Shown: one piece after another, positions 1 to 64,000 of the stretch
Layout of the letters: the number at the start of each line of letters is the position of its first letter
How positions within the stretch are numbered: the first letter of the stretch is position 1
DNA from: Escherichia coli O157:H7
GTDB lineage: Bacteria > Pseudomonadota > Gammaproteobacteria > Enterobacterales > Enterobacteriaceae
Assembly: GCF_013167455.1 (NCBI RefSeq)
Contig: NZ_CP038328.1
Reading direction: 5' to 3' (one strand)
Length of the DNA stretch: 64,000 nt
Notes under the pieces: generated by a model
Told to the model about the DNA's origin: nothing
Seen by the model: only the letters and a program-made list of their open reading frames with translations
Databases searched by the model: none
Program-made: the position numbers and the translations under genes

Positions 1-794
1 CAGCGCGAAAGATAAGGTGCCAATCCTTCTTGTTCGAAGAGTTCCAGCGCCGCGCGTAATTCACGTATTAGCATGGCCGCCAACGTATTACGATCGAGAT
101 TGATCCCCGCTTCCTGCAGCGTGATCCACCCCTGATTAACGACACTCTCTTCAACACGACGCATTGCCATGTTGATCCCGGCTCCAATGACTATTTGCGC
201 CGCATCGCCGGTTTTGCCAGTCAGCTCCACAAGAATGCCTGCCAGCTTGCGATCCTGCAGATAGAGGTCATTAGGCCATTTGACACGAACTTTATCTGCT
301 CCCAGCTTGCGTAATACTTCCGCCATCACGATACCGATAACCAGACTTAAACCAATCGCCGCCGCCGGGCCTTGTTCCAGACGCCAGAACATCGACAAAT
401 ATAAGTTTGCGCCAAAAGGCGAAAACCATTTCCGACCCCGGCGACCACGGCCAGCCTGCTGGTATTCTGCAACGCAGGCATCGCCCGATTTAAGCTCTCC
501 GATACGATCAAGAAGGTACTGATTCGTGGAGTCAATCACTGGCAGCACAGTTACACTACCGCCATCCAGCTGACCCAATATCTGTTCAGCATTAAGTAAC
601 TGGATAGGCTCAGGCAGGCTGTATCCTTTACCCGGAACGGTAAAGACATCAACGCCCCAGTCACGCAGTGTCTGAATGTGTTTATTAATAGCCGCCCGGC
701 TCATTCCTAACGTTTCACCCAACTGCTCACCTGAGTGAAATTCGCCATTCGCTAACAGCGCGATTAATTTCAGTGGCACGGTGTTATCCTTCAT
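1..794 (-). CDS. birA: biotin-[acetyl-CoA-carboxylase] ligase / bio operon repressor BirA, N-terminal part (3' end beyond window start)
   Basis: Minus-strand frame from ATG at 794-792, overlapping the murB stop, translates [50 protein letters not shown], recognised as the BirA N-terminus; not in the ORF track because it runs off the window. Confidence 0.9.
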
Positions 795-1819
795 GAAATT
801 GTCTCCACTGCGCTCACTTCACCTGATGCACCAATAAAGCGGACTTCAGGCTCAAGCCAGACATTAAATTTTTCACCCACTTTTTGTCTTACATGGTGTG
901 CCAGTTGCACCACATCTTCGCTTTTTGCATTGTCTTCATTAATGAGAACTAACGCCTGTTGACGGTGCACCGCAACCCCACCCATTTGCATCCCTTTTAG
1001 CTGGCACTGATCGATAAGCCAACCTGCTGCCAGTTTTACTGAACCATCCGCCTGGGGGTAATTTGGTGCTGTTGGAAATTGTGACAGTAATGCTTTAGCC
1101 GTTTCGGCAGATACAACAGGGTTTTTGAAGAAACTACCGGCATTGCCATTCACTTTTGGATCAGGGAGTTTGGTGGTGCGCATATGACACACCGCATCAA
1201 ATACTTGCTGTGGCGTTACTGTTGTAGGATCCAGACGAGTTAAGTCACCATACGTTAGTACAGGTTGCCACTCTTTTGGCAGACGCAGACCTACGGCTAC
1301 AATGGCGAAGCGGTCCTGGTATTCATGTTTAAAAATACTGTCGCGATAGCCAAAACGGCACTCTTTGGCAGTTAAGCGCACTTGCTTGCCTGTCGCCAGT
1401 TCAACACAATCAACATAAGCGCAAACTCGCTGTAATTCTACGCCATAAGCACCAATATTCTGGATAGGTGATGAGCCGACACAACCAGGAATTAATGCCA
1501 GATTTTCCAGACCAGGCATACCTTCCTGCAAAGTGTATTTTACCAGGCGATGCCAGTTTTCTCCGGCTCCTACATGTAAATACCACGCATCAGGTTCATC
1601 ATGAATTTCGATACCTTTGATCCGGTTGATGATCACCGTGCCGCGATAGTCTTCCAGAAAAAGTACATTACTTCCTTCACCCAGAATAAGAACGGGTTGC
1701 CCTTCTGCGGTTGCATGCTGCCAGGCATTGAGTAGTTGTTGTTCGTCTTCGGCACATACAATGTGCTGAGCATTATGATCAATGCCAAATGTGTTCCAGG
1801 GTTTTAAGGAGTGGTTCAT
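791..1819 (-). CDS. murB: UDP-N-acetylenolpyruvoylglucosamine reductase
   Basis: 342-aa [33 protein letters not shown]; position between rrn operon and birA. Confidence 0.95.
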
Positions 1820-1912
1820 AGCTGCTTTCCTGATGCAAAAACGAGGCTAGTTTACCGTATCTGTGGGGGGATGGCTTGTAGTTATGACGACAGGGAGAGT
1901 TTGTAGAAACGC

Positions 1913-1939
1913 AAAAAGGCCCAGTCTTCCGACCGGGCC
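1913..1939 (-). terminator. rho-independent terminator downstream of 5S rRNA
   Basis: On the minus strand GGCCCGGTCGGAAGACTGGGCC hairpin followed by TTTTTGCG, immediately 3' of the 5S gene. Confidence 0.7.
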
Positions 1940-1953
1940 TTCTGCTTAATTTG

Positions 1954-2073
1954 ATGCCTGGCAGTTCCCTACTCTCGCATGGGGAGACCCCACACTACCA
2001 TCGGCGCTACGGCGTTTCACTTCTGAGTTCGGCATGGGGTCAGGTGGGACCACCGCGCTAAGGCCGCCAGGCA
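1954..2073 (-). rRNA. rrfB: 5S ribosomal RNA
   Basis: 120-nt reverse-complement match to E. coli 5S (TGCCTGGCGGCC...GGAACTGCCAGGCAT). Confidence 0.97.
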
Positions 2074-2165
2074 AATTCTGTTTTATCAGACCGCTTCTGC
2101 GTTCTGATTTAATCTGTATCAGGCCGAAAATCTTCTCTCATCCGCCAAAACACCTTCGGCGTTGT

Positions 2166-5070
<2,905 letters not shown>

Positions 5071-5263
5071 TCACAACCCGAAGATGTTTCTTTCGATTCA
5101 TCATCGTGTTGCGAAAATTTGAGAGACTCACGAACAACTCTCGTTGTTCAGTGTTTCAATTTTCAGCTTGATCCAGATTTTTAAAGAGCAAATATCTCAA
5201 ACATCACCCGAAGATGAGTTTTGAGATATTAAGGTCGGCGACTTTCACTCACAAACCAGCAAG

Positions 5264-5339
5264 TGGCGTCCCCTAGGGGATTCGAACCCCTGTTACCGCC
5301 GTGAAAGGGCGGTGTCCTGGGCCTCTAGACGAAGGGGAC
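5264..5339 (-). tRNA. gltT: tRNA-Glu in the 16S-23S spacer
   Basis: Reverse complement GTCCCCTTCGTCTAGAGGCCCAGGACACCGCCCTTTCACGGCGGTAACAGGGGTTCGAATCCCCTAGGGGACGCCA, 76 nt. Confidence 0.97.
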
Positions 5340-5424
5340 GTATCAGTCTGCTTCGCAAGACGCCTTGCTTTTCACTTTCTATCAGACAATCTGTGTGAGC
5401 ACTGCAAAGTACGCTTCTTTAAGG

Positions 5425-6966
<1,542 letters not shown>

Positions 6967-7097
6967 AAAAGTTTGATGCTCAAAGAATTAAACTTCGTAA
7001 TGAATTACGTGTTCACTCTTGAGACTTGGTATTCATTTTTCGTCTTGCGACGTTAAGAATCCGTATCTTCGAGTGCCCACACAGATTGTCTGATAAA

Positions 7098-7110
7098 TTG
7101 TTAAAGAGCA
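7098..7110 (-). promoter_or_regulatory. boxA antitermination element in rrn leader
   Basis: Minus-strand TGCTCTTTAACAA between the promoters and 16S. Confidence 0.75.
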
Positions 7111-7144
7111 GTTGCGACGCGGCTTTCAGCTCACTGTCGCGAGG

Positions 7145-7322
7145 TGGCGTATATTACGCTTTCCCGCTACAGAGTCAAGCATTTATTTTTGCTTTCTCTG
7201 TCGGAATTCTCAGGAGAACCCCGCTGACCCGGCGGCGTGTTTGCCGTTGTTCCGTGTCAGTGGTGGCGCATTATAGGGAGTTATTCCGGCCTGACAAGAG
7301 GAAATTTAAAATAATTTTCCGA
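7145..7322 (-). promoter_or_regulatory. rRNA operon tandem promoters P1 and P2 with upstream AT-rich UP element
   Basis: Minus strand: P1 TTGTCA (7297-7292) and TATAAT (7275-7270) preceded by AGAAAATTATTTTAAATTTCCT; P2 TTGACT (7178-7173) and TAATAT around 7156-7151. Confidence 0.8.
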
Positions 7323-7342
7323 CCGCGCAACATTCAACCAAA

Positions 7343-8200
7343 TCAGCCTAAAACTGCCAGTTTTTCGAGCGTTTCGAAGCCGTAACGCTGTAAAACGGGC
7401 AATAATTGTTCAGCTTCTGGCGTCATTGCCATACAAAAGGCAATATTCGCATCGGCAGATTTTGCATCCGGGGCTTCATGTTCTAACAACCAGGCCGTTC
7501 GGCGAGCAATCGCTGCGCCAGAATCCACCAGCCGGGTTCCCTCTGGCAGCACTTGTAACAGTTCTTCTTGTAGTAGAGGGAAATGGGTGCAACCCAATAC
7601 AACGGTATCTGGCGGCTCTTTCATTCTTAACCACGGGCGTAGGATACGTTTTAGTGCATCCAGAGAAACATCTTCGCCATGCAGCTTCGCTTCAGCCAAC
7701 TCAACCATCTCTGCCGAGCCCAGCATTTCTATCTGGCATTCATTAGCGAAACGCGCGATCAGCTCATGAGTATAAGAACGTTTAACTGTTCCGCGGGTTG
7801 CCAGTAATCCGACAATGCCATTTGCCGTCAGACGTGCAGCAGGTTTAATCGCCGGCACGACACCAACAACCGGGAAGTCGAACTTTTCGCGTAATGCAGG
7901 AAGTGAAACGGTACTGGCAGTGTTGCAAGCGACCACAGCCAGCGCAAGGGGATAACGTTCTTGCACCGCGGTGACAATTGCCACCACTCGCTCAACAATA
8001 AACGCTTCGCTTTTTTCGCCATACGGGAAAGCGACGTTATCGAAAGCATAAATGTAATGGAGATCCGGTAAGAGATGCCGGATCTCGTCATAGACCGACA
8101 ACCCACCGACGCCGGAGTCAAACACCAGCACGGTGGGACGTGGTTCAGAAGGTGTAGCTGCCAGACAAGGTGTATTCCCGTCCTGCAGTTTGGTAGCCAT
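7343..8200 (-). CDS. murI: glutamate racemase
   Basis: ORF track 7343..8212; start placed at ATG 8200 ([20 protein letters not shown]), recognised MurI N-terminus, 285 aa. Confidence 0.93.
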
Positions 8201-9989
8201 AGACTGTCTCATAATCTTTGTCGAACAGGTTGGCTATTTTACCACGAACTGTCAGGTGAGAGGTGACCGGATACGCAACCGCAAGATCCCACAAGCTCAC
8301 ACCGCCCATTTTAACGGTTTGATAAGGATAAGATGAGTAATCCTTATCATAGCGAGTGCCTAAATACTGATAAGTAATACCCCAGTCGAAGTCATACAAC
8401 TGCCAGTCGAGCTGGTATTTCACCTGCTGTTTAGCACGGCGTAACAACGGCGTGTCGGTAATTGCATTGCGCGCATCGACATAATCATAACTCACAGTAT
8501 GCGTCAGTGGTCCGGTATCAAAATTGGCGGTCGCCTCGACGCCCTTAATCCGCGCTTTCCCTTCGTTGTAATATTTCAGGGTGTGATCATCATAATCGAT
8601 CAAGTCACTGACATCGTTACGATATCCGGAAATACGCCAGTTCACCCCAGCGGTTAAGCCTTCAAACGCGCCTTCCCACTGTTTGCTTTTCTCCGGGTCC
8701 AGATTCGGATTTCCGTAGAAGCCATACAGTTGCCCCAGATTTGGTGCCTTATAAGATGTCCCGTAGGAAGCAATGAAGCGATAACCTTCGATGAATTCCC
8801 AACCGGCGCTGGTTTGCCAGGTTCCATGACGACCAAACTGTGAGTTATCGTCGCTGCGTGCTGCGCCTTCAAAGGTAAAATCGCCGACTTGTTGCAGCCC
8901 GGTCAGATAGATGCCGGTATTACGTTGATCATATCCATCCTTAACATAAGCTGTGCCCGGTGCCGTGCTCTGCTTCTGCCAGTCAACACCCGCACCAACA
9001 TTACCGTGGCCAATGATGATGTTGTTTGCCCACTGGACGGTGTATTGCTTCATCTCATCGAGCGTCGCCGACGAATCATAACGACCATAATGGGGATCGT
9101 AGTTGTAATCTTTGCTATGGCTATAGCTGGTAATGAGTTGTGATTTAATCAGTTCGCCGTTATATCGCAGCCCGGCGTCCCAACTTTGACTATAGAGTTT
9201 ACGGGTATCGACCAATGGTGAACCCGGAGAATAATACGCGTCATAATTGGTACGGTTATCATAGCCATAGCCGCGCACAAAGCCGCTCCAGGCATCAGTA
9301 AAGTTATGCTCCAGCGCGCCATAAAGCGTTTTACTTAAAAAACCATCGTTATCTGGCTGCGCTTGCGTTCCGGTATTACCATAGGCAACAACATCATAAC
9401 CATGAGTATGGGCATAATCGCCCAACAACGTTACTCGTGTCTTATCCCCCAGTTGTTGCTGTGTAGAGACATCATAGTTTTGATAACTATTGCTTCCCCA
9501 CCCTGCTGAAATTTCCGTTCCGGGTTCATCGCGCGTCGTGATGATATTCACCACCCCACCTATTGCATCGGAACCATAAACGGCGGAGCGTGGCCCACGG
9601 ATATATTCAACACGCTGGACAAGCGCAATAGGGAACTGGCTAAGGTCGGCAGAACCACTCCCCCCCGCCAGATTCAGGCGTACGCCATCAATTAACACCA
9701 ACACATGACTGGCATTTGTACCGCGAATAAAAATAGATGAGAGCTGACCTGAACCGCCGTTTTGGGTGATATCGACGCCCGGAAGACGGCGCAGCACATC
9801 ATTAACCGAGGTCGACTGCCAGCGGTCGATATCCTGACGCGTCACAACGGTGGTTGGTGCAAGCACAGTGCTGCGCGGCTGTTCAAAACGGTTAGCAGTA
9901 ACGACGAGAGTATCCGGGCTGGTATCCTGTGCCCAAGCGGAAAAGGCTGTGACAGAACACGCCGTCAGCAGCGAAGCTTTTTTAATCAT
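8145..9989 (-). CDS. btuB: TonB-dependent vitamin B12 outer membrane transporter
   Basis: ORF track 8145..10034; start placed at ATG 9989 ([10 protein letters not shown], signal peptide), ends ...TLSGSYTF; 3' end overlaps murI start. Confidence 0.95.
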
Positions 9990-10229
9990 TGTAAAGCATC
10001 CACAATAGAAGAAGGATGCCGCAGGTTTCATCAATATTACGCGATGATGAGAACCAGATGCGACGTTGGCCGGCAGGTCTTCGGGCTTGGAGGGGTATCT
10101 AAGATACTAAGAGATGATGACTTCCCACCGAATGGCAGTGTCCGCATAACGCAATCATCGCACCTTTCCTTACCGCTGCGCGTCAGCTCCAGATTCGCAC
10201 TGGATTCCCTATTAACTCACAGGACCGGC
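9990..10229 (-). ncRNA. btuB leader containing cobalamin (adenosylcobalamin) riboswitch
   Basis: About 240-nt 5' leader, minus strand GCCGGTCCTGTGAGTTAATAGGGAATCCAGTGCGAATCTGGAGCTGACGCGCAGCGGTAAGGAAAGGTGCGATGATTGCG..., recognised as the btuB leader. Confidence 0.85.
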
Positions 10230-10357
10230 AAGTGGATGCTACAGGTTGTAACAAGTTACTGTCCAGACGTAGCTCACAAATAGGAATTCATCAAGATCTG
10301 GACATCTGATGAGCAATCCCTACAATCGCCGCGTACTTTAATTTTTCAGGATACATC

Positions 10358-11458
10358 ATGACCCCCGAACACCTTCCAACAGAACAGTATGAAGCGCAGT
10401 TAGCCGAAAAAGTGGTACGTTTGCAAAGTATGATGGCACCGTTTTCTGACCTGGTTCCGGAAGTGTTTCGCTCGCCGGTCAGTCATTACCGGATGCGTGC
10501 GGAGTTCCGCATCTGGCACGATGGCGATGACCTGTACCACATCATTTTCGATCAACAAACCAAAAGCCGTATCCGGGTGGATAGCTTCCCCGCCGCCAGT
10601 GAACTCATCAACCAGTTGATGACGGCGATGATTGCGGGTGTGCGTAATAATCCCGTTCTGCGCCACAAGTTGTTCCAGATTGATTACCTCACCACGCTGA
10701 GTAATCAGGCGGTGGTTTCCCTGCTGTACCATAAAAAGCTGGATGATGAGTGGCGTCAGGAAGCGGAAGCCCTGCGCGATGCACTGCGCGCGCAGAATCT
10801 GAATGTGCATCTGATTGGTCGGGCAACGAAAACCAAAATCGCGCTGGATCAAGATTACATCGACGAGCGTCTGCCGGTCGCAGGGAAAGAGATGATCTAT
10901 CGTCAGGTAGAAAACAGCTTTACCCAGCCGAACGCGGCGATGAATATTCAGATGCTGGAATGGGCGCTGGACGTAACCAAAGGCTCAAAAGGCGATTTAC
11001 TGGAGCTGTACTGCGGCAACGGTAACTTCTCATTAGCGCTGGCGCGCAATTTTGATCGGGTATTAGCCACCGAAATCGCCAAGCCATCAGTCGCTGCCGC
11101 GCAATACAACATTGCCGCTAACCATATTGATAACGTACAAATTATTCGTATGGCGGCAGAAGAATTTACTCAGGCGATGAATGGCGTGCGCGAGTTTAAC
11201 CGCCTGCAAGGGATCGACTTAAAGAGTTATCAGTGCGAAACCATTTTTGTCGACCCACCTCGCAGCGGTCTGGACAGTGAAACCGAGAAAATGGTGCAGG
11301 CGTATCCACGTATTCTGTATATCTCCTGCAATCCGGAAACGTTATGCAAAAATCTGGAAACATTAAGCCAGACGCACAAGGTCGAACGTCTGGCTCTGTT
11401 TGATCAGTTCCCCTACACGCACCATATGGAGTGCGGCGTATTACTGACCGCGAAGTAA
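10358..11458 (+). CDS. trmA: tRNA (uracil54-C5)-methyltransferase
   Basis: 366-aa [35 protein letters not shown]. Confidence 0.95.
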
Positions 11459-11463
11459 AACCC

Positions 11464-11489
11464 ATGCCGGATGCGCCAGCATCCGGCAT
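11464..11489. repeat. REP-like palindrome between convergent trmA and yijD
   Basis: ATGCCGGATGCGCCAGCATCCGGCAT perfect palindrome. Confidence 0.7.
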
Positions 11490-11497
11490 GATACCGA

Positions 11498-11857
11498 TTA
11501 CTCAGCAACTTCCTGCTTACGGTTACGCATCTTCGCGCCAATCCAGAACACCATAATGACGGAGAGTACTGCCGGGAAGAAGTTAGAGCCGATATCCGGA
11601 TATTCCGCACGAACTACCGTGCTGTACAGCAGTACGCCGAGAATAAAACAGGCAGCTGCCAGACCCGGCAAGCCTACCGGCATGGTGCGATTAAGATAAC
11701 GTTGATGCAGGCAGTAAACCGTCAGCACCAGGGAAATAATCGGGAATACAGAAAATGGCACAATGGAGCTAAACAGCGCTGCGAAAGTACCATTAATCGA
11801 TAAGCCAGCAACCAACGCCAGCAGCAGCGTACCTCTATCTTGATTTGCTTGTTTCAT
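11498..11857 (-). CDS. yijD: inner membrane protein YijD
   Basis: 119-aa hydrophobic [32 protein letters not shown]; synteny downstream of fabR. Confidence 0.9.
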
Positions 11858-12504
11858 TACTCGTCCTTCACATTTCCCGGAATAATTGCGGTTTTCTCTT
11901 GTTCACGGCGATACCAGTAATAAGCCCCTTTCGAAATCATTCGCAGTTGCAGTACCAGTCGCTCTTCTAATTGCCGACGTTGTTCAACGCCGACGTCCAA
12001 CGCCTCGGCACCCGCACTGAAGACAATTGTCACCATTGCTTCGGCTTGCGCTTCAGTAAACGCACGCGGCATATGGTTTTCGAGTTCCAGATAGTCCGCA
12101 AGTTCCGCAATGAAGTGCTGAATTTCACGCGCAACGGCGGCACGAAACGCAGCGGAGGTGCCGGAGCGTTCCCGCAATAATAACCGGAAGGCGTTAGGAT
12201 TATTACCGATGAACTCCATAAATGTGGAGACCGAGGTGCGGATCACACTCCCGCCTTTGGCGATACGCTGACGCGCCTGGCGCATGAGTTGGCGTAGCAT
12301 TAAACCGCTCTCATCAACCATGGTCAGACCCAGTTCGTCTACGTCTCGGAAATGCCGATAAAAAGAGGTGGGAGCAATGCCCGCTTCACGCGCCACTTCA
12401 CGCAAACTCAGGCTGGCGAAGCTGCGTTCAGCACTTAATTGGCTAAATGCGGCTTCCACCAGCGAACGGCGGGTTTTTTCTTTTTGTTGCGCTCTTACGC
12501 CCAT
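11857..12504 (-). CDS. fabR: TetR-family repressor of unsaturated fatty acid biosynthesis FabR
   Basis: ORF track 11857..12600; start placed at ATG 12504 ([20 protein letters not shown]), 215 aa. Confidence 0.9.
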
Positions 12505-12610
12505 CACGATGTCTGAATCCTTGCCAAAAGTACTGCTGGCACTATACCAGAGAATGAACATACTGGATTGCTCCAGTATTGTGAATGAACGGTAACGCAA
12601 TAAAACATAT

Positions 12611-13927
12611 TTACTGCAATTCTTTGGCCGGTTCTTTTACGTACAACAACGCCAACATCGACAGCAACGTGCCTCCACCCAGATACCACGCCGGAGCCGT
12701 CAAACTATCCAGCAACACGATGGATTGCGTAGCGAAATATTGAGCAAAACCGCCAAAGATTGCCACACCAATGCTATAAACCAGCGCAAAACCCAATGCC
12801 CGAATCCGTTTCGGCAACAGTTCAGAGATCAACAACATCACTGGCACACCGCCAAGCGTGGTAAAGCTGACCATCACGAAAACCACCGTCAGCAACATGC
12901 CTGGGCTTGGGTAATTCACCAACAGCCAGAATGACGGCCAGCTACAGATCAGCACCATCACACGGGAGATTAAAATCAGCTTTTTACGCCCGACCGAATC
13001 GCACAACATCCCCACCAGCAGCGCACCCACAAACGTAATAACGCCCGCCAGTAACATCGCTGCATGAGAATAGTTTTGGTTCATTCCTAAATACTTCGCC
13101 GCCCATGTACCGTAATAAAAGAGGGAGATATAGGTTGCGACTGTACTACCAATAGCGAGCAAGATACCGTTAGCGATAGTCGCTTTATGTTGCATAAGTA
13201 AGGAGAAGGCGCTTTCGCTGGCTGCGGCCTTCTTATTATGTGCTGGCTCAGGAACATCATTTTCCAGACTCAAACGCAACCAACAGCCGACAGGCGCTAA
13301 TAACACGCCAATAAAAAACGGCACACGCCAGCCCCATTCAGCCATGACGGTTTCTGAACCGGTCGCAAAGGGCAGCCATGCACTTAAACCTAAAGCGACA
13401 ACACCTCCAAAAGTTGTTGCCAGGCCTTGAGTCGCCAGTGACCAACTGCTGTAAAAACCGCGACGATTTGCCGGAGCTGATTCAACCAACAAAGACATTG
13501 AGGCACCGACTTCGCCTCCTGCCGCAACGCCCTGAATTAGACGCGCTAGCACCAGCGTCGCGGTTCCCCAATAGCCCGCCGTTTCATACGTCGGTGCGAT
13601 GCCGATCATCAGTGTACCAAGACTCATCAGCGCAATGGTGAACACCATCGCGGGTTTGCGTCCGAAACGATCGGCCCAGGCCCCCACAATAATGCCGCCG
13701 AGCGGGCGCATAAAAAAGCTCACGCCGAAAGTGGCAAACGCCAGCAGTAGCGCGACGTTTTTATCTGCACTGGGCGGAAAAAATAGCGTGCTGATATAGA
13801 CCACAAAAAAGTTGTAAACGCCAAAATCAAAAAATTCGAGCGCATTGCCAAACGCCGAGGCAAAAATCACCCGCCTGCCGCTGGGCTTTTTCTTCACACT
13901 CACGGTTTCATTTACGATCGCCGTCAT
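12611..13927 (-). CDS. MFS transporter, metabolite:H+ symporter (MHS)-like
   Basis: 438-aa ORF with multiple TM segments and a GWRVPFF motif as in ProP/KgtP-type MFS proteins; to my recollection absent from the K-12 fabR-sthA interval. Confidence 0.85.
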
Positions 13928-13969
13928 TCCATGTTCCTTGCCAAAAAGTGTTGTTGTGTGTTGTTTTAT

Positions 13970-15136
13970 TTATTGCAGCCAGGCTTCTACCAGTGCGCCC
14001 CAGTAGCTGCTTGCCGGGACCAGACTTGCATCGTTGAAGTCGTAACCCGGGTTATGCACCATGCAGGAACCTTCCCCGACATCGCCATTACCGAATAACA
14101 GGAAACCGCCTTTGGGTTGGGCTTCCAGCATGAAAGAGAAATCTTCACTGCCCATCAGGGGCTTGATGCCAAACTCGGCCCGATCTTCACCAAACGTTTT
14201 ACACGCCACCTGCCAGGCGAAGCGCGCCATCTCCTCGTCATTTACTAATACTGGTGTACCGTTAACATGCGTAACCTCAGCCGTAGCGCCAAAGCTGGCA
14301 GCCTGGGCTTGTGCCAGAGCAGGAATACGGGTCAGAAGAAGTTGTCGGGTATCGCGGCTAAGAGAGCGGACGCTGATTTTCATCTCAGCACTGTCAGGAA
14401 TGACGTTAGCCGCCTCACCCGCAACAATGCTGCCGACGGTAATTACCGCCGCTTCCAGCGGATCGACATTGCGTGACACAATGCTTTGTAATGCGGTGGT
14501 GATATGTGCGGCAACTAGCACCGGATCGATGGCTTTGTGCGGGATCGCACCGTGTCCGCCACAACCACGAACTGTAATATGGAACTGATCCATTGACGCC
14601 ATCAGTGCCCCTGGCTGGAAATAAAACTTACCCACCGGCAGACCGGGCATGTTATGCATGCCGAAAATGACATCGCAGGGGAAATGATCAAAAAGCCCCT
14701 CTTTAACCATGATCTCACCGCCATTAATCATCTCTTCCGCAGGCTGGAAGATAAGACGTAACGTGCCGTTAAAACGGCGGGTTTCGGCAAAATAACGCGC
14801 GGCCCCCAGCAGTATGGTGGTATGCCCGTCATGCCCGCAGGCGTGCATTAAACCAGGATGTTTACTGGCCCAGGGCTTGCCACTATTTTCATAAATCGGC
14901 AGCGCATCCATATCCGCCCGCAGGCCAATACTTTTCTCTCCGTCGCCCACTTTTAACGTGGCCACTATCCCCGTCGTCGCCAGTCCTTGCTCTACTTCAT
15001 AGCCCCACTGACGCAGCTTTTCCGCAACCAAAGCACTGGTTTTAAATTCTTGTAATCCCAGCTCCGGGTTTTCGTGGATCTGATGGCGGATCTCACGCAG
15101 TTCTTCCTCAAACCCTCGAATATAGTGTTCGATCAT
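13970..15136 (-). CDS. M20-family amidohydrolase (hippurate hydrolase / N-acyl-amino-acid amidohydrolase-like)
   Basis: 388-aa ORF with HACGHDGH metal-binding motif typical of peptidase M20D; directly upstream and co-oriented with the MFS gene. Confidence 0.85.
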   Translation of the reverse strand: MIEHYIRGFEEELREIRHQIHENPELGLQEFKTSALVAEKLRQWGYEVEQGLATTGIVATLKVGDGEKSIGLRADMDALPIYENSGKPWASKHPGLMHACGHDGHTTILLGAARYFAETRRFNGTLRLIFQPAEEMINGGEIMVKEGLFDHFPCDVIFGMHNMPGLPVGKFYFQPGALMASMDQFHITVRGCGGHGAIPHKAIDPVLVAAHITTALQSIVSRNVDPLEAAVITVGSIVAGEAANVIPDSAEMKISVRSLSRDTRQLLLTRIPALAQAQAASFGATAEVTHVNGTPVLVNDEEMARFAWQVACKTFGEDRAEFGIKPLMGSEDFSFMLEAQPKGGFLLFGNGDVGEGSCMVHNPGYDFNDASLVPASSYWGALVEAWLQ

Positions 15137-15465
15137 CGGCTATTCCTTTATTCACTTATAAACAGGCTAATTAACGGATTTTATTGATGGTGTAAATACA
15201 AATAACTCATCAATATAAAATATTTATATGTTTGTTTTATAAGAAGATTTCACAAAGACAATAACAAAAAAGCACGCTTCGGCAAGATAAAACTATCAGC
15301 CATAATAAAAAGCGATTAATAGTGAATAAATGGGTTAAGAAGGAGGCAGACAAAGCAAAGGCCGCTCACGCTATAGCCAGATTAATGACGGGGATCAATT
15401 GGCTTACCCGCGATAAAATGTTACCATTCTGTTGCTTTTATGTATAAGAACAGGTAAGCCCTACC

Positions 15466-16866
15466 ATGCCACATTCCTACGATTACGATGCCATAGTAAT
15501 AGGTTCCGGCCCCGGCGGCGAAGGCGCTGCAATGGGCCTGGTTAAGCAAGGTGCGCGCGTCGCAGTTATCGAGCGTTATCAAAATGTTGGCGGCGGTTGC
15601 ACCCACTGGGGCACCATCCCGTCGAAAGCTCTCCGTCACGCCGTCAGCCGCATTATAGAATTCAATCAAAACCCACTATACAGCGACCATTCCCGACTGC
15701 TCCGCTCTTCTTTTGCCGATATCCTTAACCATGCCGATAACGTGATTAATCAACAAACGCGCATGCGTCAGGGATTTTACGAACGTAATCACTGTGAAAT
15801 ATTGCAGGGGAACGCTCGCTTTGTTGACGAGCATACGTTGGCGCTGGATTGCCCGGACGGCAGCGTTGAAACACTAACCGCTGAAAAATTTGTTATTGCC
15901 TGCGGCTCTCGTCCATATCATCCAACAGATGTTGATTTCACCCATCCACGCATTTACGACAGCGACTCAATTCTCAGCATGCACCACGAACCGCGCCATG
16001 TACTTATCTATGGTGCTGGAGTGATCGGCTGTGAATATGCGTCGATCTTCCGCGGTATGGATGTAAAAGTGGATCTGATCAACACCCGCGATCGCCTGCT
16101 GGCATTTCTCGATCAAGAGATGTCAGATTCTCTCTCCTATCACTTCTGGAACAGTGGCGTAGTGATTCGTCACAACGAAGAGTACGAGAAGATCGAAGGC
16201 TGTGACGACGGTGTGATCATGCATCTGAAGTCGGGTAAAAAACTGAAAGCTGACTGCCTGCTCTATGCCAACGGTCGTACCGGTAATACCGATTCGCTGG
16301 CGTTACAGAACATTGGGCTGGAAACTGACAGTCGCGGACAGCTGAAGGTCAACAGCATGTATCAGACCGCACAGCCGCACGTTTACGCGGTGGGCGACGT
16401 GATTGGTTATCCGAGCCTGGCATCAGCGGCCTATGACCAGGGGCGCATTGCCGCGCAGGCGCTGGTAAAAGGCGAAGCCACCGCGCATCTGATTGAAGAT
16501 ATCCCTACCGGCATTTACACCATCCCGGAAATCAGCTCTGTGGGCAAAACCGAACAGCAGCTGACCGCGATGAAAGTGCCATATGAAGTGGGCCGCGCCC
16601 AGTTCAAACATCTGGCACGTGCACAAATCGTCGGCATGAACGTGGGCACGCTGAAAATTTTGTTCCATCGGGAAACAAAAGAGATTCTGGGCATTCACTG
16701 CTTTGGCGAGCGCGCTGCCGAAATTATTCATATCGGTCAGGCGATTATGGAACAGAAAGGTGGCGGCAACACTATTGAGTACTTCGTCAACACCACCTTT
16801 AACTACCCGACGATGGCGGAAGCCTATCGGGTAGCTGCGTTAAACGGTTTAAACCGCCTGTTTTAA
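15466..16866 (+). CDS. sthA: soluble pyridine nucleotide transhydrogenase
   Basis: 466-aa [28 protein letters not shown] with FAD/NAD GxGxxG motifs. Confidence 0.95.
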
Positions 16867-17766
16867 CACTTTATCGAAATGGCCATCCATTCTTGCGCGG
16901 ATGGCCTCTGCCAGCTGCTCATAGCGGCTGCGCAGCGGTGAGCCAGGACGATAAACCAGGCCAATAGTGCGGCGTGGTTCCGGCTTAATGCACGGCAGAT
17001 AAACAACCCCATCGCGTTTGCGCTCCGGCGGCACAGCCAGCGCTGGCAGTAAAGTGATCCCGCTACCTGCCGCCACCATGTTGCGCAGCGTCTCCAGGCT
17101 GGTCGCGCGGAAGTGTGTATCTTCATCCGCCCCGGCTTCAAAGCAAAAACCCATTGCCTGATCGCGCAAACAGTGACCATCTTCCAGCATCAGCAGTTTT
17201 TCCCCTGCCAGATCGGCCATCGGTACGCATTCGCGGTTCGCCCACGGGTGGTCTTCATAGATAGCCAGCAACATTGGCTCATCAAACAACGGCACTTCAA
17301 TGAATGCTTCGCTCTCTTTCACCAGCGCGAGGATCACGCAATCGAGTTTGCCGCTGTCCAGTTGCGCCAGTAACTGGTGGGTCTGTGCTTCATGCAGATA
17401 CATTTCCAGCTTTGGAAAGGTCTGGTGCAGCATCGGGATAATATGCGGTAGCAGGTACGGTCCAACCGTGGGAATCAAACCAATATGCAGCGGTCCGGAC
17501 ATCGTCTCGCCCTGCTGGCTTGCCATCTCTTTAAGGACTTTCACCTCACGCAGCACGGTACGCGCCTGATCCACCAGCAGCATTCCCGCCTGGGTGAACA
17601 ACACTTTACGGCTGGTCCGCTCCAGCAACATCACGCCCAGCTCATCTTCCAGCTTACGAATTTGCCCGCTAAGCGTCGGCTGGCTAACGTGGCAGGAATC
17701 TGCCGCACGCCGAAAATGGCGGTGTTCAGCCAATGCCACCAGGTACTCAAGATCACGAATATTCAT
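16849..17766 (-). CDS. oxyR: LysR-family oxidative stress regulator OxyR
   Basis: ORF track 16849..17796; start placed at ATG 17766 ([23 protein letters not shown]), 305 aa; 3' end overlaps sthA convergently. Confidence 0.95.
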
Positions 17767-17861
17767 TATCCATCCTCCATCGCCACGATAGTTCATGGCG
17801 ATAGGTAGAATAGCAATGAACGATTATCCCTATCAAGCATTCTGACTGATAATTGCTCACA

Positions 17862-17975
17862 GAAACGGAGCGGCACCTCTTTTAACCCTTGAAGTCACTG
17901 CCCGTTTCGAGAGTTTCTCAACTCGAATAACTAAAGCCAACGTGAACTTTTGCGGATCTCCAGGATCCGCTTTTT
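17862..17975 (+). ncRNA. oxyS: OxyS small regulatory RNA
   Basis: GAAACGGAGCGGCACCTCTTTTAACCCTTGAAGTCACTGCCCGTTTCGAGAGTTTCTCAACTCGAATAACTAAAGCCAACGTGAACTTTTGCGGATCTCCAGGATCCGCTTTTTTTT, divergent from oxyR and ending in a hairpin plus T-run. Confidence 0.9.
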
Positions 17976-18032
17976 TTTGCCATAAAAAAGCCCGGCGATA
18001 AGCCAGGCTCAAATTTGTACATATAAATGTTC

Positions 18033-19406
18033 TTACCCCAACCGCGCCCTTGCAAAAGCAATCGCCTGCGCCACCTGCTGTGGTGAGACGCCGCCTTTTG
18101 CCGCACGCTTGTCGAGGCACGATTGCAGCGACAGAATCGGATAGACATCTTCACCAATCACCGGACTAAATTTCTGCAACTCGGTGAGCGGCAGCTCCTC
18201 CAGCGGTTTGCCCTGACGAATGGCTTCCACCACAGCTTCACCCACAATATGGTGTGCCTCGCGGAACGGCACACCTTTCGCCACCAGATAATCCGCCAGT
18301 TCAGTGGCGTTCGCGTAACCCTGTTGCGCCGCTTCCTGGCAACGCGGGCGTTTCACCTGAATGCCGTCCAGCACCAGCGCCGCCATATGCAGGCAGTCCA
18401 ACCAGGTATCGAGCGCGTCGAACAGACCTTCTTTGTCTTCCTGCATATCTTTGTTGTAAGCCAGCGGCAAACCTTTCAGCGTCATCATCATGCCGGTTAA
18501 CGCGCCCTGCACCCGACCGCATTTACCGCGAATCAGCTCCAGCGCATCCGGGTTTTTCTTCTGCGGCATTAATGATGAACCGGAAGTCACGCGGTCAGAA
18601 AGCTCCACAAACCCCGCTTCGCCGGTGTTAAAGAAAATCAGATCTTCAGCAAAACGCGACAGATGCACCATGCCGATAGCGGCAGCAGAAAGCAGTTCCA
18701 GCACGTGGTCACGGTCAGAAACGCTGTCGAGACTGTTACGGGTTGCTGAAGCAAATCCCAGCCAGCCCGCTAACTGTTCACGGTCGATTTCATAAGCCGT
18801 TCCCGCCAGCGCGCCACAACCTAACGGGCTGACATCCAGACGCTTAAGCGCATCCTGCAAACGGCTTTCATCACGCGCCAGCATCTCAACATAGGCCAGG
18901 CACCAGTGCGCGAACGTCACCGGCTGGGCGCGTTGCAGGTGAGTGTAACCTGGCATGACCGCGTCCTGATTGTTTTGTGCGGTTTCCACCAGCGCCGATT
19001 GCAGCTGCCGGTTAGCCGTCAGTAACTCACTAACGGTATCTTTGCACCACAGTTTCAGGTCAGTCGCTACCTGATCATTACGACTACGCCCGGTATGCAG
19101 CTTTTTGCCTAACTGGCCCACTTTGTCGATCAGTTTGCCTTCCACCCAGCTATGGATATCTTCGGCGTCGCTTTCAAGGATTTGTTGTGGCCTGGCGCGA
19201 ACATCTTCCAGCAGCACGTTCAGCGCCTCTTCCAGTTGCGCCTGCTCTTCTGCGGTTAACACGCCGACCGTGACCAAGGCTTTGGACCAGGCCACAGAGC
19301 CAACAATATCCTGCTCCGCCAGACGGTAATCAAAGCGCAGTGAGTCGTTGAATTGTTTGAACCGTTGATCTGCTGCCTGGGTAAAACGCCCGCCCCAAAG
19401 TGCCAT
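18033..19406 (-). CDS. argH: argininosuccinate lyase
   Basis: 457-aa [37 protein letters not shown]. Confidence 0.95.
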
Positions 19407-19466
19407 AACTCTGTTTCCTTATTTTGAAATTCAATGCCGGAAAGCTGCGCCTCCGGCCAACAAAAC

Positions 19467-20243
19467 TTAAGCTAAAATCCGCGTACCCATCGGCATACCG
19501 TTAAACAGTGCCGGAAGCTGCTCCGCATGACGCCAGGAGGCGATATCTACCGGACGGCCCAACGTGCGCGCAGCATCCAGCGCCGCGTTCACTTTCACTA
19601 TCATGCCGTCAGTAATAATGCCCTGCTCAATCAGTTGTTCTGCTTTCGCGGCGGTCATTTCGGCAATGCGTTGCCCTTTGCCGTCGAGAATGCCACTGAC
19701 GTCGGAGAGCAAAATCAGATCCGCGCCCAGCGTTGCCGCCAGCGCCGTTGCCGCCTGGTCGGCATTGACGTTCATCAGTTGCCCTTCGTCTGTTACGCCA
19801 ATGGAGCTGACCACCGGCAGATAACCGTTCTCCAGCAAGGAGTTGATAAGCTTAGGCGAACCTGGCTGCGCCAGTCCAACATGACCTAACTCTTCATCAA
19901 GCTGGGTCACTTTGACGCTGTCGCCGTCACCGAGAAACAAACCTACGGCCGCAATCTGATGTTTCTTCGCCCATGCCAACAGGGTTTTATTTGCCGTTCC
20001 CGCCAGTGCTCCGGTGATAATGTCAATCTGATCAGCAGGCGTCACCCGCAGGCCATTTTTCTTTTTCACCGGCAGATTCAGCCCTTTCATCAGCTCATCC
20101 ACCACGCAACCGCCGCCGTGCACAATCACCAGCGGACGCTGATGTGACTCACGATAATTCACCAGTGCGCTAAACAGACGTTCCAGCGCCTCTTCACTAT
20201 CCAGCAGTACGCCACCCAGTTTGATAATTAATGGATTCATCAT
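19467..20243 (-). CDS. argB: acetylglutamate kinase
   Basis: ORF track 19467..20276; start placed at ATG 20243 ([18 protein letters not shown]), 258 aa. Confidence 0.93.
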
Positions 20244-20250
20244 TGCACCC

Positions 20251-21255
20251 TTAAATAAGAGACTGCGTTTCCGCATAGCCGAAACGAATATTGGCGCACT
20301 GTACCGCTTGTGCCGCCGCGCCTTTCAGTAAGTTGTCTTCGGTCGCCACAATAATCAGATGTTCGCCCTGAACGGCAAACCCGATATCGCAAAATGGTAG
20401 CCCAACGACATTTTTCAGCGCCGGAACGCCTTTGTCATACAGCCGCACCAGCGGTTTATGGGCATACGCCTGCTGTAACGCTTGCGCCACTTGCGCCTGG
20501 GTCACACCCGGTTTCAGGCGGCAGGTAATGGTTTCGAGAATGCCGCGCGGGAAATTGCCCAGATGCGGGGTGAAGATAACGTCAGCACCGAGGTGTGTGG
20601 CGATCTCTGGTTGATGGCGATGGGTAAAGACGCCATACGGTTGCAGGCTAACTTCACAAAAACTATTTGAAATCGCTGCCTTACGTCCTGCACCGCTCAC
20701 GCCGCTGGTGGCGTTGATCACCGGCCACTGATTGAGGTCAAGAAGATCGGCATCAATCAACGGTTTCAGCGCCAACTGTGCTGCCGTCGGATAACAGCCT
20801 GGCACCGCAATCAAATTCGCTTCTTTTAATTTATTACCGCACCACTCCGCCAGACCGTAGGCTGCCTGTTCCAGCAGTTCCGGGTATTGATGGGTAAAGC
20901 CGTAATATTTTTCATAGAAGGTGGCGTCGTTAACACGAAACGCGCCGGAAAGGTCGAACACCACGCAGCCCGCGTCAAGAAACTGCGGCGCTAAATCGTG
21001 GCTAACTTCATGGGCGGTGGCGAGAAACACCACGTCCACCCCAGGGCTAAACTCGCTGATATCCGACATCGGCTGCAACGGCAGATCAACGATGCCTTTT
21101 AGCTGCGGATGCAAATCGGAGATTAACTTTCCCGCATCATTGCTTTGCGCTGAAACAGTCAAAGCGGTTATGTTCATATGCGGATGGCGATTTACACAGG
21201 TCACTAGCTCTGCGCCAGCGTAGCCGCTGGCACCCACAATCAGCGTATTCAACAT
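20251..21255 (-). CDS. argC: N-acetyl-gamma-glutamyl-phosphate reductase
   Basis: 334-aa [21 protein letters not shown]. Confidence 0.95.
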
Positions 21256-21353
21256 CGGGGCTATTCACCTTCTTATGTCTGGTTGCCAGGTTAAACGTAA
21301 AACATTCACCTTACGGCTGGTGGGTTTTATTACGCTCAACGTTAGTGTATTTT

Positions 21354-21391
21354 TATTCATAAATACTGCATGAATATTGATACTATCATGA
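21354..21391. promoter_or_regulatory. ArgR operator (tandem ARG boxes) in divergent argE / argCBH control region
   Basis: TATTCATAAATACTGCATGAATATTGATACTATCATGA contains two TNTGAAT-N4-ATTCANW-like boxes between argC and argE. Confidence 0.7.
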
Positions 21392-21408
21392 CCAGAGGTG
21401 TGTCAACA

Positions 21409-22560
21409 ATGAAAAACAAATTACCGCCATTTATCGAGATTTACCGTGCTCTGATTGCCACACCTTCAATAAGCGCCACGGAAGAGGCACTCGATCAAAG
21501 CAATGCAGATTTAATCACTCTGCTGGCGGACTGGTTTAAAGATTTAGGCTTCAATGTGGAAGTGCAGCCTGTACCAGGAACTCGCAACAAATTTAATATG
21601 CTGGCAAGTACCGGACAGGGGGCTGGCGGCTTGTTGCTGGCGGGGCATACCGATACGGTGCCATTTGATGACGGTCGCTGGACGCGCGATCCGTTTACAC
21701 TGACGGAGCATGACGGCAAGCTTTACGGCTTAGGCACCGCCGACATGAAAGGCTTTTTTGCGTTTATCCTTGATGCGCTACGCGATGTCGACGTCACGAA
21801 ACTGAAAAAACCGCTCTACATTCTGGCGACTGCTGATGAAGAAACCAGTATGGCCGGAGCGCGTTATTTTGCCGAAACTACCGCCCTGCGCCCGGATTGC
21901 GCCATCATTGGCGAACCGACGTCACTACAACCGGTACGCGCACATAAAGGTCATATCTCTAACGCCATCCGTATTCAGGGCCAGTCGGGGCACTCCAGCG
22001 ATCCAGCACGCGGAGTTAACGCTATAGAACTAATGCACGACGCCATCGGGCATATTTTGCAATTGCGCGATAACCTGAAAGAACGTTATCACTACGAAGC
22101 GTTTACCGTGCCATACCCTACGCTCAACCTCGGGCATATTCACGGTGGCGACGCTTCTAACCGTATTTGCGCTTGGTGTGAGTTGCATATGGATATTCGT
22201 CCGCTGCCTGGCATGACACTCAATGAACTTAATGGTTTGCTCAACGATGCATTGGCTCCGGTGAGCGAACGCTGGCCGGGTCGTCTGACGGTCGACGAGC
22301 TGCATCCGCCGATCCCTGGCTATGAATGCCCACCGAATCATCAACTGGTTGAAGTGGTTGAGAAATTGCTCGGAGCAAAAACCGAAGTGGTGAATTACTG
22401 TACCGAAGCGCCGTTTATTCAAACGTTATGCCCGACGCTGGTTCTGGGGCCTGGCTCAATTAATCAGGCTCATCAGCCTGATGAATATCTGGAAACACGG
22501 TTTATCAAGCCCACCCGCGAACTGATAACCCAGGTCATTCACCATTTTTGCTGGCATTAA
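21409..22560 (+). CDS. argE: acetylornithine deacetylase
   Basis: ORF track 21370..22560; start placed at ATG 21409 ([20 protein letters not shown]), 383 aa. Confidence 0.93.
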
Positions 22561-22564
22561 AACG

Positions 22565-22672
22565 TAGGCCGAATAAGGCGCTTGCGCCGCATCCGGCACT
22601 GTTGCCAAACTCCAGTGCCGCAATAATGTCGGATGCGATGCTTGCACATCTTATCCGACCTACACCTTTGGT
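22565..22672. repeat. BIME / REP cluster
   Basis: GCCGAATAAGGCGCTTGCGCCGCATCCGGCAC and GTCGGATGCGATGCTTGCACATCTTATCCGACCTAC REP-type palindromic units. Confidence 0.8.
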
Positions 22673-22911
22673 GTTACTTGAGGCGATTTTTTAACATTCC
22701 CATAAGTTACGCTTATTTAAAGCGTCGTGAATTTAATGACGTAAATTCCTGCTATTTATTCGTTTGCTGAAGCGATTTCGCAGCATTTGACGTCACCGCT
22801 TTTACGTGGCTTTATAAAAGACGACGAAAAGCAAAGCCCGAGCATATTCGCGCCAATGCGACGTGAAGGATACAGGGCTATCAAACGATAAGATGGGGTG
22901 TCTGGGGTAAT

Positions 22912-25563
22912 ATGAACGAACAATATTCCGCATTGCGTAGTAATGTCAGTATGCTCGGCAAAGTGCTGGGAGAAACCATCAAGGATGCGTTGGGAGAACA
23001 CATTCTTGAACGCGTAGAAACTATCCGTAAGTTGTCCAAATCTTCACGCGCTGGCAATGATGCTAACCGCCAGGAGTTACTCACCACCTTACAAAATTTG
23101 TCGAACGACGAGCTGCTGCCCGTTGCGCGTGCGTTTAGTCAGTTCCTGAACCTGGCCAACACCGCCGAGCAATACCACAGCATTTCGCCGAAAGGCGAAG
23201 CTGCCAGCAACCCGGAAGTGATCGCCCGCACCCTGCGTAAACTGAAAAACCAGCCGGAACTGAGCGAAGACACCATCAAAAAAGCAGTGGAATCGCTGTC
23301 GCTGGAACTGGTCCTCACGGCTCACCCAACCGAAATTACCCGTCGTACACTGATCCACAAAATGGTGGAAGTGAACGCCTGCTTAAAACAGCTCGATAAC
23401 AAAGATATCGCTGACTACGAACACAACCAGCTGATGCGTCGCCTGCGCCAGTTGATCGCCCAGTCATGGCATACCGATGAAATCCGTAAGCTGCGTCCAA
23501 GCCCGGTAGATGAAGCCAAATGGGGCTTTGCCGTAGTAGAAAACAGCCTGTGGCAAGGCGTACCGAATTACCTGCGCGAACTGAACGAACAACTGGAAGA
23601 GAACCTCGGCTACAAACTGCCCGTCGAATTTGTTCCGGTACGTTTTACCTCGTGGATGGGCGGTGACCGCGACGGCAACCCGAACGTCACTGCCGATATC
23701 ACCCGCCACGTCCTGCTGCTCAGCCGCTGGAAAGCCACCGATCTGTTCCTGAAAGATATTCAGGTTCTGGTTTCTGAACTGTCGATGGTTGAAGCGACCC
23801 CTGAACTGCTGGCGCTGGTTGGCGAAGAAGGTGCCGCAGAACCGTATCGCTATCTGATGAAAAACCTGCGTTCTCGCCTGATGGCGACACAGGCATGGCT
23901 GGAAGCGCGCCTGAAAGGCGAAGAACTGCCAAAACCAGAAGGCCTGCTGACACAAAACGAAGAACTGTGGGAACCGCTCTACGCTTGCTACCAGTCACTT
24001 CAGGCGTGTGGCATGGGTATTATCGCCAACGGCGATCTGCTCGACACCCTGCGCCGCGTGAAATGTTTCGGCGTACCGCTGGTCCGTATTGATATCCGTC
24101 AGGAGAGCACGCGTCATACCGAAGCGCTGGGCGAGCTGACCCGCTACCTCGGTATCGGCGACTACGAAAGCTGGTCAGAGGCCGACAAACAGGCGTTCCT
24201 GATCCGCGAACTGAACTCCAAACGTCCGCTTCTGCCGCGCAACTGGCAACCAAGCGCCGAAACGCGCGAAGTGCTCGATACCTGCCAGGTGATTGCCGAA
24301 GCACCGCAAGGCTCCATTGCCGCCTACGTGATCTCGATGGCGAAAACGCCGTCCGACGTGCTGGCTGTCCACCTGCTGCTGAAAGAAGCGGGTATCGGGT
24401 TTGCGATGCCGGTTGCTCCGCTGTTTGAAACTCTCGATGACCTGAACAACGCCAACGATGTCATGACTCAGTTGCTGAATATCGACTGGTATCGCGGCCT
24501 GATTCAGGGCAAACAGATGGTGATGATTGGCTATTCCGACTCAGCAAAAGATGCGGGCGTGATGGCAGCGTCCTGGGCGCAATATCAGGCACAGGATGCA
24601 TTAATCAAAACCTGCGAAAAAGCGGGTATTGAGCTGACGTTGTTCCACGGTCGCGGCGGTTCCATTGGTCGCGGCGGCGCACCTGCTCATGCGGCGCTGC
24701 TGTCACAACCGCCAGGAAGCCTGAAAGGTGGCCTGCGCGTGACTGAACAGGGCGAGATGATCCGCTTTAAATATGGTCTGCCAGAAATCACCGTCAGCAG
24801 CCTGTCGCTTTACACCGGGGCGATACTGGAAGCCAACCTGCTGCCACCACCTGAGCCGAAAGAGAGCTGGCGTCGCATTATGGATGAACTATCAGTCATC
24901 TCCTGCGATCTCTACCGTGGCTACGTACGTGAAAACAAAGATTTTGTGCCTTACTTCCGCTCCGCTACGCCGGAACAGGAACTGGGCAAACTGCCGTTGG
25001 GTTCACGTCCGGCGAAACGTCGCCCAACCGGCGGCGTCGAGTCACTACGCGCCATTCCGTGGATCTTCGCCTGGACGCAAAACCGTCTGATGCTCCCCGC
25101 CTGGCTGGGTGCAGGTACGGCGCTGCAAAAAGTGGTCGAAGATGGCAAACAGAGCGAGCTGGAGGCTATGTGCCGCGATTGGCCATTCTTCTCGACGCGT
25201 CTCGGCATGCTGGAGATGGTCTTCGCCAAAGCAGACCTGTGGCTGGCGGAATACTATGACCAACGCCTGGTAGACAAAACACTGTGGCCGTTAGGTAAAG
25301 AGTTACGCAATCTGCAAGAAGAAGACATCAAAGTGGTGCTGGCGATTGCCAACGATTCCCATCTGATGGCCGATCTGCCGTGGATTGCAGAGTCTATTCA
25401 GCTACGGAATATTTACACCGACCCGCTGAACGTATTGCAAGCCGAGTTGCTGCACCGCTCCCGCCAGGCAGAAAAAGAAGGCCAGGAACCGGATCCTCGC
25501 GTCGAGCAGGCGTTAATGGTCACTATTGCCGGGATTGCGGCAGGTATGCGTAATACCGGCTAA
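22912..25563 (+). CDS. ppc: phosphoenolpyruvate carboxylase
   Basis: 883-aa [32 protein letters not shown], ends ...AGMRNTG. Confidence 0.97.
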
Positions 25564-25577
25564 TCTTCCTCTCCTGC

Positions 25578-25609
25578 AAACCCTCGTGCTTTTGCGCGAG
25601 GGTTTTCTG
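25578..25609 (+). terminator. ppc rho-independent terminator
   Basis: AAACCCTCGTGCTTTTGCGCGAGGGTTTTCTG hairpin plus T-rich tail just after the ppc stop. Confidence 0.7.
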
Positions 25610-25745
25610 AAATACTTCTGTTCTAACACCCTCGTTTTCAATATATTTCTGTCTGCATTTTATTCAAATTCTGGATATCCCTTCAGATATCCTTAAGGAA
25701 TTGTCGGTAAATTCGGCGATATTTTTTTCAAGACAGGTTCTTACT

Positions 25746-27479
25746 ATGCATTCCACAGAAGTCCAGGCTAAACCTCTTTTTAGCTGGAAAGCCCTGGGTT
25801 GGGCATTGCTCTACTTTTGGTTTTTCTCTACTCTGCTACAGGCCATTATTTACATCAGTGGTTATAGTGGCACCAACGGCATTCGCGACTCGCTGTTATT
25901 CAGCTCGCTGTGGTTAATTCCGGTATTCCTCTTTCCGAAGCGGATCAAAATTATTGCCGCAGTGATCGGCGTGGTGCTATGGGCGGCCTCTCTGGCGGCG
26001 CTGTGCTACTACGTCATCTACGGTCAGGAGTTCTCGCAGAGCGTTCTGTTTGTGATGTTCGAAACCAACACCAACGAAGCCAGCGAGTATTTAAGCCAGT
26101 ATTTCAGCCTGAAAATTGTGCTTATCGCGCTGGCCTATACGGCGGTGGCAGTTCTGCTGTGGACACGCCTGCGCCCGGTCTATATTCCAAAGCCGTGGCG
26201 TTATGTTGTCTCTTTTGCCCTGCTTTATGGCTTGATTCTGCATCCGATCGCCATGAATATGTTTATCAAAAACAAGCCGTTTGAGAAAACGTTGGATAAC
26301 CTGGCCTCGCGTATGGAGCCTGCCGCACCGTGGCAATTCCTGACCGGCTATTATCAGTATCGTCAGCAACTAAACTCGCTAACAAAGCTACTGAATGAAA
26401 ATAATGCCTTGCCGCCGCTGGCTAATTTCAAAGATGAATCGGGTAACGAACCGCGCACCTTAGTGCTGGTGATTGGCGAGTCAACCCAGCGTGGACGCAT
26501 GAGTCTGTACGGTTATCCGCGTGAAACCACGCCGGAGCTGAATGCGCTGCATAAAACCGATCCGAATCTGACCGTGTTTAATAACGTAGTTACGTCTCGT
26601 CCGTACACCATTGAAATCCTGCAACAGGCGCTGACCTTTGCCAATGAAAAGAACCCGGATCTGTATCTGACGCAGCCGTCGCTGATGAACATGATGAAAC
26701 AGGCGGGTTATAAAACCTTCTGGATCACCAACCAGCAGACGATGACCGCCCGCAATACCATGCTGACGGTATTTTCGCGCCAGACCGACAAGCAGTACTA
26801 CATGAACCAGCAACGTACGCAGAGTGCGCGTGAATACGACACTAACGTGCTGAAGCCGTTCCAGGAAGTGCTGAAGGACCCTGCGCCGAAGAAACTGATC
26901 ATCGTTCATCTGCTGGGTACGCATATCAAATACAAATACCGCTACCCGGAAAATCAGGGCAAGTTTGATGGCAATACCGATCATGTTCCGCCGGGATTAA
27001 ACGCGGAAGAGCTGGAGTCATATAACGATTATGACAACGCTAACCTGTATAACGATCATGTGGTTGCCAGCCTGATTAAAGACTTTAAAGCAGCAGACCC
27101 GAACGGTTTCCTGGTTTACTTCTCTGACCACGGTGAAGAGGTTTACGACACGCCGCCTCATAAAACCCAGGGGCGTAATGAGGACAACCCGACGCGTCAT
27201 ATGTACACCATTCCGTTCCTGCTGTGGACGTCGGAAAAATGGCAAGCGACTCATCCGCGTGATTTCTCGCAGGATGTTGATCGTAAATACAGCCTTGCGG
27301 AACTGATCCACACCTGGTCAGATTTAGCGGGCTTATCTTACGACGGTTACGATCCAACCCGTTCAGTGGTGAATCCGCAGTTCAAAGAAAATACCCGCTG
27401 GATTGGTAACCCGTACAAGAAAAACGCGCTGATCGATTACGACACGCTGCCGTATGGCGACCAGGTAGGTAATCAGTAA
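25746..27479 (+). CDS. eptC: phosphoethanolamine transferase (LPS core heptose modification)
   Basis: ORF track 25701..27479; start placed at ATG 25746 (MHSTEVQAKPLFSWKALGWALLYFWFF); N-terminal TM region plus sulfatase-like domain. Confidence 0.9.
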   Translation: MHSTEVQAKPLFSWKALGWALLYFWFFSTLLQAIIYISGYSGTNGIRDSLLFSSLWLIPVFLFPKRIKIIAAVIGVVLWAASLAALCYYVIYGQEFSQSVLFVMFETNTNEASEYLSQYFSLKIVLIALAYTAVAVLLWTRLRPVYIPKPWRYVVSFALLYGLILHPIAMNMFIKNKPFEKTLDNLASRMEPAAPWQFLTGYYQYRQQLNSLTKLLNENNALPPLANFKDESGNEPRTLVLVIGESTQRGRMSLYGYPRETTPELNALHKTDPNLTVFNNVVTSRPYTIEILQQALTFANEKNPDLYLTQPSLMNMMKQAGYKTFWITNQQTMTARNTMLTVFSRQTDKQYYMNQQRTQSAREYDTNVLKPFQEVLKDPAPKKLIIVHLLGTHIKYKYRYPENQGKFDGNTDHVPPGLNAEELESYNDYDNANLYNDHVVASLIKDFKAADPNGFLVYFSDHGEEVYDTPPHKTQGRNEDNPTRHMYTIPFLLWTSEKWQATHPRDFSQDVDRKYSLAELIHTWSDLAGLSYDGYDPTRSVVNPQFKENTRWIGNPYKKNALIDYDTLPYGDQVGNQ

Positions 27480-27494
27480 TTATCAGCCAGGCGC

Positions 27495-27592
27495 TATTTG
27501 CCGGATGCGACGCTTGACGCGTCTTATCCGGCCTACAGATCGCGGCGGTAGACTGGATAAGGCGTTTACGCCACATCCGGCAATACAACTGC
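27495..27592. repeat. BIME / REP cluster
   Basis: GCCGGATGCGACGCTTGACGCGTCTTATCCGGCCTAC and GGATAAGGCGTTTACGCCACATCCGGCA REP units. Confidence 0.8.
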
Positions 27593-27693
27593 CGCAATGT
27601 TTACATCGAACTCCCCTCAGGCCACACTTTTCAGGTGGCCTTTTTTAATAATGCCAGTTACTGTTTTCCCGTCTCCATACCTAAGGGAATAAC

Positions 27694-28545
27694 ATGTATC
27701 ACGACGTCAGCTATCTGCTCTCCCGCCTGATCAACGGCCCGCTGTCCCTGCGCCAGATTTACTTTGCCAGCAGTAACGGCCCGGTGCCCGATCTTGCGTA
27801 TCAGGTCGATTTTCCACGGCTGGAAATTGTGCTGGAAGGTGAGTTTGTTGATACCGGCGCTGGAGCAACGTTAGTTCCCGGCGATGTGCTGTACGTTGCC
27901 GCTGGTGGCTGGAATTTTCCACAATGGCAAGCCCCTGCTACTACCTTTAGCGTGCTGTTTGGCAAACAGCAACTCGGCTTCAGCGTCGTGCAATGGGATG
28001 GCAAACAATATCAAAATCTGGCGAAGCAACACGTCGCCCGACGCGGCCCACGCATAGGTTCTTTTCTGCTACAAACGCTCAATGAAATGCAAATGCAGCC
28101 GCAGGAGCAGCAAACGGCAAGGCTTATCGTCGCCAGCCTGCTTAGCCACTGCCGCGATTTGCTTGGCAGCCAAATCCAGACCGCCTCACGCAGCCAGGCA
28201 CTATTCGAAGCTATTCGCGATTATATCGACGAACGCTATGCCTCCGCGCTTACCCGCGAATCTGTCGCACAGGCATTCTATATTTCACCAAACTATCTCT
28301 CGCACCTGTTTCAAAAAACGGGGGCCATTGGTTTTAACGAATACCTGAATCACACGCGACTGGAGCACGCTAAGACGTTATTGAAAGGCTATGACCTGAA
28401 GGTAAAAGAAGTGGCGCACGCCTGCGGCTTTGTCGACAGCAACTACTTCTGCCGTCTGTTTCGTAAAAACACCGAACGCTCGCCGTCGGAATATCGCCGG
28501 CAGTACCACAGCCAACTGACAGAAAAACCGACTACTCCAGAATAA
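27694..28545 (+). CDS. yijO: AraC-family transcriptional regulator YijO
   Basis: 283-aa ORF with C-terminal AraC-type HTH (FNEYLNHTRLEHAKTLL). Confidence 0.9.
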   Translation: MYHDVSYLLSRLINGPLSLRQIYFASSNGPVPDLAYQVDFPRLEIVLEGEFVDTGAGATLVPGDVLYVAAGGWNFPQWQAPATTFSVLFGKQQLGFSVVQWDGKQYQNLAKQHVARRGPRIGSFLLQTLNEMQMQPQEQQTARLIVASLLSHCRDLLGSQIQTASRSQALFEAIRDYIDERYASALTRESVAQAFYISPNYLSHLFQKTGAIGFNEYLNHTRLEHAKTLLKGYDLKVKEVAHACGFVDSNYFCRLFRKNTERSPSEYRRQYHSQLTEKPTTPE

Positions 28546-28873
28546 GATGGGTTTGCTGCGGCGCAGAAAGCACTTTGCGCACCGCGCTCATTACCTGCTG
28601 CGGCTCACGCAGGAATGCGTAGATGCTGCATTGCACATAGCGGCAATGTTCAAATCGCTCGGCACCGGCAAGCTCGATATCCGTAATCAACAGAGCAACA
28701 TCCGCCCGACGGATATCCTCGTCCGCTAAACGATTCTCCGTTCCCAGCGCGCCCTGAGTTTCAATGCTGACTCCCCACTTCTCTAACAGGCACAACTTTT
28801 CCAGCCGTTCCGCCGCCATATATGTATGCGCCACGCCGCTTACGCAGGCGGTTACTGCCACCAGGTATGCCAT
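28532..28873 (-). CDS. frwD: PTS fructose-like EIIB component
   Basis: 113-aa ORF MAYLVAVTACVSGVAHTYMAAERLE (EIIB Cys motif). Confidence 0.9.
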   Translation of the reverse strand: MAYLVAVTACVSGVAHTYMAAERLEKLCLLEKWGVSIETQGALGTENRLADEDIRRADVALLITDIELAGAERFEHCRYVQCSIYAFLREPQQVMSAVRKVLSAPQQTHLILE

Positions 28874-28874
28874 T

Positions 28875-29753
28875 TTAACCTCCCACGGTAACCTGAAATC
28901 CGGCCCGTTCTGCCATTTCGCGCATCGTTGTCACATCGGCTGACGACGGCGCAGGCACCTCTTTCATCGACCATGTTTTCCCCAGCAGGCGGTATTTCGG
29001 TTCGCCGTACTGATGAAACGGTAACAGATGGATCTGCCTGATTTTCAGCGGGATCAGTACATCCAGCGCCTGCTGCATATTCTCCCGGCTGAGCGTGAAA
29101 CCAGGGATCAGCGGTAAACGCGGGATCACGTTGACGCCCTCACTCACCAGCAAACGCAGATTCTCCAGCACGCGTGGCAGGTTCATCTTCACCACATCCC
29201 GCGCCTGAGTCGCGTCCATAATTTTTAAATCGAACAACACTTCATCGCACAATTTCGCCAGCGGTAACAGCTTGCTGGCTGGCGCGTCTCCGGCAGTTTC
29301 AATGGCGCATGACACGCCCCACAACCGCAGCCGCTGTAAAAAACGGGTAGCAAACTCCGCCTGCATTAACACTTCGCCGCCAGAAAGCGTGACGCCGCCG
29401 CCGGACGTGCGAAAGAAAATGTCATCTTTCATCACTTCCCGTTCCAGCGCGTCAAGGCTGATATCGCGACCAATCCGTTCAAACGCCCCGGAGGGGCATT
29501 CATCCGCATCACGCAAACATTTCGCACAGTGCAGACATTTCGCCTCTCTGCGTACCGTCTGGATTTTGCCGGAGATCGACTCCGGATTAGCACACCACGG
29601 GCAAAGATGCGGACAGCCTTTAAAAAAGACCACCGTACGAATGCCCTCGCCGTCATTCAGTGAATAACGCTGAATGTTGAAAATGCGCGCCACATCATTG
29701 CGGCGCGTTTCCACAACGTTACAGCTGATGCGCTGTCCGGCGGATGATGTCAT
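28875..29753 (-). CDS. pflC: pyruvate formate-lyase 2 activating enzyme (radical SAM)
   Basis: ORF track 28875..29822; start placed at ATG 29753 (MTSSAGQRISCNVVETRRNDVARIFNIQRYSLNDGEGIRTVVFFKGCPHLCPWC); CxxxCxxC cluster; start overlaps the pflD 3' end by 35 nt. Confidence 0.9.
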   Translation of the reverse strand: MTSSAGQRISCNVVETRRNDVARIFNIQRYSLNDGEGIRTVVFFKGCPHLCPWCANPESISGKIQTVRREAKCLHCAKCLRDADECPSGAFERIGRDISLDALEREVMKDDIFFRTSGGGVTLSGGEVLMQAEFATRFLQRLRLWGVSCAIETAGDAPASKLLPLAKLCDEVLFDLKIMDATQARDVVKMNLPRVLENLRLLVSEGVNVIPRLPLIPGFTLSRENMQQALDVLIPLKIRQIHLLPFHQYGEPKYRLLGKTWSMKEVPAPSSADVTTMREMAERAGFQVTVGG

Positions 29754-32016
29754 CCTGGATCTCCTTCGACAGTTCGACAAAGAAGGCGCTGTATCCGGCA
29801 ACGCGCACCACCAGCCCGGCATAATCTTGTGGGCGCTGTTGCGCTTCCCGCAACGTGTCGGCGTTCACCACGTTAAACTGAATATGCTGCAACTTAAGCT
29901 GGGTAAACGCCCGTAAGAAGTCGGCCAGTTTGCGTAATCCCGCTTCACCTTCCAGGGTCGCCGGAGTGAATTTCACGTTCAGCAACGTACCGTTAGACAG
30001 CAGCGTGTTATCGAGCTTACTGACTGACTTCAGTACCGCTGTTGGCCCTTGTGCGTCCTGGCCCAGCATGGGTGACAAGCCGCCGTCTGCCAACTGTTCT
30101 CCGGCAAAACGACCGTCTGGCGTCGCGCCAACCACCGATCCCAACGGGACGTGAGCAGAAACGGTATACGATCCCGGCGTGAAGTAACCGCCGCGCGGGT
30201 TCTGGTATTTTTCCACTTCTTTGCAGTAGTGGCGCAACAGTTCGGCGCTAATGTTACCCACCTCGTCGATATCGTTACCGTATTTCTCAAAGCGGTTAAT
30301 TAAGCGAGCGCGGACTTTTTCGCCTTCTGGCGTTGCAAAGTTGGCTTTTAATACCGACAGCAATTCGTCAAAACTTAAACGCTGTTGATCAAAAACCATC
30401 CCTTTCAACGCATGGAGAGAATCGCTCAGGTTGGCGATACCAATTCCCTGTACGCCGGAGAAGTTATAACGCGCGCCGCCATCGGTAATATCGCGACCTT
30501 TTTCCAGACAATCGCTGATAAAAGACGAGAGCAGCGGTACAGGTGCCCAGTCGCGATGGCCGATATCACAAATATTGCTGCCCTCAACCATCAGGGTGAT
30601 GTAGTGGCTGATCTTGGCGCGGATCTGCTCCAGTAAACCTTCATAAGTCAGCGCAGCATTGCCTTCATTTTCATGCAGGCAGATTTCCATCACTTTCAGC
30701 AGATTAAACATCGCGATGTCATGCAAGCCGTAGGTTCTGCCGGGAATAGATAATTCCACACAGCCCACTACGGAATAGTCGCGCGCATCTTCCAGCGAAA
30801 CGCCACGGTTGAGGAACGCTGGCACCACCACTTCATCGTTAAAGATTTGCGGAATACCGGTGCCGAGGCGAATGGTTTCTGCGGTTTTCATCAGGAACGG
30901 CGTGTCGATCAAGGCGTTAGTGCGCACCCCTAGGTTCGGTTGCGGTAATTGTACGCTTTGATAGGCATCGAGGCAGAGGAACGAAAGCACGTTCACCGCG
31001 CTACGTCCGTTCTCGGTTAACCCGCCGAGCAGTGCGGTATAGCCAGTCGGGAAACCTGCGAAATAACGCGCGCTGCTGGTGGAGCGCAACAGCACAATGT
31101 CGTTGCATTTCACCCATAAAGATTCGAGCAGTTCTTTCAGGAACGCCGGATCTTCGCCCTGGGTTAAAGATGCCTGATAGAACGGCAACATATACTGGTC
31201 GAAGCGCCCTAAAGACAGCGAACTGGCGTTGGATTCGTATTGCAGAATGATGTTCATGTACCAGAATAACTGGCACGCCTGCCAGAACGTCTGCGGTTTA
31301 TGTTCGGCGTTATGGCGGGAGATCTCCGCAATAGTCAACAGTTCTTCGCGACGCTGGGCATCAGTGCAGCTTGCCGCCATCGTTTCCGCCAGTTCGGCGT
31401 AACGCAAAATGTGTTTCTGCGAGGCTTCGAGCAGTAACAGCGCTGCCTGATAAAAGTGATTCTCCGGCTGTTGCTGACAATGTTGCTGCATCTGTGCCAC
31501 CAGCTCCCCCAGCCCGTGATTCAGCAGGCGCGGGTAATCAATAATAATGTGCCCCTGGCCTTTATCCGTCTGGTTGATGCTGAAAATCTGCGTGCTAGTC
31601 GCGGCTTTTACTTCATCCGTCATCTGCCCGTTGATGAAATCTTTCATCGAACGTTTTTCCCAGTACGGGAACAACTCTTCGCGGTAGATACGTTTATCTT
31701 CTTCGCTGATAGCAAAACGGTCCTGCGGACGCGTCGGGAATTGACCCAGCTCTTTCAGCAGCCAGTAAGGGTCCATTTCCGGCGACATAATCCCGGCGCG
31801 CGGTTTTACGGTGCGGTTACCGGCAATCAGTTCTTCATCACGAATCGAAATTTCAACATGTTCAAGGATATACGCTGTTGCTTTCGCCCGGCGCAATATC
31901 ACCGGTTCGCCTTCGGTTTGCCGATGGCTGGCGGTATAAAGCAGCGCACGCTCCAGCGAGATTTCACGGGTATTGGCAAACAGTGCAGTTTTGAGGCGAG
32001 AGATACGATTCGTCAT
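29719..32016 (-). CDS. pflD: formate acetyltransferase 2 (glycyl-radical enzyme)
   Basis: 765-aa ORF with C-terminal glycyl radical motif region RVAGYSAFF. Confidence 0.93.
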   Translation of the reverse strand: MTNRISRLKTALFANTREISLERALLYTASHRQTEGEPVILRRAKATAYILEHVEISIRDEELIAGNRTVKPRAGIMSPEMDPYWLLKELGQFPTRPQDRFAISEEDKRIYREELFPYWEKRSMKDFINGQMTDEVKAATSTQIFSINQTDKGQGHIIIDYPRLLNHGLGELVAQMQQHCQQQPENHFYQAALLLLEASQKHILRYAELAETMAASCTDAQRREELLTIAEISRHNAEHKPQTFWQACQLFWYMNIILQYESNASSLSLGRFDQYMLPFYQASLTQGEDPAFLKELLESLWVKCNDIVLLRSTSSARYFAGFPTGYTALLGGLTENGRSAVNVLSFLCLDAYQSVQLPQPNLGVRTNALIDTPFLMKTAETIRLGTGIPQIFNDEVVVPAFLNRGVSLEDARDYSVVGCVELSIPGRTYGLHDIAMFNLLKVMEICLHENEGNAALTYEGLLEQIRAKISHYITLMVEGSNICDIGHRDWAPVPLLSSFISDCLEKGRDITDGGARYNFSGVQGIGIANLSDSLHALKGMVFDQQRLSFDELLSVLKANFATPEGEKVRARLINRFEKYGNDIDEVGNISAELLRHYCKEVEKYQNPRGGYFTPGSYTVSAHVPLGSVVGATPDGRFAGEQLADGGLSPMLGQDAQGPTAVLKSVSKLDNTLLSNGTLLNVKFTPATLEGEAGLRKLADFLRAFTQLKLQHIQFNVVNADTLREAQQRPQDYAGLVVRVAGYSAFFVELSKEIQDDIIRRTAHQL

Positions 32017-32066
32017 GAGGAACTCCTGTGGGAAAGCGAACCCGCCCTTGCGAGCGGGAGAAGAAC

Positions 32067-32387
32067 TTAAGCGGTTTGCGCCAGGTGAGCTTCAATTTTG
32101 CTCATAATGGCATCAGCACGTTTTACCGCATCGCTGATGTTGACGCGCACGATGGTCTTGCCAGCAAAACGCTCTTCAAACTTGATGCCGATATCTTTAG
32201 TCAGAATCACCATATCGGCGCTCGCCACGTCTTCCGCAGTCAGTTCGTTTTCCAGACCAATCGAGCCCTGGGTTTCTACTTTCACTTCCCAGCCTTTCGC
32301 TTTCGCGGCACTTTCCAGCGCCTCTGCAGCCATATAAGTATGGGCAACACCAGATGGACACGCGGTTACTGCAATAATTTTCGTCAT
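32067..32387 (-). CDS. frwB: PTS fructose-like EIIB component
   Basis: 106-aa ORF MTKIIAVTACPSGVAHTYMAAEALE. Confidence 0.9.
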   Translation of the reverse strand: MTKIIAVTACPSGVAHTYMAAEALESAAKAKGWEVKVETQGSIGLENELTAEDVASADMVILTKDIGIKFEERFAGKTIVRVNISDAVKRADAIMSKIEAHLAQTA

Positions 32388-32401
32388 GGCTCGTTCCTCA
32401 A

Positions 32402-33481
32402 TTAATTAATTTCAAAATCCAAATCCAGGTCGTCTTCTTTTTCATCAGTAGAAGATCCATTTTTACGCGCCAGACTTTTCAGCACGTTCACGCAGACTGC
32501 CGTCACAACCGCCCCGACAGCCACTGCTGCGATATAACCCAACTTACCTTCAACCACCGGCAGCACAATCAGACCACCCCAGCCTGCATAGCACTGCGCA
32601 CCGACCAGCGCCGCAGTTACTGCACCACAAACTGAACCAACCATGATGGAAGGAATTACACGTAACGGATCGGCTGCGGCGAAAGGAATCGCCCCTTCAG
32701 TAACCCCAACGCACCCCATCACCAGCGCCGCTTTACCGGTTTCGCGCTCTTCTGCGGAGAAATTTTTACGACCAATCAGCGTCGCCAGCCCCATCCCCAG
32801 CGGCGGGATACAAATACCCACGGCAGCAATGGCCACCACGGTATAAACACCCTGAGCAACGCAAATCAGCATGAAGGCATAGGCCACTTTGTTAACCGGA
32901 CCGCCCATATCGAACGCCAGCATCAGACCCATGATCACCGCCAGCATAACAATGCTGCCCTGCTGCATCCCCTGAAGCCACTGAGTCAGGCTGTTGGTCA
33001 ACGCCCCTACAGGCTCGCCCAGACCCCACATCATGATGCCTGCGGTAATCAGTGTGCCGACGATCGGAATGATGAAGATGGGCATCACCGAGCGCAGAAC
33101 TTTATGCACCGGAATTTTCTTCAGGTAATGCACCACGATGCCGCCGATAATCCCGGCGATCAGTGCACCAAAGAAGCCCGCACCAAAGCTGTTACCAACC
33201 CAGGCACCGATAGCGCACGGAGCCAGCGCAGAACGCTCTGCAATGGAGTAACCGATGTAAGCGGCGAGGAAAGGCACCATCAGCGTCAAACCTGCAACGC
33301 CGATATCAAACAGTTTTTTCAGATTCGGATCGGCTACGGCATCCGGCACTGCGCCTTTGCCATACAACATGACGGAAACCGCCAGCAAAATACCGCCCGA
33401 TACCACGAAGGGAATCATGTGTGAAACGCCCGTCATTAAATGCTGACGGGTATTTTTCAGGATCTGCACCAACTCATTCAT
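32402..33481 (-). CDS. frwC: PTS fructose-like EIIC permease component
   Basis: 359-aa polytopic membrane ORF. Confidence 0.9.
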   Translation of the reverse strand: MNELVQILKNTRQHLMTGVSHMIPFVVSGGILLAVSVMLYGKGAVPDAVADPNLKKLFDIGVAGLTLMVPFLAAYIGYSIAERSALAPCAIGAWVGNSFGAGFFGALIAGIIGGIVVHYLKKIPVHKVLRSVMPIFIIPIVGTLITAGIMMWGLGEPVGALTNSLTQWLQGMQQGSIVMLAVIMGLMLAFDMGGPVNKVAYAFMLICVAQGVYTVVAIAAVGICIPPLGMGLATLIGRKNFSAEERETGKAALVMGCVGVTEGAIPFAAADPLRVIPSIMVGSVCGAVTAALVGAQCYAGWGGLIVLPVVEGKLGYIAAVAVGAVVTAVCVNVLKSLARKNGSSTDEKEDDLDLDFEIN

Positions 33482-33789
33482 AAGCTGCTCCCGGGCTTGC
33501 GAAAGCCCATGTCCATATTTTTGATGGAGGAAACAATAGGCAATCGCAGGCGGAGCAAACAGTGGATAAAAAGGCCATTTACTGGACTTTTGTAATATCA
33601 GTACAAAAATGCGATCCGCCTCATAACTTGCGATAATCCGGAAGCATGCCGCAAAACGGCGTCTTGTGAGACGCGTCGCAAATTGACGGTTACATTACAT
33701 TTGTCCAGCTTTTGGCAGATTTGTCACATGGCAGGCCGTTGCCGTGCGCTCTTATCCTGTAAACAGAAAACCGTACCGGGAGAGAGGCA

Positions 33790-36291
33790 ATGGCCCTGAT
33801 TGTGGAATTTATTTGTGAGCTACCTAACGGCGTACATGCACGTCCGGCAAGCCACGTTGAAACGCTGTGTAATACTTTTTCATCACAAATTGAGTGGCAT
33901 AACCTGCGCACTGACCGCAAGGGCAACGCCAAAAGCGCCCTTGCGCTGATTGGCACCGACACGCTGGCGGGCGATAACTGCCAGTTACTGATTTCCGGGG
34001 CCGACGAACAGGAAGCGCACCAGCGTTTAAGCCAATGGCTGCGCGATGAATTCCCCCACTGCGATGCGCCGCTGGCGGAAGTTAAATCTGACGAACTGGA
34101 ACCACTGCCGGTTTCACTGACCAATCTGAATCCGCAAATTATCCGCGCCCGCACCGTGTGCAGCGGTAGCGCAGGCGGCATTCTGACGCCGATCTCTTCT
34201 TTAGATCTCAATGCGCTGGGTAATCTTCCCGCAGCCAAAGACGTTGACGCCGAGCAATCCGCACTGGAAAACGGCCTGACGCTGGTACTGAAAAACATTG
34301 AGTTTCGTCTGCTGGATAGCGACGGTGCCACCAGCGCGATTCTGGAAGCGCACCGATCCCTGGCTGGCGATACTTCCCTGCACGAACATTTACTGGCAGG
34401 CGTCAGCGCCGGATTAAGCTGCGCCGAAGCGATTGTCGCCAGTGCGAATCACTTTTGTGAAGAGTTTTCCCGTTCCAGCAGCAGCTACCTGCAAGAACGT
34501 GCCCTGGACGTACGCGATGTCTGCTTCCAGCTGCTTCAGCAAATCTACGGTGAGCAACGCTTCCCGGCACCGGGCAAACTGACGCAGCCCGCCATTTGTA
34601 TGGCTGATGAACTAACCCCCAGCCAGTTCCTCGAACTGGATAAAAATCACCTCAAAGGTCTGTTACTGAAAAGTGGCGGCACCACCTCACATACCGTAAT
34701 TCTTGCCCGTTCGTTCAACATTCCGACACTGGTTGGTGTAGATATTGATGCCCTTACTCCGTGGCAGCATCAAACGATTTATATCGACGGCAACGCCGGG
34801 GCGATTGTGGTTGAGCCAGGGGAAGCCGTAGCTCGTTATTATCAGCAAGAAGCCCGCGTACAGGACGCCCTGCGTGAGCAACAGCGTGTCTGGCTGACCC
34901 AACAAGCCCGTACCGCTGACGGTATCCGCATTGAAATTGCCGCTAACATCGCTCACTCCGTGGAAGCGCAGGCCGCATTCGGCAATGGTGCGGAAGGCGT
35001 CGGTTTGTTCCGCACTGAAATGCTCTATATGGATCGCACCAGCGCACCGGGCGAAAGCGAGTTGTACAACATTTTTTGTCAAGCGCTGGAGTCCGCCAAC
35101 GGACGCAGCATTATTGTGCGCACTATGGATATTGGCGGTGACAAACCCGTTGATTATCTGAACATTCCGGCAGAAGCTAACCCGTTCCTCGGTTATCGCG
35201 CGGTGCGTATTTATGAAGAATACGCCTCGCTGTTCACCACACAACTACGGTCGATCCTCCGTGCCTCTGCTCACGGCAGCCTGAAAATCATGATCCCGAT
35301 GATCTCCTCAATGGAAGAGATCTTATGGGTGAAAGAAAAACTGGCGGAAGCCAAACAGCAACTGCGTAACGAACACATTCCGTTTGATGAGAAGATCCAG
35401 CTCGGCATCATGCTGGAAGTGCCGTCGGTGATGTTCATCATCGATCAATGCTGCGAAGAGATTGATTTCTTTAGTATTGGTAGTAATGACCTGACGCAAT
35501 ATCTGCTGGCAGTGGATCGCGATAACGCTAAGGTTACTCGTCACTACAACAGCCTGAATCCGGCATTCTTGCGGGCGCTCGATTACGCCGTGCAAGCGGT
35601 GCATCGCCAGGGCAAATGGATTGGTCTGTGCGGTGAGCTGGGAGCGAAAGGTTCCGTGCTGCCGTTGCTGGTCGGCTTAGGGCTGGATGAACTCAGCATG
35701 AGCGCACCATCAATTCCGGCGGCGAAAGCGCGGATGGCGCAACTTGATAGCCGTGAGTGCCGCAAGTTGCTCAACCAGGCAATGGTCTGCCGTACTTCGC
35801 TGGAAGTGGAACACCTGCTGGCGCAATTCCGCATGACCCAACAAGACGCACCGCTGGTCACCGCCGAGTGCATCACACTGGAAAGCGACTGGCGCAGCAA
35901 AGAAGAAGTGCTCAAAGGCATGACCGATAACCTGCTGCTGGCGGGCCGCTGCCGCTATCCGCGTAAACTGGAAGCCGACTTGTGGGCGCGCGAGGCCGTT
36001 TTCTCTACCGGTCTGGGCTTTAGTTTTGCCATTCCCCACAGCAAATCAGAACACATTGAGCAATCCACCATCAGCGTAGCGCGTCTGCAAGCGCCGGTGC
36101 GCTGGGGCGATGATGAAGCGCAATTCATCATTATGTTAACCCTGAACAAACACGCTGCGGGCGATCAGCATATGCGCATTTTCTCGCGCCTCGCTCGCCG
36201 CATCATGCACGAAGAATTCCGTAACGCGCTGGTTAACGCCGCCTCTGCCGACGCTATCGCCAGCCTGCTGCAACATGAACTGGAACTGTAA
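33790..36291 (+). CDS. ptsA: multiphosphoryl transfer protein (HPr-like + enzyme I-like + EIIA domains)
   Basis: 833-aa [34 protein letters not shown]-utilising domain ([21 protein letters not shown]), C-terminal EIIA. Confidence 0.93.
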
Positions 36292-36302
36292 AAGGAAACA
36301 TC

Positions 36303-36965
36303 ATGGAACTGTATCTGGACACCGCTAACGTCGCAGAAGTCGAACGTCTGGCACACATATTCCCGATTGCCGGGGTGACAACTAACCCGAGCATTATCGC
36401 TGCCAGCAAGGAGTCCATATGGGAAGTGCTGCCGCGTCTGCAAAAAGCGATTGGTGATGAGGGCATTCTGTTTGCTCAGACCATGAGCCGCGACGCGCAG
36501 GGGATGGTGGAAGAAGCGAAGCGTCTGCGCGATGCCATTCCGGGCATTGTGGTGAAAATCCCGGTGACTTCCGAAGGTCTGGCAGCAATTAAAATACTGA
36601 AAAAAGAGGGTATTACTACACTTGGCACTGCTGTATATAGCGCCGCACAAGGGTTATTAGCCGCACTGGCAGGGGCAAAATACGTTGCTCCGTATGTTAA
36701 CCGCGTGGATGCCCAGGGCGGGGACGGCATTCGTACGGTTCAGGAGCTGCAAGCGCTGTTAGAAATGCACGCACCAGAAAGCATGGTGCTGGCGGCCAGC
36801 TTTAAAACGCCGCGTCAGGCGCTGGACTGTTTACTGGCAGGATGTGAATCCATCACCCTGCCCTTAGATGTAGCGCAACAAATGCTCAACACCCCTGCGG
36901 TAGAGTCAGCTATAGAGAAGTTCGAACACGACTGGAATGCCGCATTTGGCACTACTCATCTCTAA
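36303..36965 (+). CDS. fsaB: fructose-6-phosphate aldolase 2
   Basis: 220-aa [35 protein letters not shown] (transaldolase-like). Confidence 0.93.
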
Positions 36966-36975
36966 AGGAGCAATT

Positions 36976-38079
36976 ATGGACCGCATTATTCAATCACCGG
37001 GTAAATACATCCAGGGCGCTGATGTGATTAATCGTCTGGGCGAATACCTGAAGCCGCTGGCAGAACGCTGGTTAGTGGTGGGTGACAAATTTGTTTTAGG
37101 TTTTGCTCAATCCACTGTCGAGAAAAGCTTTAAAGATGCTGGACTGGTAGTAGAGATTGCGCCGTTTGGCGGTGAATGTTCGCAAAATGAGATCGACCGT
37201 CTGCGTGGCATCGCGGAGACTGCGCAGTGTGGCGCAATTCTCGGTATCGGTGGCGGAAAAACCCTCGATACAGCCAAAGCACTGGCACATTTCATGGGTG
37301 TTCCGGTCGCCATTGCCCCGACCATTGCTTCAACCGACGCACCTTGTAGCGCTCTTTCCGTTATCTACACTGACGAAGGTGAATTTGACCGCTATCTGCT
37401 GCTGCCAAATAACCCGAATATGGTGATTGTCGATACTAAAATCGTCGCGGGCGCACCTGCGCGTCTGTTAGCGGCGGGTATCGGCGATGCGCTGGCGACC
37501 TGGTTTGAAGCGCGTGCCTGCTCTCGTAGCGGTGCGACCACCATGGCGGGCGGCAAGTGCACTCAGGCGGCGCTGGCGCTGGCTGAACTGTGCTACAACA
37601 CCTTGCTGGAAGAAGGCGAAAAAGCGATGCTCGCCGCCGAACAGCATGTAGTGACTCCGGCACTGGAACGCGTGATTGAAGCGAACACTTATTTAAGCGG
37701 TGTTGGCTTTGAAAGCGGTGGTCTGGCGGCAGCGCACGCGGTGCATAATGGCCTGACTGCCATTCCTGATGCCCATCACTATTATCACGGTGAAAAAGTG
37801 GCATTTGGTACACTGACGCAGCTGGTACTGGAAAACTCGCCGGTTGAGGAAATCGAAACCGTAGCTGCGCTTAGCCATGCGGTAGGTTTGCCAATAACTC
37901 TCGCTCAACTGGATATTAAAGAAGATGTCCCGGCGAAAATGCGAATTGTGGCAGAAGCGGCATGTGCAGAAGGTGAAACCATCCACAACATGCCTGGCGG
38001 CGCGACGCCAGATCAGGTTTACGCCGCTCTGCTGGTAGCCGACCAGTACGGTCAGCGTTTCCTGCAAGAGTGGGAATAA
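36976..38079 (+). CDS. gldA: glycerol dehydrogenase
   Basis: ORF track 36937..38079; start placed at ATG 36976 ([25 protein letters not shown]) preceded by AAAGGAG RBS. Confidence 0.93.
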
Positions 38080-38087
38080 CCTACTCC

Positions 38088-38232
38088 AAACTCCCGGCTT
38101 GTCCGGGAGTTTGAACGCAAAATTGCCTGATGCGCTACGCTTATCAGGCCTACGCAATCTCTGCAATATATTGAATTTGCGTGCTTTTTAGGCCAGATAA
38201 GACGTTCACGCCGCATCCGGCACTCTGTGCCA
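38088..38232. repeat. terminator hairpin plus BIME / REP cluster downstream of gldA
   Basis: AAACTCCCGGCTTGTCCGGGAGTTT hairpin, then GCCTGATGCGCTACGCTTATCAGGCCTAC and GCCAGATAAGACGTTCACGCCGCATCCGGCAC REP units. Confidence 0.8.
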
Positions 38233-38352
38233 GTAATCTGAAACTCCCACGTTGTTCAGGAATTTTTTATCCGCTTCTGGACATTTTCTCTACAGAACAA
38301 TCGTTAGCCCGGAAGGTCGAATCTGTGACTCTTATTTTCACGGACGAAACAG

Positions 38353-38970
38353 ATGAAAGCTTCACTGGCGCTGGTCAGCCTGCTAACGGCATTTACCAGC
38401 TACTCCTTAAAATCTCCCGCCATTCCACCAACCGTGGTACAAATCCAGGCCAATACCAACCTTGCCATCGCAGACGGTGCCAGACAGCAAATCGGCAGCA
38501 CGCTATTTTACGATCCGGCGTATGTGCAGCTTACCTATCCTGGCGGTGATGTCCCGCAAGAACGCGGGGTATGTTCCGATGTGGTGATCCGTGCATTGCG
38601 CAGCCAGAAGGTCGATTTGCAGAAACTGGTGCACGAAGATATGGCGAAGAATTTTGCCGAGTACCCGCAAAAATGGCAGTTAAAGCGCCCGGACAGCAAC
38701 ATCGATCACCGTCGGGTGCCTAATCTGGAAACCTGGTTTACCCGCCACGATAAAACACGCCCCATCAGCAAGAACCCCAGTGACTATCAAGCGGGCGATA
38801 TTGTCTCCTGGCGATTAGATAACGGGCTGGCACATATTGGGGTGGTTTCAGATGGCTTCGCCCGCGACGGTACGCCGCTGGTGATACATAACATTGGCGC
38901 AGGTGCGCAGGAAGAAGATGTGCTGTTTAGCTGGCGCATGGTGGGGCATTATCGTTATTTTGTTAAATAA
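38353..38970 (+). CDS. yijF: DUF1287-family secreted protein YijF
   Basis: 205-aa ORF with N-terminal signal peptide MKASLALVSLLTAFTSYS. Confidence 0.9.
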   Translation: MKASLALVSLLTAFTSYSLKSPAIPPTVVQIQANTNLAIADGARQQIGSTLFYDPAYVQLTYPGGDVPQERGVCSDVVIRALRSQKVDLQKLVHEDMAKNFAEYPQKWQLKRPDSNIDHRRVPNLETWFTRHDKTRPISKNPSDYQAGDIVSWRLDNGLAHIGVVSDGFARDGTPLVIHNIGAGAQEEDVLFSWRMVGHYRYFVK

Positions 38971-38996
38971 GCGATCGCCCCACATGAAGAAAAAAT

Positions 38997-39902
38997 TCAG
39001 ATCCTTTTTACACTAACGGCTTCTTTTTTCTTACGGCTCACCAGCGCCAGTGCCAGCACAATCAGCACAATACCGCTACCTTCAACGGCCCCCGGATTCT
39101 CACCGAGCAGCCACCAGGAAAAGAGTACGCCGCAAACGGGAACGGCCAGTGTGCTTAAGCTGGCAATACTGGCAGGCAAGTTTTTCAGCACAAACAGCCA
39201 TAAGCTCCACGCCAACGCCGTCGCCAGAATCGCACTGTAGGCCAGAGCCCAGAACACAGTGGGCTGCCAGTCAATTTCACGTTGCGGCACCAGTAAAGCG
39301 ACCACACTCATCACCAGCGCCGCATAGAGCATCTGCCAGGATGTTAACGACAATAAATCCACGCGCGGATGACGGGCATACAGACGTTTAGCAACAATCG
39401 CGCTCGCCCCCCAACTAACACCGGAGAGGATTGCCAGCATGGCACTTTTCATCGAAGAGAAATCGAGTTGCCACGGCTGCAACACCAAAAATAAGCCGAA
39501 AGCGGCAATCAGAATCGCGAAATATTGCCCACGTCGCAGGCGTTCACCGAGAAACACCGCGGCGAAAATCACCACCCAGAACGGCATGGTATAGCTCAGG
39601 ATCGCCACCTTCCCCGCTCCGCCGCTGACCAGCGCCCACTGCGCCAGGCCAACCATCCCGCAGGTTTGTAACAGGGCAATGGCTAAGGTGTATTTAAACG
39701 GTGTCGGGCGCATTCCGCGACCACGTAATAAAAGGACGATGAATAAAACGAGAGCGCCGAAAATGCAGCGTAAGGCGGTAAAGTCGAAGGCACCGATGTA
39801 GCTGGTGACTTGCTTCATGAAAATCCAGCTATAACTCCAGATAAGTGTGAGCACAACCAGGCCACTGATTGCCAGTGGGTTGCTCTTTCCTGCGGCAGAC
39901 AT
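38997..39902 (-). CDS. yijE: EamA/DMT-family transporter YijE
   Basis: ORF track 38997..39935; start placed at ATG 39902 ([22 protein letters not shown]); about 10 TM segments. Confidence 0.88.
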
Positions 39903-39956
39903 GAGAGATCCAGTGTGTAGTTTTCCTGTGGACACTATACGCCGGTAAAGAAACTT

Positions 39957-39983
39957 CAGCGACTGCCTGAAAGGCAGTCGCTG
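39957..39983 (-). terminator. hairpin downstream of katG
   Basis: CAGCGACTGCCTGAAAGGCAGTCGCTG perfect inverted repeat immediately 3' of the katG stop; T-run is weak. Confidence 0.5.
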
Positions 39984-39995
39984 AAGAAGGTCAGA

Positions 39996-42230
<2,235 letters not shown>

Positions 42231-42504
42231 TTATAATTGAATTAATCCACGGATGCGATAGTTGAGATCTTACATATTGTTGGTTAAAGAGATGTAGATC
42301 AAATTGATCGTAATTAAGCTTTTTTGATTATGTCCGAATTCGGACAAATGCTTTATAAAAAAGGGTTTTAGCTTCATATCCTTCAAGTAATGAGGGAGAA
42401 AACAAGGCTGATAACCTTATTTTCCCGCCCTCATTTCGAGGCAGCATTTTGTGCTCTGTTTAAAATTTGTGATCACTGTGTGATTTTCATAAAAGCCACA
42501 CTAT

Positions 42505-43398
<894 letters not shown>

Positions 43399-43452
43399 TT
43401 ACCTCATCAATCGCTTGTAGTTATATGTTGTGTTGTGCACATCCATCCGTTT

Positions 43453-43476
43453 AGACGTCCAGATGTAAAGATGAAG
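43453..43476. promoter_or_regulatory. MetJ operator (tandem met boxes) upstream of metF
   Basis: AGACGTCC AGATGTAA AGATGAAG, three contiguous 8-bp units resembling the AGACGTCT met box. Confidence 0.7.
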
Positions 43477-43743
43477 GAAAAGCCGAAGGGCGTCAACCGA
43501 AAAATGACCAATGATGGTGAGGAAAAATCAGGGAAGATGAAAAAACTTCAGGATGGTAAGAAAAAGAAAATCCGGTATGCAAAGCAAACCGGACTGCAAA
43601 TATAAACTAACCATGTACTTATTGCTTCTTGCCGGATTCGTCGTAAACGCTTCATCCGGCCTAATCCTATGATAATTCAATATATTTCATTAGAAACCAT
43701 AAACCCGAAAACATGAGTACCGGGCATTATTAAATTTCTGAAA

Positions 43744-46176
43744 TTACAACAACTGTGCCAGCCGGTTGATATCCGACTGAATCGCCCCGGCGGTGACGTC
43801 GCGCCCCGCGCCAGGCCCACGGATCACCAGCGGGTTGTCGCGATACCAGCGGCTTTCGATGGCAAAGACGTTATCGCACGGTAGCAGTGATGCCAGCGGA
43901 TGGTCTTCACGCACCGCCTCCACGCCCACACGCGCTTTGCCGTTGGCATCGAAACGCGCCACGTAGCGCAGCACCAGCCCCATTTCGCGGGCCGCTTCCA
44001 GCCGTTGCACCATCTGCTCGTTAAGTTCATCGCCATTTTCAAAGAAATGGTCGATGCTGCCGCCTTCGCAATGAGCAGGCACCAGCGATTCCACACGTAC
44101 CTGGTCCGGTTCAATGTTGTAACCCGCTTCACGCGCCAGAATCACCAGCTTGCGCATTACGTCTTTGCCGGAGAGGTCGTCACGCGGATCAGGCTCGGTT
44201 AAGCCCTGCTGCCACGCCTGATCCACCAGCTCGGTAAACGGCACGCTACCGTCGAATTGCAGGAACAGCCAGGAGAGCGTGCCGGAGAAGATCCCACTGA
44301 TCGACAAAATAGTATCGCCGCTGTCGATCAGATCGCGCACGGTATGGTTGATCGGCAAGCCCGCACCGACGGTGGCGTTGTATAGCCAGTGACGCCCGGT
44401 TTTTTCGAAGGCGTCGTGGATCTGGCGATATTTATTGCTGTCGCTTGCTCCCGCCAGTTTGTTGGCACTGATGACGTGGAAACCGTGGCTGGCGAAATCA
44501 AGATACTGGTCAGCCAGCTGCTGGCTGGCGGTAACGTCCAGCACCACTAAATCATCATACGGATGGGCGCGCATCCACAGGAACAACGACTCTTCATCCT
44601 GCTCAACCGCTTCATCGTTGAAGAAGGCTAACGCGCGGCTGGCGTCCAGCCCGTCATAACTCAACAGACTGCGGCGGCTGTCCACCACGCCTGCCAGCAC
44701 AAATTCAAAGCCGGTACGCGCCGAAAGCGTGCTCTGCTCGCGGGCGAACAGTTCCAGCCAGCGGGAACCGATATTGCCTTTGCCGAACAATACCAGGCCG
44801 ATGCGTTTTTCTGCGCGGAAGACGGACTGATGCAGGCCCTGAATCAGGCTTTCGGTCGGGCCGGTGCGCAGTACTGCCACCAGGCTGATGCCGTCATCGG
44901 ACTGCCAGGTAAACTCGACCGGCTGGCCTTTCAGTTGCTGCCAGAAGCGGTGGCAATGCAGCGGGTTACGGGTGACACCCGCCCCGACCATCGCCACCAG
45001 CGCCAGCCCCTGACGCAGGCGCAGTTCGCCAGGTAATCCCGCTTCGTCGAGGATTTTCAGCGCACTGTCGGCCACTTCTGAGGTGTAGCAAAATTGCAGC
45101 AACTGGCGATCGTTATGCACGCCAACCGCCAGTGGGCGCACCTGAGCACGTTTCAGGATCTGGTCGATCTCTTTATGCGCCAGTTTGAAATCCTGGCTGG
45201 TGGGCACCTGAAACTCAATCAAGCAGACATCATCGTGGCTGGTGACAATACGCGCACCAGTACCGGAGGCCAGCACGCGTTCAATGCGCGTGGAGCCTTG
45301 ATCCGGCGTGTAGCTACAGCGCAGCTGCAGGTCGATTTCGCTACCGGATACTGGCTGTAAAGTACGGGCGTGAAGAACGGGAGCCGCCAGACGCGCCAGT
45401 TCGCTGGCTTCATCCAGACGCAGCAATGGCAGCAGACAGGCATCTTTCACTTTACGCGGATCGGCACTGTATACCCCGGCGACGTCGCTCCAGATGGTTA
45501 CACGAGAAACACCCGCCAGCGCACCGATTTGTGTCGCGGAATAGTCGGAACCGTTACGCCCCAGCAGCACCGTTTCACCGGCGTTGTTACGGCTGATAAA
45601 CCCGGTCACCACCAGACGTTTACCCGGATGTTGTACCAGTAGCTGTTGCAGCAACGGGTAAGAAAGCCCTTCATCAACCTGCGGTTGCGCAGCGCGTTCA
45701 GCGCGTAAAAACTCGCGGGCATCAAGCCAGGCCGCTGGCAGCCCTTGTTGATTAAGCACCGCAGACATCAGGCGCGCCGACCACACTTCGCCGTGGCCCA
45801 CCACTTCCGCATACACTGCGTCGTTAATACCGCTGTCGAGCAGCGCCGCCAGGCGCTCAAGATCGCTGACAAAAGCGCTAATGAGGCTATCGGCTTCTTC
45901 GGCGGGTAGCAGACCGCTAATCAGATCGCACTGATAGCGACGCAGCGTTTGTTGAACCTGATGCGCAGAGAGACGATCGGTCTGGCTTAGTTTCAACCAG
46001 TTAATCAACTGGTTAGTGGTGCTACCAGCGGCGGAAACCACCATCATATCGTCAGGCTGAGAGTACTCCGCCATAATGCCCGCGACACGCAAATAACACT
46101 TCACATCAGCCAGACTACTGCCACCAAATTTATGCAGCTGACGACCTTTCGCCCCTGCCTGCGCAATCACACTCAT
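43744..46176 (-). CDS. metL: bifunctional aspartokinase II / homoserine dehydrogenase II
   Basis: 810-aa ORF; ACT/aspartokinase N-terminal half and homoserine dehydrogenase C-terminal half. Confidence 0.95.
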   Translation of the reverse strand: MSVIAQAGAKGRQLHKFGGSSLADVKCYLRVAGIMAEYSQPDDMMVVSAAGSTTNQLINWLKLSQTDRLSAHQVQQTLRRYQCDLISGLLPAEEADSLISAFVSDLERLAALLDSGINDAVYAEVVGHGEVWSARLMSAVLNQQGLPAAWLDAREFLRAERAAQPQVDEGLSYPLLQQLLVQHPGKRLVVTGFISRNNAGETVLLGRNGSDYSATQIGALAGVSRVTIWSDVAGVYSADPRKVKDACLLPLLRLDEASELARLAAPVLHARTLQPVSGSEIDLQLRCSYTPDQGSTRIERVLASGTGARIVTSHDDVCLIEFQVPTSQDFKLAHKEIDQILKRAQVRPLAVGVHNDRQLLQFCYTSEVADSALKILDEAGLPGELRLRQGLALVAMVGAGVTRNPLHCHRFWQQLKGQPVEFTWQSDDGISLVAVLRTGPTESLIQGLHQSVFRAEKRIGLVLFGKGNIGSRWLELFAREQSTLSARTGFEFVLAGVVDSRRSLLSYDGLDASRALAFFNDEAVEQDEESLFLWMRAHPYDDLVVLDVTASQQLADQYLDFASHGFHVISANKLAGASDSNKYRQIHDAFEKTGRHWLYNATVGAGLPINHTVRDLIDSGDTILSISGIFSGTLSWLFLQFDGSVPFTELVDQAWQQGLTEPDPRDDLSGKDVMRKLVILAREAGYNIEPDQVRVESLVPAHCEGGSIDHFFENGDELNEQMVQRLEAAREMGLVLRYVARFDANGKARVGVEAVREDHPLASLLPCDNVFAIESRWYRDNPLVIRGPGAGRDVTAGAIQSDINRLAQLL

Positions 46177-46178
46177 TT

Positions 46179-47339
46179 TTACCCCTTGTTTGCAGCCCGG
46201 AAGCCATTTTCCAGGTCGGCAATTAAATCTTCGCCATCTTCAATACCGGTGGAGATACGCAGCAGCGTCTCGGAGATCCCGGCGGCAGCACGCGCTTCTG
46301 GTGCCATGCCTGCATGTGTCATGGTTGCGGCGTGAGAGATTAAACTTTCCACTCCCCCTAATGATTCCGCCAGCGTAAATAACGACAGCCCGCCCAGGAA
46401 ACGGCGCAGCGTCTGCTCATCGCCATCCAGTTCAAAACTCAACATTGCGCCAAAGCCTTTTTGCTGACGCGCGGCAATTTCATGCCCCTGATTTTCCGGC
46501 AGCGACGGGTGATACAGTTTTTTCACCAACGGCTGGGTTTGCAGATATTTCACAATCGCCTTCGCGTTGCGCTGCGCCAGCTCCATACGCGGCACCAGCG
46601 TTCGCAACCCGCGTAGCAGCAGATAGCTGTCAAACGCGCCGCCCGTCACGCCAATATTGTTTGCCCACCAGGCAAGTTCAGTGACAACGTCCGGGTCTTT
46701 AGCAATCACCACGCCAGCCACCACGTCAGAGTGACCGTTCAGATATTTCGTACATGAATGCAACACCAGATCGGCACCTAATGCCAGCGGATTTTGTAAT
46801 GCCGGGCTTAAGAAGGTGTTATCCACCACGCTCACCGCCCCGACTTCCCTTGCCAGATGGCAGATTTTCGCAATATCCACGACGCGTAACAATGGATTAC
46901 TTGGGCTTTCTACCAGTACCAGTTTGGGGTTTTCTGCCAGCGCTGCCCGTAATGCCTGTTCATCGCCTTGATCAACAAACAACACGCGATAGCAACCGCG
47001 TTTCGCCAGGCTGTCGAACAGGCGATAGCTACCGCCGTAGCAGTCGTGCGGCGCAACCAGCAGATCGCCAGGTTTCAAAAAGACGGTCGTTACCAGATGA
47101 ATCGCGGACATGCCGGTATTAGTAAGTACTGCACCAGCACCGCCTTCCAGTTCTGCCAGCGCACGCTGAACCACATCGCGCGTTGGGTTGCCGCGACGCG
47201 AGTAATCATGCGCGCGCGGTTCATTAAATCCGGTAAAGTTATAGGTGCTGGAAAGATGGATGGGAGGGACAACGCAACCATACTGTTCGTCGTCATTTAA
47301 CCCGCTACGCACTGCGATGGTGGCCTGTTTACGCGTCAT
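46179..47339 (-). CDS. metB: cystathionine gamma-synthase
   Basis: ORF track 46179..47516; start placed at ATG 47339 (MTRKQATIAVRSGLNDDEQYG), 386 aa, PLP-dependent Cys/Met metabolism fold. Confidence 0.95.
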   Translation of the reverse strand: MTRKQATIAVRSGLNDDEQYGCVVPPIHLSSTYNFTGFNEPRAHDYSRRGNPTRDVVQRALAELEGGAGAVLTNTGMSAIHLVTTVFLKPGDLLVAPHDCYGGSYRLFDSLAKRGCYRVLFVDQGDEQALRAALAENPKLVLVESPSNPLLRVVDIAKICHLAREVGAVSVVDNTFLSPALQNPLALGADLVLHSCTKYLNGHSDVVAGVVIAKDPDVVTELAWWANNIGVTGGAFDSYLLLRGLRTLVPRMELAQRNAKAIVKYLQTQPLVKKLYHPSLPENQGHEIAARQQKGFGAMLSFELDGDEQTLRRFLGGLSLFTLAESLGGVESLISHAATMTHAGMAPEARAAAGISETLLRISTGIEDGEDLIADLENGFRAANKG

Positions 47340-47402
47340 GTGATGAAGTTCCCTGGGCTTGGTCGGTGAAATGTCAGGCACCAGAGTAAACACTGTGTTA
47401 AT

Positions 47403-47426
47403 GGACGTCAATACATCTGGACATCT
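47403..47426. promoter_or_regulatory. MetJ operator (met boxes) in divergent metB / metJ control region
   Basis: Minus strand AGATGTCC AGATGTAT TGACGTCC, three tandem met-box-like octamers. Confidence 0.7.
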
Positions 47427-47615
47427 AAACTTCTTTGCGTATAGATTGAGCAAATCCCAAATAGCCGTTAAAATTATATGCATTATCACGCCGACAGGTG
47501 CATTACACGATGTCACGGTAACGCCTGTACGGTAAACTATGCGGGTTTACGGTCAGTACCCACATAAATTGTGTGGTCTGGTCTCAATTTATTGACGAAG
47601 AGGATTAAGTATCTC

Positions 47616-47933
47616 ATGGCTGAATGGAGCGGCGAATATATCAGCCCATACGCTGAGCACGGCAAGAAGAGTGAACAAGTCAAAAAGATTACGGTTTCCA
47701 TTCCTCTTAAGGTGTTAAAAATCCTCACCGATGAACGCACGCGTCGTCAGGTGAACAACCTGCGTCACGCTACCAACAGCGAGCTGCTGTGCGAAGCGTT
47801 TCTGCATGCCTTTACCGGGCAACCTTTGCCGGATGATGCCGATCTGCGTAAAGAGCGCAGCGACGAAATCCCGGAAGCGGCAAAAGAGATCATGCGTGAG
47901 ATGGGGATTAACCCGGAGACGTGGGAATACTAA
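47616..47933 (+). CDS. metJ: methionine repressor MetJ
   Basis: ORF track 47571..47933; start placed at ATG 47616 ([56 protein letters not shown]), 105 aa. Confidence 0.95.
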
Positions 47934-47992
47934 AGCGGAAAAGAGCGGCGCGGAGTTAACCAGCCGCTTTTTTCATACAAGGACGTTTAACG

Positions 47993-48601
47993 ATGAAAAT
48001 CAGGCTACTGATCCTCAGCCTGCTGGTTTCTGTGCCTGCCTTTGCCTGGCAGCCGCAAACTGGCGACATCATCTTTCAAATCTCTCGCTCATCGCAAAGT
48101 AAAGCGATCCAACTGGCGACCCATTCCGATTACAGCCACACCGGTATGCTGGTGATGCGTAACAAAAAGCCCTACGTTTTTGAAGCGGTCGGCCCGGTGA
48201 AATACACCCCGCTCAAGCAGTGGATTGCCCATGGTGAAAAGGGCAAATACGTTGTTCGCCGCGTTGAAGGCGGACTGAGTGTTGAACAACAGCAAAAACT
48301 GGCGCAAACGGCGAAACGTTATCTCGGCAAACCGTACGATTTCAGCTTCTCATGGAGCGACGATCGCCAGTACTGTTCGGAAGTGGTGTGGAAGGTTTAT
48401 CAGAATGCGCTGGGAATGCGTGTGGGCGAACAGCAGAAGTTGAAAGAGTTTGATCTCAGCAACCCGCTGGTCCAGGCGAAGCTCAAAGAACGCTACGGCA
48501 AAAATATTCCGCTTGAGGAAACGGTGGTCTCACCACAAGCCGTTTTCGATGCGCCACAACTCACCACGGTTGCCAAAGAATGGCCGCTGTTTTCGTGGTA
48601 A
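47993..48601 (+). CDS. yiiX: DUF830-family protein YiiX (permuted papain-like fold, signal peptide)
   Basis: 202-aa ORF MKIRLLILSLLVSVPAFAWQPQTGDIIFQISRSSQSKAIQLATHSDYSHTGMLV. Confidence 0.9.
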   Translation: MKIRLLILSLLVSVPAFAWQPQTGDIIFQISRSSQSKAIQLATHSDYSHTGMLVMRNKKPYVFEAVGPVKYTPLKQWIAHGEKGKYVVRRVEGGLSVEQQQKLAQTAKRYLGKPYDFSFSWSDDRQYCSEVVWKVYQNALGMRVGEQQKLKEFDLSNPLVQAKLKERYGKNIPLEETVVSPQAVFDAPQLTTVAKEWPLFSW

Positions 48602-48604
48602 TGG

Positions 48605-48706
48605 ATGATGAAAAAAATAATTCCCGCCGTAGTCTGTTTGTTGCTTTGTAGTTGCACGACCTTTCCGCAAGCTGTCGCTCCGGTAAACGGTGATGCCTCC
48701 AATTAG
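48605..48706 (+). pseudogene. 5' stub of a lipoprotein-like gene, interrupted by the IS1-like element after codon 28
   Basis: ATG 48605 encodes MMKKIIPAVVCLLLCSCTTFPQAVAPVN (KK, hydrophobic stretch, Cys) ending exactly at the IS boundary 48688; the last 5 codons and the stop lie inside the IS left inverted repeat. Confidence 0.3.
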
Positions 48707-48745
48707 TTGAATTAAGGATATAATACTCGCTTTTAAGGATGTTTC

Positions 48746-49018
48746 ATGGTCACAGTTAACCTTCATTGTCCCCGTTGCCAGTCCGTTCAGGTTTACCGTC
48801 GCGGGCAGAACCCCAAAAGACATGATCGATTCCGCGGCCGTGACTGTCACCGGGTATTTCAGCTCAGTTACTGTTACGAGCCCCGTAAACCGGGAGTTAA
48901 AGACCAAATCGCTGAAATGGCTTTCAACGGTGCCGGGGTTCGCTATACTGCCCGTACGCTGAAAATCGGCATTAATACAGTCATCCGAACTTTAAAAAAC
49001 TCTCGCCACGAAGAATAA
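48746..49018 (+). CDS. insA: IS1-family InsA (zinc-finger/HTH transposition regulator)
   Basis: 90-aa ORF MVTVNLHCPRCQSVQVYRRGQNPKRHDRFRGRDCHRVFQL...GINTVIRTLKNSRHEE; CxxC...CxxC motif; A-run (TTAAAAAACTC) at its 3' end like the IS1 programmed frameshift site. Confidence 0.85.
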   Translation: MVTVNLHCPRCQSVQVYRRGQNPKRHDRFRGRDCHRVFQLSYCYEPRKPGVKDQIAEMAFNGAGVRYTARTLKIGINTVIRTLKNSRHEE

Positions 49019-49452
49019 CGTCATCCCCGGTCGCTCATGCTGATGTGGCACTCATCTGCAAACTTAGTCAGCAATGGAGCTTTGTCGGCAGTAAAGCGCG
49101 ACAGCACTGGCTCTGGTACGTGTACAACACGAAAACTGGTGGTGTTCTGGCCTACACTTTTGGCCCCCGGACTGATGAAACCTGTCGTGAATTGCTGGCG
49201 CTGCTTACCCTTTTACCATCGGCATGTTGACCACTGACGAATGGGGTAGTTACGCTAGAGAGTTACCAAAGGAGAAGCATCTGACTGGTAAGATTTTTAC
49301 TCAGCACATTGAGCGTAACAATCTGACCCTGAGAACCCGAATCAAACGTCTGGCCCGCAGAACCATCTGTTTCTCGAGTTCTGTAGAACTTCATGAAAAA
49401 GTCATCGGTGCTTTTATCGAAAATATATGTTCTACTAATTGGAGTCATCACC
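49000..49452 (+). pseudogene. insB: IS1-family insB transposase reading frame, interrupted
   Basis: InsB-like segments split over two frames (49045..49230 ...QWSFVGSKARQHWLWYVYNTKTGGVLAYTFG; 49224..49538 MLTTDEWGSY...TQHIERNNLTLRTRIKRLARRTICFSSSVELHEKVIGAFIE); the second frame has no stop inside the element and reads through into flanking DNA. Confidence 0.6.
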
Positions 49453-49593
49453 CTTCTGATGAGCTTTCCTTGGATGATTACCAGACTGAATACACAGCCA
49501 AAGATTTTTACCTCATTCTGCTCTTTTTTCTCAAATGACATATATTATATTTTACATCATATTCATAGGCATATGACATTCCCCCGCCCCCCA

Positions 49594-49830
49594 TTATGTC
49601 ATTGTGGGTTGATGTTGGGCTTTCATAAAAAAATACATCTTTTTTGAACTAGCATTAATTATATTTACTTTATATATTAAAATATTTTCTCCATCTGGAA
49701 ATATTTTAGCCACACAATATAAAGCAGCTAAATCCGAATTACTTAAAAATATATTGTCATCACTCATAACTCCAGCCATTAAATGACTGGAGACTAAAGC
49801 AAGGAAATAACAACATTGTATTGCCTTCAT
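49594..49830 (-). CDS. small hydrophobic-N-terminus protein immediately downstream of rhs; candidate cognate immunity protein
   Basis: ATG at 49830, 1 nt after the rhs TAA (49832-49834), GGGAG about 10 nt upstream; 78 aa MKAIQCCYFLALVSSHLMAGVMSDDNIFLSNSDLAALYCVAKIFPDGENILIYKVNIINASSKKMYFFMKAQHQPTMT; AT-rich like the toxin tip. Confidence 0.6.
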   Translation of the reverse strand: MKAIQCCYFLALVSSHLMAGVMSDDNIFLSNSDLAALYCVAKIFPDGENILIYKVNIINASSKKMYFFMKAQHQPTMT

Positions 49831-49831
49831 T

Positions 49832-52800
49832 TTAATTACTCCCTTGCCTGATAATTGTAACTCCATTCCCTTTAGCTTTGGGATTATATTTTAGATAGGT
49901 GTTATTTGGTGTTCCCAAGTAACTACTGCATTCTTTTTTTCCCATTCCATTCATATAAGAATTCGTTAAATCTTTGCTTGAAAAATTTAGACTATCATAA
50001 ACATCATTTTCTTTTGTTACTTTATTTCCTTTATCGTCAGAGTAAAAACCGTGAGTGTGATAATCGCCTACTCTCTCTGAACCTTCAGGGCATTTTATAT
50101 TTCGCAAGTCTACACTATCATTATCATTTGAACTTATCGGATTCATGGGGAAATATTCACCTTGCTTCTTACATATTAGTCCACCATATTCTTTATTCTC
50201 GTTAATTGATTCTCCATTACACATTGCCAATGCAAATATTCCAATATCATCTATATTTTTTGATTTAAATTCATATAATCCTAATGGATCCATGCCATTC
50301 ACCGGGCTCAGCGGATATGTATACAGGTTCCATCCCCCCTTCAGCCCAATCGGATCCTGAGTGATATACCTCCCCTGCAGCGGGTCATAATAGCGGTGGC
50401 GGTTGTAATACAGGCCGGACTCCTCATCATACTGCTGCCCCGGCAGGCGGATAAGCTGCTGCAGCTGATGCGGGTTCTCTTCATTCAGCAGGTTGCCCCA
50501 CTCATCGTATTCTGCGCACCATTCTGTTGCCCCTTCCTTACTGATAAGGGCCAGCGGCAGGCCGCGATGGTCGCAGTGGTACAGGTGGATTTTTCGCGCC
50601 GGCGTGTATACCGGGTCCATCTGGCTTTGCATCTGCGCCACAGTCAGGCCGCACGATGCCAGCCAGCGGCGGCTTTCCTCACTCACCCGGTCAGCCAGGA
50701 TTTCACTTTCCAGCCGGTCGAGCATCTGCACCAGCACCGGCGGGAACACCACACTGCCACCGTCTTCGCCGCCGGACTGCTGAAGCGCATCCGCCAGGCT
50801 GCGGCGCTGCGTTTTCGCCAGCTCACCGGTGGCGGTTTCAACCCTGATGAGTGGCGTGAAGCTCCCCGGCTGATAAATCGTCTGGATGCGGGTTCTGTCG
50901 TTCTGTATTGTGGTCAGCCGGTCGCCGTCCCAGCCGTACCAGGTCACTTGCGGTTTCCGTGACAGCGACATCCAGCCCGTCAGGTCCCGTTCACGTCGCC
51001 ACACCCGTTTTGCCACCCTGCGGCCCAGCGGGTCGTAAAGATAGCGGCTTTCGACCAGCGGCTCTTCATATTGTGTCCGCGTGTAGTGCACCAGCCGGTG
51101 CTGACTGTCGTAATGGTACCGGTGAGTCCGCTCATCATCCGTGCGGATAACCCCTTCCGGGATGAGGTCGGTTTTCTCTGTCAGCCTGCCGTGACGGTCA
51201 TACCAGTAAAGATAGTGCGCGTCACGGGCGATACGGTTATCCGGCCACATGCTGAGGGTGCTGTCCGGGTGCAGCTCCGGGTCGGGCAGGCGGTTACCTG
51301 CCGGGTCCGTGGCATACGGGATGCGGATATCCAGATTCGCTGCGGTGGTGTGAACGCCGGTCAGCCTGCCGGAGTCGCTGTAGCTGTAACTCCGGGTCTG
51401 GCGCGGGCTGCTGATGCGGATGAGTTCGCCGTTGTCGTTCCAGGTGTAATCGCGGTCATACTGCAGGCTGTTCAGGTGCTGGCTCTGTAACTGCCCGGCA
51501 GGGGTATAAGCGGTGGTGAGTTCATAACGGCCGAATCTGCGCAGCGTTTTCCGGTGCAGGCGGTCGCGGGTGAAATCCACCAGCGGTGTGTCGCCGAGCT
51601 TCATGCCTGCCAGCCAGCCGCTGCCATAGGTCAGCCATTCCACGGCGGGCAGGCTGTCCGGTATACAGCGGTTCGCCAGCCCCTGCGCGTTGTAAGCGTG
51701 TCTGGTCTCATGCTGCCAGAGCAGTGCTTCCGTCTGCGGGTGATGCACCGTCTGACGCTCACCGGTCAGCCGGCCTTTCTCATCATACCCGTAATGCACC
51801 GTCACCCGGTGCCCTTCGCTGATATGGCTGATGTCTGTCAGCCAGCCGCGTTCGTCATACTGCCAGCGCTCTGCGGTTTCACCCTTCACGGTGCGGTGCG
51901 TGAGGCGGTCTGCTTCGTCATAGTGCCAGTGGGTGACCAGCCCCTCATCCTCGCTGCGGATAAGTTTGCCGGTCAGGTCGTGGTGATAACGCTGTGTGCG
52001 GCCGTCAAAGCCGGTTTCCTGTATCAGCCGGTCGAGTACATCGTAACGGAAGGTGGTGTGGCTGCCGTTTTCACTGGTCAGGCGGATGACCCGTCCGGCA
52101 GCATCGTATTCCATACTGCGCGTCAGACCGCCCTGCGTGGTACAGATGGCTTTTCCCCACGCATCGTACTGTGTCCCGTTTCTGCTGCCGTCCGGGGCAA
52201 TGACGGTGGTCAGGTCACCGGCGGCGTTGTATTCATACCGCGTTTCATGGCCCTGCGTGTCTTTCACGGCAATTAACTGTCCACGGCTGTCGTATGCGCG
52301 GTACTGACTCAGCCCTTCCTCGCGGTGCACCGCCGTCATCTGCCCGAAGCGGTCATGGTCATAACGGGTTACATAACCGGAACAGTCGGTGAAGCTCAGC
52401 AACTGACCGTAACGGCTCCACGTCATGGTTTTCCGGCTGCCGGTGGCATCTTCCGTTGCGCAGGGTAAGTCACTGTGTGGATTATCATAACGGTAGCGGG
52501 TGATATCGCCGTCAGGGGCAGTTTCCTGAATCAGACGGCCCCATTCATCATATTCCCGGCGTATTTCCAGCCCGTCAGGCCCGGTGGCTGACGTTAACTG
52601 GCTGTGGTGGTTATAGTAAAACGCCGATGCCCTGCCATCCGGCGTGGTGATGCGCGTGATGAGGCCCGTCACCACATCCGGGCTGTATTCTGTTGTCCTG
52701 CCTGCGGCATCCGTCTGTGCCCTGAGCCTGCCCACCGCGTCAAACTGACTCTGCGTGACGCTGCCGTCCGCGTGTTCCTTTTTCACCACCCGCTTCAGCC

Positions 52801-64000: not shown

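What the first reader, a model, noticed from the sequence alone, without database searches (positions are those of the whole stretch)
1911..1953. Single terminator directly abutting the 5S gene, differing from the rrnB T1-T2 arrangement I recall
The 5S 3' end is followed at once by CAAATTAAGCAGAAGGCC-CGGTCGGAAGACTGGGCC-TTTTTGCGTTTCTAC. The flanks resemble the K-12 rrnB T2 context while the hairpin arm (GAAGACTGGGCC) resembles T1, as if the T1-to-T2 interval had been collapsed by recombination. This rests on memory of the K-12 sequence and may simply be normal inter-operon variation.
Basis: partly seen in the sequence, partly recalled or inferred. Interest (0 to 1): 0.2.

Follow-up and report, generated by a model that had tools for sequence, protein, structure and literature searches.

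The report
Ordinary O157-type rrnB transcription terminator
The single hairpin right after the 5S rRNA gene is the normal transcription stop signal of the rrnB ribosomal RNA operon in E. coli O157:H7; it differs from the two-terminator K-12 layout, but about half of all E. coli genomes share the one-terminator layout, so it is ordinary.

Summary
On the minus strand the 5S gene (1954-2073) is followed at once by CAAATTAAGCAGAA, a 9-bp G+C-rich stem with a GGAA loop (1918-1939) and UUUUUGCGUUU. murB starts 134 nt after 5S, against 300 nt in K-12. Relative to K-12 the window lacks one 168-bp repeat period (T1 hairpin, interval, 18-nt 5S-end remnant). Its single hairpin has a T1-type stem between T2-type flanks.

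It is not unusual. The window is 100% identical to O157:H7 genomes, and the exact 70-mer occurs once each in 364 complete genomes. Only 2,521 of 5,426 E. coli genomes (46%) have the K-12 long form at rrnB-murB.

K-12 itself has single hairpins directly after 5S at rrnG and rrnE, and carries the T1-T2 module at rrnA, rrnB and rrnD. O157 is short at rrnA, rrnB and rrnE but long at rrnD.

E. whittamii shows the same short form with a T1-like stem in T2-like flanks, and E. albertii has the same hairpin type. Salmonella, Kluyvera and Klebsiella indica have the long form. The polymorphism is therefore old and recurrent, and is best explained by gene conversion or unequal exchange among rrn operon ends, not a recent collapse in this strain. 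Interest is low.

The parts
1954..2073 (-). 5S rRNA gene rrfB, the last gene of the rrnB operon (16S 5425-6966, tRNA-Glu 5264-5339, 23S 2166-5070, all on the minus strand)
   Evidence: Rfam 5S_rRNA at 1956-2071(-), 93.2 bits. The 120-nt ends were set by alignment to the annotated MG1655 rrfB. tRNA-Glu in the spacer. RefSeq annotation under the match is 'rrf' plus 'murB'.
1940..1953 (-). 14-nt segment CAAAUUAAGCAGAA between the 5S 3' end and the core stem. Its first bases are single-stranded and its last six bases (1945-1940) extend the stem. It is the expected position of the 3' RNase E processing cut of the 9S precursor (inferred).
   Evidence: Sequence. Unpaired up to 1946 in the MFE fold. 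The same CAAAUUA(A/U)GC motif follows 5S at K-12 rrnG, rrnH and rrnC and precedes T2. The 9S substrate used in the literature runs from upstream of 5S into the first terminator hairpin (primer sequences in PMC2948425). The cut site itself is from my knowledge and was not tested.
1918..1939 (-). Core terminator hairpin: 5' arm GGCCCGGUC (1939-1931), GGAA tetraloop (1930-1927), 3' arm GACUGGGCC (1926-1918). It has 9 pairs: 7 G-C, 1 A-U and 1 G.U.
   Evidence: Fold with z = -4.3. In 9 natural alleles 117 of 117 pair cells are standard pairs and 3 pairs show changes on both sides. The window's G.U pair is intermediate between A-U (K-12, ST131) and G-C (E. albertii).
1911..1945 (-). Full extended hairpin: the A-rich 5' flank GCAGAA pairs with part of the U tract and GC
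   Evidence: MFE structure, -26.1 kcal/mol
1906..1917 (-). U-rich tract UUUUUGCGUUUC immediately 3' of the stem, the expected release site for RNA polymerase
   Evidence: Sequence. Identical to the tract after K-12 rrnB T2.
1820..1905 (-). Rest of the rrfB-murB spacer, colinear with the K-12 sequence downstream of T2. The whole spacer is 134 nt here and 300 nt in K-12.
   Evidence: Alignment A1. No sigma-70-like site was found by the simple scan.
791..1819 (-). murB (342 aa), the next gene downstream and co-directional with rrnB. It anchors the operon's identity as rrnB.
   Evidence: ORF list. RefSeq annotation of the identical O157:H7 sequence as murB.

Best explanation
This is the intrinsic (Rho-independent) terminator of the rrnB operon in its O157:H7 allele. 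Shown: the transcript of 16S-tRNA-Glu-23S-5S runs into a 9-bp G+C-rich stem with a GGAA loop, followed directly by UUUUUGCGUUU. The stem is kept paired across natural alleles through wobble and compensatory changes. Inferred from the established mechanism of intrinsic termination: hairpin formation in the exit channel, together with the weak rU-dA hybrid, releases RNA polymerase about 134 nt before murB. Also inferred: the same hairpin forms the 3' stem of the 9S precursor, which RNase E trims just after 5S. In evolutionary terms the window carries the 'short' state of a common two-state polymorphism of enterobacterial rrn 3' ends. The 'long' state, as at K-12 rrnB, rrnA and rrnD, has one extra 168-bp repeat period made of the T1 hairpin, an interval and an 18-nt copy of the 5S end. 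Stems and flanks are mixed among operons and strains. This is most simply explained by gene conversion and unequal exchange between the near-identical rrn operon ends (inferred). In the genus Escherichia the short state at rrnB, with a T1-type stem in T2-type flanks, appears older than E. coli itself.
For: Anatomy and stability. Identity to O157:H7 and annotation as rrf/murB. The exact 70-mer occurs in 364 genomes, once per genome in the rows listed. The long form at rrnB-murB is present in 2,521 of 5,426 genomes. An evenly spaced sample gave 21 colinear and 18 longer rows. K-12 has single hairpins directly after 5S at rrnG and rrnE, and the T1-interval-remnant-T2 module at rrnA, rrnB and rrnD. 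O157 is short at rrnA and rrnE and long at rrnD. No interval motif occurs anywhere in the 64-kb window. The same polymorphism at rrnD-yhdZ splits 3,240 long against about 2,180 short. Mosaic alleles: N2512 is short with an exact T2 stem, and 90-3040 is long with a T2-type stem in T1 flanks. ECOR29 has a cassette one base from the window's at rrnE. Outgroups: E. whittamii, Escherichia sp. E1V33 and 'E. coli' E69 are short, and E. albertii has the same hairpin type. Salmonella diarizonae, Kluyvera gsp. 3 and Klebsiella indica are long, and many other genera are short. Stem covariation: 100% of cells paired, 3 of 500 shuffles reach this, and slid registers give at most 62%. The 168-bp repeat period.
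Against: Termination activity was not measured, and the consensus terminator scan did not flag the site. The covariation set is small (9 related sequences), and three of the pairs counted are A-U/U-tract extensions. The polarity argument rests on a few outgroup genomes. One of them (E. albertii) is broken by a contig end just 5' of the hairpin, and concerted evolution can erase history. The long form in Salmonella, Kluyvera and Klebsiella indica also fits a long-form ancestor with repeated losses. I assigned phylogroups to strains from my own knowledge, not from a test.
Confidence: 0.9

Rival explanations
1. A deletion in the O157 lineage or a near ancestor. A K-12-like T1-interval-T2 region at rrnB collapsed by recombination or replication slippage between the two copies of AACTGCCAGGCATCAAAT or between the two GGCCTTT motifs.
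For: The missing DNA is exactly one 168-bp period of a direct repeat. The product predicted for a crossover in the 18-nt repeat exists in nature: N2512 has 5S followed directly by an exact T2. Long forms occur in Salmonella, Kluyvera and Klebsiella indica, so a long ancestor is possible at greater depth.
Against: The window's stem is T1-type while both flanks are T2-type, so no single crossover between K-12 T1 and T2 produces it. E. whittamii has the same arrangement and E. albertii the same hairpin type. About 54% of E. coli genomes are short at this junction. A near-identical cassette sits at rrnE in ECOR29.
Confidence: 0.08
2. The short form is an assembly artefact caused by collapse of repeated rrn-end sequence.
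For: rrn operons are classic assembly problems, and many draft contigs break at this spot.
Against: The exact sequence recurs in 364 complete, independently assembled genomes, and the short state in about 2,900. It is contiguous with unique murB sequence within 134 nt.
Confidence: 0.01
3. The allele has functional consequences. With one terminator instead of two, more rrnB transcription reads through into murB-birA, which would couple cell-wall and biotin-ligase expression to growth rate in short-form lineages.
For: murB is co-directional and only 134 nt downstream, and the simple scan found no promoter-like site in the spacer. The window's hairpin is predicted weaker than K-12 T1 (-26.1 against -32.6 kcal/mol) though stronger than T2 (-22.7).
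Against: No expression data. K-12 rrnG and rrnE manage with single hairpins. Both states are common and switch repeatedly, which suggests near-neutrality.
Confidence: 0.07

Closest known systems
E. coli K-12 rrnB T1 terminator (first hairpin after rrfB; the same type follows rrfA and rrfF)
   Same: The stem-loop is the same type: GGCYCRGUC-GRAA-GACUGGGCC. The window matches K-12 rrnA/rrnD T1 at 20 of 22 positions, has the same GGAA loop, and sits in the same position directly after 5S.
   Different: The flanks differ. T1 has AUAAAACGAAA...UUUCGUUUUAU, which extends the helix to about 20 bp (-32.6 kcal/mol). The window has AAGCAGAA...UUUUUGCG (-26.1 kcal/mol). Two 5'-arm substitutions turn a U.G pair into C-G and an A-U pair into G.U.
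E. coli K-12 rrnB T2 terminator
   Same: Both flanks are identical: CAAATTAAGCAGAAGG on the left and CCTTTTTGCGTTTCTACAAACTCT on the right. The whole downstream spacer to murB is colinear.
   Different: The T2 stem is GGCCAUCC-UGAC-GGAUGGCC. In K-12 it is preceded by an 18-nt 5S-end remnant, not by a real 5S gene.
K-12 rrnG and rrnE 3' ends (a single hairpin directly after 5S)
   Same: Same architecture: 5S, about 14 nt, one hairpin, a U tract, then unique DNA.
   Different: The stem sequences differ: rrnG has the T2 type and K-12 rrnE has CCCCGGUCC-AUAA-GGCCGGGG.
rrnB ends of ST131, E. whittamii and E. albertii, and the ECOR29 rrnE end
   Same: The same cassette, a T1-type stem in T2-type flanks. 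In ST131, E. whittamii and ECOR29 it lies directly after 5S; the E. albertii contig breaks just 5' of it.
   Different: One to four substitutions or a 1-nt shorter U run, with the stem kept paired.

Membership tests
Intrinsic (Rho-independent) terminator | Stable G+C-rich stem-loop in the nascent RNA | tested here: met
   9-bp stem with 7 G-C pairs and a GGAA loop. MFE -26.1 kcal/mol, z = -4.3.
Intrinsic (Rho-independent) terminator | U-rich tract immediately 3' of the stem | tested here: met
   UUUUUGCGUUUC starts at the base after the stem. The rule-based scan missed it, probably because of stem extension into the U run.
Intrinsic (Rho-independent) terminator | Location at the 3' end of a transcription unit | tested here: met
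   It lies directly after the last rrnB gene, 5S, and before murB.
Intrinsic (Rho-independent) terminator | Structure maintained by selection (pairing conserved through sequence change) | tested here: met
   117 of 117 cells paired in 9 alleles, 3 pairs with changes on both sides, and slid registers give 62% or less. The sample is small.
Intrinsic (Rho-independent) terminator | Measured transcript 3' ends or termination efficiency | not testable with these tools
   No transcriptome or in vitro data are available here.
K-12-type rrnB T1-T2 tandem terminator region | Two successive terminator hairpins after 5S | tested here: not met
   Only one hairpin lies between 5S and murB. The spacer is 134 nt against 300 nt in K-12.
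K-12-type rrnB T1-T2 tandem terminator region | A ~165-bp interval with an 18-nt 5S 3'-end remnant between the hairpins | tested here: not met
   Absent in alignments A1-A3. Three interval motifs are absent from the whole window on both strands.
K-12-type rrnB T1-T2 tandem terminator region | T2-proximal flanks and a colinear spacer to murB | tested here: met
   The flanks are identical and the downstream spacer has 2 substitutions.
T1-type rrn hairpin (GGCYCRGUC-GRAA-GACUGRGCC) | Stem and loop sequence of that type | tested here: met
   20 of 22 positions identical to K-12 rrnA/rrnD T1. The differences keep pairing.
9S precursor 3' processing region (RNase E site just after 5S) | Single-stranded A/U-rich segment between the 5S 3' end and a 3' stem-loop | tested here: inconclusive
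   CAAAUUAA is unpaired in the predicted fold and is followed by the hairpin. The 9S substrates in PMC2948425 end in the first terminator hairpin. Cleavage itself was not tested.

The most novel reading that the evidence does not exclude
The one-hairpin or two-hairpin state of rrn operon ends could be a selected, lineage-specific regulator of read-through rather than neutral churn. In that reading, short-form lineages such as O157:H7 at rrnB would tie murB-birA expression to rRNA transcription differently from K-12. The T1-type stem at rrnB might also resist conversion to the long form, because it lacks the right-hand homology that a T2-type stem provides.
Probability: 0.05. Interest if true: 0.3.

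Novelty: already known. Interest (0 to 1): 0.08.

Why it matters
It matters little for biology. The sequence is an ordinary rRNA operon terminator and is already present in hundreds of public O157:H7 genomes. There are three practical points. First, K-12's famous rrnB T1-T2 arrangement, used in countless vectors, is not the species norm at this locus: it is present in 46% of complete E. coli genomes. Second, the 3' ends of rrn operons are a mosaic of exchangeable stems and flanks, which is a clear small example of concerted evolution reaching past the rRNA genes. Third, differences from K-12 in this region should not be read as rearrangements or assembly errors.

Tried and rejected
1. The consensus terminator and promoter scan of 1500-3500 found no terminator and no promoter. 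I treat this as a limit of the rule set, not as evidence against the hairpin.

2. I looked for a recognisable RNA gene or pseudogene in the K-12 T1-T2 interval, to test the idea of a degraded second 5S. Only sub-threshold Rfam hits appeared, and they merely reflect the T1 hairpin on the opposite strand. The only 5S-derived part I can show is the 18-30-nt repeat.

3. I expected ECOR29-type matches (query positions 1-59 of the ST131 allele) to be a long-form T1 with a T2-like left flank, which would be an intermediate for a single crossover. They turned out to be a short-form cassette at rrnE, so no such intermediate was found.

4. The identity bands from the ST131-allele query are confounded by short 100% partial matches, so I did not use them as a census.

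5. Four literature searches (searches failed on term length) found no paper in the held library that describes natural variation of rrn 3' ends in E. coli. They returned mostly vector papers. PMC6735719 gave only context: murB-birA-coaA lie between rrnB and tufB.

6. An assembly artefact was rejected on the identity counts.

Full report
**What is there**

The window's first 7 kb holds birA (partial), murB (791-1819) and a complete rRNA operon, all on the minus strand. The operon consists of 16S (5425-6966), tRNA-Glu (5264-5339), 23S (2166-5070) and 5S (Rfam 1956-2071; 1954-2073 when aligned to the annotated MG1655 rrfB). A Glu-type spacer followed by murB identifies the operon as rrnB, and RefSeq annotates the identical sequence as rrf and murB.

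Its parts are:

- Stem: GGCCCGGUC (1939-1931) pairs with GACUGGGCC (1926-1918).
- Loop: GGAA (1930-1927).
- U tract: UUUUU (1917-1913), followed by GCGUUUC.
- Extension: the A-rich left flank extends the helix to 1945-1911.

The fold is -26.1 kcal/mol against -13.9 +/- 2.8 for shuffles, z = -4.3. The rule-based terminator scan did not flag it. I attribute that to the stem extension using up part of the T run.

**Comparison with K-12**

MG1655 rrnB reads as follows:

- 5S;
- T1 (CAAATAAAACGAAAGGCTCAGTCGAAAGACTGGGCCTTTCGTTTTAT);
- an interval;
- AACTGCCAGGCATCAAAT, a copy of the last 13 nt of 5S plus the next 5 nt;
- T2 (TAAGCAGAAGGCCATCCTGACGGATGGCCTTTTTGCGTTTCTAC);
- murB.

The window lacks T1's flanks, the interval and the remnant. 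Its spacer is 134 nt against 300 nt in K-12. The extra K-12 DNA is one 168-bp period of a direct repeat (L002 145-174 and 313-342).

The window's single hairpin has T2's left and right flanks, but its stem matches the K-12 rrnA/rrnD T1 at 20 of 22 positions.

**Is it unusual? No.**

- The region is 100% identical to E. coli O157:H7 genomes. The exact 70-mer spanning the 5S end, the hairpin and the flank occurs in 364 complete genomes, at a single place in each of the rows listed (median 1 place per genome). About 1,200 more genomes are within a few mismatches.
- A query needing the interval, T2 and murB together is covered at 80% or more in only 2,521 of 5,426 genomes (46%). The rest align from the 5S end straight into the hairpin. 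An evenly spaced sample gave 21 colinear rows against 18 rows with a ~165-bp longer span.
- Single hairpins abutting 5S occur in K-12 itself at rrnG (T2-type stem) and rrnE (its own stem). The whole T1-interval-remnant-T2 module is shared by K-12 rrnA, rrnB and rrnD.
- In O157:H7, rrnA and rrnE are short with a T2-type stem, while rrnD keeps the long module. None of three interval motifs occurs anywhere in the 64-kb window.
- The same ~168-bp polymorphism segregates at rrnD-yhdZ, with 3,240 genomes long and about 2,180 short.

**Mosaicism**

Stems and flanks occur in many combinations:

| Strain / locus | Form | Stem and flanks |
|---|---|---|
| N2512 rrnB | short | exact T2 stem, the product expected from a crossover in the 18-nt repeat |
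| ST131 rrnB | short | perfect T1-type stem |
| 90-3040 rrnB | long | first hairpin has a T2-type stem with an inverted loop, in T1 flanks: the reciprocal chimera of the window's |
| ECOR29 rrnE | short | cassette one base different from the window's rrnB terminator |

This pattern is what concerted evolution would produce, that is, gene conversion and unequal exchange between near-identical operon ends. The process itself is inferred and was not observed.

**Polarity**

A degenerate murB N-terminus pattern recovered the junction from 69 species-representative genomes, which I classified.

- E. whittamii: 5S is followed directly by CAAATTAAGCAGAAGGCTCAGTCGAAAGACTGAGCCTTTTTGCG. This is the short form with a T1-like stem in T2-like flanks.
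- E. albertii: AAGCGAAAGGCCCGGTCGAAAGACCGGGCCTTTTTGCGTTTCTAC. The contig breaks just 5' of it.
- Escherichia sp. E1V33 and 'E. coli' E69: short, with T2-type stems.
- Salmonella diarizonae, Kluyvera genomosp. 3 and Klebsiella indica: long module.
- Enterobacter JUb54 and Raoultella ornithinolytica: two hairpins with other spacers.
- E. cloacae, K. michiganensis, Kluyvera cryocrescens, Leclercia, Citrobacter 18056 and others: short.

Both states are therefore old and have switched repeatedly. Within Escherichia the short state at rrnB, including the 'chimeric' cassette, appears to predate E. coli. K-12's long form at rrnB is more likely the derived or converted state. I hold this with moderate confidence, about 0.6, because concerted evolution can overwrite history and the outgroup sample is small.

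**Function**

The cassette has every sequence feature of an intrinsic terminator. Across nine natural alleles every one of 117 pair cells is a standard pair, with three pairs changed on both sides. Only 3 of 500 shuffles reach this, and slid registers pair at 62% or less. The window's G.U pair is the intermediate between A-U (K-12, ST131) and G-C (E. albertii). Predicted stabilities are:

| Hairpin | MFE (kcal/mol) |
|---|---|
| K-12 T1 | -32.6 |
| Window | -26.1 |
| K-12 T2 | -22.7 |
| K-12 rrnE | -22.0 |

From the established mechanism I infer that the hairpin plus the U tract releases polymerase before murB. I also infer that the hairpin is the 3' stem of the 9S precursor, which RNase E trims just after 5S. 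The 9S substrates used in the literature run into the first terminator hairpin (PMC2948425). The cleavage position comes from my own knowledge and was not tested. Termination efficiency and read-through into murB were not testable here.

**Known or new**

The element is an ordinary member of a long-known class, and its sequence is already in hundreds of public genomes. I found no paper in the held library that describes the long/short polymorphism explicitly.

**Verdict**

Novelty: already known. Interest: about 0.08.

Noticed in passing
window 2058-2059 (minus strand, 5S positions 15-16): 5S polymorphism near the 5' end. The window and ST131 read GGCCTTAGCG, K-12 and 90-3040 read GGCAGTAGCG, and N2512 reads GGCCGTAGCG (alignment A1). 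This is ordinary 5S heterogeneity.
   Followed up: no
L081 11381-11626 and L082 9182-9427 (O157:H7 PV15-279 rrnE and rrnA ends): O157 rrnE and rrnA end with the same short T2-type terminator plus a REP-like flank. O157 rrnE is followed by yjaB with no yjaA, whereas K-12 rrnE has a different hairpin and yjaA.
   Followed up: partly
L008 / L083 (rrnD-yhdZ junction): The same ~168-bp long/short polymorphism exists at rrnD: 3,240 of 5,426 genomes are long and about 2,180 short. O157:H7 and O55:H7 are long there although O157 is short at rrnB, rrnA and rrnE.
   Followed up: partly
L005 236-290 (strain 90-3040 rrnB): A long-form allele whose first hairpin is GGCCATCC-GTCA-GGATGGCC, a T2-type stem with the loop inverted relative to T2's TGAC, set in T1's right flank. 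It is the reciprocal chimera of the window's terminator.
   Followed up: no
L084 467-515 (ECOR29 rrnE end): CAAATTAAGCAGAAGGCCCAGTCGGAAGACTGGGCCTTTTTGCG, one base different from the window's rrnB terminator, sits at a different operon upstream of yjaB.
   Followed up: yes
row H58 (E. coli Nissle 1917): Nissle 1917 has only one place matching the K-12 interval-T2-murB query, and that match is only the part shared with the short form. The interval module therefore seems absent genome-wide there. Places per genome for this query range from 1 to 12.
   Followed up: no
(summary lines): 30-44 matches to 5S and terminator queries lie on plasmids in complete E. coli assemblies. They may be vector-derived rrnB T1-T2 cassettes or plasmid-borne rrn fragments.
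   Followed up: no
window 5078-5186 (minus strand): Rfam StyR-44 hit (122.9 bits) between tRNA-Glu and 23S. It lies in the 23S leader part of the rrn spacer, so I take it to be spacer sequence rather than a separate gene.
   Followed up: no
L035 (Raoultella ornithinolytica) and L041 (Enterobacter sp. JUb54), upstream of murB: These two-hairpin rrnB ends have intervals unlike the E. coli one. Raoultella has a shortened interval that still ends in CGCCATAAACGGCCAGGCATCAAAT, and JUb54 has an unrelated spacer between a T1-type and a T2-type hairpin.
   Followed up: no

Follow-up and report, generated by a model that had tools for sequence, protein, structure and literature searches.

A 56-Nucleotide Dual-Coding Overlap of btuB and murI Conserved across Enterobacterales, with a Candidate murI Promoter inside the btuB 3' End

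Introduction

In Escherichia coli, the gene for the cobalamin receptor BtuB and the gene for the glutamate racemase MurI very probably form a genuine same-strand, dual-coding overlap of 56 nt, in which murI starts at the ATG at position 8200 of the window, that is, of the 64-kb stretch of DNA analyzed here, and which may be preceded by a candidate promoter for murI inside btuB. This overlap is already known as an annotated and published feature of E. coli. It has been described in a published paper as a case of "well-characterized overlapping ORFs ... share 56 bp", and in the same literature, Ribo-seq tools call the btuB and murI ORFs both translated. What is added here is its conservation in every Enterobacterales genus sampled, the demonstration of selection in both reading frames, and a testable hypothesis concerning a promoter.

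The overlap has practical consequences for annotation, genetic screening, and engineering. It fixes the start of murI in annotation, it explains the lethality of a clean btuB deletion as well as the spurious recovery of murI when transposon screens are run for BtuB-dependent phages, and it implies that the 3' end of btuB is not freely recodable or deletable. A TraDIS preprint has given the overlap as the reason why btuB is missing from the Keio collection and cannot be fully deleted, and has explained murI as a false hit in a screen for BtuB-dependent phage.

Overlap Geometry and the Two Genes

The two genes, their shared segment, and the regulatory element ahead of btuB are located in the window as follows.

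7343..8200, minus strand: murI, glutamate racemase, 285 aa, in agreement with the RefSeq annotation
8145..9989, minus strand: btuB, TonB-dependent cobalamin receptor, 614 aa from MIKKASLL
8145..8200, minus strand: 56-nt dual-coding segment, comprising BtuB codons 597 (part) to 614 plus the stop, and MurI codons 1-19
8145..8147, minus strand: btuB stop codon, TGA here (read 8147..8145)
8198..8200, minus strand: murI start codon ATG, with its A at 8200
10055..10244, minus strand: cobalamin riboswitch in the btuB leader (Rfam RF00174, 87 bits, E = 2e-21)

The original prediction held that the btuB stop at 8145 lies 56 nt inside murI, in a different frame, and this is confirmed from the sequence. 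The btuB frame ends in GGC AGC TAC ACC TTC TGA and the murI frame opens with ATG GCT ACC AAA CTG CAG, both ORFs being intact and sharing these nucleotides in different frames. The first position of each murI codon is the second position of a btuB codon, the two frames lying one base apart; the A and T of the murI ATG are bases 2-3 of the BtuB Tyr597 codon TAT, its G is base 1 of Gly598, and MurI third positions coincide with BtuB first positions throughout the overlap. Because the frames are offset by one, a third-position change that is silent in BtuB alters a MurI residue.

The window represents E. coli chromosome in reverse orientation relative to the K-12 map, and the comparison with annotated K-12 coordinates that had been proposed as a check returns the identical 56-nt geometry in the MG1655 RefSeq record (btuB 4163639..4165483, murI 4165428..4166285). 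The same overlap is annotated in two PGAP-annotated strains, and a 501-nt query spanning the junction finds a match in 5425 of 5426 complete E. coli genomes. The other overlaps listed for the window, namely pflD/pflC (35 nt) and the convergent pairs sthA/oxyR (18 nt) and yijO/frwD (14 nt), are likewise real both in the window and in K-12.

The identity of both products is well defined. MurI is identical to the chain of PDB entry 2JFN, the crystallized E. coli enzyme, apart from residue 262 (Glu here, Gly in 2JFN), and that chain is the 285-residue form starting with MATKLQ. The Asp/Glu racemase family PF01177 is recorded both for MurI homologues and for the murI genes called in related loci, and residues D28, S29, G30, G32, G33, C92, and C204 are invariant in the alignment, which provides the two catalytic cysteines and the DSGxGG motif of a racemase. 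The BtuB orthologues carry the Plug (PF07715) and TonB_dep_Rec_b-barrel (PF00593) domains of TonB-dependent receptors, and the cobalamin riboswitch upstream of btuB is also annotated in RefSeq strains. TonB-dependent receptors have a C-terminal beta-strand ending in Phe, and the BtuB C-terminus here reads ...SGSYTF, with an aromatic last residue.

The chance that an alternative frame is free of stops over 19 codons is ~0.4, and an open frame with an ATG is not improbable. Since such a frame could plausibly arise by chance, the reality of the overlap rests on its conservation.

Conservation across Enterobacterales

The loci compared were drawn from 80 species of Enterobacteriaceae, together with Proteus, Providencia, Xenorhabdus, Photorhabdus, and Serratia, representing three families in all. 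In 80/80 Enterobacteriaceae species loci, the murI ATG occupies the same place and is followed by a stop of the btuB frame at +53..55, and the ATG is invariant in 81/81 sequences as well as in the five distant genera. The position of the btuB stop is constant, with its identity alternating between TGA (70/81) and TAA (11/81). Gene callers likewise report this overlap, at 3001..3056, in Proteus, Xenorhabdus, Providencia, Serratia, and Photorhabdus, so that the 56-nt geometry is found in the 80 Enterobacteriaceae species and the 5 Morganellaceae/Yersiniaceae genera alike, which upholds for all 85 other Enterobacterales species sampled the claim that the overlap is a conserved feature of the btuB-murI pair. 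In Proteus, where MurI is 66-67% identical, the contig order is trmA(-), btuB, murI, and the 56-nt overlap is kept. Citrobacter amalonaticus (locus L064) was considered as an exception to the 56-nt rule and rejected, its btuB being interrupted by a one-base frameshift in a G-run of a long-read assembly while the junction itself is intact.

Selection in Both Reading Frames

Synonymous codon entropy was calculated from a codon-aware alignment of 79 BtuB genes. Gene-wide, it averages ~1.2 bits (1.21), with 18-codon windows lying mostly between 0.9 and 1.5, whereas in the overlapping BtuB codons 597-614 it falls to 0.12 bits (Mann-Whitney p = 5e-11). The MurI frame behaves in the same way, with a synonymous entropy of 0.09 in codons 1-19 versus 1.30 in codons 24-285, and synonymous variation is consequently ~tenfold lower in both frames within the overlap. 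The constraint ends sharply at the btuB stop, the first base past it having an entropy of 1.44 bits. Purifying selection thus acts in both frames and is confined to the shared segment, the upstream edge of which is blurred by a further constrained block. Because the sites that are silent in BtuB, which are the second positions of MurI codons, are suppressed, purifying selection acts in Enterobacteriaceae on the MurI tail or, at the very least, on the nucleotides that encode it.

The Constrained Block and a Candidate Promoter Upstream of murI

The further constrained block lies immediately ahead of the overlap, and the elements that may account for it are the following.

8201..8250, minus strand: block of frozen synonymous sites in btuB codons ~581-596, interpreted as a putative promoter, a ~29-nt leader, and a weak Shine-Dalgarno sequence
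8236..8244, minus strand: extended -10-like motif TGGTAAAAT (TGnTAnAAT) in btuB codons 582-585, 36-44 nt upstream of the murI ATG
8210..8208, minus strand: putative weak GAG Shine-Dalgarno sequence

Over btuB codons 577-596, synonymous entropy drops to 0.38 bits from a gene-wide 1.21 (Mann-Whitney p = 4e-9), and the share of conserved degenerate columns without any variation is 44%, compared with 2% in the gene as a whole. The murI frame is closed by a TAG at 8239..8237, and the frozen upstream block is therefore not MurI-coding; nor is amino-acid conservation its cause, because other highly conserved stretches of BtuB have an entropy of ~1.3. Within the block, TGnTAnAAT occurs at an identical offset in every Enterobacterales locus fetched, with position 3 of the hexamer being A or G (TGnTA[A/G]AAT), and has only 3 matches in the window. 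By sequence, TGGTAAAAT conforms to an extended -10 element (TGnTATAAT-like). The motif survives the BtuB replacements G583A (GGT>GCT) and K584R in distant genera, the latter using AAA>AGA and not a CGN codon, by which TA-AAT is preserved.

On these sequence features, it appears slightly more likely than not that murI has its own internal extended -10 promoter at TGGTAAAAT. The gene would then be transcribed at least partly from this site inside btuB, with a leader of ~29 nt. Since murI is essential and lies behind btuB, which is controlled by the cobalamin riboswitch, it plausibly needs transcription that escapes the riboswitch, and a promoter of its own would keep the essential supply of D-glutamate going when the riboswitch shuts btuB down. 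According to the TraDIS preprint, transposon insertions in btuB and a deletion of the first ~1000 bp of btuB are viable, and insertions inside the overlap, which show an ~10-fold orientation bias, are also viable, a tolerance that led the authors to propose that murI may start elsewhere. A promoter immediately ahead of the ATG would fit both the tolerated disruptions of btuB and the orientation bias in the overlap.

A second reading, which must be regarded as a serious but lesser possibility, accepts the overlap as real and dispenses with a separate promoter, so that murI would be expressed only by read-through from the btuB promoter and the frozen 50 nt would reflect the needs of initiation, such as a standby site or an unstructured region, or translational coupling. 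Translation-initiation regions are commonly constrained. Furthermore, a generic scan for -35/-10 pairs did not flag TGGTAAAAT and found no -35 match in the region. One paper treats btuB-murI as a single operon driven from the btuB promoter, and no transcription start site of murI appears in the searched parts of the Cappable-seq, Kim 2012, and Shigella M90T supplements, whose tables are probably incomplete and hence uninformative on this point.

Several observations weigh against read-through as the sole source of murI expression. The constraint extends to -50, past the normal footprint of a ribosome, and its invariant core is exactly TGnTAnAAT, which is kept through amino-acid replacements by means of a rare AGA codon. 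RNA structure at the junction is not unusual, with folding no better than that of shuffled sequences (z = -0.24), and an Rfam scan detected no RNA element at the btuB/murI junction. An essential gene relying only on a B12-repressed leader would itself be B12-repressed, and the insertions and the 1-kb deletion in btuB are viable, though read-through from the inserted cassette could account for that. The internal promoter at TGGTAAAAT consequently remains the preferred explanation of the block. A 9/12 match in the scan at 8373..8346, ~150 nt upstream, was discarded, such matches being no more frequent than in shuffled sequences.

In a broader formulation, the chances of which are about even, the last ~35 codons of btuB may constitute a compact, order-wide murI expression module consisting of the extended -10 element (codons 582-585), a ~29-nt leader with a weak Shine-Dalgarno sequence (codons 586-596), and 19 overprinted tail codons. 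If true, such a module would explain how an essential gene can reside behind btuB, a gene that is B12-repressed, targeted by phages and colicins, often inactivated, and recombining; it would also account for the point, ~115-120 nt before the murI ATG, at which divergent btuB alleles rejoin the common sequence, and for the retention of the MurI tail. The frozen 50 nt with their -10-like motif thereby offer a testable hypothesis, in which an essential cell-wall gene would be insulated from repression by the B12 riboswitch.

A separate invariant site is found at BtuB Tyr573 (8271..8273, minus strand), the codon of which is TAT within CATATCC in 79/79 sequences, ~72 nt upstream of the murI ATG. 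It falls outside the block that is accounted for by the -10 motif, the leader, and the overlap.

The Start Codon of murI

Four in-frame start candidates precede the catalytic FDSGVGG motif of MurI, namely ATG 8212 (-12), ATG 8200 (0), GTG 8131 (+69), and GTG 8125 (+75). The codon of BtuB Tyr597, which supplies the first two bases of ATG 8200, is TAT in 79/79 sequences, whereas TAT and TAC are mixed in every one of the 20 conserved Tyr columns upstream of codon 570 (entropy 0.73-1.0 bit). ATG 8200 is also the only one of the four candidates with anti-Shine-Dalgarno pairing, through a weak GAG (-2.7 kcal/mol) that is not better than the random-position background. Translation of murI would thus begin at ATG 8200 with the help of this weak GAG Shine-Dalgarno sequence. 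The invariance of this ATG and the lack of a conserved alternative start sustain the claim that the overlap constrains the 5' annotation of murI, and the comparative data speak against initiation downstream of 8145, the finding that would have refuted the original prediction, with the downstream GTG codons absent in several species.

It is nevertheless necessary to weigh the proposal, very unlikely in our judgment, that murI starts downstream of the btuB stop at GTG Val24 (8131) or Val26 (8125) and that the 56-nt overlap is an annotation artefact. Long overlaps frequently prove to be annotation errors, MurI aligns with other glutamate racemases only from residue ~21-26 onward, and its residues 1-15 are predicted to be disordered; in addition, transposon insertions in the overlap are tolerated, which is the observation behind the alternative start suggested by the TraDIS authors. 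Against this, GTG +69 and +75 are missing in several species and thus cannot be a conserved start; loci L040, L073, and L082 lack any further in-frame start up to +99, a position that is already within the catalytic motif, and neither GTG shows anti-Shine-Dalgarno pairing. A downstream start would also be at odds with the invariant wobble base of the Tyr597 codon, when other Tyr codons vary freely, and would leave unexplained the ~tenfold suppression of BtuB-synonymous variation exactly up to the btuB stop. The strong orientation bias of transposon tolerance, in turn, suggests expression supplied by the transposon.

The remaining candidate lies upstream and would lengthen both the protein and the overlap.

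8210..8212, minus strand: alternative in-frame ATG (MRQSMATK..., 289 aa, 68-nt overlap), arising from the TAT variant of the BtuB Tyr593 codon

As the start of murI, this codon is as improbable as the downstream GTGs. It is the first ATG of the open murI frame in this strain, and the version number of the RefSeq MurI protein, 2, would allow for a longer model at an earlier stage. Table S3 of the INRI-seq study lists, next to this ATG, a marginal peak of in-vitro initiation assigned to a site 15 nt ahead of the annotated murI start (6.4 CPM, 2/5 replicates), with no counterpart in vivo. However, the Tyr593 codon is TAC in 77/79 Enterobacteriaceae, ATG 8212 being shared by the window with K-12 and one further Escherichia lineage (L005) and absent from most Escherichia lineages sampled, and it lacks anti-Shine-Dalgarno pairing. 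Its product would be at most a minor, strain-specific isoform. No MurI peptide was found in the TRAINSPOTTER supplements, a literature search combining N-terminal extension with glutamate racemase returned no papers, and a recent review contains nothing on the MurI N-terminus. With these candidates considered, ATG 8200 is retained as the start of murI.

The N-Terminal Tail of MurI

The protein segment encoded by the overlap forms most of a tail of ~20 residues ahead of the racemase core, which is present in Enterobacterales sequences only and absent from the nine other homologues in the alignment (45-51% identity). Racemases in the PDB align to MurI only from residue ~21-26. In the AlphaFold model of MurI, the mean pLDDT is 91, residues 1-15 have a pLDDT < 50, and the first strand begins at residue 21; the tail is accordingly predicted to be disordered. 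Four non-enterobacterial murI loci could be read, none of which has btuB upstream, and one of which has trmA directly beside murI in divergent orientation.

The tail has diverged in distant genera, where it reads MAIVRQDENTSSQEVTTSD, as compared with the E. coli tail. Between families, it is ~47% identical versus 66-67% for the rest of MurI, and the linker that follows it outside the overlap varies in both sequence and length. Extra N-terminal residues of E. coli MurI were linked by enzymology of the 1990s to activation of the enzyme by UDP-MurNAc-L-Ala. The first residues are not essential, as judged from the viable transposon insertions in the overlap reported in the TraDIS preprint. The distribution suggests that a lineage-specific, disordered extension of MurI was overprinted, in the +1 frame, on the final 18 codons of btuB together with its stop, the BtuB frame presumably being the older and the MurI tail the younger reading, a direction that we infer from taxonomic distribution.

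Divergent btuB Alleles and Other Origins of the Conserved Island

Variation within btuB is considerable upstream of its 3' end. In ~374 of 5425 E. coli genomes, the 501-nt junction query matches only from position 136 onward. These genomes carry a divergent and longer btuB allele (1884 nt in strain 13C1065T; locus L092), in which similarity to the window resumes ~115-120 nt 5' of the murI ATG (window ~8315-8320) and the 56-nt overlap is unchanged. The sequence of the divergent allele suggests a mosaic or recombinant gene whose breakpoint lies immediately ahead of the frozen 3' block. Two interrupted btuB genes were also encountered, in Intestinirhabdus alba (L038), with an in-frame stop inside btuB, and in C. 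amalonaticus (L064), whose frameshift may be an error of long-read assembly; neither lesion affects the murI start or the final ~110 nt of btuB, which are intact in the two loci. Compared with E. coli, C. amalonaticus BtuB is only ~52% identical over residues 1-580, while its 3' block (residues 560-614) is 85% identical.

It is most improbable that the 110-nt conserved island owes its existence to a small gene in antisense or in the third frame, or to homogenizing recombination, rather than to signals of murI: two antisense ORFs of 63 and 67 aa do span the block in the window and btuB alleles have a mosaic structure that breaks ~115-120 nt upstream of the ATG, but internal stops break the 67-aa ORF in 71/86 sequences and the 63-aa ORF in 48/86, both being broken in most distant genera, the third sense frame contains stops, and homogenization would not stop exactly at the btuB stop with normal divergence on either side. 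The antisense ORFs were therefore rejected as the cause of the conservation, since stops break them in most species.

Other Features of the Window

Several features elsewhere in the window were recorded. A ChIP site of FliA (sigma-28) in btuB maps to 8844..8871 on the minus strand with one mismatch, that is, on the same strand as btuB and murI and ~650 nt upstream of the murI ATG; the study describing this site inside btuB (PMC4183435) gives essentially equal expression values in the two conditions compared. Directly downstream of murI, at 7200..7344 (minus strand), there is a sub-threshold Rfam match to the Yersinia sRNA Ysr197 (19 bits versus a gathering threshold of 167, E = 0.1), which is probably due to chance.

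Between fabR and sthA, the segment 12611..15136 (minus strand) contains ORFs for an MFS/sugar transporter (438 aa) and an M20 peptidase (388 aa); this pair is a strain-specific insertion, because K-12 has only a 277-nt intergenic region there. At 49832..54016 (minus strand), a 1394-aa RHS-repeat protein with an N-terminal DUF6531, an RHS core, and a C-terminal DUF4329 is encoded, which is a probable polymorphic toxin. The RHS gene is flanked by a yiiX-like gene (47993..48601) and by a putative priA, assigned by ORF size and gene order.

Comparison with Known Systems

The closest counterpart is K-12 MG1655 itself, in which btuB (b3966) and murI (b3967) are the same genes in the same order with the same 56-nt overlap and frame relation. 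The 501-nt junction of K-12 and of many other E. coli strains is 100% identical to that of the window, and there is no difference at the junction, whereas the rest of the window differs from K-12 by strain-specific insertions. The overlap is, in this respect, ordinary, and the current understanding of BtuB and MurI is unchanged.

With respect to transcription, the candidate element resembles sigma-70 promoters of the extended -10 type (TGnTATAAT) located inside an upstream coding sequence in sequence motif, in spacing from the start codon, and in being invariant; it differs from them in having A or G at position 3 of the hexamer and in having no -35 element, the likeness being one at the level of sequence.

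With respect to translation, short coupled overlaps of the ATGA or TAATG type (1-4 nt), such as that of fabR/yijD, a pair also contained in the window, with 1 nt in K-12, likewise involve same-strand neighbours that share bases. In termination-reinitiation coupling, the start codon lies within a few nucleotides of the upstream stop; the murI start lies 56 nt before the btuB stop, and coupling of the ATGA type cannot therefore work here in the usual way. The btuB/murI pair is further distinguished from this type by its 19 dual-coding codons and by protein-level constraint in both frames.

The overlap may finally be compared with overprinting, from which it departs in that only an extension, and not a whole new gene, would have been overprinted, with the direction of origin drawn from taxonomic distribution. 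What the two have in common is a younger reading that is restricted to one order and predicted to be disordered, and that occupies the +1 frame of a presumably older and structurally important sequence, here the C-terminal strand of BtuB.

Follow-up and report, generated by a model that had tools for sequence, protein, structure and literature searches.

A transporter and M20D amidohydrolase gene pair between fabR and sthA of Escherichia coli O157:H7 is probably ancestral to the genus and has been deleted in K-12-type strains

Between fabR and sthA the O157:H7 chromosome carries two genes, for an MFS transporter and for a metallo-amidohydrolase of the M20D subfamily, whose place is taken in K-12-type strains by a deletion scar. 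Judging from sequence comparison, the pair goes back to the ancestor of the genus Escherichia, having entered that lineage after the split from Salmonella, an entry point that the original prediction, made from the letters of this DNA, had missed. We regard as likely the account as a whole, in which an accessory importer and amidohydrolase operon of Escherichia ancestry was lost through the K-12-type deletion while fabR has a promoter of its own. The window is the whole stretch of 64,000 nucleotides that was analysed, and all positions below refer to it. The features are as follows.

11498-11857, minus strand: yijD (ORF and annotation); the fabR-yijD operon spans 11498..12507
11857-12507, minus strand: fabR, with a GTG start according to PGAP; forms with yijD a co-oriented operon downstream of the pair
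12508..12610, minus strand: transporter-fabR spacer of 103 bp with candidate fabR promoters (promoter and terminator scan, fold)
12591..12645: left-hand remnant in K-12, made up of 35 nt from the end of the transporter ORF (stop 12611-12613) and 20 nt of 3′ flank
12611..13927, minus strand: second of the two genes, encoding the MFS transporter of 438 aa (ORF; CFT073 c4925, Sakai ECs4893)
12646..15346: segment of 2701 bp absent from K-12-type genomes, which have 73-74 bp of filler in its place (blastn boundaries)
13928..13969, minus strand: 42-nt intergenic spacer of the pair, with an AAGGAA ribosome-binding site
13970..15136, minus strand: first of the two genes, encoding the cytoplasmic M20D metallo-amidohydrolase (aminoacylase/carboxypeptidase) of 388 aa (ORF; CFT073 c4924 and, by numbering, Sakai ECs4892)
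15137..15346: AT-rich upstream/regulatory region of the pair, 28.6% GC over 210 bp, absent from K-12
15215..15243, minus strand: AT-rich motif tied to TosR-responding genes, about 78-79 nt before the start codon of the M20 gene
15347..15465: sthA-proximal part of the spacer, also present in K-12 (blastn boundaries, alignments)
15466..16866, plus strand: sthA, the divergent neighbour (ORF and annotation)

The two open reading frames lie exactly where an amidohydrolase and an MHS-type transporter had been placed from the sequence, between fabR and sthA on the fabR strand, and the same two CDSs stand in the RefSeq annotation of identical O157:H7 genomes. The pair is already catalogued in the literature under the CFT073 and Sakai tags given above, which the original prediction had overlooked; the tags were reached from the anchors CFT073 oxyR = c4922 and Sakai argH = ECs4889. 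An AAGGAA ribosome-binding site precedes the ATG by 6-7 nt in the M20 gene and the transporter gene alike. Since the 42-nt spacer holds such a site and the scan found no terminator-like site in it, co-transcription of the pair is implied. The GC content of the two genes (51.5% and 53.5%) and their GC3 (0.56-0.57) are near the values of the neighbours, with 52.7% GC in the window, and the host-like composition first judged by eye is thus borne out by calculation.

How did the K-12 arrangement arise? In MG1655, fabR and sthA are divergent and separated by a 330-bp spacer without the pair, in agreement with the gene order of the original prediction. Positions 12508-12645 and 15347-15465 are common to O157 and K-12, which leaves 12646-15346 as the O157-specific part. 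About 70 bp next to sthA, presumably its promoter or leader, are also conserved in Salmonella, and the adjoining 15347-15396 (about 50 bp) are Escherichia-specific and kept by K-12. In the one Salmonella genome compared, the sthA-fabR spacer is 198 bp long and has neither the pair nor either of the K-12 remnants. K-12-type genomes thus hold residual gene fragments at the junction which are missing from an outgroup that itself lacks the pair, and this identifies the K-12 allele as a deletion scar. An apparent likeness between the Salmonella spacer and the edge of the island was rejected, as it reflects homology to the shared sthA-proximal segment.

Among 5426 complete E. coli genomes the pair is present in 1505 and the same scar in 3918 (about 72%). 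Scar-bearing strains have one junction in common, and the filler evolves fast (8 differences in 73 positions). Empty alleles were not monophyletic on flank trees, which include few taxa and carry no bootstrap support. A search for the origin of the filler gave as its best match 26 of 36 nt to positions 14760-14795 inside the M20 gene, a level reached by 1 of 300 shuffles; neither other island alleles nor other filler variants bettered it. Aligned by mafft with the AT-rich upstream region, the filler did not rise above shuffled sequence (305 of 1000).

The pair occupies the same site in E. albertii, in a cryptic-clade Escherichia and in a genome labelled E. fergusonii, and its divergence among Escherichia resembles that of the flanking genes: against E. 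albertii, dS is 0.31 for the M20 gene and 0.67 for the transporter gene, with 0.28-0.56 in the flanking genes. Purifying selection is evident from dN/dS values of 0.02-0.07 (M20) and 0.03-0.04 (transporter). Features of a mobile island were not found: the segment holds only two ORFs, with no boundary repeats, integrase or tRNA, Rfam gave no match inside it, and no plasmid copy of the pair was found. The scar, the shared site in Escherichia other than E. coli and this lack of mobile-element features strongly support the suggestion that the pair is ancestral and that K-12 has lost it.

Outside the genus, the nearest relatives of both genes among the matches listed are in Burkholderiales, at 41-63% identity. 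The protein homologue search returned near-identical E. coli sequences only, with no relatives of intermediate identity. Among the matches listed, the nearest M20 proteins outside Escherichia come from Silvimonas (63%) and then from Burkholderiales and Pseudomonas (50-58%), while the nearest transporters are from Burkholderiales, at 41-46% identity, or 36-46% with Pseudomonas loci included; the same matches include no other Enterobacteriaceae with relatives of the pair, which is only suggestive. In at least nine of these non-Escherichia loci an MHS-type transporter adjoins the M20 gene, and a divergent LysR regulator was confirmed by Pfam in all four that were scanned. These uncharacterised Burkholderiales and Pseudomonas cassettes share with the Escherichia pair its order and orientation, enzyme and then transporter. 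However, where they have the divergent LysR gene, Escherichia has the divergent sthA and an AT-rich non-coding stretch upstream. Judging from these likenesses, a relative of Burkholderiales probably served as the donor.

The family of the enzyme is clear. It matches Peptidase_M20 (PF01546, 150 bits) and M20_dimer (PF07687, 48.7 bits) in Pfam, and it scores 358.9 bits against TIGR01891 'amidohydrolases', far over the cutoff of 153.75, which places it in M20D. It aligned over its full length to B. subtilis YxeP (1YSJ), Arabidopsis ILL2 (1XMB) and CsAga, the N-acyl-glutamine aminoacylase of Corynebacterium striatum (6SLF), with E values of 1e-64 to 1e-71, and the Cys/His/Glu/His metal-ligand motifs MHACGHDGH, QPAEE, GMHNMP and the C-terminal vHnPgY are conserved relative to these three. 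Homology to the solved M20D structures is therefore unambiguous at the sequence level, and the two-domain architecture is common to them, to C. jejuni HipO and to the O157 enzyme. Unlike these enzymes, that of O157 is encoded by a gene which, as its spacer indicates, is co-transcribed with an MFS importer. It is about equidistant from all solved M20D enzymes, whose substrates differ among themselves, and no equivalog model was reached at its cutoff (CpsA, 335 bits against 500; DoeB2, 322 against 550). The profile search gave no match to a HipO-specific model. An OngB-type GlcNAc1A deacetylase function was considered and rejected, since that enzyme belongs to another superfamily (TIM-barrel amidohydrolase).

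The transporter has the MFS fold by its matches to Sugar_tr (PF00083, E 1.5e-33) and MFS_1 (PF07690, E 1.5e-28), with domains of the 12-TM type. Its best-scoring models are those of the metabolite:H+ symporter (MHS) family (TC 2.A.1.6: CitA, TcuC, KgtP, ProP, ShiA). TIGR00883, the best match (E 5e-97), nevertheless missed the MHS subfamily cutoff with 325.5 bits against 443.45, and TcuC gave 285 bits against 445. By these profiles the protein is a divergent relative of the MHS family. As it falls below the cutoffs of every subfamily and equivalog model, the name 'citrate-proton symporter' is unsupported.

A functional parallel is the AbgA/AbgB-AbgT system of E. coli K-12 for the utilisation of p-aminobenzoyl-glutamate, which works on the same principle: an anionic N-acyl amino acid is imported and then hydrolysed in the cytoplasm by an M20-family enzyme. 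Its transporter is of the AbgT family, whereas that of the O157 pair is an MFS protein. The Abg system has a LysR regulator, AbgR, and the O157 locus differs in lacking one. Homology of the O157 enzyme to the Abg-family structure 3IO1 can be detected, but at 126 bits as against 221-244 for the M20D group. The label COG1473 'AbgB' is attached to c4924 in the conserved-domain column of PMC2831201. Family membership makes an anionic N-acyl-L-amino acid, or else a dipeptide, the likely compound that the pair imports and hydrolyses. The earlier guess of N-acyl amino acid uptake and hydrolysis accordingly fits the two families, while its mention of hippurate specifically finds no support.

Upstream of the M20 gene, the AT-rich stretch noticed in the sequence is real, its GC content being little more than half that of the window. 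It is 94-97% identical to E. albertii, B2 and cryptic-clade sequences, and the spacer between the M20 gene and sthA is 329 bp in all of them. A study of CFT073 (PMC5956150, Table S2) described a motif enriched upstream of TosR-responding genes and gave position 78 for its occurrence at c4924; the window differs from this motif by one mismatch. On tosR overexpression in CFT073, c4924 rose by 6.6 log2. ECs4893 has been listed with +2.09 among genes changing at the growth-phase transition in glucose minimal medium. The AT content, together with one overexpression experiment in another strain, suggests that the pair may be silenced by H-NS-like proteins.

On the fabR side, the 103-bp spacer does not differ between O157 and K-12, and it is also conserved in B2 and cryptic-clade sequences. 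The promoter scan gave two candidates in it, an extended -10 TGGTATAGT at 12549-12541 and TTCACA-17-TATGTT at 12585-12557, and the fabR-proximal 85 bp or so, including the former, are conserved in Salmonella. Neither scan nor folding found a canonical terminator in the spacer, which holds small hairpins, one of them decent and not conserved in E. albertii. A promoter for fabR within 12505-12610 had been offered as one of two options, and the conservation of the spacer supports it indirectly: transcription of fabR most likely starts from a promoter of its own there. The other option, read-through from the pair, could also play a part, given that no canonical terminator was found.

Could the pair instead be a recent horizontal island of the O157:H7 lineage, with the K-12 arrangement ancestral? 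Its absence from K-12 and 72% of E. coli and from the one Salmonella genome, as well as the betaproteobacterial origin of the nearest relatives outside the genus among the matches listed, would suit such a history. K-12, however, keeps the 3′ end of the transporter gene and Escherichia-specific DNA on both sides, E. albertii and further Escherichia have the pair at this site with flank-like divergence, and its composition is that of the host with no sign of mobility, so we find a recent gain extremely unlikely. Nor do we expect read-through from the pair to be the main driver of fabR-yijD, by which the island would rewire the control of unsaturated fatty-acid synthesis. The shared orientation of all four genes, the lack of a canonical intrinsic terminator in the spacer and the absence of its one decent hairpin from the conserved features in E. 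albertii speak for it, but K-12 has the identical spacer with no upstream operon, the core with the extended -10 reaches back to Salmonella, and the pair is apparently poorly expressed in culture, with about 100-fold headroom for induction in CFT073; we judge this role improbable.

The remaining alternatives concern the substrate. A role of the pair in the use of citrate or tricarballylate is suggested by the PGAP product name, by TcuC and the MHS subfamily being the top-scoring transporter models, and by the label 'citrate metabolism' given to c4924-c4926 in PMC2831201. Yet both models stay far under their cutoffs, no plasmid-encoded homologue of the transporter exceeds 46% identity, the best being unnamed Burkholderiales MFS proteins, and citrate import has no need of a co-transcribed amidohydrolase, a pairing of enzyme and transporter that nevertheless recurs in distant bacteria and so speaks against a citrate role. 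This reading is very unlikely. We also doubt strongly that the enzyme is a hippurate hydrolase, orthologous to HipO, through which hippurate in urine or in the gut of herbivores would become available to B2 and E strains. Several records carry the legacy names 'hippuricase' or 'hippurate hydrolase', HipO too is a member of M20D (PMC11511702), and the lineages that carry the pair include uropathogenic B2 and bovine-associated O157. The names, however, are inherited from family-level similarity with no match at equivalog level, among the papers searched none links E. coli with the hydrolysis of hippurate, and, as a weak point, the nearest models of the transporter carry di- or tricarboxylates while hippurate is a monocarboxylate. 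The 'hippuricase' and 'citrate' labels of the pair are hence both unsupported. A carboxy-dipeptidase, for example one specific for Met-X, would make the pair a salvage system for peptides rather than N-acyl amino acids. Met-X dipeptidases also belong to M20D (PMC11511702), and that paper cites the M20D enzymes of Burkholderia cepacia and Deinococcus and HmrA of S. aureus as reported Met-X carboxydipeptidases. The CpsA carboxypeptidase model, which points the same way, was not reached at its cutoff, and the closest solved relatives are hydrolases of N-acyl amino acids. No MHS-type MFS transporter is known to carry peptides. A peptide role seems to us unlikely.

Under the preferred account of an Escherichia-ancestral operon, an ancestor of Escherichia would have received the cassette in its fabR-sthA spacer once its lineage had parted from Salmonella, probably from a Burkholderiales-related donor; the divergent LysR regulator of the donor type is absent in Escherichia. 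The cassette would then have been inherited vertically under purifying selection. A single later internal deletion of 2.7 kb would have left as its scar the 35-nt end of the transporter ORF, the 3′ flank and the filler of 73-74 bp, and this allele would now stand on several different flank backgrounds, that of K-12 included. The MFS protein, as a proton symporter, may take up a small anionic amide, with an N-acyl-L-amino acid as the likeliest candidate and a dipeptide as a possible one, and its cleavage by the cytoplasmic two-metal M20D enzyme would release the amino acid in free form together with a carboxylic acid. Transcription of the pair would start from its own conserved AT-rich region, which is apparently inactive in laboratory culture and which could be de-repressed by proteins with affinity for AT-rich DNA. 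For fabR-yijD, the 103-bp spacer common to both alleles would continue to supply a separate promoter.

A more far-reaching reading is that the presence or absence of the pair is an ancient polymorphism kept by selection. The silenced module would give B2, E and S. dysenteriae access to an N-acyl amino acid from host or diet, and induced read-through would couple nutrient sensing to membrane-lipid regulation via fabR-yijD. Behind it stand the occurrence of one deletion allele on several flank backgrounds and the deeply divergent, mosaic transporter alleles; we give this reading little credence.

The analysis corrects the direction of the difference between K-12 and O157: it is a loss in K-12-type strains and not a gain by the pathogen. 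Part of the region upstream of fabR in K-12 is left over from a transporter gene, as a fossil of its 3′ end, and two database names, 'citrate-proton symporter' and 'hippuricase', can be flagged as misleading. The pair is one among many uncharacterised lineage-specific metabolic cassettes, and its importance is modest. If its substrate were a host-derived N-acyl amino acid, the pair would bear on the niches of B2 and E pathogens as against those of A and B1 commensals.

The interval between fabR and sthA of E. coli O157:H7 was originally predicted to hold an amidohydrolase gene and a transporter gene on the fabR strand, and every detail of this was borne out by the ORFs and their annotation:

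11857-12507, minus strand, fabR ORF
12611-13927, minus strand (as fabR), transporter ORF, 438 aa, RefSeq name "citrate-proton symporter"
13970-15136, minus strand (as fabR), enzyme ORF, 388 aa, RefSeq name "M20 aminoacylase family protein"
15466-16866, plus strand, sthA ORF

The region is 100% identical to E. coli O157:H7 genomes. The enzyme and transporter genes are separated by 42 bp, and the ribosome-binding site AAGGAA precedes each ORF. GC and GC3 of the pair equal those of neighbouring genes, matching the host-like composition expected of it, and the supposed AT-rich promoter-like DNA upstream of the enzyme has 28.6% GC over 15137-15346. The gene order given for K-12 was also right: in MG1655 fabR and sthA are divergent neighbours spaced by 330 bp, and the pair is missing.

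By blastn, the K-12 locus is homologous to the window over 10901-12645 and 15347-17100, and the segment missing from K-12 is 12646-15346 (2701 bp). Of the transporter ORF, K-12 keeps the final 35 nt with the stop codon, and a 73-bp filler follows. In Salmonella enterica (one genome), sthA and fabR are 198 bp apart without the pair, and this spacer is homologous to that of E. coli only in about 85 bp beside fabR and about 70 bp beside sthA. Consequently, Escherichia-only DNA flanks the K-12 junction on the left (12591-12645) and on the right (15347-15396), and in O157 both pieces are continuous with the island. Remnants of this kind on both sides are what would be expected after an internal deletion in an ancestor that bore the island. 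The suspicion that ancestral DNA was lost from K-12 is upheld by these remnants and by the pair's presence at the same place in non-coli Escherichia.

The filler (73-74 bp; 1747-1819 of the K-12 locus L001, between window positions 12645 and 15347) gave no convincing match to any source; the best was 26/36 nt to the enzyme-internal 14760-14795, a score reached by 1 of 300 shuffles. It changes far faster than the spacer beside it: two empty strains differ at 8 of its 73 bp and at about 2 positions in the other ~257 bp. Unlike the adjoining filler, the 55-bp island remnant 12591-12645 is nearly invariant among empty alleles (one change), and it may have been co-opted into the fabR upstream region.

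The order oxyR-sthA-[M20-MFS]-fabR-yijD-trmA was found in three non-coli genomes: E. albertii NBRC 107761, one cryptic-clade Escherichia and one deposited as E. fergusonii. When O157 is compared with E. albertii, the enzyme gene has a dS of 0.31 and the transporter gene one of 0.67, with 0.28-0.56 for flanking genes, and dN/dS of both genes stays at 0.02-0.07 in all comparisons. This pattern indicates that both genes are functional and were inherited vertically from before the E. coli/E. albertii split.

The transporter gene is mosaic. A segment of about 300 bp in O157 (13050-13350) is only ~80% identical to three other E. coli alleles, that of B2 among them, and 96-98% identical to the locus deposited as E. 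fergusonii (L083). O157 and B2 differ overall by a dS of 0.46 in the transporter and 0.05-0.12 in the flanks, with dN/dS still ~0.03. In strain 23CRST027 the flanks and the enzyme gene are close to those of O157 (dS 0.005-0.04), and the transporter dS is 0.36. The flanks of L083 are 96-98% identical, making either its E. fergusonii label or the history of the region doubtful. Its yijD (L083 9281-9640, CP095843.1) shares 86% identity with that of E. coli, against 96-97% for the adjoining fabR and trmA, and looks like a local recombination import.

Across 5426 complete E. coli genomes the full pair was detected in 1505 and the K-12-type junction in 3918, which makes this in essence a two-allele locus. 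Empty strains whose flanking genes diverge from K-12 about as far as B2 share the scar and filler of K-12, and neighbour-joining trees of either flank (few taxa, without support values) mix empty alleles among pair-bearing ones. Together these observations suggest that the deletion allele is old and arose once; it would have spread between lineages by recombination or been retained as a polymorphism.

In the supplement of PMC2831201, the CFT073 enzyme and transporter genes, c4924 and c4925, score as present in four B2 strains, both O157:H7 strains and S. dysenteriae Sd197, and absent from O42 and every A and B1 strain tested. Table 2 of that paper gives c4924-c4926 as absent in both O157:H7 strains, contradicting its own Supplementary Table 2; our sequence data side with the supplement. 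The c4924-c4926 set includes a core gene, c4926, which is yijC (fabR).

The pair was thought to leave fabR dependent either on a nearby promoter or on read-through. The 103-bp transporter-fabR spacer is identical in K-12 and O157 and contains:

transporter-fabR spacer, promoter-like element TTCACA-17-TATGTT, from a sequence scan
12549-12541, extended -10 TGGTATAGT, conserved in Salmonella

Given this identity and these elements, fabR most likely has its own promoter within the spacer in both allele types. None of the hairpins there has a U-tract, and in E. albertii the best of them is disrupted; read-through into fabR is possible when the pair is expressed.

The enzyme-sthA spacer is 329 bp in five Escherichia lineages, and its island-specific 210 bp are 94-97% conserved, far above neutral sites of adjacent genes. 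The RNA-family scan gave no match inside the island. In CFT073, c4924 rose by 6.6 log2 on overproduction of TosR, a regulator binding AT-rich DNA, and an AT-rich motif is listed 78 nt upstream of it (PMC5956150); this motif maps to 15215-15243 with one mismatch. The Sakai transporter gene ECs4893 (tag assigned by numbering, argH being ECs4889 and murI ECs4898) is at +2.09 among genes changing at the growth-phase transition in glucose minimal medium (PMC2241611). It is reasonable to infer that the pair's promoter may be silenced and open to de-repression.

The enzyme passes TIGR01891 (359 bits, cutoff 154). Its alignments to YxeP, ILL2 and the C. striatum N-acyl-glutamine aminoacylase span the full length, with the metal-ligand motifs conserved. 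N-acetylcysteine, in keeping with the role of YxeP, is among M20D substrates. Others characterised are IAA-amino acids, N-acyl-glutamines, hippurate and Met-X dipeptides (PMC11511702). Since M20D substrates vary and the enzyme reached no equivalog cutoff, its substrate is assignable only to a putative class: the guess of an N-acyl amino acid or hippurate-like compound fits the families, and hippurate in particular is unsupported. Inspection of the sequence revealed no signal peptide, so the substrate must be imported. The logic of the pair is like that of AbgAB-AbgT of K-12. The transporter belongs to the MFS, and its top models, MHS subfamily and TcuC, score below their cutoffs; there is no support for naming it after citrate, or for "citrate metabolism" as in PMC2831201.

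No boundary repeats, integrase, IS or tRNA were found at the island, and a PLSDB search gave no plasmid copy of the pair. Two matches tallied as plasmid-borne hold the chromosomal fabR-pair-sthA locus; NZ_CP170379.1 (294 kb), probably one of them, is likely to be a chromosome assembly that was mislabelled or is fragmented, and not a mobile copy. Among the matches listed (one genome per species), the closest enzyme outside Escherichia is from Silvimonas (63% identity), followed by Burkholderiales, Pseudomonas and Rhizobiales (46-58%). At least nine such loci have an MHS-type MFS gene (36-45% identity) immediately after the enzyme gene, and divergent LysR regulators were Pfam-confirmed at all four non-Escherichia cassettes scanned. 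The best plasmid or chromid homologues of the transporter are from Burkholderiales (41-46%). Within the matches listed, this is suggestive of Burkholderiales-type relatives as the closest outside Escherichia. The cassette probably arrived on the Escherichia stem as one unit, minus its regulator, its composition having since ameliorated toward the host.

A second presence/absence polymorphism lies nearby in the oxyR-argH interval (17797-18032), where O157 and K-12 hold only oxyS. At 555-3119 of the cryptic-clade locus L086, argH and oxyR are separated by an enolase-superfamily (MR_MLE) gene and one for an MFS transporter. Three E. coli loci, ATCC 25922 among them (L088, L089, L090), have an MFS gene just past oxyR, at the edge of the examined region. 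The RNA features expected in the window were detected:

10055-10244, minus strand, btuB cobalamin riboswitch, 87 bits
17862-17971, plus strand, OxyS sRNA, 139.5 bits

The pair, itself uncharacterised, belongs to two well-known families and is already known from RefSeq annotation, published lists of K-12-absent and UPEC-associated genes, and transcriptome tables, and nothing here is surprising to a specialist. New are the deletion scar, and hence the polarity of the change, the biallelic counts over complete genomes, the over-specific database names pointed out, and the history of the cassette at the level of the genus.

What the first reader, a model, noticed from the sequence alone, without database searches (positions are those of the whole stretch)
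48689..49452. Degenerate IS1-family element with no flanking target duplication, abutting the toxin/immunity module
The 764-bp element has recognisable IS1-type inverted repeats and an intact insA with its A-run frameshift window, but the insB frame is broken between 49224 and 49233 and has lost its stop, reading out into flanking DNA. The 9 bp flanking each end (CCGGTAAAC on the left, CTTCTGATG on the right) do not match, so there is no IS1-type target-site duplication. This suggests an adjacent deletion or recombination after insertion, possibly removing further orphan toxin/immunity cassettes.
Basis: seen in the sequence. Interest (0 to 1): 0.4.

Follow-up and report, generated by a model that had tools for sequence, protein, structure and literature searches.

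The report
Dead IS1H marking an old deletion
This is a known, inactivated copy of the insertion sequence IS1H in E. coli O157:H7, sitting where an old IS-associated rearrangement removed most of a neighbouring lipoprotein gene and joined the rest to an Rhs toxin locus. It is an ordinary genome scar, not a new kind of element.

Summary
Window 48689-49452 is a 764-bp IS1-family element. The Sakai reference genome already annotates it as IS1H with the same ends.

Compared with intact 766-bp, 231-aa IS1N-like relatives, it carries several lesions:
- Two 1-nt deletions in insB': one at 49207/08, and one in the A-run 49420-23 that removes the stop codon.
- Loss of the first catalytic Asp (D108S).
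- Loss of a zinc-finger Cys in InsA (C31G). The insA frame is open but probably not functional.

There is no 8- or 9-bp target duplication, whereas intact relatives do have 8-bp duplications.

The left end (IRL) cuts an ancestral DUF2459/TIGR02117 lipoprotein gene after 84 nt. The remaining 550 bp (540 coding nt plus 10 downstream) are absent. The right end (IRR) abuts DNA 55 bp downstream of the Rhs immunity-like gene dsORF-f3. About 2,170 of 5,426 complete E. coli genomes share both junctions. None shows an empty site or an intermediate.

Five genomes carry a further 870-bp deletion flush with IRR. It ends at a site where an intact IS1B is inserted in rhsB.

Best reading: a fossil IS1H at an IS-mediated deletion or recombination junction. 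Whether orphan toxin cassettes were also lost cannot be tested. The finding is ordinary and of low interest.

The parts
48605..48688 (+). 5' remnant of the ancestral TIGR02117/DUF2459 lipoprotein gene (signal peptide plus lipobox, 28 codons), cut exactly at IRL
   Evidence: It is colinear with the complete 207-aa gene of strain 1919D3 up to window 48688. The full protein hits TIGR02117 (E 1e-67) and DUF2459 (E 5e-46).
48689..49452 (+). IS1H, a 764-bp defective IS1-family element
   Evidence: Sakai annotates it as a repeat_region 'IS1H Family: IS1' with identical ends.
48689..48711 (+). IRL (left inverted repeat), GGTGATGCCTCCAATTAGTTGAA
   Evidence: 21/23 matches with IRR. It is nearly identical to the IRL of intact relatives.
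48746..49018 (+). insA ORF (90 aa), open but with C31G in the zinc ribbon (codon 48836-48838)
   Evidence: Pfam PF03811 and PF12759. In alignment A1, column 31 is an invariant Cys in 8 intact relatives.
48991..49000 (+). TTTAAAAAAC programmed -1 frameshift motif
   Evidence: Sequence. The same motif is present in IS1A and in intact IS1N-like elements.
49001..49209 (+). insB' segment 1, in the -1 frame relative to insA. It carries D108S/E109Q (49066-49071) at the first DDE Asp and ends at the 1-nt deletion at 49207/49208.
   Evidence: Pfam DDE_Tnp_IS1 positions 1-55. See also alignments A1.
49209..49538 (+). insB' segment 2, in the shifted frame (an ATG lies at 49224). A second 1-nt deletion in the A-run 49420-49423 removes the stop, so the frame reads through IRR into flanking DNA up to 49538.
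   Evidence: Pfam DDE_Tnp_IS1 positions 56-127; ORF list; DNA alignment.
49430..49452 (+). IRR (right inverted repeat), ...TTCTACTAATTGGAGTCATCACC
49453..49507 (.). 55-bp spacer between IRR and the stop codon of dsORF-f3. This is the right junction, conserved in 2,161 genomes.
49508..49830 (-). dsORF-f3, the putative immunity gene of the Rhs C-terminal toxin. In O157 it is frameshifted (T6 at 49640-49645 versus T7 in strains with the intact gene).
   Evidence: PGAP annotation and alignment.
49832..54016 (-). rhs gene (1394 aa) with a DUF4329 C-terminal domain. This is the historical RhsF locus between yiiX and rpmE.
   Evidence: It is locus 11 of PMC2935791.
50323..50331 (.). ACAGGTTCC at the rhs core/C-terminal boundary. 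This is the endpoint of the extra IRR-flush deletion seen in 5 other genomes. It is homologous to the 9-bp target of an IS1B insertion in rhsB.
54081..54128 (.). 48 bp of ancestral backbone upstream of the rpmE terminator, marking the right limit of the rhs insert
   Evidence: It is homologous to a DUF2459 + arylsulfotransferase lineage that has no rhs (L019).

Best explanation
The element is a fossil copy of IS1H, an IS1-family isoform closest to IS1N. It can no longer make transposase.

It sits on a rearrangement junction rather than at a simple insertion site. One end is joined to nucleotide 84 of an ancestral DUF2459 lipoprotein gene. The other end is joined to DNA just downstream of the last Rhs toxin/immunity cassette.

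The most likely history has two steps:
1. IS1H inserted at one of these two sites.
2. Either an intramolecular transposition (the classic IS1 'adjacent deletion') or recombination with a second, directly repeated IS1H copy removed everything between the two sites.

The lost DNA includes at least the 3' 540 nt of the lipoprotein gene and one copy of each target duplication.

The product was then inherited or spread by homologous recombination to about 40% of E. coli. Along the way it accumulated inactivating mutations that all sampled copies share.

What is shown: the identity of the element, its ends, its lesions, the truncated gene, the missing duplication, and the population-wide conservation of both junctions. 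What is inferred: the deletion mechanism, and which junction is the original one.
For: **Identity and ends:**

**Lesions,** judged against eight intact 231-aa relatives and an intact 766-bp element.

**No duplication here, but 8-bp duplications around intact relatives:**

**Left flank is the 5' end of the TIGR02117 gene:**
- Homology ends exactly at 48688.
- The gene is ancestral. It lies next to rpmE in Salmonella and in a divergent Escherichia lineage.

**No empty site or intermediate:**
- 0 of 5,426 genomes have the two flanks contiguous.
- All 289 genomes with the complete gene have it directly beside rpmE with no rhs.

**Both junctions are widely conserved:**
- Left junction in 2,174 genomes and right junction in 2,161.
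- The geometry is identical in 10 of 10 distinct contexts from a much larger assembly collection.
- Fifteen sampled copies form six haplotypes. All are 764 bp and carry the same indels.

**Precedent at the same locus:**
- Five genomes lack 49453-50322, flush with IRR.
- That deletion ends at the nucleotide homologous to an IS1B insertion in rhsB, which has a perfect 9-bp duplication.

**Precedent for the recombination route:** one IS1N-like copy has hybrid flanks drawn from two other copies.
Against: - No intermediate genome survives (rhs plus a complete lipoprotein gene, or the flank without the IS). The deletion is therefore inferred, not observed.
- All sampled copies are already defective. 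The later L007-type deletion would need transposase supplied in trans, a second IS copy, or a transposase-independent mechanism.
- The IS1H-rhs block could instead have arrived as one unit (see rivals).
Confidence: 0.8

Rival explanations
1. Co-acquisition. IS1H was already joined to the distal end of the rhs cassette array in a donor. The IS1H-rhs block then entered this locus as one piece. On the left, an IS1H-end strand transfer into the lipoprotein gene made the joint. On the right, homologous or illegitimate recombination near rpmE made the other joint. Under this reading, no deletion of resident cassettes ever occurred here.
For: - IS1H and rhs are never found separately at this locus.
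- The boundary between ancestral and novel DNA on the left coincides exactly with the IRL terminus.
Against: - The right boundary (54080/54081) has no IS1 end or repeat.
- No donor locus was found. A scan of 100,044 species-representative genomes for the right flank returned only a mis-binned E. coli contig.
- This scenario still needs a precise IRR joint made in an earlier event, so it only moves the same rearrangement to another genome.
Confidence: 0.15
2. Simple insertion whose target duplication has decayed by point mutation, with no rearrangement.
For: The element is old and has up to 2% divergence among copies.
Against: - The flanks share essentially no identity (CCGGTAAAC versus CTTCTGATG).
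- The sequence after IRR is not the continuation of the lipoprotein gene (AATGACTTTG...).
- Both flanks are conserved at 98-100% identity across lineages.
Confidence: 0.01
3. Not a real IS: a chance inverted repeat around unrelated ORFs, or ends that lie elsewhere.
For: None beyond the broken reading frames.
Against: - Full-length colinearity with IS1A and with intact IS1N-like elements.
- Pfam and NCBIfam IS1 hits with E-values from 1e-16 to 1e-34.
- Reference-genome annotation as IS1H with the same ends.
Confidence: 0.01

Closest known systems
IS1H (ISfinder isoform name), as annotated in E. coli O157:H7 Sakai NC_002695.2 and by NCBI PGAP ('IS1-like element IS1H family transposase')
   Same: This is the same element with the same ends and length (764 bp). 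Copies at the same locus in other strains are 98-100% identical.
   Different: Nothing material. The O157 copy has three lineage-specific substitutions: 48739, 48801 (H19R) and 49377 (R212S).
IS1N-type elements (Shigella dysenteriae, Klebsiella, other Enterobacterales), which are intact, 766 bp long, and encode a 231-aa InsAB' protein
   Same: - Same architecture: inverted repeats, insA, the A6C motif and insB'.
- Nearly identical IRL.
- 81-86% amino-acid identity to the repaired full-length InsAB' in the nine-sequence alignment, and 86-88% to the repaired InsB' part in the database search.
- 78% DNA identity to the one intact copy compared.
   Different: - The window copy has two 1-nt deletions, D108S and C31G, so it cannot encode the fusion transposase.
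- The intact copies carry 8-bp target duplications. This one has none.
IS1A of E. coli K-12 (768 bp)
   Same: Same family organisation and the same terminal GGTGATG...CATTACC-type ends.
   Different: The DNA is strongly diverged. IS1A is intact and active, and it makes 9-bp duplications, as the IS1B copy in L017 shows.
IS1-mediated adjacent deletions (classical genetics of IS1; recalled from the literature, not read here)
   Same: The IS is retained, one flank is replaced, the deletion ends precisely at the IS terminus, and the target duplication is lost.
   Different: The event here is ancient and is inferred from comparative genomics only. The element is now dead.
RhsF / rhs locus 11 (yiiX-priA) of E. 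coli (PMC2935791; the 'dsORF-f3' nomenclature)
   Same: Same chromosomal position and the same downstream ORF.
   Different: The finding concerns the IS at the distal edge of the locus, not the Rhs system itself.

Membership tests
IS1 family insertion sequence | Terminal inverted repeats of about 23 bp beginning with GGTGATG | tested here: met
   21/23 complementary. They align with the IS1A and IS1N-like termini.
IS1 family insertion sequence | Length of about 760-770 bp | tested here: met
   764 bp, which equals 766 bp minus two 1-nt deletions.
IS1 family insertion sequence | insA encoding a zinc ribbon plus an HTH domain | tested here: met
   PF03811 at E 4.7e-18 and PF12759 at E 1.4e-28. 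However, the third zinc-binding Cys is Gly.
IS1 family insertion sequence | A6C -1 frameshift motif linking insA to insB' | tested here: met
   TTTAAAAAAC at 48991-49000.
IS1 family insertion sequence | insB' encoding the DDE_Tnp_IS1 catalytic domain | tested here: met
   PF03400 is matched over model positions 1-127, but split across two frames.
Autonomous (functional) IS1 element | A continuous InsAB' fusion frame with an intact DDE triad and an in-frame stop inside IRR | tested here: not met
   There are two frameshifts and D108S, and the stop is lost.
Simple IS1 insertion event | 8-9-bp direct target duplication flanking the element | tested here: not met
   The flanks are CCGGTAAAC and CTTCTGATG. 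Control relatives have 8-bp and 9-bp duplications.
IS1H isoform | Near-identity to the element catalogued as IS1H | tested here: met
   The Sakai repeat_region 'IS1H' is the same sequence. PGAP labels copies that are 99% identical as IS1H family. The ISfinder record itself could not be consulted.
IS-mediated adjacent deletion product | The neighbouring ancestral sequence is interrupted exactly at the IS terminus, and the distal part is absent | tested here: met
   DUF2459 gene homology ends at 48688, and the 550 bp that should follow are missing.
IS-mediated adjacent deletion product | Existence of the pre-deletion arrangement in a related genome | tested here: not met
   None was found among 5,426 complete E. 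coli genomes, 100,044 species representatives, or 10 sampled assembly contexts.

The most novel reading that the evidence does not exclude
The ends of this dead IS1H may still be usable by IS1-family transposase supplied in trans. Separately, the GC-rich/AT-rich boundary between the rhs core and its toxin-encoding tip (NNNNNTTCC|ATCCCCCC) may be a preferred IS1 target.

If both hold, IS1 elements would recurrently delete or disrupt Rhs toxin/immunity tips. IS1 would then be a driver of Rhs C-terminal turnover, not just a bystander.

The evidence is limited to two events: the L007-type deletion endpoint, and an independent IS1B insertion in rhsB at the homologous nucleotide.
Probability: 0.12. 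Interest if true: 0.4.

Novelty: already known. Interest (0 to 1): 0.12.

Why it matters
It matters little beyond annotation.

- It explains why a conserved DUF2459 lipoprotein gene is missing from O157:H7 and roughly 40% of E. coli.
- It shows that the distal edge of the yiiX-rpmE Rhs locus is a fixed IS scar, while the toxin-proximal side keeps changing.
- It warns that 'IS1 family transposase, frameshifted' here is a true pseudogene and not a programmed frameshift.
- The shared IS1 target at the rhs core/tip boundary is a small lead for people who study Rhs toxin turnover.

Tried and rejected
- **Empty site.** I searched for one by joining the two flanks into a single query. No genome has them contiguous.
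- **Intermediate state.** I looked for a complete DUF2459 gene together with rhs. All 289 genomes with the complete gene have it directly beside rpmE.
- **Other species.** I scanned 100,044 species-representative genomes for the right flank. The only hit was an E. coli contig mis-binned into a Lachnospiraceae MAG, colinear with the window and including IS1H.
- **Duplication around the whole block.** I looked for a target duplication or an IS1 end bracketing the whole IS1H-rhs block. There is none, and the right boundary is plain DNA.
- **Second copy nearby.** I searched the 64-kb window for a second IS1H copy that could be a recombination partner. There is none. A second, partial match elsewhere in O157 chromosomes was not located.
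- **A second programmed frameshift.** I considered whether the insB break might be a second programmed frameshift, because a 92% relative at another locus (L004) shares it. I rejected this for two reasons. Intact relatives have one more base there and a continuous LLALLTPF motif. A metagenomic variant of this same copy also lacks the break.
- **Domestication of insA.** I considered this because the ORF is open in all copies. There are too few substitutions to test it, and the zinc-finger Cys is lost.
- **Primary literature.** I tried to read the original RhsF paper (Hill laboratory, 1998). It is not held in the library.

Full report
**What the window is and where the element lies**

The 764-bp segment 48689-49452 is 100% identical to the chromosomes of many E. 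coli O157:H7 strains. The gene order around it, is:
- metB (-), metJ (+), yiiX (+, 47993-48601)
- 87 bp of spacer
- the element
- 55 bp of spacer
- dsORF-f3 (-, 49508-49830)
- a 1394-aa rhs gene (-, 49832-54016)
- the rpmE terminator, rpmE and priA

This is the rhs locus between yiiX and priA that Jackson et al. list as locus 11 (PMC2935791). The dsORF-f3 label suggests it is the historical RhsF element; that link is my inference.

**Checking the observation**

- The arms 48689-48711 and 49430-49452 are 21/23 complementary.
- The element aligns end to end with IS1A of K-12.
- It also aligns end to end with an intact 766-bp IS1N-like element whose IRL is almost identical.
- The Sakai reference genome annotates the same 764 bp as a repeat_region 'IS1H Family: IS1'.
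- PGAP labels copies that are 99% identical as 'IS1-like element IS1H family transposase, frameshifted'.

The coding content is that of an IS1 element.
- insA (48746-49018) hits the InsA zinc-ribbon and HTH domains.
- The TTTAAAAAAC slippery motif lies at 48991-49000.
- The Pfam IS1 DDE domain is split between two frames: model positions 1-55 in one and 56-127 in the other.

I repaired the frame conceptually and aligned it with eight intact 231-aa IS1-family transposases. I also aligned the DNA with an intact element. Together these show exactly two 1-nt deletions:
1. One at 49207/49208, next to the C-run 49208-10. It breaks the conserved LLALLTPF motif.
2. One in the A-run 49420-49423. It takes the TAA inside IRR (49436-38) out of frame, so the ORF runs on to 49538.

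It lies about 17 nt downstream of the actual lesion.

Two substitutions hit residues that are invariant in the intact relatives:
- The first catalytic Asp: ELDEQW has become KLSQQW, with the changed codon at 49066-68.
- The third zinc-finger Cys of InsA: FRCRDC has become FRGRDC, at codon 48836-38.

So insA is open but not intact in the functional sense.

The 9-bp flanks are CCGGTAAAC and CTTCTGATG, and there is no 8- or 9-bp repeat. Two positive controls show what a simple insertion looks like. Intact IS1N-like copies carry 8-bp duplications, CATTGTCA and CTTGCGGG. An intact IS1B in rhsB carries a perfect 9-bp duplication.

**What the flanks really are**

The 87 bp between yiiX and IRL are not K-12 backbone. 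They hold the start of a lipoprotein gene (MMKKIIPAVVCLLLCSC...).
- In 289 complete E. coli genomes, including BL21 and HS, this gene is complete. It is 207 aa long, belongs to TIGR02117/DUF2459, and lies directly beside rpmE.
- Homology between the window and that complete gene stops at 48688, the base before IRL. It resumes only at 54129, in the rpmE terminator.
- The gene is ancestral at this position. Salmonella has a DUF2459 gene next to rpmE.
- A divergent Escherichia lineage has yiiX, DUF2459, an arylsulfotransferase gene, a 64-aa ORF and then rpmE.
- That lineage also shares window 54081-54128. The rhs insert therefore ends at about 54080.

A simple insertion into the lipoprotein gene would leave the rest of the gene after IRR. 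Instead, IRR is followed by DNA downstream of dsORF-f3. So at least 550 bp of ancestral DNA have been removed flush with an IS end.

**Population picture**

| Feature | Genomes (of 5,426 complete E. coli) |
|---|---|
| Left junction (lipoprotein-gene remnant / IRL) | 2,174 |
| Right junction (IRR / dsORF-f3 flank) | 2,161 |
| Both flanks contiguous (empty site) | 0 |
| Complete lipoprotein gene together with rhs at this locus | 0 |

In a far larger assembly collection, the exact dsORF-f3 protein occurs in 8,981 index blocks. All ten distinct contexts returned have the same 906-nt spacing between dsORF-f3 and yiiX, which means IS1H is present in each. The rhs side, by contrast, varies: a full-length Rhs, an orphan C-terminal fragment with ISAs1, or an IS5-like insertion.

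Fifteen sampled copies fall into six haplotypes with up to 2.1% divergence. All are 764 bp and share both frameshifts. The junction and the inactivation are therefore old. One metagenomic variant of this same copy lacks the C-run frameshift (P0072), so that lesion may be the younger one, or the run may be unstable.

**Mechanism**

Both joints are precise to the terminal nucleotides of the IS but have unrelated targets. Three routes could give this result:
1. Insertion followed by intramolecular transposition, the classical IS1 adjacent deletion (recalled from the literature).
2. Insertion of a second, directly repeated copy, followed by homologous recombination between the two copies.
3. Arrival of a pre-formed IS1H-rhs block.

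The data cannot separate routes 1 and 2. Route 3 is less likely: no donor locus was found, and the right boundary of the rhs insert has no IS feature.

Two observations show that such events do happen here.
- Five independently sequenced strains (the L007 type) lack 49453-50322, which covers dsORF-f3 and the toxin tip. The deletion starts flush with IRR and ends at ACAGGTTCC, on the rhs core/tip boundary.
- An intact IS1B is inserted in rhsB at the homologous nucleotide, with a perfect AAAAATTCC duplication. That endpoint is therefore a genuine IS1 target.

For the recombination route, one IS1N-like copy carries hybrid flanks drawn from two other copies.

The L007-type copies already carry the inactivating lesions. 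That later deletion would therefore have needed transposase from another IS1-family element, or a second copy to recombine with. This step is inference.

**What cannot be said**

Nothing shows what lay between the lipoprotein gene and the present right flank. Loss of orphan toxin/immunity cassettes is possible but untestable with surviving genomes. The orphan cassettes that do vary among strains lie on the other side of dsORF-f3, toward the main rhs gene.

**Comparison with known elements, and novelty**

The element is IS1H, already catalogued and annotated in the reference genome. Its closest intact relatives are IS1N-type elements. They share 81-86% amino-acid identity with the repaired full-length InsAB', 86-88% with the repaired InsB' part, and 78% DNA identity with the one intact copy compared.

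It meets every structural criterion of the IS1 family. It fails the criteria for an autonomous element and for a simple insertion. A dead IS at a deletion junction is a textbook outcome. I therefore rate it already known and of low interest.

The only mildly new points are the identification of the truncated DUF2459 gene and the shared IS1 target at the rhs core/tip boundary.

Noticed in passing
window 49640-49645 (within dsORF-f3, 49508-49830, - strand): The putative immunity gene downstream of the DUF4329-type Rhs toxin tip is frameshifted in O157:H7. It has a T6 run where strains with the intact 107-aa ORF have T7. The main Rhs toxin therefore appears to lack a full-length cognate immunity gene.
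   Followed up: partly
window 50323-50331; L007 7765-7773; L017 2299-2307 and 3076-3084: Two independent IS1-family events use the homologous nucleotide at the rhs core/C-terminal boundary. One is the IS1H-flush deletion endpoint (ACAGGTTCC) found in 5 genomes. The other is an intact IS1B insertion in rhsB with a 9-bp duplication, AAAAATTCC. This may be an IS1 target hot spot.
   Followed up: partly
L013, L014, L015, L016 (positions 1444-2209 in each): Intact IS1N-like elements carry 8-bp duplications (CATTGTCA and CTTGCGGG). One genome carries a copy with the left flank of one site and the right flank of the other. This is a present-day example of inter-copy recombination that erases a target duplication.
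   Followed up: partly
window 48602-54128 compared with L005 (K-12), L006 (1919D3), L019, L018 (Salmonella): The yiiX-rpmE interval has at least four states within Escherichia:
- Nothing (K-12, only a 12-bp filler).
- A DUF2459 gene alone.
- DUF2459 plus an arylsulfotransferase gene plus a small ORF.
- IS1H plus rhs.

K-12's filler ends with CAAAATT, which resembles the ancestral 48-bp segment at window 54081-54128.
   Followed up: partly
O157 chromosomes outside the window; the pO157 plasmid: O157 chromosomes have a second, partial match to IS1H that was not located. pO157-type plasmids carry a 555-bp fragment at 89% identity. B2 strains such as UTI89 carry a 112-bp IRL-end fragment.
   Followed up: no
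L012 (SFGN01000258.1): A 2.2-kb contig binned into a 'Lachnospiraceae bacterium' MAG is 98.6% identical to window 48188-50426 (yiiX-IS1H-rhs). It is E. coli contamination of that bin.
   Followed up: yes
window 47934-47992 compared with K-12: The metJ-yiiX spacer is 59 bp here and 183 bp in K-12 and strain 1919D3. The extra DNA in 1919D3 matches short repeats scattered through the window (for example near 22564, 27548, 38186 and 43663). It may be a REP-type element; this was not checked.
   Followed up: no

What the first reader, a model, noticed from the sequence alone, without database searches (positions are those of the whole stretch)
48605..48706. Lipoprotein-like gene start truncated exactly at the IS boundary
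Four nt after the yiiX stop an ATG opens MMKKIIPAVVCLLLCSCTTFPQAVAPVN, which has the shape of a secretory or lipoprotein signal peptide. The reading frame is cut by the IS1-like left end at 48688/48689 and terminates 5 codons into the IS. This may be the 5' end of a gene destroyed when the IS or the whole island arrived.
Basis: seen in the sequence. Interest (0 to 1): 0.35.

Follow-up and report, generated by a model that had tools for sequence, protein, structure and literature searches.

The report
IS-truncated stub of a lipoprotein gene

Summary
An ORF at 48605-48706 starts 3 nt after the yiiX stop and encodes a lipoprotein-type signal peptide. It leaves ancestral DNA at 48688/48689, the first base of a 764-bp IS1H-like element, and stops 5 codons into it.

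E. coli C, the B-lineage strain BLR(DE3), E. fergusonii, a cryptic Escherichia, Klebsiella, Phytobacter and Enterobacter all carry an intact 207-208 aa TIGR02117/DUF2459 gene between yiiX and rpmE. Its first 87 bp match the stub.

In the window, 550 bp (codon 28 of the 207-aa numbering to 7 bp past the stop) are replaced by 5,440 bp of IS1H plus Rhs island. No target-site duplication flanks the IS, so this was a deletion or replacement, not a simple insertion.

Of 5,426 complete E. coli genomes, 2,174 share this exact junction and 288 keep the gene. About 2,960 (K-12 type) lack gene and stub.

I found no evidence that the stub functions. The result is ordinary, and interest is low.

The parts
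47993..48601 (+). yiiX, an exported permuted papain-like enzyme (Peptidase_C92). It is the upstream partner of the lost gene and probably shared an operon with it.
   Evidence: ORF. NCBIfam PRK10030 scores 358 bits against a cut-off of 216. RefSeq annotation.
48602..48688 (+). 87 bp of ancestral DNA: a 3-bp spacer plus codons 1-28 of the TIGR02117/DUF2459 lipoprotein gene (signal peptide, lipobox Cys and 11 mature residues).
   Evidence: Colinear with E. coli C L001:4202-4288, and the homology ends at 48688. Identical, 87 of 87, to the 5' end of the intact gene of strain 4314.
48605..48706 (+). Chimeric 33-codon ORF: 28 ancestral codons followed by GDASN and a stop read from the IS left end.
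   Evidence: The exact sequence is deposited as ABV18848.1 'putative lipoprotein'. No Pfam or NCBIfam family passes its threshold.
48689..49452 (+). IS1H-like insertion sequence of 764 bp, now defective. Inverted repeats lie at 48689-48711 and 49430-49452, and the insA-like ORF at 48746-49018. No target-site duplication: left flank CCGGTAAAC, right flank CTTCTGATG.
   Evidence: Inverted repeat I1. IS1 transposase HMM hits on two ORF fragments. RefSeq labels it 'IS1 / IS1H family transposase, frameshifted'. Flanks read.
49594..49830 (-). dsORF-f3, the small ORF after the rhs gene and a likely immunity-type gene. It is shortened in this strain.
   Evidence: ORF. RefSeq calls it 'RHS element protein dsORF-f3', frameshifted in O157:H7 and 324 bp intact in other strains.
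49832..54016 (-). rhs gene of 1,394 aa. It is the main cargo of the island that replaced the lipoprotein gene.
   Evidence: ORF. RefSeq 'rhs element protein RhsC' in a record that is 100% identical over the segments I queried (annotation). The yiiX/priA position is a catalogued Rhs locus (PMC2935791; PMC3032704).
54017..54128 (.). Right-hand end of the island (the rhs upstream region). Homology to genomes without the island resumes at 54129.
54129..54388 (-). The rpmE terminator hairpin (CAGGCACAAAAAAAGCGCCGTGCGGCGCTTTTTT) and rpmE (54176-54388). This flank is shared by all three locus types.

Best explanation
The ORF is a non-functional 5' remnant of an ancestral gene. The ancestor of Escherichia, like related Enterobacteriaceae, carried metJ-yiiX-[TIGR02117/DUF2459 lipoprotein gene]-rpmE. 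The lipoprotein gene started 3-6 nt after the yiiX stop, and I infer the two were co-transcribed and translationally coupled. In one ancestral E. coli chromosome an Rhs toxin island entered the short spacer between that gene's stop and the rpmE terminator. The island carried an IS1H copy at its downstream end. An IS1H-dependent event then removed everything between the IS left end and codon 28 (207-aa numbering) of the gene. That event was either an adjacent deletion by intramolecular transposition or a recombination between two IS1H copies. What remains is promoter-proximal DNA, the start codon, the signal peptide, the lipobox and 11 mature residues, fused in frame to 5 codons and a stop from the IS inverted repeat. 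The catalytic domain, which begins at about residue 36 and holds His44 and Cys176, is gone. The allele then spread by descent and by homologous recombination with breakpoints in or at the end of yiiX, and now occupies about 40% of complete E. coli genomes, including O157:H7. Shown here: the identity of the intact gene, the exact breakpoints, the missing 3' part, the missing duplication, the single origin and the ancestral state. Inferred: the order of events, the role of the transposase, the operon structure and the lack of function.
For: Breakpoints: E. coli C 4289-4838 (550 bp) is replaced by window 48689-54128 (5,440 bp). Intact gene: TIGR02117 scores 225 bits against a cut-off of 131, and DUF2459 scores 157 bits against 27. 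It evolves under purifying selection, with dN/dS of 0.07-0.17 between E. coli strains and E. fergusonii. Ancestral synteny yiiX-gene-rpmE: E. fergusonii, and Klebsiella, Phytobacter and Enterobacter. The cryptic Escherichia contig shows metB-metJ-yiiX-gene but has no rpmE hit before it ends. Not a simple insertion: no 8-10 bp duplication flanks the IS. By contrast, strain 8600 has an IS1A in the intact gene with a 9-bp duplication (CGAGGCGGG) and keeps both gene halves. Single origin: the left junction is in 2,174 genomes and the right junction in 2,176. No genome has the reciprocal junction or an uninterrupted copy of the IS right flank elsewhere. Neutral behaviour of the stub: among island carriers the stub differs by at most 1 in 87 and the defective IS by at most 1.7%, while the last 209 bp of yiiX differ by up to 9.6%. 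Lipoprotein character: the lipobox Cys is at least 90% conserved across 44 family members.
Against: No intermediate survives in 5,426 genomes, neither an intact gene with the island downstream nor an IS1H with a duplication inside the gene. The order of events and the involvement of transposase are therefore inferred and not observed. The present IS copy is frameshifted, so it cannot have acted in its current form. Absence of function rests on weak negatives. The catalytic domain is missing. The stub is no better conserved than the dead IS. Text searches of the supplements of one Sakai ribosome-profiling study of intergenic ORFs found no match.
Confidence: 0.92

Rival explanations
1. The stub survives as a working mini-gene. 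It is translated after yiiX, lipidated at Cys17 and cleaved by signal peptidase II. The product is a 17-residue lipopeptide (CTTFPQAVAPVNGDASN) with some membrane role.
For: The start codon, the close coupling to the yiiX stop, the n-region, the h-region and the lipobox are all intact. The ORF is unbroken in all six island-carrying sequences inspected, and one variant changes only the second ATG to ATA. It is carried by about 40% of complete genomes. One genome project annotated it as a putative lipoprotein.
Against: Its conservation matches that of the adjacent frameshifted IS, so nothing needs explaining beyond recent common descent. No family signal was found. Text searches of the supplements of the Sakai ribosome-profiling study of intergenic small ORFs found no match. 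In strain WL297 the stub was cut 5 bp further by an ISAs1. The tail residues come from an IS inverted repeat by accident.
Confidence: 0.04
2. The replacement happened in one step by illegitimate recombination when the island arrived. The IS end would then be only the accidental edge of the incoming DNA, and no transposase-mediated deletion took place.
For: No intermediates exist. The IS copy is defective in every genome inspected.
Against: The left break coincides to the base with the first nucleotide of the IS inverted repeat. That is the signature of transposase-made junctions and is unlikely for a random break. The right break falls within 7 bp after the lost gene's stop, which fits a prior insertion in the spacer followed by an IS-end deletion.
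Confidence: 0.1
3. The ORF is a chance reading frame in ordinary intergenic DNA, or the long gene of E. coli C is a later gain built onto this DNA.
For: K-12 and about 55% of genomes have no gene at this position.
Against: K-12-type genomes lack these 87 bp entirely. The full gene sits at the same position in E. fergusonii and three other genera, with 62-68% protein identity and conserved flanking genes. The family is widespread in Proteobacteria and beyond, with invariant residues.
Confidence: 0.01

Closest known systems
TIGR02117 / DUF2459 (PF09601) family protein of E. coli C, the B-lineage strain BLR(DE3) and E. fergusonii (e.g. WP_000720774.1, B7LUR7_ESCF3)
   Same: The first 27-28 codons and the 3-bp spacer after yiiX match, 86-87 of 87 bp. 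The genomic position is the same, directly after yiiX and facing rpmE. The signal peptide and lipobox are the same.
   Different: The window has only residues 1-28. The whole DUF2459 domain (residues 36-196, with His44 and Cys176) is missing, and five IS-encoded residues are added.
IS1-mediated adjacent deletions and IS-bounded gene remnants (classical IS1 biology, from my own knowledge)
   Same: The junction lies exactly at the IS terminal repeat. No target duplication is present. One side of the target gene is lost and the IS is retained.
   Different: The IS here is the divergent IS1H type, now frameshifted, and forms the end of an Rhs island. No experimental or intermediate evidence exists for the deletion step.
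Rhs locus between yiiX and rpmE/priA (locus 11 of Jackson et al. 2009, PMC2935791; rhsW7 of E. coli W and EcolC_4081 of Crooks, PMC3032704). RefSeq product names such as 'dsORF-f3' are consistent with the RhsF element of Zhao & Hill 1995, a link I make from memory.
   Same: Same position, same rhs gene, same downstream small ORF and same single IS1H copy.
   Different: In the parts of those papers I searched, the locus is described relative to K-12, which has neither gene nor stub. I found no mention of a resident gene being destroyed. Zhao & Hill 1995 could not be read.
YiiX (PDB 2if6) and other circularly permuted NlpC/P60-type papain-like hydrolases, such as the T6SS effector TseH (6v98)
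   Different: Sequence similarity to YiiX is not significant (hhalign probability 11%). Foldseek found nothing. No activity is known. None of this domain survives in the window.

Membership tests
Bacterial lipoprotein signal peptide (signal peptidase II substrate, PROSITE PS51257-type) | Positively charged n-region followed by a hydrophobic h-region | tested here: met
   MMKK followed by IIPAVVCLLL.
Bacterial lipoprotein signal peptide (signal peptidase II substrate, PROSITE PS51257-type) | Lipobox [LIVMFWSTAG]2-[LIVMFYSTAGCQ]-[AGS]-C at positions 15-35 | tested here: met
   LLCSC with the Cys at residue 17. It matches a PS51257-style pattern that I wrote from memory. Only 9 of 1,089 ATG starts in the window match. 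Cys at position -2 is unusual.
Bacterial lipoprotein signal peptide (signal peptidase II substrate, PROSITE PS51257-type) | Lipobox Cys conserved in orthologues | tested here: met
   C16 is at least 90% conserved in 44 family members. Klebsiella has LLYGC, Enterobacter LLCGC and Phytobacter LLYGC.
Bacterial lipoprotein signal peptide (signal peptidase II substrate, PROSITE PS51257-type) | Actual lipidation and globomycin-sensitive cleavage | not testable with these tools
   This needs labelling or mass spectrometry.
TIGR02117 / DUF2459 protein family | Scores above the family HMM cut-off | tested here: not met
   The stub gives no hit. The intact E. coli C protein scores 225 bits against 131 (TIGR02117) and 157 against 27 (PF09601, residues 36-196). 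The stub ends before the domain begins.
TIGR02117 / DUF2459 protein family | Conserved His44 and Cys176 dyad | tested here: not met
   Both residues lie in the deleted 543 bp. The window therefore holds a remnant of a member, not a member.
TIGR02117 / DUF2459 protein family | Orthologous position and DNA colinearity with a bona fide member | tested here: met
   Window 47964-48688 aligns with E. coli C 3566-4288. The stub is 86-87 of 87 identical to the 5' ends of intact genes.
IS1 family insertion sequence (IS1H type) | About 768 bp with terminal inverted repeats beginning GGTGATG | tested here: met
   764 bp. The arms at 48686-48711 and 49430-49455 are 88% complementary.
IS1 family insertion sequence (IS1H type) | InsA and InsB' transposase reading frames | tested here: inconclusive
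   NF033558 hits of 83 and 57 bits on two fragments fall below the 100-bit whole-protein cut-off because the frame is broken. The zinc-binding domain passes (30 against 28). RefSeq annotates 'IS1/IS1H family transposase, frameshifted'.
IS1 family insertion sequence (IS1H type) | 8-9 bp target-site duplication from simple insertion | tested here: not met
   The left flank is CCGGTAAAC and the right flank CTTCTGATG. An IS1A in the same gene in strain 8600 shows the expected 9-bp duplication. The absence indicates a later deletion or recombination and does not exclude the family.
Permuted papain-like (NlpC/P60-type) hydrolases, for the intact protein only | Fold similarity to solved members | tested here: met
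Permuted papain-like (NlpC/P60-type) hydrolases, for the intact protein only | Profile-level sequence homology to YiiX/C92 | tested here: inconclusive
   hhalign gives probability 11% and E 0.0027, aligning SHGWHTG with HSDYSHTG.
Permuted papain-like (NlpC/P60-type) hydrolases, for the intact protein only | Hydrolase activity dependent on Cys and His | not testable with these tools
   No experimental data were found. Searches for DUF2459 and TIGR02117 returned only a classification paper.

The most novel reading that the evidence does not exclude
The chimeric 33-codon ORF is still translated by coupling to yiiX and is processed into a 17-residue triacylated lipopeptide with an IS-derived tail. 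It would then act as a new small membrane lipoprotein, carried by about 40% of E. coli genomes, rather than being inert. A related reading is that repeated loss of the YiiX-partner hydrolase is adaptive and not neutral. The gene is absent from about 55% of genomes, replaced by the Rhs island in about 40%, and hit by a separate IS1A in strain 8600.
Probability: 0.05. Interest if true: 0.4.

Novelty: new member of a known kind. Interest (0 to 1): 0.15.

Why it matters
The practical value is mainly for annotation. A 33-aa 'putative lipoprotein', also labelled 'conjugal transfer protein' in UniRef, should be marked as the 5' fragment of a TIGR02117/DUF2459 pseudogene in the many E. coli genomes that carry the yiiX-rpmE Rhs island.

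It also shows that this Rhs island did not land in empty intergenic DNA, as a comparison with K-12 suggests. It destroyed a conserved gene.

Finally, it shows that yiiX ancestrally had a downstream partner with a related permuted papain-like fold. That partner is intact in E. coli C and in the B-lineage strain BLR(DE3), and absent from K-12. This gives a simple genetic handle on two uncharacterised exported hydrolases.

Tried and rejected
- **RNA families.** Rfam found no RNA family on either strand of 47400-54400.
- **Promoters and terminators.** The scan over 47500-49900 found no more sites than shuffled sequence gives.
- **Other ORFs.** The antisense ORFs 48493-48702 and 48530-48907, and the minus-strand ORF 49263-49541, have no family hits.
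- **Translation evidence.** Text searches of the supplements of the Sakai ribosome-profiling study of intergenic ORFs (PMC5597208) found no match for the peptide, for neighbouring gene names or for 'lipoprotein'. This is a weak negative.
- **Literature.** The original RhsF paper (PMC176749) is not held. The 2025 'RhsF/RhsFI' EHEC paper concerns a different locus (ECs0604, S-loop 44) and was set aside.
- **Intermediates.** No genome has the IS1H right end joined to the rest of the gene. No genome has the IS right flank uninterrupted or at another locus. The counts of left and right junctions match, 2,174 against 2,176.
- **Origin of the K-12 state.** I tried to derive the 13-bp K-12 filler (TACGACCAAAATT) from the other two locus types. 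Only a 'CAAA(A)TT' resemblance to the island's last bases appeared, which is too short to interpret.
- **Selection on the stub.** There is too little variation to test, at most 1 difference in 87 bp.

Full report
**1. What is in the sequence**

The window is E. coli O157:H7-type. The segments I queried around the locus are 100% identical to strain PV15-279.

The local gene order is metB (-), metJ (47571-47933), yiiX (47993-48601), and then the ORF in question at 48605-48706. The ORF reads MMKKIIPAVVCLLLCSCTTFPQAVAPVNGDASN.

- Its N-terminus has two lysines, a hydrophobic stretch and LLCSC.
- It fits a PROSITE-style lipoprotein pattern that I wrote from memory. Only 9 of 1,089 ATG starts in the 64-kb window fit that pattern, and two of those are this ORF's own ATGs.
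- At 48689 the sequence becomes GGTGATGCCTCCAATTAG..., an IS1-type terminal repeat that pairs with 49430-49452.
- The element is 764 bp long. Its ORF fragments hit the IS1 transposase model. RefSeq calls it an IS1 or IS1H family transposase, frameshifted.
- Codon 29 of the ORF begins at 48689, so GDASN and the stop come from the IS.

**2. What the ORF once was**

The 289 bp ending at 48688 match 5,424 of 5,426 complete E. coli genomes. Only 2,465 of these match beyond the yiiX stop.

In E. coli C the match continues into a 207-aa gene annotated as a 'TIGR02117 family protein'. The gene lies between yiiX and rpmE.

- BLAST of that locus against the window gives two blocks. E. coli C 3566-4288 aligns with window 47964-48688, and 4839-6709 aligns with 54129-55999.
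- So 550 bp of E. coli C are replaced by 5,440 bp in the window. The 550 bp run from codon 28 (207-aa numbering) to 7 bp past the stop.
- The 5,440 bp consist of the IS, a short AT-rich stretch, dsORF-f3, a 1,394-aa rhs gene and 112 bp upstream of it.
- The 3' 543 bp of the gene are nowhere in the window.
- The intact protein scores 225 bits against TIGR02117 (cut-off 131). It scores 157 bits against Pfam DUF2459 over residues 36-196.
- The stub ends before that domain starts, which is why it hits no family.

**3. Which state is ancestral**

The order metB-metJ-yiiX-DUF2459-rpmE-priA is found in E. fergusonii ATCC 35469, where the protein is in the same 90%-identity cluster. It is also found in Klebsiella spallanzanii, K. 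oxytoca, Phytobacter diazotrophicus and an Enterobacter, at 62-68% protein identity. A cryptic Escherichia (85% identity) shows metB-metJ-yiiX-gene, but its contig has no rpmE hit before it ends.

Between E. coli strains and E. fergusonii the gene evolves with dN/dS of 0.07-0.17. The lipobox cysteine is at least 90% conserved in 44 family members from many phyla. His44 is invariant, and His41 and Cys176 are nearly so.

The intact gene is therefore the ancestral state, and the stub is derived from it.

**4. How the truncation happened**

A simple IS1 insertion duplicates 8-9 bp and leaves both halves of the target. Strain 8600 shows exactly this in the same gene. It has an IS1A of 768 bp, a 9-bp duplication (CGAGGCGGG) and both gene halves.

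In the window the flanks are CCGGTAAAC and CTTCTGATG, and the distal part of the gene is gone.

- The left break coincides to the base with the IS end.
- The right break lies within 7 bp after the lost gene's stop, just before the rpmE terminator.

The simplest history has two steps. First, the Rhs island, with IS1H at its downstream end, entered the spacer between the gene and the terminator. Second, an IS1H-dependent event deleted from the IS left end into the gene. That event could have been intramolecular transposition or recombination with a second IS1H copy inside the gene.

I could not separate these two versions, because no intermediate exists in the collection:

- the left junction is in 2,174 genomes and the right junction in 2,176;
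- no genome has the reciprocal junction;
- the IS right flank occurs only at this locus.

A one-step illegitimate replacement remains possible. It does not explain why the break sits exactly at the inverted repeat.

**5. Population picture**

| Locus type | Complete E. coli genomes (of 5,426) | Examples |
|---|---|---|
| Gene kept | 288 | E. coli C, BLR(DE3) |
| Stub plus island | 2,174 | O157:H7, O111, O103, E24377A, W, ATCC 8739 |
| Neither gene nor stub (K-12 type) | about 2,960 | K-12, with 13 unrelated bases (TACGACCAAAATT) in their place |

Among island carriers the last 209 bp of yiiX differ by up to 9.6%. The stub differs by at most one base, the IS by at most 1.7% and the right flank by at most 1.5%.

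So the stub shares its history with the island. The event happened once, and the allele spread partly by recombination with breakpoints in or at the end of yiiX. The stub's conservation equals that of a dead IS, so there is no sign of selection on it.

**6. What the lost protein was**

An AlphaFold model built on 44 homologues is confident (pLDDT 90.9, pTM 0.87).

- Foldseek found nothing.
- This agrees with a published classification of DUF2459 as papain-like with a Cys-His dyad (PMC10318531).
- It also agrees with the His-before-Cys order of the conserved residues.
- A profile comparison with YiiX is only suggestive (probability 11%).

The residue after the lipobox Cys is Thr or Ser. By the E. 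coli +2 rule this predicts outer-membrane sorting, which is an inference. The ancestral locus thus held two adjacent exported enzymes of related fold, and only the first survives here.

**7. Does the stub do anything?**

It keeps its start codon, its position next to the yiiX stop and a complete signal peptide. A 33-aa prolipoprotein could therefore be made. One genome project annotated it as a 'putative lipoprotein'.

Several things count against function:

- It has no catalytic domain.
- Its tail is an accident of the IS repeat.
- It is no better conserved than the IS.
- In strain WL297 it was trimmed further by an ISAs1.
- Text searches of the supplements of the Sakai ribosome-profiling study found no match.

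I put function at about 4-5%.

**8. Comparison with what is known, and verdict**

The Rhs island at yiiX/rpmE-priA and its single IS1H copy are catalogued (PMC2935791; PMC3032704). RefSeq product names such as 'dsORF-f3' fit the RhsF element of Zhao & Hill 1995, a link I make from memory. That paper could not be read.

IS-bounded gene remnants and IS1 adjacent deletions are textbook phenomena. The small new points are three:

- the 'putative lipoprotein' is identified as the 5' fragment of a DUF2459 gene;
- the island is shown to have destroyed a resident conserved gene;
- the lost gene is seen to be a fold relative of its neighbour yiiX.

This is a correct observation with a correct interpretation, and biologically it is ordinary. 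Interest is 0.15, and I class it as a new member of a known kind.

Noticed in passing
window 47993-48601 (yiiX), most strongly 48393-48601: yiiX is unusually polymorphic within E. coli. Nucleotide identity falls to 90.4% in its last 209 bp between strains that share the same downstream island. dS is 0.39-0.55 with dN/dS of 0.02-0.06, which exceeds the E. coli to E. fergusonii dS for the same segment (0.29-0.32). Divergence collapses right at the yiiX stop codon. The cause is not explained.
   Followed up: partly
window 47957-47963, compared with L001:3433-3565: The metJ-yiiX spacer is 59 bp here but 183 bp in E. coli C and K-12. Those strains carry a 133-bp block of REP-like palindromes (a BIME) that the window lacks. 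In E. coli W (KO11FL) an IS621 sits in that spacer.
   Followed up: partly
L004:3202-3214 (K-12-type genomes): K-12-type genomes have 13 bp (TACGACCAAAATT) between the yiiX stop and the rpmE terminator. These bases match neither the intact gene nor the island, apart from a short CAAA(A)TT resemblance to the island's last bases. All three locus types diverge at the same two points. How the K-12 state arose is unresolved.
   Followed up: partly
window 49594-49830 (-): dsORF-f3, the small ORF after rhs and a probable immunity gene, is shortened in this O157:H7 sequence. RefSeq marks it 'frameshifted'. It is an intact 324-bp gene in strains 357900, W and 98224.
   Followed up: no
window 49263-49541 (-): A minus-strand ORF starts in the AT-rich DNA right of the IS and reads into the IS right end after about 30 codons. 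This mirrors the stub on the left. It has no Shine-Dalgarno sequence and no family hit, so it may be chance or a second truncated gene start.
   Followed up: partly
L087 (E. coli WL297) 4972-7151: This is a secondary rearrangement of the same locus. An ISAs1 element and a group II intron maturase fragment replace the last 5 bp of the stub and the left part of IS1H. The rhs core is also largely deleted.
   Followed up: no
L088 (E. coli 8600) 3450-4217: The intact DUF2459 gene was inactivated independently by an IS1A simple insertion with a 9-bp duplication (CGAGGCGGG). It is a useful contrast to the window's junction.
   Followed up: yes
protein cluster of the 33-aa ORF (P0001-P0004): Public names for the stub disagree: 'putative lipoprotein', 'Conjugal transfer protein' (UniRef) and 'hypothetical protein'. 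The same 90% cluster also lists a 405-aa JGI 'predicted acetyltransferase', which looks like a clustering oddity.
   Followed up: no
L091 (E. coli CE2050) 8145-14764: At the same locus some strains carry a longer Rhs array, with extra partial rhs C-terminal tips, ybfB, an ISAs1 (H-repeat) and a Sel1-repeat gene. The island's interior varies while both of its junctions stay fixed.
   Followed up: no

What the first reader, a model, noticed from the sequence alone, without database searches (positions are those of the whole stretch)
49594..49830. Coupled 78-aa ORF with hydrophobic N-terminus as candidate immunity protein
The ORF starts 1 nt after the rhs stop with a GGGAG Shine-Dalgarno inside the rhs 3' end, the usual arrangement for Rhs/CdiA immunity genes, and shares the AT-rich composition of the toxin tip. 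Its N-terminus (MKAIQCCYFLALVSSHLMAG) looks like a signal peptide or membrane anchor. If that is real, the protein acts in the envelope, which would imply the toxin attacks a periplasmic or membrane target rather than nucleic acid.
Basis: inference. Interest (0 to 1): 0.65.

Follow-up and report, generated by a model that had tools for sequence, protein, structure and literature searches.

The report
Frameshifted Rhs immunity gene (dsORF-f3)
The small ORF after the rhs toxin gene is real and belongs to the toxin's cognate, probably exported, immunity family, but in this E. coli O157:H7 genome a one-base deletion has removed its conserved final third, so it is most likely a dead remnant.

Summary
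A 78-codon ORF on the minus strand (49830..49594) starts 1 nt after the rhs stop, has GGGAG 8 nt upstream, is about 31% GC like the toxin tip, and has a hydrophobic N-terminus. The window is E. coli O157:H7.

RefSeq already names the ORF 'RHS element protein dsORF-f3' and flags it as a frameshifted pseudogene. The intact gene encodes 107 aa. O157:H7 has A6 where intact alleles have A7, so the last 43 residues are replaced by 14 unrelated ones. Those 43 residues hold 8 of the 10 invariant positions and three of the four beta-strands of the predicted fold.

Relatives at 25-50% identity lie directly after related DUF4329 (Tox-JAB-2) Rhs tips in other Enterobacterales and co-diverge with them. All of them keep a signal-peptide-like N-terminus. 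A wider, unnamed superfamily follows DUF4329 tips in other phyla, mostly but not always with a signal peptide.

So 'candidate immunity protein with an export signal' is supported for the family. The copy in this window is probably non-functional. The inference of a periplasmic target is plausible but unsettled. Of 2169 E. coli genomes carrying the module, at least 885 carry frameshift alleles. A 2020 in-silico paper already proposed this ORF (z5489) as the immunity gene.

The parts
49832..54016 (-). rhs gene (1394 aa, PAAR-like N-terminus, YD-repeat core). RefSeq calls it 'rhsC'; it is z5488, 'RhsB' in PMC7216683. It is an orphan rhs between rpmE and yiiX.
49835..50278 (-). C-terminal toxin tip after the PLGL motif (148 aa), a DUF4329 / Tox-JAB-2 domain. 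The conserved motif residues E30, H74-T-H76, S100 and D103 are all present.
   Evidence: (Pfam E 4.5e-16); motif from Zhang 2012
49928..49930 (-). Cys codon in the toxin tip. All other E. coli alleles examined and all 5 close homologues have Tyr here (EYSSYLGTP).
49840..49844 (-). GGGAG Shine-Dalgarno inside the 3' end of rhs, 8 nt before the ATG
49594..49830 (-). The 78-codon ORF of the finding: codons 1-64 of dsORF-f3 followed by 14 out-of-frame codons (MYFFMKAQHQPTMT) and a stop
49771..49830 (-). Codons 1-20, a signal-peptide-like segment (MK, h-region AIQCCYFLALVSS, c-region HLMA|G)
   Evidence: pLDDT below 50, outside the fold
49640..49645 (-). A6 tract (T6 on the + strand). Intact alleles have A7, so this is the frameshift site.
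49627..49635 (-). TAT7 tract, which is T9 in most intact alleles. T8 and T7 variants give the other frameshift alleles.
49508..49639 (-). Out-of-frame but otherwise undamaged remnant of the last 43 codons (DVFFYESPTSTHNDIMGGGGMSYAYEYDVKYNICHLRKKSRMR*)
49508..49830 (-). Whole dsORF-f3 pseudogene as annotated by PGAP in EDL933 (EDL933_RS26035, 'frameshifted')
48746..49438 (+). Degenerate IS1 transposase remnant that bounds the module. It is present at the same place in every E. coli locus examined.

Best explanation
The ORF is the O157:H7 allele of dsORF-f3, the cognate immunity gene of the DUF4329 (Tox-JAB-2) toxin tip carried by this rhs gene.

Intact form. The gene is translationally coupled to rhs (stop, 1 nt, ATG; Shine-Dalgarno inside rhs). 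It encodes a 107-aa pre-protein. A Sec-type signal peptide of about 20 aa is inferred to send a mature domain of about 85 aa to the periplasm. That domain is predicted to be one helix packed on a four-stranded sheet, a cystatin/PepSY-like fold. It is inferred to bind and block incoming toxin delivered by sister cells.

This window. Loss of one A from an A7 run at codons 63-65 shifts the frame. The product keeps the signal peptide, the helix and strand 1. It loses strands 2-4, the invariant GGGG-x-Y-x-Y...C...M motif and the conserved basic C-terminus. The 78-aa protein is therefore most likely unable to protect, which makes the gene a recent pseudogene.

What is shown: the frameshift, the family and its linkage to the toxin tip, and the loss of the conserved part. 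What is inferred: export, inhibition by binding, and loss of function.
For: RefSeq annotates the same DNA as 'RHS element protein dsORF-f3, frameshifted'. Intact 107-aa alleles differ from the window only by A7 versus A6. The out-of-frame remnant still reads the full conserved C-terminus.

Relatives at 25-50% identity align to the end of the 107-aa frame. The invariant residues are L29, G81-84, Y87, Y89, C98 and M106, plus M1 in the 6-sequence alignment. Eight of these lie beyond the frameshift.

The relatives sit directly after DUF4329 tips in L007, L008, L010, L009, L012, Salmonella (L013, L016) and Hafnia (L017-19), either 1 nt after the stop or overlapping it by 4 nt. Toxin and downstream protein co-diverge: toxin 71-74% identity goes with 46-52%, and toxin about 50% goes with 30-39%. 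The tip occurs in 2170 and the ORF in 2169 of 5426 E. coli genomes.

Against: No experiment shows that dsORF-f3 neutralises the toxin, or that the truncated form fails to. The rhs/toxin ORF is still intact in O157:H7 and in the other frameshift lineages. That is odd if immunity is gone and the toxin is in use. Two independent -1 events (A6 and T8) give the same 78-aa reading frame in at least 885 genomes, which could mean the short form is tolerated or useful. Signal-peptide status rests on inspection and conservation, not on a trained predictor. The AF2 model has only moderate confidence.
Confidence: 0.75

Rival explanations
1. One reading: the 78-aa protein as encoded here is a working, envelope-located immunity protein.
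For: The start, Shine-Dalgarno, signal peptide, helix and first strand are all retained. The same 78-aa frame arises independently from the T8 allele and is common: 306 plus 579 genomes. The toxin ORF is kept intact alongside it.
Against: It lacks 8 of the 10 invariant family residues and three of four predicted strands. No homologue in other genera ends near residue 78 except obvious fragments. The new 14-residue tail has no counterpart in any relative. O111:H8 carries a different frameshift (T7) that gives only 68 aa, so truncation length is not conserved.
Confidence: 0.1
2. The gene is a phase-variable or slippage-controlled switch. The A7 and T9 homopolymer runs change length by replication slippage, or RNA polymerase slips on them, so immunity is turned off and on. 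The O157 allele would then be one state of a reversible system.
For: Two homopolymer runs lie 6 nt apart inside the ORF. Five length states occur among genomes: A6/TAT7 in 306, A7/TAT7 in 281, A7/T9 in 802, A7/T8 in 579, plus T7. The downstream frame carries no further damage. From my own knowledge, not tested here, runs of 9 T/A are known sites of transcriptional slippage in E. coli.
Against: The alleles look lineage-fixed rather than flickering. All O157:H7 records have A6, two O111:H8 strains both have T7, and the Sanger-sequenced O103:H2 12009 has T8. In O157 the T-run is interrupted (TAT7) and the A-run is only 6, both too short for frequent slippage. AT-rich genes contain such runs by chance. 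Some T8 calls in long-read assemblies may be homopolymer errors.
Confidence: 0.08
3. dsORF-f3 is linked to the toxin tip but is not an immunity protein. It could be an exported accessory factor or a hitchhiking gene, with real immunity provided elsewhere or not needed.
For: Zhang et al. 2012 list a different family, Imm-NTF2-2, as the Tox-JAB-2 immunity in E. coli. The frequent loss of dsORF-f3 with the toxin retained would be painless if it were not the immunity gene.
Against: It is the first and only gene between the tip and the next module in every locus, including orphan modules. It co-diverges with the tip. No second copy or other conserved neighbour exists (one place per genome). The same superfamily follows DUF4329 tips in several other phyla.
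Confidence: 0.06
4. It is a chance ORF in AT-rich DNA.
For: It is short, has no Pfam or NCBIfam match, and gene callers disagree on its start and length.
Against: It has homologues at 25-50% identity in other genera with conserved motifs and conserved position. The shuffle test gives P about 0.007.
Confidence: 0.01

Closest known systems
RHS element protein dsORF-f3 (RefSeq WP_001612119.1 and WP_001323627.1, 107 aa)
   Same: It is the same gene. The DNA is 99.5% identical to the intact allele in strain F8111-1SC3, at the same position after the same rhs tip.
   Different: The window copy has a 1-nt deletion (A6 for A7), so only residues 1-64 are shared. RefSeq marks it a pseudogene.
'RhsBI' (z5489) of EHEC EDL933, proposed in silico as the immunity protein of RhsB (z5488) in PMC7216683
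   Same: It is the same locus and the same idea, a small ORF downstream of the DUF4329 Rhs. The paper even reports the same weak TMEM126 Pfam hit.
   Different: That paper used a 57-aa version. It did not note the frameshift, the signal peptide or any homologues, and it treated the toxin as an RNase.
Imm-NTF2-2, listed by Zhang et al. 2012 as the immunity family of Tox-JAB-2 (E. coli only)
   Different: No Pfam model matches any of 20 superfamily members. The E. coli protein has no Trp, whereas Imm-NTF2-2 is defined by conserved Y and W. The predicted fold has one helix and four strands, smaller than NTF2.
Imm65, the lipoprotein immunity of the sister toxin clade Tox-JAB-1 (Zhang et al. 2012)
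   Same: It is an exported immunity protein paired with a JAB-fold Rhs toxin.
   Different: Imm65 has a lipobox and occurs in Bacteroidetes. No sequence relation was tested. dsORF-f3 has no lipobox.
Periplasmic T6SS immunity proteins of cell-wall effectors (Tai/Tsi/Tgi type, e.g. Tgi2, PDB 4kt3_B) and PepSY / cystatin-type protease inhibitors
   Different: There is only fold-level resemblance, with low scores for a very common small fold and no sequence match to the PepSY Pfam model. The partner toxin's activity is unknown.

Membership tests
Cognate immunity gene of an Rhs / polymorphic toxin module | First gene downstream of the toxin tip, on the same strand and tightly coupled | tested here: met
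   Stop, 1 nt, ATG with GGGAG upstream. The same holds in 7 other loci.
Cognate immunity gene of an Rhs / polymorphic toxin module | Travels and co-varies with the toxin tip, including in orphan tip+immunity cassettes | tested here: met
   Co-divergence. Orphan modules in L012, L016 and L017. Tip in 2170 and ORF in 2169 E. coli genomes. Shared low GC.
Cognate immunity gene of an Rhs / polymorphic toxin module | Protein binds and neutralises the cognate toxin | not testable with these tools
   No experiment was found in the searched literature.
dsORF-f3 protein family (107-aa type) | Full-length protein with the conserved C-terminal block (GGGG-x-Y-x-Y ... C ... M-R/K) | tested here: not met
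   The 78-aa ORF shares only residues 1-64. The block is present in the DNA but out of frame.
dsORF-f3 protein family (107-aa type) | Orthologous DNA at the same locus | tested here: met
   99.5-100% identity and the same flanks (rhs tip, IS1 remnant, yiiX).
Sec-exported (signal-peptide) protein | Positive n-region, hydrophobic h-region of about 10-15 residues, small residues at -3/-1, and a mature domain beginning after it | tested here: inconclusive
   The sequence is MK + AIQCCYFLALVSS + HLMA|G. The best 11-residue window has mean Kyte-Doolittle hydropathy 2.08; the best 19-residue window has 1.55, below the usual transmembrane threshold. The feature is conserved in all 13 aligned relatives although the sequence is not. 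The AF2 model leaves residues 1-23 outside the fold. No SignalP or PhoA test was possible.
Imm-NTF2-2 (Pfam / Zhang 2012) | Match to the family profile; conserved Y and W | tested here: not met
   No Pfam hit even at E<=10 for the 107-aa form, and none among 20 superfamily members. The E. coli protein has no Trp.
PepSY domain | Match to the PepSY profile | tested here: not met
   No Pfam match. There is only weak structural similarity.
Tox-JAB-2 / DUF4329 (upstream toxin tip) | Pfam DUF4329 match and the motif E, H[ST]H, S, D | tested here: met
   E 4.5e-16. E30, H74-T-H76, S100 and D103 are conserved across 19 diverse tips.
Tox-JAB-2 / DUF4329 (upstream toxin tip) | RNase/nuclease activity, as commonly annotated | not testable with these tools
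   The papers read trace this to a prediction in Zhang 2012 or to Ma et al. 2017, which was not available to read. No assay was found in the searchable literature.
Phase-variable contingency gene | Homopolymer tract in the ORF with length polymorphism between strains | tested here: met
   A6/A7 and T7/T8/T9 alleles.
Phase-variable contingency gene | Reversible switching within a lineage or culture | not testable with these tools
   The alleles appear fixed per serotype in the few lineages inspected.

The most novel reading that the evidence does not exclude
DUF4329/Tox-JAB-2 Rhs tips, routinely annotated as RNases, may in fact be metal-dependent hydrolases that act in the periplasm. They would be blocked there by a widespread, so far unnamed family of small exported cystatin/PepSY-like inhibitors, of which dsORF-f3 is a member. 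The almost invariant basic C-terminal residue and the GGGG loop of these inhibitors might engage the toxin's active site. The major EHEC lineages (O157:H7, O103:H2, O111:H8) have each independently lost this immunity while keeping the toxin gene.
Probability: 0.3. Interest if true: 0.6.

Novelty: new member of a known kind. Interest (0 to 1): 0.35.

Why it matters
For this genome, the result corrects a published in-silico assignment. The proposed 'RhsB immunity protein' of EHEC O157:H7 is a truncated pseudogene. O157:H7 may therefore be sensitive to the same toxin delivered by E. coli strains that carry the intact module, which are common: at least 1083 of 5426 complete genomes.

More generally, the immunity partner of a widespread toxin domain of unknown activity turns out to be a coherent family that is absent from Pfam and usually exported. 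That is the best available clue that these 'RNase' tips may work in the cell envelope, and it gives a simple experiment to test it.

Tried and rejected
- Pfam on the 78-aa ORF gave only a TMEM126 hit at E 0.045. This is noise, and it is the same hit that PMC7216683 over-interpreted.
- Pfam on the 107-aa form and on 13- and 20-member alignments found nothing. NCBIfam found nothing.
- Sequence searches of the PDB found nothing meaningful for the immunity protein or the toxin.
- Single-sequence AF2 of the 107-aa protein failed with pLDDT 38. Only the run with an alignment was usable.
- Literature searches for 'dsORF-f3' and for the original Rhs subfamily paper found nothing readable. The historical origin of the name (the RhsF element) therefore rests on my memory only.
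- I looked for a correlation between conserved toxin cysteines and exported immunity. The three invariant Cys are limited to the enterobacterial/Acidovorax clade, so there is no general pattern.
- I checked whether immunity genes without a signal peptide were start-codon artefacts. They are not.
- The promoter/terminator scan around the junction found no more sites than in shuffles.
- Searches were technical misfires (wrong frame, wrong argument or missing records) and carry no evidence.

Full report
**1. What is at the coordinates**

The window is E. coli O157:H7: a 951-nt stretch around the finding is 100% identical to EDL933 and many other O157:H7 chromosomes.

On the minus strand an rhs gene of 1394 codons (54016..49832) ends in ...IIRQGSN-TAA. 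One base later an ATG at 49830 opens a 78-codon ORF that ends at 49594. GGGAG lies 8 nt before that ATG, inside rhs. GC is 0.30-0.33 across the toxin tip, the ORF and the spacer up to a degenerate IS1, against 0.58-0.68 in the rhs core. An ORF this long is rare in shuffles of the AT-rich stretch (P about 0.007).

**2. The ORF is a frameshifted allele of a named gene**

RefSeq annotates exactly this DNA in EDL933 as 'RHS element protein dsORF-f3', pseudogene, 'frameshifted', spanning window 49830..49508. Other E. coli strains carry an intact 324-nt gene of 107 aa (WP_001612119.1, WP_001323627.1).

The alignment shows two homopolymer runs 6 nt apart:
- Intact alleles have A7 followed by T9, or A7 followed by TAT7.
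- The window has A6 and TAT7.

After Lys64 the window reads MYFFMKAQHQPTMT-stop instead of (K)DVFFYESPTSTHNDIMGGGGMSYAYEYDVKYNICHLRKKSRMR. The displaced frame is otherwise undamaged, so the deletion is the only lesion.

**3. Allele census**

Short queries centred on the tracts, scored for exact matches, gave these counts among the 2169 complete E. coli genomes that carry the locus:

| Allele | Genomes | Product |
|---|---|---|
| A6/TAT7 (this window) | 306 | frameshift, 78 aa |
| A7/TAT7 | 281 | intact, 107 aa |
| A7/T9 | 802 | intact, 107 aa |
| A7/T8 | 579 | frameshift, same 78-aa frame |
| other | 201 | includes A7/T7 (68 aa) |

The frameshift alleles are real and lineage-linked:
- The Sanger-sequenced O103:H2 strain 12009 and strain E2865 have T8.
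- Two O111:H8 strains both have T7.
- In every case inspected, the rhs gene upstream is annotated intact.
- Other disruptions also exist, seen as junctions after NIINA and IS fusions.

The toxin tip and the ORF are present together in essentially the same genomes, 2170 against 2169. However, at least 41% of carriers have a broken copy.

**4. The family and its link to the toxin**

The tip is a DUF4329 domain (Pfam E 4.5e-16). Zhang et al. 2012 call this Tox-JAB-2, with motif E, H[ST]H, S, D. All four elements are present.

An exhaustive HMMER search with the 107-aa protein found relatives at 29-50% identity that align through to residue 107. A profile search added Salmonella and Hafnia members.

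- *Conserved residues.* The invariant positions are L29, G81-G84, Y87, Y89, C98 and M106, plus M1 in the 6-sequence alignment. Eight of these lie in the part lost in O157:H7.
- *Position.* In every context recovered, the relative lies directly after a DUF4329 tip, with stop+1 nt+ATG or an ATGA overlap. The contexts are full Rhs proteins (L007, L008, L010), a deleted rhs (L009), and orphan tip cassettes inside Rhs arrays in L012, Salmonella (L013, L016) and Hafnia (L017-19).
- *Co-divergence.* Toxin and partner diverge together: 71-74% against 46-52% identity, and about 50% against 30-39%.

This is the standard comparative signature of a cognate toxin-immunity pair. Actual neutralisation remains untested.

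**5. Export signal and fold**

All 13 aligned relatives begin with M[KR], then a hydrophobic run of 9-15 residues, then small residues (LMA|G, SLS|G, CNA|F, CSA|F, ATS|G). The sequence of this segment is not conserved. In the E. coli protein the best 11-residue hydropathy window is 2.08. The best 19-residue window is 1.55, which is short of a typical membrane span.

AlphaFold2 with the 13-sequence alignment gave pLDDT 72. Residues 1-23 are unstructured, and the mature domain has a helix at 31-43 and four strands at 53-60, 63-70, 85-92 and 97-105.

- PepSY domains of YpeB/YpmB, and cystatins;
- NTF2-like proteins;
- many AFDB 'PepSY domain-containing' proteins.

These are weak, fold-level resemblances only. 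No Pfam, NCBIfam or PDB sequence match exists. The frameshift at codon 65 removes strands 2-4, so the 78-aa product cannot adopt this fold.

**6. A wider superfamily, and a caveat for the 'periplasmic target' inference**

A scan of one genome per species with the tip alignment returned 30 DUF4329 loci from Proteobacteria, Acidobacteriota, Spirochaetota, Myxococcota and others.

- *One superfamily.* The first downstream ORFs are related to dsORF-f3. The family profile hits nine of them directly at E between 1e-13 and 1e-3. An in-set iterative search links 15; its E-values refer to a tiny database and are lenient.
- *Shared layout.* The members have a helix, a Tyr, strands, an RG/GGGG loop and a final hairpin. 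In 18 of 20 the very last residue is Arg or Lys.
- *Export signal.* Of the 15 linked members, 11 have a signal peptide or lipobox. Four (L026, L027, L030, L041) do not, nor do the motif-level relatives L028, L037 and L038. Upstream in-frame sequence cannot supply a signal for any of these.
- *Literature.* Zhang et al. note that the sister clade Tox-JAB-1 is paired with a lipoprotein immunity, Imm65. Salmonella SPI-6 DUF4329 Rhs proteins were reported with CdiI-like partners lacking a signal peptide.

So an extracytoplasmic site of action is a fair hypothesis for the enterobacterial subfamily, but it is not a safe generalisation. In the papers I could read, the 'RNase' label traces to a prediction (Zhang 2012) or to Ma et al. 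2017, which I could not read. No assay appeared in the searchable literature.

**7. State of the module in O157:H7**

Besides the broken immunity gene, the O157 tip carries Cys (49930..49928) where all other E. coli alleles and all five close homologues have Tyr in EYSSYLGTP. Across 19 diverse tips that position is Y, F or H. The exact O157 segment occurs in 291 genomes, close to the 306 with A6. Both changes thus appear to mark the O157 lineage, although per-genome co-occurrence was not checked. The catalytic-motif residues are intact.

Possible explanations, none of which could be tested here:
- The whole module is decaying.
- The toxin is weakened.
- The orphan rhs is simply not used.

**8. 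Comparison with what is known, and verdict**

The locus is an ordinary orphan Rhs toxin-immunity module. The ORF is an already named gene, RefSeq already flags it as a pseudogene, and PMC7216683 already proposed z5489 (a 57-aa version) as the immunity protein 'RhsBI' without noticing the frameshift, the signal peptide or the homologues.

It is not a member of Imm-NTF2-2 or PepSY by sequence.

What this analysis adds:
- The O157 copy lacks the conserved core.
- Three EHEC lineages carry independent frameshifts.
- DUF4329 tips across phyla are followed by one unnamed, mostly exported, cystatin-like family.

Interest is modest for the finding itself. It is somewhat higher for the family-level lead about where Tox-JAB-2 toxins act.

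Noticed in passing
window 49928-49930 (-): The O157:H7 toxin tip has Cys where all other E. coli alleles and five close homologues have Tyr (EYSSYLGTP). The wider DUF4329 set has Y, F or H there. The exact O157 segment is in 291 genomes, against 306 with the A6 frameshift.
   Followed up: partly
L050 (O103:H2 12009), L052 (E2865), L006 and L051 (O111:H8): Other EHEC lineages carry different frameshifts in the same gene: T8 gives 78 aa and T7 gives 68 aa. The rhs gene is annotated intact in all of them.
   Followed up: partly
alignment A4 (20 immunity-family members): 18 of 20 proteins end exactly in Arg or Lys after a conserved RG/GGGG loop and hairpin. This may be a functional C-terminus.
   Followed up: no
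L030, L031, L033 (downstream ORFs): The immunity proteins here consist of two tandem copies of the domain in one polypeptide. L031 and L033 have a signal peptide; L030 does not.
   Followed up: no
L026, L027, L028, L030, L037, L038, L041: Immunity-family members after closely similar DUF4329 tips lack any export signal, and no upstream in-frame extension is possible. This conflicts with a uniform periplasmic site of action.
   Followed up: partly
L020: A contig labelled 'MAG: Lachnospiraceae bacterium' is 99% identical to the E. coli rhs tip plus intact dsORF-f3. It is probably a mis-binned E. coli contig.
   Followed up: no
window 48746-49453 (+): A degenerate IS1 (transposase annotated as frameshifted) sits about 55 nt beyond the end of the dsORF-f3 frame. 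It is at the identical position in every E. coli locus inspected, so it is an old part of the island. One strain (L005) has a further IS1F inserted into it.
   Followed up: partly
window 49594-49866 (-): Gene callers often start the ORF 12 codons upstream ([12 protein letters not shown]...), inside rhs, giving 90- or 119-aa 'proteins' in public databases. Homologues show that the MKAIQ start is the real one.
   Followed up: yes
L044 (toxin C-terminus): This DUF4329 toxin ends in a long poly-Gln/Glu tail.
   Followed up: no
P0057: A 1983-aa protein matched 22 times by the signal-peptide part of the query. It is probably a low-complexity artefact.
   Followed up: no
P0013, P0014, P0006, P0051: These are further disrupted dsORF-f3 variants in E. 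coli, with junctions after residues ~60 or ~73 to unrelated sequence. One is fused to an IS200-like (PF01797) ORF.
   Followed up: no
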